From NCBI GenBank assembly GCA_040357565.1, contig JBDODJ010000124.1: DNA of 33,185 nucleotides; one strand, 5' to 3'. Within the stretch, counting starts at the first letter, position 1, and the number at the start of each line of letters is the position of its first letter. The stretch comes from Cercozoa sp. M6MM. Lineage: Eukaryota; Protista; Endomyxa: Ascetosporea. The position numbers and the translations under genes are program-made. The notes under the pieces were generated by a model, which ran no database searches, had not been told where the DNA came from, and was given only the letters and a program-made list of their open reading frames with translations. Shown one piece after another: positions 1 to 33,185 of this stretch.

Positions 1-2028
1 GGGGGGGGGGGGTAGGGATAGGGGTGGGTTGGGGTGGGTTGGGGTGGGTAGGGGTGGGGTAGGAGTGGGAGTAAGGCTAAGGGCCAGAGACTACCTGCAC
101 GAGCAGGAACCACAGCAGGAAGGACAGCGCGGCGACGGCGACGACGAAGGGCACAAAGACCGAGGCCACGCGGTCGGCAAAGTCCTGAATGGGCGCCTTG
201 CTGCCCTGCGCGTGTTCCACCAGTCGCACCACCTGCGACAAGGCCGAGTCGCCGCCGACGCGCGTGGCACGCACCCACAGCGTCTCGCTCGCGTTGCTCG
301 TGGCCGCCAGTACCGCGTCGCCTGGCGCCTTGTGCACCGGCCTTGACTCTCCTGTCATCACGGCCTACGGGAGGGGGGTAGGGGTAGAGTAGGGGTAGAG
401 TAGGGGTAGGGTAGGACTAGGGTAGGGGTAGAGTAGGGGTAGAGTAGGACTAGGGTAGGGTAGGGTAGGCGTAGGCTAGGGGTAGGGGGTAGGGTAGACC
501 CCAAGGGGCAAAGGCAGTCCTACCTCATTGACGGCCGACTCGCCGCGCACCACGACGCCGTCCACCGGCAGCGTCTCACCGCGCAGCACCTTGACCACGT
601 CGCCCACCTGTACACACAGGGTAGGGGTAGGGTGAAGGGTAGGGGTAGAGGGTAGGGTAGGGGGTAGGAAGTAGGGGGTAGGGGTAGGGGTAGGGGGTAG
701 AGGGTAGGAGGTAGAGGGTAGAGGGGGTGGGGTAGGGGTAGGGGTAGGAGGTAGGGGTAGGGGTAGAGGGTAGGAGGTAGGGGGTAGGGGTCCCTAGGGG
801 GTAGGAGTAGGGGTAGAAGGTAGAGGGTAGGAGGTAGGGGTAGAGGGTAGGAGGTAGGGGGGTAGGGGTAGGGGCTAGGGGTAGGGAACCTGCAACAGGG
901 CCGTCTCGACGCTGCGTTCGGTGAGCGCGGTTTCGTCGACGAGTCGCGCGTGTTTCGGCTGCAGTGCCACCAGCTGCGTCACGGCCTGCGAGGTGCGTCC
1001 CTTGGCTACGCTCTGTGCACACACACAGAGTGGTACACTGTTGCACGTGTGTGGGGACACATTAAGGCCCGGCTACCTGTAGCCACTTGCCCAGCACCAC
1101 AAAGGTCAGCAGTGTCGTCGCCGTCTCAAAGAAGTGCGTCGTCGACATGTCCATGTGTCGCTGCTCGTCGAACGGCGTGGCCACGGCGCGCACCACGGCC
1201 AGCAGCGCGTACGCGTAGGCGCACGTCGTGCCCAGCGCCACCAGCAGCGACATGTTGTAGTTGCGCGGCCGCGCGCGCAGACCCTTCAGCGCCGCCTGCT
1301 CGGTCGGGGTGGGTGGTAGGGTAGACGGGTTGGTGTAGGGGTGGTAGGGTAGGGTAGGGTAGGGTTGGGTAGGGTAGGGTAGGGTAAGGTAGGGTAAGGT
1401 AGGGTAAGGTAGGGTAGGGTAGGGTAGAGTAGGGTAGAGTAGGGTTGGGTAGGGGTAGGGTAAGGTAGGGTAGAGTAGGGTAGGGTAAGGTAGGGTAGGG
1501 TAGGGTTGGGTAGAGTAGGGTAGGGTAGGGTAGGGTAGGGTAGGGTAGGGTAGGGTAGAGTAAGAGTAGGGATAGGGTAAAGGTAGAAGGATAGGTTTAG
1601 GGTTATGGGGTAGGGACGGAGCAGGGGGAGGGCAAGCTACCATGTAGAAGGGCGCGCCCACAAAGGTCTGCACCGGCGTGGCCAGCACGAACAGCAGCGC
1701 GTCCATCACACTCAGCGAGCCCAGCACCGGCTGCATCAGCACGTCGTGGTGCAGCCACGACACGTGCGACAGCACCATCGTCAGCAAGAACACCGGCACC
1801 GCAAACACCAGGGCAAACTGCGCGGGGGAGGGGTAAGGGTAGATGGTAGGGGGTAGGGTAGGGGTAGGGGTAGGGTAGAGGTAGTAGGGGTAGGGTAGAG
1901 GTAGTGTAGGGGTGGTAGGGTAGGGGTAGGGTAGGGGTAGGGTAGGAGTGGTAGGGTAGAGGTGGGGTGGTAGGGTAGGGGTAGGGTAGAGGTAGGGTAG
2001 GGGTGGTAGGGTAGGGGTAGGGCTAGGG
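1..2028. repeat. Five intronic (GGGTA)/(GGGGTA)-type G-rich arrays: about 1-85, 370-497, 618-886, 1307-1615, 1824-2028
   Basis: Directly visible. Each array lies between the GT and AG of an ATP7 intron. Confidence 0.95.
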
Positions 2029-3866
2029 AGGCACCTTGAGCAAGCGACGCCACTTGGCAGCCTCCCGAGTGGCAGCGGCGGCGGCAGCACTCAGAGCATC
2101 TCGCTCCAGCACCTGCCAGTGCCAGCCGCCGACAGAAGAAGCAGAGGCCGCAGAGGCACCGTCCTGCGTGTGCCGCATCAGCGCCTCCTGAATGTCGCGC
2201 ACACCGGCCTGCGACGCCGCCGACGTGTACCGCACCGAGCACACCAGTGTGTCGTCGCGTCGCACCGTCATGCGCACCGACTGCACGCCTGCCTACTCTC
2301 ACCAGGGGGTACACAGGGTACACAGGGTACACAAGGTACACAGGGTACACAGGGTACACAGGGTACAGGAGGACGGGTACACAGGGTACACAAGGTACAG
2401 AGATACGAGGGGCTTCAACATACCAAAGCAGCAACCTCCTGCCGACCGGCGTCCTCGTGGAAAACGTCGTGTCGACTCAGGTTGCTTTCTGCGCCAGCAC
2501 AGCAGAGGGCTAGAGGGGAGGGGAGGGAACGGAAGAAGGAAGGAAGGAAGAAAGGAAGAAGGAAGGAAGGAAGGAAGGAAGGAAGGAAGGAAGGAAGGAA
2601 GGAANNNNNNNNNNAAGGAAGGAAGGAAGGAAGGAAGGAAGGAAGGAAGGAAGGAAGGAAGAAGGATGGATGGAAGGAAGGAAGGAAGGAAGAAGGATGG
2701 AAGGAAGGAAGAAAGAAAGGAACAAACGCACTGTCGTCAGAAGTCTGCAGCAGCTGGAAGTCGACGTGCCGCACATCCTCGGAAGCGCCCTGACCGTCGG
2801 CGGCCTGCTCCACCGGATCCAACTGCAGCAGCACGGCGCCGAAACCAGCGTCCTCGACAGTCTCCGTCAGCGCCTGGGCGCTCTCCTTCGCCTGTGCTTC
2901 CTGCCGGTCCAGACAGACAAACTAGTACAGTACAGACTAGTTCAGTACAGACTAGTACAGTCAGACTAGTACAGTACAGTACACACAGACAGTACACACA
3001 GACAGTACAGTACAGTACAGACAGTACAGTACACAGACAGTACAGTACAGACAGACAGAACAGTACACACAGACCAGTACACACTGAGTTATACAACGCC
3101 CCCTTTGAACAACACGAGGAGGCACCTCTGCTCGGAAGGCGACTTCGGCACGGTGCAGCAGCAGCGACACCTCGACAAACTCGACGCCCGGCGTCATCTG
3201 ACACAAGCCAAGGTAACACAGGTGCAGGATCAAGTACCGGCACCATGGGAGGTACCCGGAGCATGTTCTCGACAGTGCCGACACAGGAGGCGCAGGTCAT
3301 GCCTTCCACCTCGATCGTCGCCTTCCACACGTCGTTTTCCTTCTGGCTCGCTTCCTGATCGATCTCGCCGGTTTCGTCCTGCCAAACAAGAGACGTGAGT
3401 AGGAGTGTGCGTGTGTGCAAGGGTGTGAGCAACGATCCAGGCAAAACACAAGCAGCACAAAAGCAACAAGAAGCAAGAAAGGCGGGCGTACCAGAGATTC
3501 CACCGAGAGGTCCTTGTCCTCTTGCACCGAGGCTTCGAAACCCACGTCTTCGATCTCATCCGCGAGTTTCTCAGCCGTGTGTAGCGACGAGTCGTACCTG
3601 TAGCACACACCACCCGAAATGCTTCTGCAGCTCGAGCTGAGACAAAGCTGAACTACTCCAAAGTCGCCTGGTGCATCAGCAGCGACACATTGACATCTCG
3701 CACGCCCTCGAGGGCCTGCAAAGCGCCTGCGCACACCAACAAAAGCATTGCATCCAAACGAAACTAGCTCTGAGCGGAGCAGCAGTTTACCTGTAACTGA
3801 GCTTGAGCAGGAGGAGCAGGTCATGCCGCCCACCTGCAGCACGGCACGGCGCCACATCTTTGTCAT
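95..3866 (-). CDS. ATP7: Copper-transporting P1B-type ATPase (ATP7A/B, CCC2, CopA-like); multi-exon, 3' part beyond the left edge
   Basis: Splicing at GT-AG sites gives HMA1 (GMTCSSC...EIEDVGFEA), HMA2 (GMTCASC...VEDAGFGA) and a degenerate third HMA. The TM region has LATPVQTFVGAPFY, NMSLLVALGTTCAY, FFETATTLLTFVVLGKWL and AKGRTSQA. The actuator domain has VGDVVKVLRGETLPVDG and NEAVMTGESRPVHK, followed by AQGSKAPIQDFADRVASVFVP. The CPC and DKTGT motifs lie outside the window. Confidence 0.95.
2307..2400. repeat. Intronic 9-bp minisatellite (GGGTACACA)n, about 9 copies
   Basis: Directly visible tandem copies in an ATP7 intron. Confidence 0.95.
2531..2722. repeat. Intronic (GGAA)n microsatellite spanning an assembly gap (N 2605-2614)
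   Basis: Directly visible. Confidence 0.95.
2911..3084. repeat. Intronic composite (CAGTA)/(CAGA)/(CA) repeat
   Basis: Directly visible. Confidence 0.9.
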
Positions 3867-4529
3867 AAAAGTCCTGAATATAGCAAAAAGAGACTTAAGT
3901 GTTAAGTTTCTCGACAGATAAGAACAATCCAGTTCATCATCAGCGAATAAATGTGATCATCATCACACACCGTTTAAATAAAAAATGAGAGAATCGTCCA
4001 CCCCCAAAAAAAATCCACATCATCGACAACATGAGAAAGATCAATTGAAACGCGTAGATCGGTGTACCAGTTGCCTGTTATAGCACTGTTTTATGCCACT
4101 GCGACCTCGTTCTCCCAAAAAAGGCGGTTCTTCGGCCGCCAAGGAACAGAATAAATACACCTGCACGCGGTGTTTCACGCGTGTTGGCAGTGTGTCACGT
4201 TAAGCACACGTGCTGTGATATGGCTCAAGGTCAGAAACGACGCGGTGGTGGCTATGTTGTGAAACGGTGTGACGACATTTTTTTAAAAATAGTTCTGATC
4301 CCGAATCCGGTACGTCGTCGGGGCAATGACGAGCTCATACCCACCCGTTTTGAAATCTAAAAACATCTGTTGGAAGTGGTGTTTTCTTGTTTAGATTAGC
4401 CTTCCTCTGTCTGGAATAGGGGTCCATTGGGTTTTTCGCAGCGTCGGCAGGCAGCTGCAGACGCGAGCGACACCCAGCGCGCAGCATAGAACAGATCTTT
4501 GCAAACACGAAAAAAGCCCAAACTATAAT
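3867..4529. promoter_or_regulatory. Probable bidirectional promoter between ATP7 and SLC26
   Basis: Head-to-head start codons about 660 bp apart. The interval is more AT-rich than the flanking exons and free of simple repeats. Confidence 0.5.
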
Positions 4530-4913
4530 ATGCCGAGCACCGCGCAGTTTATCGATGAGTTGTACGCTCGTTTAGTCCTCTAAAAGTGCAGAGTTGCACC
4601 GCACGATGTTTTCCTGGGTGTAGGGAACCGCGTGATGTGCCGCAACTCACACTACGACAACGATGGCATCAGTTTGTACCTTGTGTGTGCGCGTCGAGCG
4701 GCAGAACTGACAGGCTTGCTGACTTGTGCGCAGAAGGAGGGCCTGCACCGTCCGTCACTCGACGCCGTGTCACCAGTGCTGTCGACTCTTTTTGAGAAAC
4801 GTGAGTACTCCAAGGCGGCCCTTATGGACGACATTGCGGCAGGCCTCACGGTAGCTACGACTATCTCAATCTCTATTGCCATATATCTATCTATTGTTCT
4901 GTCTATCTGTCTA

Positions 4914-5012
<99 letters not shown>

Positions 5013-5022
5013 NNNNNNNNNN

Positions 5023-5075
<53 letters not shown>

Positions 5076-8000
5076 ATCTGTCTTAATGTCTATCTGTCCG
5101 TACAACCTAATATCTATATATATATATATATATAAATAAATATTTTAATAAATAAATATATTTATTTATTTATTTATTTTAAGTATTTTTTAATGTCTGA
5201 TAATGTATGTATTGACAGGTGGGAGTGCTGCTAGTGCCGCAGTCGCTGGCCTACGCGCAGCTGGCCGACGTGCCGCCAATCCTGGGCATGTACGCCAGCG
5301 GCTTCCCGATCATTGTGTACGCGCTGCTGTGCCACTCGCGCGTCTCGCAGTCGGGTACCGCTTTGTCCCTGTCCTGCGCCGTGCCTTCCTGTCGATATCG
5401 ATATGCCTTCCTGTCGATATTGGTGTATCTGTGTGTGTGTGTATGTGTGTGTGTATGTGTGTGTATGTGTGTGTGTGTGTATGTGTGTGTATGTGTGTGT
5501 ATGTGTGTGTGTGTATGTGTGTGTGTATGTGTGTACAGGCCCGGTGGCGCCGACGTCGCTCATGATCGCAGGTGCCATGTCGTCGCTCCTGACGGTGGAG
5601 GACGAGGACTCGCCCGAGGCCGAGACCGAGCGCACCAAGGTGGCCGCCACGGTCGCCTTCGCCACCGGTCTCATCCAGCTGTGCCTCGGCATGCTCAAAC
5701 TCGGCACTGTGGCCGCGCGACTCATGTCCTCGCCTGCCATGAATGGTATGTGTGTCTATCTATGTGTCTGTTGTCTGTGTGTCTGTGTGTCTGTGTGTGT
5801 CTGTGTATGTATGTATGTATGTGTGTATTCTTACCCCTTACCCCTACCCTCCCTCGAGCAGGTTTCACAACGGGCGCGGCCTGCGTGATTGCGAGCTCGC
5901 AGTTGAAGTACCTCTTTGGTCTCAAGGATGTCAAGAAGGGCAGCAACTTCTTCGACACTGTGGTATGTACCCCGACCCCCCCCCCCCCCGTCCTACCCTC
6001 TTAGTCCCTCCCTCCCCCTGCAGTACCAAGTGTGTAAGCGACTGGGCGATACCAACGGGTGGACGGTGCTTCTGTCGGTGTTGGCTATCGCAGCCTTGTT
6101 GTCGGTCAAGTACGCGCCGCTGAAGCACAAGGTGCCGGCGTGGTTCCCGGTGCCGCTGCTGCTCATCGTGATTTACATCCTGCTGGCCTGGCTCCTCAAT
6201 CTCGAGGATCACGGCGTCATTCTTGTCGGCGATATCCCTGTACTCTGCCTTTCCCTTTATTCCCTGACCATCTGAGCCCCTCATACCCGCGACCCTCTGA
6301 CCTCCTTTACCCCAGAGCGGTCTGCCGACGCCGGCGATGCCGGAACTCGGCAATCTGGGCGAGGCACTCGTGGCCTCGATTCCGCTGGCCATTGCGTCCT
6401 TCCTGTCCTCTGGTAGGCCCCCTCCCTTGGCTCTTTGTGACGTCCACTTGTACCGTTTGTGTCCGTAGCCGGCCTGCTGCAGGCGTTCGCGTCGCAACGC
6501 GGCGAGACGCTCCGCGCGGACACGGAACTGCGCGCCTACGGCGTGTGCCAGCTCGCCGAGAGCGTCTTTGGCGGTCTCGTTGTGTCGGCCTCCTTCTCGC
6601 GGTGTGTGGCTGTTTCTTTGCCCCCCCCCTCCGTCCCTCCCTCCCTCTCTCTGTTTGTTATCCCCATTGCCGTCTCTTTATCCCTTCTAAGCGCAGAGTG
6701 GCACTCAACAATGAGATGCGTGCGCGAACGCAAGTGGCGCAGATGGTACCGTGTCGGTGTGTACTGTATGTACCCTATGGGGAGAGAGAGAGAGGGAAGG
6801 GAGAAAGAGAGAGAGAGAGAGAGTGTGTGTGTGTGTGTGTGTGTAGGTGACGGGCACGCTGATCGTGATCGTGCTGGTGTCGCTGACGGGCGTGTTCTCG
6901 CAGCTGCCGAATGCGCTGCTGGGCGCCATGATCGTCGTCAGCGTGCGCAAACTCTTCGACTACCGCACGCCGCGCGTGCTGTGGCGGCGCGCGCACTACG
7001 CCGACCTGGTGCAGCTGTTCGGCGCCATGATCGCCACCGTCTCCTTCAGCATCGAAGTCGGCGTTATGGTACCTTTATGAGGCATACAGAAGGGGGTACA
7101 TCACACGTACATATATATGTCCATGCTATGTATTTATATATATATATATATGTGTGTGTGTAGACTGCCGTAGGTCTCGGCATGCTGCAACTGCTGATGC
7201 GTGGTGCGAAACTCGGTACCGCCTGTGTTACCCTGGCCTATCCTGCCCTCCCTTGCCTTGCCTACCTATCCTACCCTTCCTTGCCTTACCTTACCTTACC
7301 CTATCCTATCCTGCCTTGCCCTATCCCATCCTGCCTTGCCCTATCCCATCCTGCCTTGCCCTATCCCATTCTGCCTTGTCCTATCCTATCCTGCCTTGCC
7401 CTACTCTAGCCGTATTGGTCTTTCTACAGAAGTGACCGAGTTGGCACACATTGACGACACGTGGCTGTCCAAGAAAGAGTTCCCTCTGGCCTGCAGGTAG
7501 GCTAGACTCTGGCCTTTTGTCCCAGCTCGTTCCATATTCCTCCTGAGTTAGGGTGCCGAAAGTGATGGTGGTACGTCTGTCCGGCGACGCGCACTTTGCC
7601 GGTAGACCTGTTGTTTGACACGGTAATATCCAAGGTATGTGCGGCGAGGTTGCAGGTGCCGCACCTGCACTAACGCAACTGTGCGAGATGATCAAGGCTC
7701 GTTCCGAACTGCGCGCGATCGTAGCATTTGCTTGTGTGTGCATGTGTGTGCGTGTGTGTGTGTGCTTGTGTATGGTTTATATGTGTGCACGGTGTGCTTG
7801 TGTGTGTGTGTTTATGTCGGTGGTGTGCGTGTGTCGGTGTGTCAGGTGCTCGACTGGTCGCGTGTGACGTTTGTCGATTTTTCCTTCCTGCAGCGCCTGG
7901 CGCCAATCCTTGAGGTACCCCTGAAACCCCACGCGGAGCACAAAGAGTACCAGTAGAGACAAAATCTTGACGTCTGACATGTGCACAGAATGCACACACA

Positions 8001-8691
8001 CGCCACATTGCTGTCTGCTTTGCGTCGGTCAATGGTACGTCTTTCGTCTGGTGGCTTTGTATCGATGCACTGCCCCTTCCCGAGTAGAGCCGGTGCGGCA
8101 TCGATTGCAACTGGCGGCCGAGTTGTTCGCCTGTGTATGTCCGCGCGGACGTTTGCAACACGGCACGCCTGGCGAGACTGGTGATATGCTTCCGTATGTG
8201 TTCATTGCGTGTGGTAAAGATGAACGCATTACTCGCACACGTGCAGACACCTGCGAACGCGTTGTCGAAATGGAGGAGCCCGAACCCGGCGAAAGCGATA
8301 TCGAAGTGGACATTCCGGCGCCCTACGAGTACGCCGATGAGCCAGCCAGTGCCGAGGAAGCCACGCCGCCGCATGGCTTGCTGCGTTTCTTTCGCGACGT
8401 ACCGGCCGCCGTTCATTTCTGTGTCAGCCGCGGCTTCACCTGCGGTATGTTCGTGTTTGTATGTGCGAGTTCCTCCGGGTGTCTGTCTGTTTTTTTTTTG
8501 TCTGAGTGTCTGTGTGTCTGTGTGAAGTCTCTGATACTGTGCTGTCTGCAGTTTTTGATGAAGACGAAGACAATGAGAGTGACAACAGCAGCCGACATGT
8601 CGAGATGTCGCTTCTGGACGACTCGCGCACGCCTGTCAGCAACAGCAAGCGTGCCAAAGCCACCAGTGTCGACCTCGACGATGAGGACTGA
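4530..8691 (+). CDS. SLC26: SLC26/SulP-family anion transporter with C-terminal STAS domain; about 20 exons
   Basis: The spliced product contains DDIAAGLT|[74 protein letters not shown] and [14 protein letters not shown], plus the STAS motif [14 protein letters not shown] 4530 is predicted; stop is TGA 8689-8691. Confidence 0.93.
4880..5180. repeat. Intronic compound microsatellite TCTA-TCTG-TC-TA-TTTA, gap N 5013-5022
   Basis: Directly visible in an SLC26 intron. Confidence 0.95.
5430..5533. repeat. Intronic (GT)n/(GTAT) repeat; similar tracts at about 5748-5826 and 7733-7840
   Basis: Directly visible. Confidence 0.9.
6781..6844. repeat. Intronic (GA)n then (GT)n compound repeat
   Basis: Directly visible. 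Confidence 0.9.
7236..7405. repeat. Intronic CC-pentamer repeat with a 20-bp higher-order unit (CCTATCCCATCCTGCCTTGC)
   Basis: Several near-identical 20-mers built from CCTAT, CCCAT, CCTG and CCTTG units. Confidence 0.88.
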
Positions 8692-8953
8692 TACTGATAT
8701 TAAACCACGCGCACTGCGCATCATGGCATGCATCGCATCGATATTAACGCTAATGCGAATGACATGTCTAACATAAAGGATTGCGTTGCGTCTGGTCCGT
8801 CGCTTATCGCATGCCTTCGGCTGCCGGCCACTTTCAATGCTACCGTACGACGACCATTTAGATTGCCCCGGCTTGCGTCGATCCCGACGTGGTCATACAT
8901 CGTCGCGTGACAAACAAAGTCGCCTGCGAGGGGGCGACGGAGGGGCTGATGCG

Positions 8954-11900
8954 TCAACATCGGTAGACTCGCACGACCTCTTCAATGCGCGAGCGGCACA
9001 TCGGGCACTTTTCCAGCATTGTCGAGCACTCCATGCACACGATCATATGCCCACAACTACTCACGACACACGTGCCACACATTCATCAAAAATGATGTTT
9101 GAGCCGCACCGCAAAAGCACGCAATCCATGATCGAGGTGAAGCAGATCTTGCACACTTCCGAGGTTGGACGGCGTATCCGCGTCGATGGCGCCGAGTCGG
9201 AAACCTCGCCGCCTGCCACTGTCAGCAGCAAGTTGCACACCATTCGTTGACCCAAGAAAAAGCCCTCTCAAGAGAGGGATGACAAAGGGAGCGGACTACC
9301 TTTCGCGAGCAGTGCGCGGCGTTCGTGGTCGAGTCCATCGCTGGTGAGCTCGGTGTCGGCCTCCTCCTCGCTGCTGCCATTGTTGGCGTCGCTGTGATGT
9401 CCATCAGCGGCGGCGGCAGAGTCGGCTAGCTGCGGCGACGGCGGTTGACTCGTCTCGCGGCCCAGCACTGCGCTGCCGTGCGCTGCGTTGCGCTCCTCGC
9501 CCAAGTGTCGGCCACCGGCGTTGCCACCGGCGCTGCCGCTGCAGCTGCTCCTGCTGCGTCGGCGCTGTTGCTGCTGCTGCGACCGCTGCTTCTGCCGCTG
9601 CTTCTTGCGCAGCACGAGTGTGTCCAGCTTCGATTTGAGTCGCGCGATTTGCGCTATTATTTCCTCCTCTGTGTCGGGAATACTGTCTAGCTGCACGCGC
9701 TCGGTCTGCCACGACAGCGTCGTCGCCGCTGGCAGCGCCGACATCGACGCGCCTGCCTGCGACGACGCTCGCACCACCGACGTTCGCACGCCCACCGAGC
9801 GTTCCGGCGGCGACGGCGCTTGTTGTTGCTGCTGCTGCTGCTCGGACGACGTCGAAGGTCCAAGTCCACTGCCTGACTCGAACGGCTGCGCCACTAGCTC
9901 CGGCTCGAACTGCCGCGTCGCCAACATGCGCGACGGGATCAATCGCGTCTCGGTCTGCGAGACACGTCGGCCATTGTCCCACACCTCCTCATACGTACAC
10001 TGCGGCTGCATCGTCGTCAGGATACCCGGCCCATGCTTCTTGCCGAGACGCCAGTTGCCTACACTCACACATTTCAACCAACTCTATAAAGAACCCCACC
10101 CCCAGTTTGACTCAGCTCAGGCACCCTTGAACACATTGCCGTTTCGGTAATAGTACGTGCCGGCACCGTGCTGAGCTCCATTGGCCCAGAAGCCTTCGTA
10201 GCGATCGCCGGTAAGTCGCTGTCCAACCACCACAGCACAATGGTATTTTAATACGTAAGAACACTCGCTCTTTCTCCGCAAGGTCTACCCATTTGTAGAC
10301 GCCAAAGCCTGCGAAGCCAACACGATTTACTTGCTTCAGAGAAACAGAGAGACGGGAGGGTGTCTACCATGCCGCCGGTCGTTCAGGTACTGTCCGACGT
10401 GCGAGTCGCCGCAGGCAAAGTCCTTGCGGCCAAAGCCATGTGCCTTGTCGGCACGCCACTCACCAGTGTACTTGTCGCCATTTGCCATCACCTTGGTGCC
10501 CTGGCCTTGCCTGTTTCGAGGCCACACAAACAGTATGCGGGCTGACAGACTGAGGACCGACGCTCACAAAATGTAAAAGGTGCGCTACATGTTGCCGTTG
10601 GCCCAGTGGCCTTCGAATACGTCGCCTGTGGACCACGGAAGCAAAGCTTACAAGCACACTAAATTAAACACACGCGCGGAATCTACCATTGCTCCAGCGG
10701 TAGACACCGTAGCCGTGCCTGCAACACAGCTACTCACCACAGAAACACAATGGGGAGAGCGAGAGAGAAACACACCTCCGGTCAGCCACGTACTCGCCTT
10801 CGTGCTGATCGCCGCACGCAAAGGTTTTCTTGCCGCGGCCGTGCGCCTTGTCCTCGAACCAGCAGCCAAAGTACTCGTCGCCATTGTGCATGCGTTTCAG
10901 TCCGGTGCCGTGCATCATGCCATCTCGCCATTCGCCCTTGTACACGTCGCTACCGGGGTTATCCTCCAATCTCCACAACACAGATCACACACAGACCGCT
11001 GTAGGGTGATAGTACCCATTGGCCCATCTGTAGACGCCAAAGCCGTGCCGTTTGTCGTTCTTGTAGTCACCTTCGTGCCTGCGTGTCCATCACAGGAATA
11101 CATATATAACACACACAGAGACCGGAGCGCCAACACACACGTCGCCGTTGGCGAACCGCTTAACACCGTATCCTTCTGCCCTGTCAAAGAGCCATTCGCC
11201 TTCAAACACAGATCAGCAGGAAGTGAATAAAGAATCATCCAAGAAACAACAACACACCTTCGTAGACGTCGCCGTGCGCCATGTGCTTGATGCCATTGCC
11301 GTGCATGTGACCGTTGCGCCACTCGCCGTCGTACTTGTCTGCAGCATGGACTCGTGCATTGAGCCGCGCAAACACACACTGCCAGATAGCTTTCGCGAAG
11401 AACTCACCTCCATTCGCCCAGATAAAGACACCTCGGCCATGCTGCACGTGCACAGAGACTCAGCCCGTGCAAAGAAAAAGGAATAATGTACTATTCTGCC
11501 GGCCTTCCATTCGCCAGTGTAGGAATCGCCACTAGCCCAGCGGTAGATGCCTTTGCCTTCGCGGTTGTTGGCACGATATTCGCCCTCGTGCCTGCACAGA
11601 AGCCGGGTCAAGTTACCTTCACTCTGCAAACAAGACAGAAACTACATGTCGCCATTCGCGAATACTTTCACGCCGTGCCCTGCAACATACGACATTAAGA
11701 AAAAGGGGAAACCAAACCTTCCAGTCAAGAGAGGCAAAGGAACCGTGCGCTTTGTCATCTTTCCACATGCCGGTATACCTATCGCCATTCGCATCTGTTT
11801 GAACACCTTGCCCGTCTCGTGTTTCTGCACAAGTAGCAAGATACCTTGTTCGACAAAGGAAATAAAGTACTTGAAAGCATTGCACCTCCAACGATGTCAC

Positions 11901-12219
11901 CGACGTACACCGAGCCATCAGTGAAACGAATGCGCCCTCGGACCCGAGCATGACGAAAATCAGCGAGTGCAGGCGTATTTAAAGTGGATGCACTCGAACG
12001 CAGAGTCGAGCTGCCAGCGACCGAGGTGTTGCCCGTGTGCAGTGCGAAAGTGCCAACCTCGTCGAACGAGAGGTCCGTCTCGAGCGAGCATATCTGCGCC
12101 GAAGAGTGCGCATCGCCGGCAACGGTCGGAATCACTGTGCCACTCAAGTTGTCGCTTCGACTTTCGTCACTTCGCTCCGGCATCGCGCGCCCTGGAACGA
12201 GCACATCCTGAGACGGCAT
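8954..12219 (-). CDS. MORN-repeat protein (about 15 repeats) with poly-Q/coiled-coil linker and C-terminal C3HC4 RING finger (putative E3 ligase); about 17 exons
   Basis: Exons give repeated GxxxxxNGDxYxGxWxxDxxHG units. The last two exons join to CKICFTSIMDCVLLR|CGHMIVCMECSTMLEKCPMCRSRIEEVVRVYRC*. All junctions checked are GT-AG and frame-consistent. The start codon is tentative. Confidence 0.88.
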
Positions 12220-12853
12220 GCGTGCTTCAGTTCTTCAAAAGAAGCGAGTGCTCCCGCGTCAATCACTTGCTTTTCTCGGACACTCGGCTCGGGTCGCGGA
12301 AAGCTAAAATCGCCAAGCTACGCCAAACAAAACTAAGCGAATCCAGTATGATGGGAGGTTGTCAATCAAAGAGCAAAACGGCACATACCGAAACCCAGCA
12401 ACTCAACAGGTGCCAGTTGCTGAGGACAAAAGAAACGCTTCCCCAGGAGTGACACCTCAGCACACGGTCAAGTCTGGTGATGACCTTTACTGACAAAAAC
12501 TGCCGCACCAACGCTCAGCTACGATCACGACTTGTACTACGACTGAGCAGATGTGGCCAGCTTTGATCGCTGCTGCTGAAACAGGGCTCGGCTGCAAGCC
12601 ACCACGCACGATCGAACAGCGTCTTGTCCTAGATCGTTCCCCAACGTTGCAAACACATCGGAGAGCATTAAGCGTGGCAAAGAGCCCAGCTGTCAGTTTT
12701 TTTCTTTAATATTTTAGCAACAACGGTGCTGGTCAAGTACAATACCAGCACTGTACAATGCAGACTGCTGATTATCCCAGTTCCTCTGAACAACTGACAC
12801 AGGAGTAACGGCCTTGCTGCCGAAGTACGGTGTCGACTGCTGACCAATGAACG

Positions 12854-13455
12854 ATGACTGATGATGTCTATCCTGTACAGATTGATAAAAATATACTGTA
12901 CTTAATCGCACTTCACCAGAAGGCCCTGGCACATTTCTTGAAGTGCTTGACGTTGTGCCTGTGCTGTATCTTCTACGGTAAGTGGACCAGGATCTTAGTT
13001 TTCCTCCTGCATGCTGGTGAAATAATAACAAATTATTGCAATACTAGATTCTGATCTTGGGAAGGCGTGTTTTGTGACAGAGTTTGTAAAAAATAACAGC
13101 GATGGGCGTTTGGAACTACAGACGAAAGGTGCGTTCGTTCTCTTCATCTGTGTGTGTGTCTGTGTGTCTGTGTGTCTGTGTCTGCGTGTGTGTGTCTGTG
13201 TGTGTGTGTCTGTGTGTGTCTGTGTGTGTCTGTGTCTGTGTCTGTGTCTGTGTCTGTGTCTGTGTGTCTGTGTGTGTGCGTGTGTCTGTGTGTGTCTGTG
13301 TGTGTGTGTGTGTGTGTGNNNNNNNNNNATGTTCTTTCTCTTCTCTTGTGTGCACTCACTCGATGATACTCACACTCCTGTCAGTGACTACTATCTCGAG
13401 TGGCTTGTTGCCGTTCTTATCTCTGCGGTACGCTTTCTCCTTCTGCCTGTGTGTG

Positions 13456-13494
<39 letters not shown>

Positions 13495-13594
13495 NNNNNN
13501 NNNNNNNNNNNNNNNNNNNNNNNNNNNNNNNNNNNNNNNNNNNNNNNNNNNNNNNNNNNNNNNNNNNNNNNNNNNNNNNNNNNNNNNNNNNNNN

Positions 13595-13657
<63 letters not shown>

Positions 13658-13884
13658 TTGTGTCTGTGTGTACTGTGTACTGTGTACTGTGTACTGTGTA
13701 CTGCGTTTGTGTGCGTGTAAAGTCCTTGCTGATCGTGGACTTTATGTTCTTCGGCACGAACGCCTTCGTGTTTGACCCGCAATATCGATCCTGGCAGACA
13801 GTGACTCATACTGACAAGGTACCAACAACCCTGGGACTGGCCAACTGGGTGTTCTTTGACTTCTCGCGTGCGCAGGTTGATTAA
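12854..13884 (+). CDS. Small (about 90 aa) putative two-TM membrane protein of unknown function; 7 tiny exons
   Basis: Frame-consistent model: MTDDVYP|[19 protein letters not shown]|DSDLGK|[10 protein letters not shown]|[14 protein letters not shown]|[32 protein letters not shown]|VD*. It needs one 35-nt GC-AG intron (13065-13099), and two introns contain assembly gaps. Confidence 0.6.
13149..13702. repeat. (GT)n/(GTGTCT)n/(TGTACTG)n tracts in two introns of the small TM gene; gaps N 13319-13328 and 13495-13594
   Basis: Directly visible. The tracts are interrupted by a short exon at about 13385-13427. Confidence 0.92.
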
Positions 13885-14343
13885 AACCGTCCCTTCCTCG
13901 CTCGTGGTTCCTCGTTCGCGAGCGCGTGTGATTAGAGTGCGATCATGATTCGATCATTCCTCGATCAGAACCGAACACCGCACGACGGGTTAGAACACGC
14001 ACACAAGGCCTGATAGTGTCACAATAAGGACCGTTCTTTCAGCTGTACCGTTTCAGGCTATACCAGCGCAGCACTGCACTGGGGGTGACGATGGCCACGT
14101 GTGCTTGAAACGACCGCTCACGTGCCAGTGATCGAATGAAACGGCTGCGTGATCGTTTCTGCCCGTTATTTCTGGAAGCGTATTGCCTGCTGTGCCTGCT
14201 GTACCGCAGCCTTCGCTTTACTGTATTATTGCGTGTCTCGCCTCTGTCTGAGTCGCCGCTCAAACCAGTGGAGTTGTTGTTTTGGGCACACCACCGGCAC
14301 AAGTCAATCCGATCACGGCGCAGTTGTTTTTTCGGCGCGCCTC

Positions 14344-16234
14344 ATGTCCACCACGGACTCGACGCGAAGTGTTTCACAAAGCTCGGATTCGCAGGTGTCG
14401 CTGCAGCCCATCAAGCCAGACAAGAAAGCGATCGCTTCCCTTCGCAAAACTGCCGGCAAATACGAGAAGCATGACGTTGAAGTCGACCGTATTGATGAGA
14501 GCGTGACTCTCTTTCGGAGGTACTACAATATTTACAGTGCTTCACCTTCTCCCTAAAGCTACTTGTGTTCTTTTGCGTGTCTTCTGCAGACGCAACCTGG
14601 GTCTGACGACGTGTTTTGCCGTGCTGCTGATCGTCGTTGTGATTCTGTGTGTGCTTTTTATTTCGGAGTCGTCGAGGCATCTCACCGCCGCCGTTGAGTT
14701 GGAGAAGTCTTTCAACGGCGCCGTGCTGGCCTACACAAACGCGTGGACGCTGCAGGCGCCGCTGTCGGCAGTGTTCGCCACCGAGGGTGCAGCACACAAC
14801 GGCACGGTGCTGCGTGGCGCCAACGTGAGCGGCAACGCCGAGGCGCGACAAGAGCTGCAGCTCGCCTACGAGCGCACGCAGCGACAGGCCGCTCTGACCG
14901 ACGACTACGCGCGCACACTTGCGGACAGCCCGGGCGCCCTCGGACAGGACGGCAGGGACTTTGCTCATTTCTGGCTCGACGTGCTGCGCCCGCAGCTTGA
15001 CCTGTACACTCCTGCCTTCGGGGTCACTAGGCGTGTGTTGTATCACTTGGAGTCTTTTTGTCTGTGACTCTAGGTGGATTGACCACAATGGGAAGGACCT
15101 CGTGGACGGCGCCCTGTCCAGCGACCTCACTGTGCGCAACAACTCAGTTTATGACTTCTACAGGTAGTTTAATGCAGAACCTCTTATCATTGTGGTGTAC
15201 TGACACACAAACCTGTGCAGCACGAATTACGTGTTCGACCCGCAAACGAGCTACCTGGCAGAGTACAAGTTCGAGGAGCTCCTGTTCATGAGGGGTGCAC
15301 GCTCCGGCATGACTCTGATGACTCGTATTCAAGGTACCCACACCCTGCTCCATGTGTGTGTCTGAAGTCTGTGGTTGAGTAGACGACAGTCAGACCGTGG
15401 CTAACCGACTGGAGGCTTCGTTGATTGCTTTGGCAGTGCTACCTGCTATTGCTGTGGTGCTGCTTGCCGTGCGTGTGTATCGGTATCACACGCACATCAA
15501 CACATGTTTACGCGTTGTATTATGTGCATATGGTAAATCAGGTGGCGACACTTGAAGCGCGACCTCGTGGCTGCAGTGAAACGCTCGCGGCACAATGTCA
15601 AACGCGCCGTAGAAGGTGTTTTCTCTTTTCTCGCCCATCGGTATCAGAGTCCGCAAGAGTGTGCATGGAGTACAGGCGGTGCCTACGGTCTCTACGTCAA
15701 GGAGGACGTGCAACGCCTTGGCCGCCATGCCGGTAGCATCACGAGCGACTCTCGTACCGACACGGACTCGGTAGCCAATGCGACTGATACTGTCGCCGAC
15801 ACTGCCACCGACACTGCCACCGACACCGACACTGCCACCGACACTGAGACAAGTACCCTACCCCGTCTTTCGCACTTACTCCGTTCCTCTTTACCCCTTA
15901 CCTCTCTTGTCCAGTGGACGAAACGCGATCCATGACTCGCGAGACGACGTCGTCTACGGACTCGTACCTCCTGTTCCCCTGTCCTAGAGACAGAGCGATC
16001 CCAGTTGGTGTGTGTAGTTCAATCTTCCAGAGCAAGACGAACAATGATCTCAACGTGGCCATTGCGCGACTGCGCCGCCGTGTGCGCATCGTCAAAACTG
16101 TCGCTGCCGTCACCACTCTCGCAACTGCTATGTGAGTCTATAGACATTCTTATATATCTATCTATCATGTTATATGTACATATCTATATCTATATGTATA
16201 AATTTATATACATAGGTTTTGGTATCACTAAATA

Positions 16235-16272
<38 letters not shown>

Positions 16273-18060
16273 TATCTATATATCTACAAGGATATATTTT
16301 CATAATATACTTAAATATGACTGTACGTGCGCAGTACCTTGGGCGTAGGCGGTGTCTCGGCCTACAGTGCGGCCGATGACCTCGCCAACATCAACGGACC
16401 CGTGTTGGTGAACCTCGAAATGATGCGCGCCTCACTCTACCGGTAGACGCCCTCTCTGTATCAAGACCTGCTATCCCTATTAGTACTCCTGATCGACCCG
16501 CAGTATCGATGGCATGCTGAGCGGCCTGGTGTCACCGGTGCTTCCGGTGGGATTGGAAGGCAACGTCACGGCGCAGCAGGAACTTACGAAACTCTCGCTG
16601 CAGCGTTCGCTGGGTCCCTTCACTTGGGTAGCTTGCCTGTTATACTTGACAGTACCCATAAAACATATACACACATATTAGATTTATACGTATAGGTATA
16701 TATACATACACCGTGTGTGTGTGTGTGAAAATGAGAGCAGGCACAAGCAACGCTGACAGACTCTGTGAAAACGGTACAGCCGCTCCTGCTGCGAGACGGC
16801 GATCCGTACCGCTTCAATCGGCAGGAGGAACTGCTGTAAGTCTGGCGCCTTTTGTTCTTGTGTTTCCATGTACTTCCATGTCATTGTTGTGTCCTCATCC
16901 AGGACGATTCTGGAGACTACGTTGCTGAACACAGTGTTTGCCGCACTGACCACTGGCGATGTCGACGCCTTTGCAGAACTCAAGTCGCCCGAGTACATTG
17001 CCGTGCGACAAGAGACGGTATTTTATCTCACCCTACTGTACCTGCCAATTTGTTCTGTACTGGTATGAATGAAACAGGAGGATCTTTTCTTGGCGATGTA
17101 CACTGGAGAAACACAGCGCATCAACAACAACGTCGACGACAACGATCAGACCGTTGCCATTGTAGCATGAGTTTTCATCTGCTTGCCCAGTTGAGATATG
17201 AGGGTTCGTGTCTAGGTTATCTCACTCGTGTCGATCGCCACGGCCATCAACATCCTCGCCGTCATCCTGGGCTATCGTGTGCAGGTACGCACTTGCTTGA
17301 CTGTGCTGAGGAAGGCAAGTCCACAAGTGTTGTTGTGCAGAGGAAACTCCTCGAGTTGGAGAATATCGCCGCCACGGAGCACGTCTGGACTCTGGACCGA
17401 CTCTTGCGAGACAAAGAGGCCGTGGAACTCTTGACGCAGTACGCCAACCAGCAGTACTCAATCGAAAACATCATGTTCCTGCGAGGTGACACATGTCATT
17501 CGTTCAGTCTACTTGCACATGTACCAGGATTGTAACGGAGTGTGACATTGTTCAGACTGGGCTGCGCTGCACATCCCGGTGCTCGGGGTGCGCGTCCATG
17601 ACGCGGAACGTTTGTACAGCAAATACGTGATGTACCACTCAGAATGGTAAACCGACCCCCCAAGTATCTTTGTTGGTGACATAGATATATACTGGTGTGG
17701 TGCGTGCGTGCAGTGAAGTCAACCTGTCCTCCATGGTTCGAAATGAATGCATCGAAAAGTTAGTGAAGTGTACCTCAGATTGCACTGTGCTTTATTTCAC
17801 TAAAATTCAATTGACGTGCCTGTTGTTGGATACGCAGGTCGAGACAGAATCGAGAAGAAATACGGCAGCCTCGAAAACGTGCCTGAAACTGTGTTGGGTA
17901 CATTGAAACTACCTGTGCTGGTCACAATTTATCTGACAACGCTATGTCGTGTGTGATGTGACTGAGTAGCCGACGACGCAGTGGCGCAACAATTGACGCG
18001 CGTGCACGATGTTGTGCTTACGCTGGTGTCGACGAACCTGTAGCAACATTTACCTGCACA

Positions 18061-18132
<72 letters not shown>

Positions 18133-18576
18133 TACATCACATACATTTTGTCTTGTCCGTTCCCTCCGTGCAGGTACGGTCCCTTCGTGCAGTCGAAGGA
18201 GTTTATGCAATGGCGCGATGCGCGTCGTGGCAACCTGTATGCTCAATTTCGCGCATAGTTGTGTCCTCAGCTGTATTGGATGTGCGCGTAGAAACAAATA
18301 TCTGCGGCTGCTGCAACGGCACGGAGGTGAAGTTCTTGATGCTCCCTCGCCTATCGCAGAAACCCAGCTTACGCGTATTGCTGAGGTATCGACCTGTCTG
18401 TTCATTCATCCGTCTCACTATTTATCTATCTACACCTATATCTATACATCTTTCTTTCTTTCTGTCTTTCTATCGATCAATCTATCGTACTTTCTATCTA
18501 TCTATCTATCTATCTCTGTTGACGAGTTCTAAATTTATATTTTGGATTGCAGGAGGATGTCGAAGCTCAGCTTTAG
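14344..18576 (+). CDS. Four-TM protein with two tandem extracellular helical sensor-like modules and a C-terminal RGS (regulator of G-protein signalling) domain; about 840 aa, about 23 exons
   Basis: RGS box after splicing: TLDRLLRDKEAVELLTQYANQQYSIENIMFLRD...AERLYSKYVMYHSECEVNLSSMVRNEC...VHDVVLTLVSTNLYGPFVQSKEF. Four hydrophobic segments are flanked by basic residues on the predicted inner side. The frame stays continuous across about 22 short introns from ATG 14344 to TAG 18574-18576. Confidence 0.85.
15757..15851 (+). repeat. Coding Asp/Thr/Ala repeat (GACACTGCCACC-like; DTATDTATDTDTATDTET)
   Basis: In frame within the cytosolic linker of the RGS protein. Confidence 0.8.
16150..16310. repeat. 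Intronic (TA)n-rich tract
   Basis: Directly visible. Confidence 0.9.
18057..18132. repeat. Intronic (CA)n; an intronic TCTA/TTTC tract follows at about 18420-18515
   Basis: Directly visible. Confidence 0.92.
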
Positions 18577-19033
18577 GGTTTGGAGTCCCGGAAAAGGGCA
18601 ACTCATTGAACTCAATCGTGCCACTTCCGATCCGTCCACGTCGGTCACAATATTGTCTCTCTGCGCAACCCAACGCAACAAGTCACGTCTATCATACGAC
18701 AGCACGTCAAAGCGCTAGCGATAACCTCATTCAACGCGTCGCGTTGGTAGATTTATCATATTGCTGTTCACAGTCGAGTACGCGAGGGACGTATCGGCTT
18801 GTAAGCGAAAAATTACTGTGCGTCGCGTATTCATCAAACGAAACTTGCGTTCAGTTGACATAGACGGCAATCACAGTAGCATGCGATGATGCTGACGTAG
18901 CGTCGGCGAGGTGACGTAACATAGTGAGACAAGTCGAACTCAACCGTCCGGGTCGTATAGTATTCGTACTCTCGACTGCAGTCTCTACAGTATTAATACG
19001 GCAATCACATAATGTCAATGCACGGTTTTACCT

Positions 19034-22000
19034 CTAATCGATTGTAAACGCAGGGTTCACGAGCACAAAGGTGGCACGCTGCTTGGAGTCCGAAAGCTTG
19101 CACTCAATGTCGCAAACGTAGCCTTCTCGCTTCGATGTTCGATACAGCGGCAACGACAGGACGGGTCCTGACTGTTGAAGGTATTTCTCCGCCTCCTTTC
19201 GCGTGACTGCACAAAGGAAGACGTCACCGACGGGCACGCGACTTGGTGTCGACGCACTCGCCTGGCGAAGACTGCCTTGCTGTATCTCACAGCCTTGGAC
19301 GAAGGCGTCGCGCACACAGAGCACACAGTTCGACACTTGTCGGGCAAGTGCAGCATCCCAGACTGCGACGAAACGCATCGACATGATGTCCTCTGGATTT
19401 GCGTCTTGCAACATCGCAGTCAGAAAGGCTTCGGGCTGGAACATCTCGGCAAACTTCTGTGGGAGTTACCAGTGAAAGAATTCCAATGAAGTGCGGAAAC
19501 TGCGAACAATTGAAGACTCAATTTTACGACAACGGACGTATCGACTTTGGGGCTTCGCGCCACGGCAGCTTCTGCGCAAGAGAGCGCGTCGCGGAGGTAC
19601 ACCGTAGGCGGCGTGTCCTCGGCGTAGTGCCAGGTGTTGTACCAGCACAACGGAATCACTCCCTCAACCAAGGCCTCCAAATCGTTGCTCATGCACTTTT
19701 CGCTACCTTCACTCAGCACGTCGTCGATTGCGCTGAGCACACGCGCGGCGGTGCGTAGTTCGGTGAGTATAAAATCTTCGTGGGCTGTCGTGCAGTCGTT
19801 TCCTCGAGCAGCACTCGTCAACGACTGGTCGACCTGCAGCAAACAAAGACACAGTGTAAATTTACAGCACAAGTGGCAGATGAAAACAAGGGTTAGCAAC
19901 CTTTTTCAGCAAGTGCCGCCGGCGCGACCAGTACTGCCGCAGTGCGTTCAAAACCGTGCTTTGTGTCGAAACATCATCGCCAGCGCGCGCGGACGGAGAA
20001 GCGATGCGATTGAGCGTTGCCACAAGTGTGTCCGTCGCACTTTCGTTGAGCTTGACGCTGGCGTTGCTCGGCAGGCCAAAGTGCCGTTGTTCTTCAGAGT
20101 CTCGCAGTTTCTCGGCAAAATGAGTGTATTCACTGATGCTGTTCGACGCAGGCAGCGGAGGAGCGTTCGTCACCAGCGGTGCACTGCCGCGCAGCACGGC
20201 AGGATTCAGAGTGGCACGTATAATCTGCTTGAGAATTGCCGTATCGTTTGGTTGGTCAATACGACCTCCGTAAACGGCCTCTCCAATCACACCCATGGCC
20301 ATCGACCAGTTGCGTGAGTTGTGCGTTATCACGCGCAAAGCGGTCTTGAAATTGCTGTCGTTGAATTCGTACGCGGTCGAAAAGCCAAGCGGCACAAAAG
20401 CACGTCGTTGCATCACGCGCGCATGAAGACACGCCGACAAGAAGGCTGCCTGCGCAGTTTGCGCTGACACCTCGCGCAGAGTCTGTTGACTTTGCATTTG
20501 TGCGAGACTCTGCGACAGAATTTCGTGCGTCGACGCTGCGTTCTGCACTACCAAACGCGCCGTTGCGAGGGCAAACAACGAAGCGGGAAGCTCGCTGTGA
20601 GGTTCGCTGGTCAAGAAGATGTAGCGTGGCCCTTGGGTGGCTCGCTTTATTTGGAGCAGCAAGGCGCACAACGAGTGCAACTCGGTCAGTCCGAGATGGA
20701 GATTCTCAATAACCACGATGTCACGTTGAGGCTCGGAGCTTTGCAGCACGCGAGATATTTCCTCAACGGACACCTTTCCCATAGGGACACGCTGTAGCCT
20801 TAGCGCCGAACCGATGTGTTGCGACAACAGTGCTCGCAGACTTTCTAGGTCTTCCGAAACGTCGACGCCCTCGTTAAAGGTCACAAGCACCATGTGGGTC
20901 TCTGCTTGACGACGAAGCGTGTCGGTGACGTACTCCATTCCAGATGCGTCCTCGAAATTCAGCTTCAGTGCAGCAGAAATGAAGTTTTGACACAATGCAA
21001 CAACCCGATCTGGCCGAATGGCTTGCATGAGCAGCAACTTCTGGGCAAAACTGAGGTCCGGAACAGCCTCCACAATGACATTGTCCGGGTGTTGCGCGTC
21101 CATTATGTCGTCGATCTACCACACAACAAGCATTCGGCATGCTCATAATCCAAACTCGGAGGGTCGTGACACCTTTTTTGCAATGACGGAGACAGAATCT
21201 TGGAGTTCAGGAAAAGAAGCTAGCAAAGCGTGCAACTTGCTTTGGTGCATCTTGGGGAAAAACGACAGATCTCTTGCCTCACTTCGCGAGTGTGTGTCGG
21301 CAAGGTTACGTCCCAGGAAGAACTCCCAGTATGCATTCGGAATCAACGTCGGCTGCACAGCTTGCACCAAGGAAAGGCCGAACACTGTGCGGTGCTGCGC
21401 AAAGACGGCAGGTGCGACGAGCTTCCACACCTCTAACACAAAAAGACGGCACATCTGTCGGATTCGCGTCTTCTTGTTGCAGTCGTTCTTCTTCAGCGAG
21501 GAGATTGCCGTGTCAACTGCTCGAAGAATCTGACTGAATGTAAACTTGTAAGAGTTGTGCAGCTGTTCGAAGCGTTGAAGTGACAGGAAGATTCGAGTTG
21601 CCATCTTCGCGAAGGGCTCAAATTCTTTCCGCTCGGCAGAAATCCTTTCGTCGGTGACTGTTATTTTGTCAAACGTCCTCTGAGTCTCGTGCGCTTGGGC
21701 ACACGTCTCTACACACAACACTCAGATATCACAGTGTTGTAAGGTACTATGTCATGGAAACTACACATTGATTACCAGTGAGCAAAGTGGAAAATTCGTC
21801 GTCTTCGAGCATAGAAGCCTTGGACTCACTCAGTGCTTGAAGCAATCGATTCTCCAAAGCCACCAATGCCACGGTGATTTCCTCTTTCTGCTGCTGTAAG
21901 CGCGTTTTCTCATTCTCCAGTTCAGGCCGCTCGATCGCCAAGGCTGCCGACAGAAACTGCTGCTCCAGCGACGTATCGGTTGGAGAGAAATCAATGACTG

Positions 22001-25000
22001 TGCAGCCTGGACTATCGGTCACACCTGATTTGTCTGCAGACTTGCTGTAGAACACGCATCGGAAATCTCGATGCAACTCCACCGGTCGCGTAGCGAAGGC
22101 GAATTGAATGGCGTATCTGTCGGGACCGACTTCAATCACTTGCTTTCGCAACAGTGGGTAGACCGCGCTCGGAATTTTGTCGCCGAATTCGATTATCAAG
22201 GACTTGCCGAGTCGCATCGCAAGCGATACTTTTTGCGCGAAGTGTGAATCGTTCGTATCGACATGCTCGAGTCGATGTCCTTCCTTTGCCTCAGTATTGG
22301 CGCGTTCGAATCCAAAGAAACAATGGTAACGACGCGTTTCCATGATCCACTTGAGCCACGGAAGCATTACACGGCCACTGTCAATGACAACGGGGAAGCG
22401 ACATGACTGCGACAGCCACGAGTGGCCACGCCAGAACTCCTTGTCACCGGAGTCGGTATTCAGCGATACCCAATGCTGCAATTCAATGCACACCATCGCT
22501 GCGTTTTGGACACACAGAGACTCCTTCGGGAGTGACTTTGAAATCCACTCATGACGAACCGACTCTTCGACAAACAGCTCGACTGAATCCAAACGACAAA
22601 TGTTGTTGCCCGCCCGTTTCGACAGTTGCTCAAACACTCGCCGACGCACGTCGACCGGCATGTTTCCTGCGGCCGAGCAAAACCCACCGAGTATCGCCAT
22701 TTCAAACGGCAGAGCAGCTTGAATGTTGCCGATTTTCTGCAGTTCCTGTCTCCACCGGTTGCGTTCTGACGATAACCCACCCAAGATGGCCTCTGCTTTC
22801 TCGATTGATGTCGTAAATGAGCATAGTTTCGAACTGAGGAGCTCAACTTCGCTCGTTTTCTCGCGGAAACTAGCTCGAAGTCCTTCAATGTCAGCTTCGA
22901 TCTCTCGGATCTGCTTTTCTAGCGACAAGAGCTCCTGGCGCGACTCTTCGAGCGCATTGTTTGCTTCCTCCAGTTCGGCTTCCATGGGGGCGATCTGTTC
23001 CAGAATGTCGCAGTACTCCACATTCGCTTTGACCCACGCAGCGAGCGGTGCGGCAGCCATCGCAACCTGCGCGATTCGCTGTGGGTCGAAAGAACGCTCT
23101 GCCGACCGAAGCAACTGCTTCACGCGCGGCAAGACCGACAAGTCAATGTTTCGCGTATCAAAATTGATAATTTCCTCTTTGATCATCGGCTTGCCCAAGA
23201 ACCTCCGCATTGCGTTCCAAGACTCGTCAAAGTTGCCCATGAGGCTCATGACTCCGCTGAGAACGTCAGAGACCTCTTTTGGTGGCATGCGGAAGGCACG
23301 GAGCTCGCTGAGGTGCTGCTTTTTAATGCCGCCCACGGCTCGCTTTGCCTCCTCAACCTGTGGCTGGACGGCCAGCAACTCTTCCTCCGCTGCGCGCTTT
23401 CGTTGTTGGATCGTGTCTTCCTCAGCTCGCAACCGCTCTTTGAGAAGCTGCGCTTCGTGTACTCGCTCTCGCGACTCGGCCATCTTGGTTGTGATCGAAG
23501 ACAGCATCACATCCGCGTCTTCCTGTGTCTTTTGCGCGACGGATCTTTGGCCACTGATTTGGTTTCGCATCTCTGCAATGCTGTTCTCAGCCTGCGACAA
23601 ACTCCTGAGACCAGATGTCATCCGTTTTTCCTGTTGCAGGAAATACGCATGTTGTTCTCTCCAGCAAACAAATAGAGCGCGACAGAAATGAAGTAGTCGG
23701 TGCTGAGGGAGTTCAAGTGCCGACATGACGTCATATGCGAAAGCTACGACGGAAGAAGGAGGCACTGAGTGTCCCTCTGCGATCAAAGAGATAACCACCT
23801 CAGTCAGTACGTCAGTAGAGCTCGTGTCCTGAATCCCAGTCGCGAATATTCGTAAAGAGCGCATGCACAGGCTCGTGAATGTCGTCTGAAAACTCAAATC
23901 GGCAGCGGGCACCAAAAAAGCAAACTTCAGGCTTCCTAGAAGAACCTCCGCAACTTCGGGAGGTGTGCACTCCACCTTCGACGCCAAAGAACAAATTTCG
24001 TCAACGCTCCACAAAGCTGAGACGTCTTTCGTACATACGAAATGGCATACCGCAGCCATGAACTCGGCGTTTAAATAGACCTCTCGCTCCACCACGACTA
24101 CAAGTCCCTTGAATGTGTCTTCTGCGTTTAGCACCACACTTTCGAGGTGTTGCTTGATGCCAGACAGGATATTAGTTGCAGCAGTGCGGGTTCCTCCTGA
24201 AGCAGTGTAGGTGAGCTTCAAGCTGCTGTGGGCACACGCAAGCGATAGTGCCAGGCTTCGACCAGTGCACGACTCGCCCTGAATTACTAGGCTCGAAAAA
24301 TGCCTGATTCCAGTGTCAACTCGTCCAAAGAGCTCAAGGAATGTGTGTTTTGCGTTGACTGGAACTTGGCACTGTTGCGACATCTCATGTACTGTTTCCG
24401 CAAAGGCACCCGCTGCCGCCTCTCGCCCCGCAACAAAGTCGCATGCTGTAGCAAACTCCTGCGGTGTCAGTTCCTGAAGCATGCTAACGATCTGCCCGAG
24501 TTCATGTGTCGTTGGCAGTCTTTCTGTGCTAATCGAGAGCACGCTATCTTGACAGACCTGGCGCGGAACACCCATGTTTTCGAGAACAAACGAAATGTCG
24601 TCACGATGCAACGGTTTTGTTTTGACAACCGTTGACGTCGAAAAGAATCGCGTCACTGACTGCACGCCAAAATGACGACGAAAACTGCTTGAAGAGCTCG
24701 TCACACAAAAGTGAACGCACGAGAAGTCGATCCAGCGAAGATCGGACGGGTCGAAGACGCCACCATGAGTGACCGCTTGATGCAAGAACGACAATACAGT
24801 CGAAGATCCGTATTGATCAGTATCACACGAATCGATCGCCGCGATGTTCACCACCACCATCGACGTAGTTTTCGGCAACATCTTCTTCTTGTGGCCCGCA
24901 TTTCTTAGCTGCAGTTTTCGTTGCAGGACACGTAAAAGCATCGTTGAGGTGAAACCCTTGGAGCATTGCACTTCGACGACTTCGATCGACTTTCCAAGCT

Positions 25001-28000
25001 GCTGACTGACAAACCCGGCAGCTTCACGCAACAGCCAGCGCTTGCCGGTGCCGGTCTCTCCTTCCAGAGCAAGTGCACTCGGTTTCAATGCTGCAAGCTT
25101 TGTTTCTAACCATCGTGCCACTGTATAGAACTGCGCACTGTTCGAAGCACCAAGAGCCACTTCTGGGACAGCAGAACACGTCACGCAAGAATCCAAATTG
25201 TCTGAAACTGCGCGATGAATTCTCACCGCCTCTTCTTGAGAAAAGATGGAGCTCTGCAAAGCCATTTCCTTAAGTTGCAAACAAACGATCGTAACAGGAA
25301 GCTGGAGCAACATGTACCTCGGTTTGCAGCAAACACGCTGAAGTTAGCTGCCTCACCAAGCTTGGTGCTGATGACACGTTGACGGAGCTTACGCCCAATG
25401 CAGGCTTGCGGTGCATCAGCTTTTGCTGTAGGCAAGAGATAATCTCTTCATGGTGGTTGACCGCGATGATGCCCAGGCGCGAGACTGTTGCAGGCGAAGC
25501 GTGATCCAAGTTTGTGCTTTCAAAGACAAAGTTCACGTTGCGACCAAACTGGATGCGCTCCCCGTTCGGAATCGACAGCATCGCGTTGTCATCTAACACC
25601 GAATTCAACGCCTCAATCCACTCTGGATCAATGTCTCCATCAAAAACAATGATGTGCCTTGTGTCTTCCTTTCGCGATTCAGCTGCTTGTCGAGCGAACT
25701 GAGTCACAATACCGTCCTTCCACTGCCTGGTGTCTGAGTCCATGTATCCGAGCAGCACCCGACGTTCAAATGCCTTCGGGTTCACCGTCGTCAAGTGCAC
25801 CGTTTCCCCCAGGTGCCGCAACAAACTGACAGCCAGTCGCAAGCACGTTGACTTTCCAGAGAGAGAAGGACCCATGACCACGACACCGATACGATGCTGC
25901 AATGATCGAAGGATGTGGAAAGTTGAAACAACTTGTGATTGAATCACATCACAGCTCAAACGCAGTGCGACATCTGTGTACTGCTCGCGGAACACTTTGG
26001 GCACAACAGGCTCTGCGTTGTTTGATGAAGTTGACCACATACTCTGCCGAAGCTTCTTGAACAGAAGATCGTCACCTTGCGCTAGTTTTGGTGAAACCAC
26101 CAAATCCAGAGCCTTCCTTATGCAAGAGACCTGGACTTCGAGATCTGACATCGCACTGCTGGCTTTCTGGCGCATGAAGTGACCCGCTGTTTGGACAATC
26201 GCCTTGAGTGAGCGCAGACCAAAGTCGTAGCACTTTTGTTTTGAAAGCAACTGCTTGAACACCTTGAACATCAGGCACAGTTTCTTCGCGATGATGGCGG
26301 CTTGAGTGAATCCACACGAGAACAAGTAGACTTCGCAAATTATCTGCGAATCTGGCACACTCATTGAAACAGACTTAAACAACTGCTTGATGTTGGCAGG
26401 AAGCTTCGACCGTGCTCCGTATTCTCGACTCGCCGGATTCATCGTAATGAAGATGCCTGCATTAAAGTTCACAGCGACATTCTTGTGTTCACCGATCGTA
26501 ACGCTCGCGCGCCGGCTGCGAATAGCTTCCTGAATTCCTTGAATCTGCTGACTGATTGCTGACAGTTGGTCTTGCTTCAGTCGATTAAACTCATCAAAGC
26601 ACCCAAACGCTCCTTGTGAAACGAGACCTGTGAAGATACGCGCCATCGCACGAAAATCGAGCGACTTGTCGCAGTTAAAGACAAGCACTTGACGGCCCAA
26701 TGCTCTGCCAAACGCTTTCACCGTTTCAGTCTTACCGGTGCCAGCTGGTCCGATCGGGTTTCCTCCAAATCCCAGAGCAAGTGCTTGTGAGAGCACAATG
26801 TAGCACTGTATCACACAAAAAGAGGAAGTGAAAGACACTGACACAACTGCGATTATAATATTTAGAGTTATCTTACCTTGTCTGTCAGGTGCGTGTGCGC
26901 AAGTGACTGATAGTTTCCTTGGTACTCCCACCCGTAGTCAAGCGCAGCCAAGCCAAGGTTGGCTCGAACTTCCCCTTGTTCGTAGTAGAATCGCAGCTGC
27001 CTTTGCCACGACCAGTGGTCGGTGGAAAGTGTCTTTGCTTTAACAAGGTTCTGCGTCACAGACACAAAACGAAGGATGGCGAACTGAACTGCTTCTGTGC
27101 GAGCCCACATGTTTGCACCAGAACTCGATACAGACTCGCGAGTGTTCATGTCAGTGAGAACTGAAATAAGCTGCTGCGGCAGCTGCTTCAATGCATCCAG
27201 TGACCCGGAGGATATCGCACGATGTATCAATGAGCAGAAGGCGATCTCGAGCGCCAAGCACTGCACTTGCGATGTACACCCTTCCACAGAAGCAAGCTTT
27301 TTGATAGTGGCCACATCCGCGAGTTGGGGCACGGCAGAGAGAACGTTCGCGAGAGAGGCTCGTAGCGTCTTGAACGTCGTTTTTTCGAGAGCGTTCAACC
27401 ACTTTTCGACCGGCACTTGCATGTCTACCTCCTCCAGAAGCTGAGTATTCTCGCCGGTTGCGCTTTGCATGTGAGTGATGGTCGTCCTGGAGTGCTCGCT
27501 CGACACTGTCGCGATTCCATGAAACAACTTTGAAATGTGGTGCTGCAGCGTCTCGTGACTCGACGGGCGTCCCAGCAACTCCAACAGGTCCTGGTCACCG
27601 ATGAAGTACAAACGAGTGCACTCCGCTCGCTTTCTTTCCAAGAAGTCGAGCAAAATCACTTCGCACTCCTCAAGTTGGGAAACCAGCGCCTTCAGGTTGC
27701 TTTCATTGCACTCAGGAATTCTCAGCATTGAAAATAGTCGGCTATCTCGCCTTAACGTGTCGCTCAAGCACCTAAACGTAACGTTCGCTGTGTTGAAGCG
27801 TCTGACTCCTTCATGCACGATGCCTAAGTCAAACACTGGTGCCAAGAACACCCACCGTCGTTGGATCTGCTGCCAAAAGTCAAGGATCGTGTCCATGCGC
27901 TCAAACTTGTCGCTCATGGTCACAATACGCTCCTCAAAGACGTGAAAGTACGCAGAGTTTTCAACTGACGCCAGAATCGTCCTCTGAGTCGCAAGCTTTT

Positions 28001-31000
28001 CCAATATGTCTTCCCATCCCGCGATGATGCACACGGACTGACCGCGAGGCAGCAAGAACTGCTCTGTCGGAACGATTTCTTGGTCAATCCAAGCAGCGAC
28101 TTCGTCCAGCGACTCGCGTACCTGTGACTCGGAACGAGCTTTGTCGATCATTTTAGCAATCATTTTGGAGTGTTTTTTCAAGGTATTCCTCAGTTGAAGC
28201 ATGTCTGCGACAGTGAGATTCGACAACCTTGCCATGGCTGTGCTTTGCACATTCATGGATTGACAGAGCTCTGCCCAATGGTGCACCTGAAGAGCAGGTT
28301 CACTCAAGGAAGCCAGCAGCGGCAGTGAATCGGTCCACTCCGCAATTGACTCGCCAAACAGTTTGACGCACTCCAGTAACGAACGAACTGAAGCTGTCGG
28401 GCTGTTGGCAAGATGTGTGGCACCTCCGACAAGCTGCGACACACGCTCGCTTGCGCTCGAAAATACCGACAGTGCTCGCTTTCGGAAGTTGTACGCTTCT
28501 TGCCACTTCATAGTTCCCAGCATTTGAATGTCCTCTCCGATCTCTTGAAGCTCGCTGCACGTTCGATGGCAGCAGTCAATTTCATCAGCCAAAGTTGCGA
28601 CACTTTGCTTGAGATCTGAGACTACGATGCCGAAGAAGGCGCTGTCCTCTGCAACAGTGTTTGTACGATCGCAAAGAGAAGAACTTGTTGACCTCATTTC
28701 GTCAAGTTCTTCATTTTTCGCTTTTATCAGTTGCAGCAGCTCCTCGGCTCGGAAATCGAGATAGAGAAGCTTGGTACTTGCGGCGATGGACGCAAGGTCG
28801 AAAGAACTCCAAGCTTTCGTCAAGTTCTTCGAGGCCTCTCTGAGATCAGACACCTCCAACAGCACATCTTCTCTGAGTTGTTTGCGCATCTTTTCTGAAT
28901 GAGAGGAGACATCTGCTATCAGGGTCGAAAACTCATCCCACAGCTTCTCTACTTCTCGCGCAGTTCGATCCTCATTCGCATCAACGTTGAAGTGTTTTTC
29001 CAACAAAACCGCTCCGGCAGCAGCTGACTGCACTATTGCCCGCGCGAGCGATCTGTCTGACTCTACGTTCTGCGCAGTGTTGGCCTCAAACGTGCGTAGC
29101 TCCGCAATTGACTTGACAGTGCAAGTTTGCGAAGAGTATCGCCCAACCATCTCGCGAAGTTGCACCAAACCTTGCCTCATGCTATGTGATACTAGTGCAC
29201 GCGCACTTTCGCGAAGTTGGAGCAGCTGCTTGCCATACGAGTTTTTGAAAGACAATGGATCCAGCTTCAAGCACACAAGACCGCATGAATCTCGACAAAT
29301 ACGAGCTTGCATGCCTTCCAGTCGCTGCAGGTCTGACAGAACAGATGCGACAGCAGAACCACAGTCACTCAAACTGCTGGATTCAAGTGTCGATCGAATC
29401 GTTCGCGCAGGCTCGCCATAAACGTCTTGCAGTCTCTCTGCTAGGTGGTTGAGGGAAGCGCGGAGCCCCTCTGCCAGTTTTTTAACCTCGAGATGCACTG
29501 ACTTGGCGAATTTCACCAAATCTCCGTTGAGTTTCCCGTACTCAGTTTGGCTTGACCGCAGTGACCTGAGCTTCAGTGGTTTTGCGAGCATCCCGGCAAC
29601 CGCCTTCAAGACCGTAGCTTGTAGCTGCGAAGCAGACGGTATAAGCACGAGTTTTCCACGAATCCCTGATTCGTATTCCAGCGACACTGCATGGCCTATG
29701 AGGTCATGCAAAACGGTCAGGTCGTCTTTCGTGCAGTTCGTTTCAAAAGCTTCCGCAGGCGTTTCAGCAATCTGATTGGCCTTCTTGATCGCTTCTTGTA
29801 GTGTTCTACAAAGCGAAGCTGATTCTACACGCAACGCCTCTCCCAACTGCGAGGCAAACTCCTTGTCGCAATGCTCGACCCAGGGTTCAACGGAACTGAA
29901 ACATCGACTGGCTGCAATGTCTTGGAATACACCGCGAATTTTTTCCAGTGCATCTTCCCAATTGTCCAGTGCAAAGAACACCGATTTCGACTTCAGCGAA
30001 GCGATGATGTCTGACACCGCAGAGTGTAGGTTGCGCAATTGGACATTTTTGTCCATGAGGCCGGAGGAAGCTTGCTGTAGTTTCTGAAGGTTCTCTTCGC
30101 ACTGGCTTTTGGAGCCCCACGACTGCGCACTAACACGCTTGATGGTTTTTTCAAACGATGTCGCTTCAACGAGCAACATGCTTCGGTGGAAAGGCAAAAT
30201 TTGCGACGCTATCGTGTTGTGGAAGTGCGCGACTTGACGTATCTGGGAAGCGTAGGGTAGCAGACTGTTTGAATTCTCAACTGCGGAAGTGATACTTGCA
30301 GGGATCTCCAAACCGATCGACTTGAGTCGCTCACAGTCATGCAGAAGCTTCTGCAGACCGTCACTCAAGTGTACTTGTAGTTTTCCGGTTTTTGGCGCGA
30401 AGCTCATGAGGCGTCCTTGACTTTGCAGAGATATGTCGCTCCTGTTTGAACGAATGATCCGCTTCTGACCTGATACCCACTCTGACATCAATCCGTCAAT
30501 GGCTAAGCGGAGCTCAGTTGCTCCTGCTTCGGCGCGTTCAAGAAGACTTGAGCGTTCGGGGCAGAGTTGACCGTGACGCAAGAAAGCGACGATGTTGATC
30601 AGTTTCTGCCTTCGTGTATAAAAGGCGACGATTTGCCCGACATTGTCTGTGACACCAACGTCGGATTTCAGTGCTTCAGCTTCTCCACCAAAATTCCTCA
30701 AAGCATCGATGTGTGAGTCGAGTGCTCTCAACGCGCTGTCTTCAATCCACTTGCATTGCGCACTCAGTTCTGGCGACTCCAGAATGGCACCGAAATGAAG
30801 CAGAAAATCCATGACACTCTCGGTTTCGCCTCCTATTTCTACATCATTCCACACCTCCGCCAGCACTGTGGACAAATGTGACGCCGCTTTCGAAATTATA
30901 GCTGACGATTTTGCCGACACTGCGTCGACTTGCGATGAAGACAGCAATGGTGAGCGAGAGGTCTGTAGTGTTTCGCGCAACCGTACGACCAAGGCCTTCA

Positions 31001-31873
31001 TGCTAAATGTTCGCGGCAGCGTCTGCAACTGTGCGAAGATGCGTTTACAGCGGCGCAGCTTCTTGACCAAATCGCGAAAACCTTGGGCTCTGTGAACCTC
31101 TTCGTCCACCTCAACACCAAAGAGTGCAAGTTCTTTTGATAGCCGGAGAAAAAGATCAAGCGACGCGAGGACATCGTCGAAGAAAGTGGTGGCCACGTCG
31201 GAAAGCGAAGGAAAAGAGACGTCGCAATACCGTTCAATCTCATTACAAATGGCACGAGCCAATCGCATGTGCAGATCTATCAATAAAGTCCTCGCGTCGA
31301 CTTTTCGCTGCTGCGCGTACTCGAGAATGTCCAGGAACTGCTGCATTGTCGCTCGGATTCGAGAGGATAGCTCAGCGGAGAAGTCACTATCATCAAGTTT
31401 GCTTCTCCAAATGGCGTCGACTTCCCGCACGAACGGACCGAAAGAGTCGGGAGCACGCACTACGATAGTTTCACGAACCCACAGGCAACAACTGAATCAA
31501 TGATCGTATTTGGGAATCAAGAAGTACCTGCTTCCATGCTAAATGAGTGCGAAGCTTGGACTGTTTTTAAACTGTGCAGCACGCTCGAAACCTCTGCTCC
31601 TCGTCCGAGAAGAGTCAAATGACCGTTCGCTCTCACAAAGCACCTGGATTGACACCGTGAAAATAGTGCCACAGTCTCAATTAGAAGGATACAAAGGAGT
31701 GAGTACACGTCAGCAGAGACGTCAATACAGGGAATTGCTGTCTGCCTCTTCAAAAAAATCGACAGCACGCCATCGCTTACTTGAAGGAACTCGCGCACCA
31801 CGCTGCTTTCCCGCAACTCATCTTGCAGTCCGGTATTGGTTTCAGCTTGCACCAAAAGCGCTAATTTCTCCAT
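19034..31873 (-). CDS. DYNC2H1: Cytoplasmic dynein-2 (IFT retrograde motor) heavy chain, about 4100 aa, few short introns
   Basis: AAA1 reads YGWEYQGN..LTDK|CY..GGNPIGPAGTGKTETVK..GRQVLVFNCD..GCFDEFNRL. AAA2 reads GPSLSGKS..FDGDIDPEWIEALNSVLDDN..IPNGERI. AAA3 is GETGTGK. AAA4 is GESCTGRS, with Arg replacing the Walker A Lys as in dynein-2. Also present are the stalk/MTBD LSELRAFRMPP, AAA6 motifs ENLHL and YGGRID, and C-terminal FAEMFQPEAFL. Confidence 0.93.
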
Positions 31874-31988
31874 GAGGTAGTCCTCCCACCAATAGCAATC
31901 TAATCTTTTCTAATCGTCGGTATTGGCCCGAGACAATTTCTGCATCATTGCGGCAGCCGCGCGGGAGGTTCAAACTGACTGAATGACT

Positions 31989-33185
31989 GGTAGTAATTAA
32001 ACTGAGCGGGAACCCACCCCTTTCGGGCGGCCCAATTTTTGAGCCGAAAACCTTGATCCAAAAAAGATATTGTGTTTGGTCAGCACAACTAAGTTAGCAG
32101 GTTTGATTTGTAGAGGCGTTGTGCCTAAGTTACTGTGAGTTGCGGAGCGTTAAAATAAGCGCGATCGGCCTGGTGTGCGTTAAAAATATCTTGATTCTTC
32201 ATGAGTGGTGGCAAGCCAGAAGCGATCAAAACGCCTGAAGAGGCACTGGAGGCGCTGTATTCTGCGCGTGCGGCAACGCAATTATCGAAACTCAGCACCA
32301 AAACCCTGCTGACTGCGATACAGGTAAAATAACAAGTAACAACACCAAGAAACAAGAAAAATATACTATGTGCATGCAGTCGCTCGTCACGGAGAACATT
32401 GCCGCAGATGACGTGCCAGAGTGCCGACACTGCAAGCAACGCCTCCAACTGGCAGTGCGCAAACGCCATGGTGAGAAGGTCCTGGTCTGGTGTTGCCTAA
32501 AAAAGGCAGGCAACAACAATCGCACGCCCAAGTGCAAGAAAGAGGCGGTGCGACTCTCGACCACCAATGACGACGGCTTTCACACCGTGCTGTCTCACGG
32601 CAACGGCTCGATGAAGAATCAGTTGTTGGCGATACACGAGTTGCTATGTAAGCGAGCAACGATCGAGTCCATGGCCGACACGGCGAATCAGGAGCACCGG
32701 TGGGCACAGTCACTGCGACGTCGTGTTTTCTGCTCACTCGCAGGCAGTGAGAGACTGCGCCAGAGCCGGTACAAGCTCGGTGAGCGTGTCTGCGGCACGG
32801 ACGACGAGGAGGAGATCAAGAAACTGTGGACATTGAAGGCCAAGGAGCTCGGGTTTGATGACTTTTTTGGCTTTGTCACCGAGATCGATGAGGTAGGTTA
32901 TTTTATCCGTGGTATTGTGTAAGCTCGAAACAAAGTACCTGGGTTGTTCAGTTCTGTCTTGGCAAGAACAAGCGTCTCGCAACCCCCATTGTCGGCCACA
33001 GCGAGATACCAGAGTGTGGGTATTCTCGATGACGTTGTCCGCTCGCTTCTTTGAAAAGGTATTATAGACTAACTGCGCTCTGTCACACACAAGTGAGTGT
33101 TAACTATGCAGGACAACAACACCGAGACGCGACGAGTACTTGAGTATCGGTACCAAGTGTCGCTGCGCCGAGACGCAGCAACATT
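31989..33185 (+). mobile_element. Putative Merlin DNA transposon, left part; candidate left TIR starting GGTAGTAATTAAACTGAGCGG
   Basis: The transposase starts about 210 bp downstream, and Merlin TIRs typically begin with GG. The right end is not in the window, so the boundary is unverified. Confidence 0.45.
32201..33185 (+). CDS. Merlin/IS1595 (ISXO2-like) DDE transposase, intron-containing, truncated by the window edge; possibly frameshifted near 32970
   Basis: N-terminal zinc ribbon CRHC...WCC...C, an HTH-like region ending WAQSLRRRV, then KLG...VTEIDE (first catalytic Asp motif), RVWVFSM and V..RRDAAT. This is the motif order of Merlin/IS1595 transposases. Predicted introns at about 32324-32379, from 32893, and 33059-33111. 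Confidence 0.75.

Follow-up and report, generated by a model that had tools for sequence, protein, structure and literature searches.

The window considered here, i.e., the entire 33,185-nucleotide stretch of Cercozoa sp. M6MM DNA that was analyzed, includes a segment that most likely constitutes one intron-rich protist gene. Its predicted product is a membrane protein whose four helices frame two large outside loops and whose RGS domain, an off-switch for G proteins, lies on the inner side. The gene was rebuilt by hand from the sequence as 19 exons spanning positions 14344 to 18258 (Table 1), which amount to 2523 nucleotides, or 840 codons and a stop codon. The reading frame is maintained across all 18 introns, each of which is bounded by GT and AG, with a G/GTA donor in 16 cases and acceptors reading CAG (14) or TAG (4). 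Intron length lies between 49 and 72 nucleotides in 14 of the 18, read-through would cause a stop or a frameshift in 17, and the GC content of the exons (0.558) exceeds that of the introns (0.441). Certain boundaries may be drawn differently. The linker exons 6 and 7 may contain additional introns, and exon 6 may end at 15732, in which case its Thr/Asp-rich repeat would be intronic. An alternative in-frame donor for exon 2 is present after 15021; the donor at 15003 was favored because a D(L/M)W(I/M)D motif then aligns with the paralogue across the junction. A donor after 18236, followed by exons at 18292 to 18385 and 18553 to 18576, would give an alternative C terminus, 21 exons, and an end at 18576. 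The initial annotation, which was made from the sequence alone, was correct in describing a split gene, while its figure of about 23 exons exceeds the 19 of our model or the 21 obtained with its own C-terminal exons. Every motif quoted in it is found in the 19-exon model, with FRRR spanning the junction of exons 1 and 2, RWRHLKR following TM2, RLRRRVR preceding TM3, RVQRK following TM4, the segment beginning LLTILETT spanning the junction of exons 10 and 11, and the four sequons located as listed in Table 1.

Table 1. Exons of the hand-built gene model, with predicted content and basis of assignment
Exon	Positions	Strand	Predicted content	Basis or remark
1	14344..14519	+	Start codon; 58-residue hydrophilic cytosolic N terminus; ends FR + split Arg codon	First in-frame ATG; donor GTACTA
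2	14590..15003	+	RRN; TM1 (KD19 3.19); outside loop 1, initial ~112 residues, with sequons NGT, NVS	Hydropathy; paralogue alignment
3	15074..15163	+	Loop 1; sequon NNS	WMDDN... conserved with contig C409
4	15221..15333	+	Loop 1	Colinear with C409 exon VSLRNAG...
5	15383..15482	+	End of loop 1; TM2 (KD19 2.80)	Tandem in-frame acceptors 15380/15383
6	15542..15852	+	RWRHLKR basic cluster; cytosolic linker with Thr/Asp-rich repeat	No Pfam domain
7	15915..16131	+	Linker; RLRRRVR basic cluster; first half of TM3	42% identity to C409 4213-4121
8	16335..16442	+	Second half of TM3; start of outside loop 2	TM3 mean KD about 1.65 across junction (hand sum)
9	16504..16627	+	Loop 2; sequon NVT	Hand model
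10	16741..16835	+	Loop 2; DPYRFNRQEEL motif	Motif common to C409
11	16903..17017	+	Loop 2; segment quoted in the initial annotation	Hand model; C409 comparison
12	17078..17161	+	End of loop 2	Hand model
13	17216..17284	+	TM4 (KD19 2.41), then YRVQ	Hydropathy
14	17341..17485	+	Juxtamembrane RK...; RGS helices 1-3; S-x-E-N motif	Pfam RGS 13.9 bits; RGS10; own-genome HMM; hhalign
15	17556..17646	+	Middle of RGS, ...AERLYSKYV...	Own-genome RGS HMM; hhalign E 0.005
16	17714..17769	+	RGS EVNL motif with conserved Asn	Own-genome RGS HMM; hhalign E 4e-4
17	17838..17897	+	Variable RGS segment	39% identity to C409; no profile match
18	17970..18039	+	RGS helix ending ...VVLTLVSTN	Tandem in-frame acceptors 17967/17970; 92% identity to C409 over 13 residues; no profile match alone
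19	18174..18258	+	RGS C terminus YGPFVQSKEF...; TAG stop 18256-18258	hhalign E 0.04 to last RGS columns 112-121

Four hydrophobic segments are apparent in the encoded product, among which TM3, divided between exons 7 and 8, is the weakest and only marginally hydrophobic. A hand count of Lys and Arg within about 15 residues of each segment gave 19 on the flanks predicted to face inward compared to 3 on those facing outward, a bias consistent with N and C termini located inside and two loops of about 190 (loop 1) and 175 residues (loop 2) outside. The layout of a two-TM sensor (TM, extracytoplasmic domain, TM, positive inside) occurs twice in the predicted chain. The order put forward in the initial annotation (N-in, TM1, loop 1, TM2, basic linker, TM3, loop 2, TM4, and RGS in one gene) is supported by the four hydrophobic segments, the charge bias, and the colinear paralogue on contig C409. 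The RGS domain does lie close to TM4 as claimed, with the Pfam RGS match starting about 20 residues past the helix rather than the stated distance of about 15. Hydropathy analysis and the hand sum for TM3 revealed only these four hydrophobic segments, and not seven TM helices, before the RGS box.

The presence of an RGS domain is supported by exon-by-exon evidence despite Pfam scores below the cut-off. When exons were searched singly, none reached the curated PF00615 cut-off of 23.9 bits, and the contig carrying this gene (C124) was not among the matches of a genome-wide PF00615 scan. Exon 14 was the best single exon (13.9 bits; E value, 0.07 to 0.1; model positions 2 to 31), the remaining exons being too short to score, and a phmmer search of the PDB with exon 14 matched RGS10 chains only. 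A hidden Markov model, for which eight RGS pieces with Pfam matches were taken from this genome, produced colinear matches to exons 14 (positions 2 to 31), 15 (50 to 61), and 16 (66 to 81), at scores which were reached by 0%, 0.5%, and 0.3%, respectively, of 1912 background pieces; exon 14 scored 13.9 bits on this model compared to a background maximum of 5.0. Exon pairs, composed of this gene and its C409 counterpart, were also compared by hhalign to an alignment of the Pfam-positive RGS pieces of the genome. Exons 14 (85 to 92%), 15, 16, and 19 (E values in Table 1) matched columns 1 to 31, 52 to 65, 68 to 83, and 112 to 121, respectively, with no match for two control exons. Along the RGS box, four of the six exons fit the own-genome profile in the correct order; exons 17 and 18 did not match the own-genome alignment.

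The architecture of the gene is conserved in its entirety in the paralogue on contig C409, which is colinear from TM1 to the C terminus of the RGS domain and retains the same basic clusters. Identity amounts to 30 to 60% over the whole length and reaches 92% in one short RGS stretch, the most conserved stretches being exons 18 (92%) and 19 (67%) at the RGS C terminus. The C409 RGS exons did not individually match Pfam RGS. A shorter relative of this arrangement is present on contig C255, where an ectodomain, a TM segment, and an RGS domain (Pfam RGS, 37.2 bits) share a single uninterrupted frame of 275 amino acids; this locus has the ecto-TM-RGS end in common with the present gene but one module (a 2-TM form) instead of two, and its ectodomain displayed no detectable similarity to the loops described here. 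Searches of the genome with the C409 frame or the exon 14 profile yielded no further copies, and a direct search with exon 2 yielded no paralogue. The number of G-alpha genes, a question raised by the initial annotation, proved to be high, the Pfam matches being spread over some 15 or more distinct contigs or loci (hand count).

Receptor-type RGS proteins are a proposed route for outside sensing in organisms with self-activating G-alpha subunits. We propose that the gene described here probably specifies such a protein, namely, a membrane-tethered RGS protein of the receptor type, in which a single polytopic chain of approximately 800 to 840 residues would employ its outside loops as input. 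From the N terminus, this chain would comprise a cytosolic segment, TM1, the loop of approximately 190 residues, TM2, a basic and partly low-complexity cytosolic linker of about 135 to 175 residues, TM3, the loop of approximately 175 residues, TM4, and, beginning about 20 residues further on, the cytosolic RGS box. The protein is presumed to reside in the plasma membrane and to act as a GTPase-activating protein (GAP) for one or more of the many G-alpha subunits of the organism, under regulation by the two loops; binding of a ligand or contact with a surface may alter GAP access via TM4 and the short tether. Clustering or internalization, as in plant AtRGS1, would represent an alternative route.

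A more specific reading takes each loop to be a ligand-binding module, either a four-helix bundle of the bacterial type or a NIT-like domain, and the protein to be a chemoreceptor-style, single-chain pseudo-dimeric sensor which drives the RGS domain. The initial annotation had described the ectodomains in such terms, and the repeated TM-loop-TM layout and the absence of cysteine from the loops are in keeping with it; the likeness is confined to topology, and the Pfam, PDB, and profile searches performed revealed no connection between the loops and the sensors of bacterial chemoreceptors. Exon 2, with or without TM1, matched no Pfam family at E values up to 10, nor did the frames holding exons 5, 6, and 11 at E values up to 1, and for these four loop and linker exons the scans accordingly gave no profile match to 4HB_MCP, TarH, CHASE3, or HBM. 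No homologue of exon 2 was found among 1.84 billion representatives, the three matches obtained being repeat or low-complexity noise in a protein with GntR repeats and in a surface protein from Bacteroidota, and its sole match among PDB sequences, COX5b (E value, 1.6), is attributed to chance. NIT clusters did dominate the ESM Atlas features of exon 2 (0.94 with the TM segment and, for a eukaryotic cluster, 0.91 without it), but the matches share only 143 to 150 features; according to the tool, at least 170 are shared by 9 in 10 genuine members of a family. PF08376 (NIT) had no match in this genome, and the NIT lead was left unsupported by hhalign, in which exon 2 reached 0.1% against a low-power profile from four Bacteroidota loci. 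AlphaFold depicted exon 2 as three helices, but with low confidence (pLDDT, 64.8; pTM, 0.33), and Foldseek (pdb) and VIA-align retrieved generic long helices only. A crude propensity profile pointed to a mixed alpha/beta, strand-like character for exons 3 and 4 and exons 9 to 12, and amphipathic periodicity gave no signal in the loop exons; as the RGS control exons likewise gave none, this negative carries no weight. The claim of tandem duplicated sensor modules also fared poorly: the best pair, exons 2 and 9, gave a weak signal (z, 3.3; P, 0.014 among 40 comparisons), and the likeness of TM2 to TM4 was discounted as compositional. We consider the chemoreceptor-style reading very unlikely.

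Three further explanations question the joining, the activity, or the input of the proposed receptor-type protein. As the gene is known from sequence alone and its splice sites were all picked by hand, the model might have mis-joined two neighbors arranged head to tail, one encoding the 4 TM segments and the other a small RGS protein. The intron between exons 13 and 14 is nevertheless phase compatible and, at 56 nucleotides, typical of the gene, while no ATG precedes the RGS match within exon 14. One gene is likelier than two because C409 is colinear, with TM4, basic cluster, EHVWTLDR, and RGS domain succeeding one another as they do here, and because C255 joins ectodomain, TM, and RGS in one open frame; the chance of a mis-joined model accordingly appears slim. 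It is also conceivable, if improbable, that the domain is an RGS-homology scaffold devoid of GAP activity, comparable to the RH domains of GRK, axin, or sorting nexins, as might be suggested by the sub-threshold Pfam score of every exon and the unmatched exons 17 and 18. The G-alpha contact residues of RGS4, following Tesmer et al. 1997, reportedly comprise Ser85, Glu87, and Asn88; Asn128; and Asp163, Ser164, and Arg167. As judged by eye, the positions equivalent to the last three, on the alpha7-alpha8 face, read N, L, and P in the present gene, and GAP competence is not assured for this reason; conversely, the S-x-E-N motif (as S-I-E-N) and the catalytically important Asn of EVNL are retained, and the RGS C terminus is where the paralogues agree most closely. 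Finally, the TM part may merely place the RGS domain at a membrane, e.g., flagellar or plasma, with the loops serving as structural or glycosylated spacers without ligand input. Such a constitutive anchor would suit loops that are lineage-specific orphans and are no better conserved between the paralogues than the remainder of the protein, and RGS proteins with few TM segments are reportedly widespread (PMC3971589). It is regarded as rather unlikely, since two loops of this size with motifs conserved in both paralogues exceed the needs of an anchor, as does the positioning of the RGS domain, at three loci, no more than about 20 residues from TM4.

All characterized receptor-type RGS proteins possess, to our knowledge, a 7TM core. 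Examples of such 7TM-RGS receptor GAPs are Arabidopsis AtRGS1, Nf 7TM RGS1-4 of Naegleria fowleri, those of Trichomonas, and the fungal class VI protein GprK (PMC9283941, PMC3386157). The gene described here resembles them in specifying a polytopic membrane part followed by a C-terminal cytosolic RGS domain, with an extracellular cue presumed to control GAP action on G-alpha, but differs in having four TM segments and no GPCR-like core, two large outside loops, a long cytosolic TM2-TM3 linker, and an RGS box only about 20 residues past the last helix. The survey of de Mendoza et al. 2014, which counted TM segments by TMHMM, reports that the majority of eukaryotic lineages possess RGS domains joined to one or more TM segments and that RGS architectures have radiated separately in particular protist lineages (PMC3971589), and the "new receptor class" of the initial annotation is thus an overstatement. 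Its suggestion of control without a GPCR likewise goes too far, as a multi-TM-RGS frame was observed on contig C1223 of this genome. The few-TM proteins of that survey resemble the present one in combining RGS with membrane segments that are not of the 7TM kind, and no description of a 4-TM RGS protein with paired ectodomains was found in its main text (PMC3971589). Neither 4TM-RGS nor 2TM-RGS proteins, nor an RGS domain paired with NIT, 4HB, or Cache, were found in the literature searched. The gene most likely represents a new layout of the known idea of a TM-anchored, receptor-type RGS protein.

Bacterial two-TM sensors (MCPs and histidine kinases with 4HB_MCP, TarH, NIT, CHASE3, or Cache domains) share with it the succession of a TM segment, an extracytoplasmic domain of 150 to 200 residues, a second TM segment, and a juxtamembrane output domain in the cytoplasm. 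No sequence or profile similarity to these sensors was found, and the present protein differs from them in lacking HAMP, in having RGS as its output, and in carrying the module twice per chain. A far-reaching interpretation would be that it belongs to a lineage-specific family of non-7TM receptor GAPs in which two tandem TM-ectodomain-TM modules, forming a single-chain pseudo-dimer, gate an RGS domain beneath TM4, a eukaryotic counterpart of bacterial two-TM sensors wired to heterotrimeric G proteins. This protist would then possess a broader set of ectodomain-RGS receptors, to which the 2-TM form of C255 would also belong; we regard this as a doubtful extension of the receptor-type reading.

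Four TM segments, two ectodomains, and an RGS box approximately 20 residues from the membrane would indicate that the "receptor GAP" had been devised anew with another membrane scaffold, and such proteins would be suited to the study of how an extracellular signal reaches the RGS box. The 4-TM form is kept in the paralogue, and the genome contains, besides these two, an ectodomain-RGS gene of the 2-TM form.

The gene under study (the C124 gene, after the contig that forms the window) lies in a eukaryotic assembly of 23.6 Mb and 2235 contigs, within a region of short introns and microsatellites (window GC content of ~52%). Because the bacterial-style ORF list contains only fragments across 14344-18576, it was reconstructed manually, using the raw sequence and its three forward frames. 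The resulting model has 19 exons (E1 to E19), starts with the ATG at 14344, stops with the TAG at 18256-18258 and encodes 840 codons (2523 nt), the frame being kept across 18 introns. All 18 introns are GT-AG, 14 are 49 to 72 nt long, 16 have G|GTA donors and every acceptor is CAG or TAG; read-through leads to a stop or frameshift in 17, and GC content is 0.441 in introns versus 0.558 in exons. At E2, alignment with a paralogue on contig C409 across the junction favors donor 15003 over an in-frame alternative (see table). E6 may end at 15732, in which case a Thr/Asp repeat would be intronic, while the C-terminus may be extended, with a donor after 18236, by exons at 18292-18385 and 18553-18576, the latter ending where the initial annotation had ended the gene. 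Tandem acceptors at E5 and E18 keep the frame with either site, the protein differing by one residue. The 3′ end is placed before ~19000, since minus-strand open frames (19034-19899) converge on it there. The start codon is preceded, at a distance of at least ~450 bp, by a long (TG)n/(CA)n microsatellite with N runs (13074-13900).

Features located in the window and elsewhere in the same genome (assembly G000; L015 and L020 are stretches of its contigs)
Feature	Location	Strand	Details
E2 alternative in-frame donor	after 15021	+	
Tandem in-frame acceptors (gagTAG)	15378-15384 (E5); 17965-17971 (E18)	+	
C255 2-TM ectodomain-RGS gene	G000:C255:10992-12475 (L020:6993-8476)	minus	frames and Pfam RGS
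C1223 frame	G000:C1223:1-1287 (L015)		428 aa; at least 4 hydrophobic segments, then RGS start (Pfam positions 2-33)
G-alpha examples	C25:48939-49982; C28:85818-86845; C35:25167-26264		Pfam

All basic motifs (FRRR, RWRHLKR, RLRRRVR, RVQRK) and sequons (NGT, NVS, NNS, NVT) quoted in the initial annotation, as well as its LLTILETT... segment, are present in this model. Hydrophobicity is strong for TM1 (3.19), TM2 (2.80) and TM4 (2.41) and marginal for TM3 (~1.65 by hand sum), which spans the E7/E8 junction and is more hydrophobic in the C409 paralogue (~1.83). Within ~15 residues of each helix, 19 Lys/Arg residues fall on predicted inner sides and 3 on outer sides (hand count), supporting the annotated topology, in which the N-terminus, the linker between TM2 and TM3 and the C-terminus would be cytosolic and two loops (~190 and ~175 residues) outside. 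The four sequons in ~365 loop residues represent no excess over chance, and both loops lack cysteine.

A PF00615 scan of the same genome returned more than 20 RGS matches on other contigs, but none on C124, an absence attributed to the division of the domain into six exons of 18 to 48 residues. All sequence searches and folds used single exons as queries. E14 matched positions 2-31 of the Pfam RGS model (13.9 bits) and three of 177,635 PDB sequences, all RGS10 chains. An HMM built from A1, an alignment of eight Pfam-positive RGS pieces from this genome, placed E14 at positions 2-31 (13.9 bits), E15 at 50-61 (2.2 bits) and E16 at 66-81 (3.7 bits), scores reached by 0%, 0.5% and 0.3%, respectively, of 1912 background 25-mers from the window. 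When exon pairs from the C124 gene and its C409 paralogue were compared with A1 profile to profile, E14 (probability 85-92%, columns 1-31), E15 (E 0.005, columns 52-65), E16 (E 4e-4, columns 68-83) and E19 (E 0.04, columns 112-121) matched in the correct order; two control exons did not match. The proposed RGS domain has colinear support at E14-E16 and E19, and E17 and E18 gave no match to A1; by eye, an RGS C-terminal motif is visible at the E18/E19 junction. We consider it very probable that the RGS box is real. It keeps S-x-E-N as well as the Asn of EVNL, and the last contact triad reads N, L, P at positions which we take to be equivalent to RGS4 Asp163, Ser164 and Arg167. GAP competence is plausible but not assured.

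If the gene model were mis-joined, the membrane and RGS parts would belong to separate genes, yet two other loci argue against this. On the minus strand of C409 (roughly 6300-1900) lies a full-length paralogue with the same 4-TM and RGS layout, colinear with the C124 exons from the FRRQN-TM1 start through loop 1, TM2 with a WERRRRW cluster, KAKRRVR-TM3, loop 2 and TM4 with RNSRKLVRLQK to the RGS C-terminus. Identity is ~30-60% (92% in one short RGS stretch), and the intron before the TM1 exon is identical in position and phase; C409 differs in having an additional intron within the E14 equivalent and in lacking the E3/E4 intron. No further copies of this type were found in the genome. On contig C255, an uninterrupted 275-aa frame carries ~107 ectodomain-like residues, a TM helix, ~20 residues and then RGS (Pfam 37.2 bits, E 4e-9), so that no intron splits the TM helix from the RGS domain. 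As this arrangement needs no splicing assumption, it renders the C124 fusion credible, and a single gene, as initially annotated, is the reading that the two loci suggest. An upstream C255 frame (255 aa) begins with a TM helix followed by ~150 residues of ectodomain that have no Pfam match, and the C255 ectodomain has no detectable similarity to the C124 loops. The same contig has another RGS match (C255:6012-6293).

In topology only, the protein is comparable to two bacterial two-TM sensors in one chain, and the initial annotation had proposed tandem chemoreceptor-like sensor modules, with a loop segment reminiscent of bacterial four-helix bundles. E2, comprising TM1 and 112 residues of loop 1, found no match in Pfam (E up to 10) or among PDB sequences, no paralogue by direct search of the genome, and, in a set of 1.84 billion cluster representatives, no true homologue, the three matches there being repeat noise. 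An ESM Atlas feature search pointed to NIT-carrying clusters (0.94 with the TM helix, 0.91 without), sharing 150 and 143 features, respectively, under the benchmark of at least 170 reached by 9 of 10 true family members. A profile built from four Bacteroidota NIT loci gave a profile-profile probability of 0.1% against E2 (a comparison of low power), PF08376 had no match in the genome, and the NIT lead was set aside as unsupported. AlphaFold modeled E2 alone as three helices at low confidence (pLDDT 64.8, pTM 0.33), for which Foldseek and VIA-align returned generic coiled coils only, and a crude propensity profile suggested strand-like stretches in E3-E4 and E9-E12. An amphipathic-periodicity analysis gave no signal in the loop exons or in RGS control exons and therefore lacked power. 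In these analyses, a bacterial origin of the loops finds no support. Of the tandem arrangement, the twice-occurring TM-loop-TM layout stands, and the weak signal of an internal duplication comes from a single short similarity between E2 and E9 (z 3.3; 40 comparisons made, p 0.014) and from TM composition.

Judged from sequence, the C124 product is most likely a membrane-tethered GAP, its RGS box held ~20 residues beneath TM4. The outside loops may provide input, as suggested by their size, their conservation in C409 and analogy with the well-described 7TM-RGS receptor GAPs (PMC9283941, PMC3386157); rival readings, besides a mis-joined model and a bacterial-sensor origin of the loops, are that the TM part is a constitutive anchor or that the RGS is an RGS-homology scaffold without GAP activity. 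The proposal of a new receptor class goes too far. Among the papers searched, none was found that uses the terms 4TM-RGS or 2TM-RGS or that combines RGS with NIT, 4HB or Cache domains. De Mendoza et al. (2014, PMC3971589) report that most lineages have RGS fusions with one or more TM segments and that lineage-specific RGS architectures evolved in protists. The C124 layout is a variant of known TM-RGS fusions rather than a wholly new kind. Besides its more than 20 RGS loci, the genome has numerous G-alpha genes, with 63 Pfam matches at the exon level and at least 15 separate loci or contigs by hand count, and the C1223 frame looks like a 7TM-RGS-type gene cut at the contig end.
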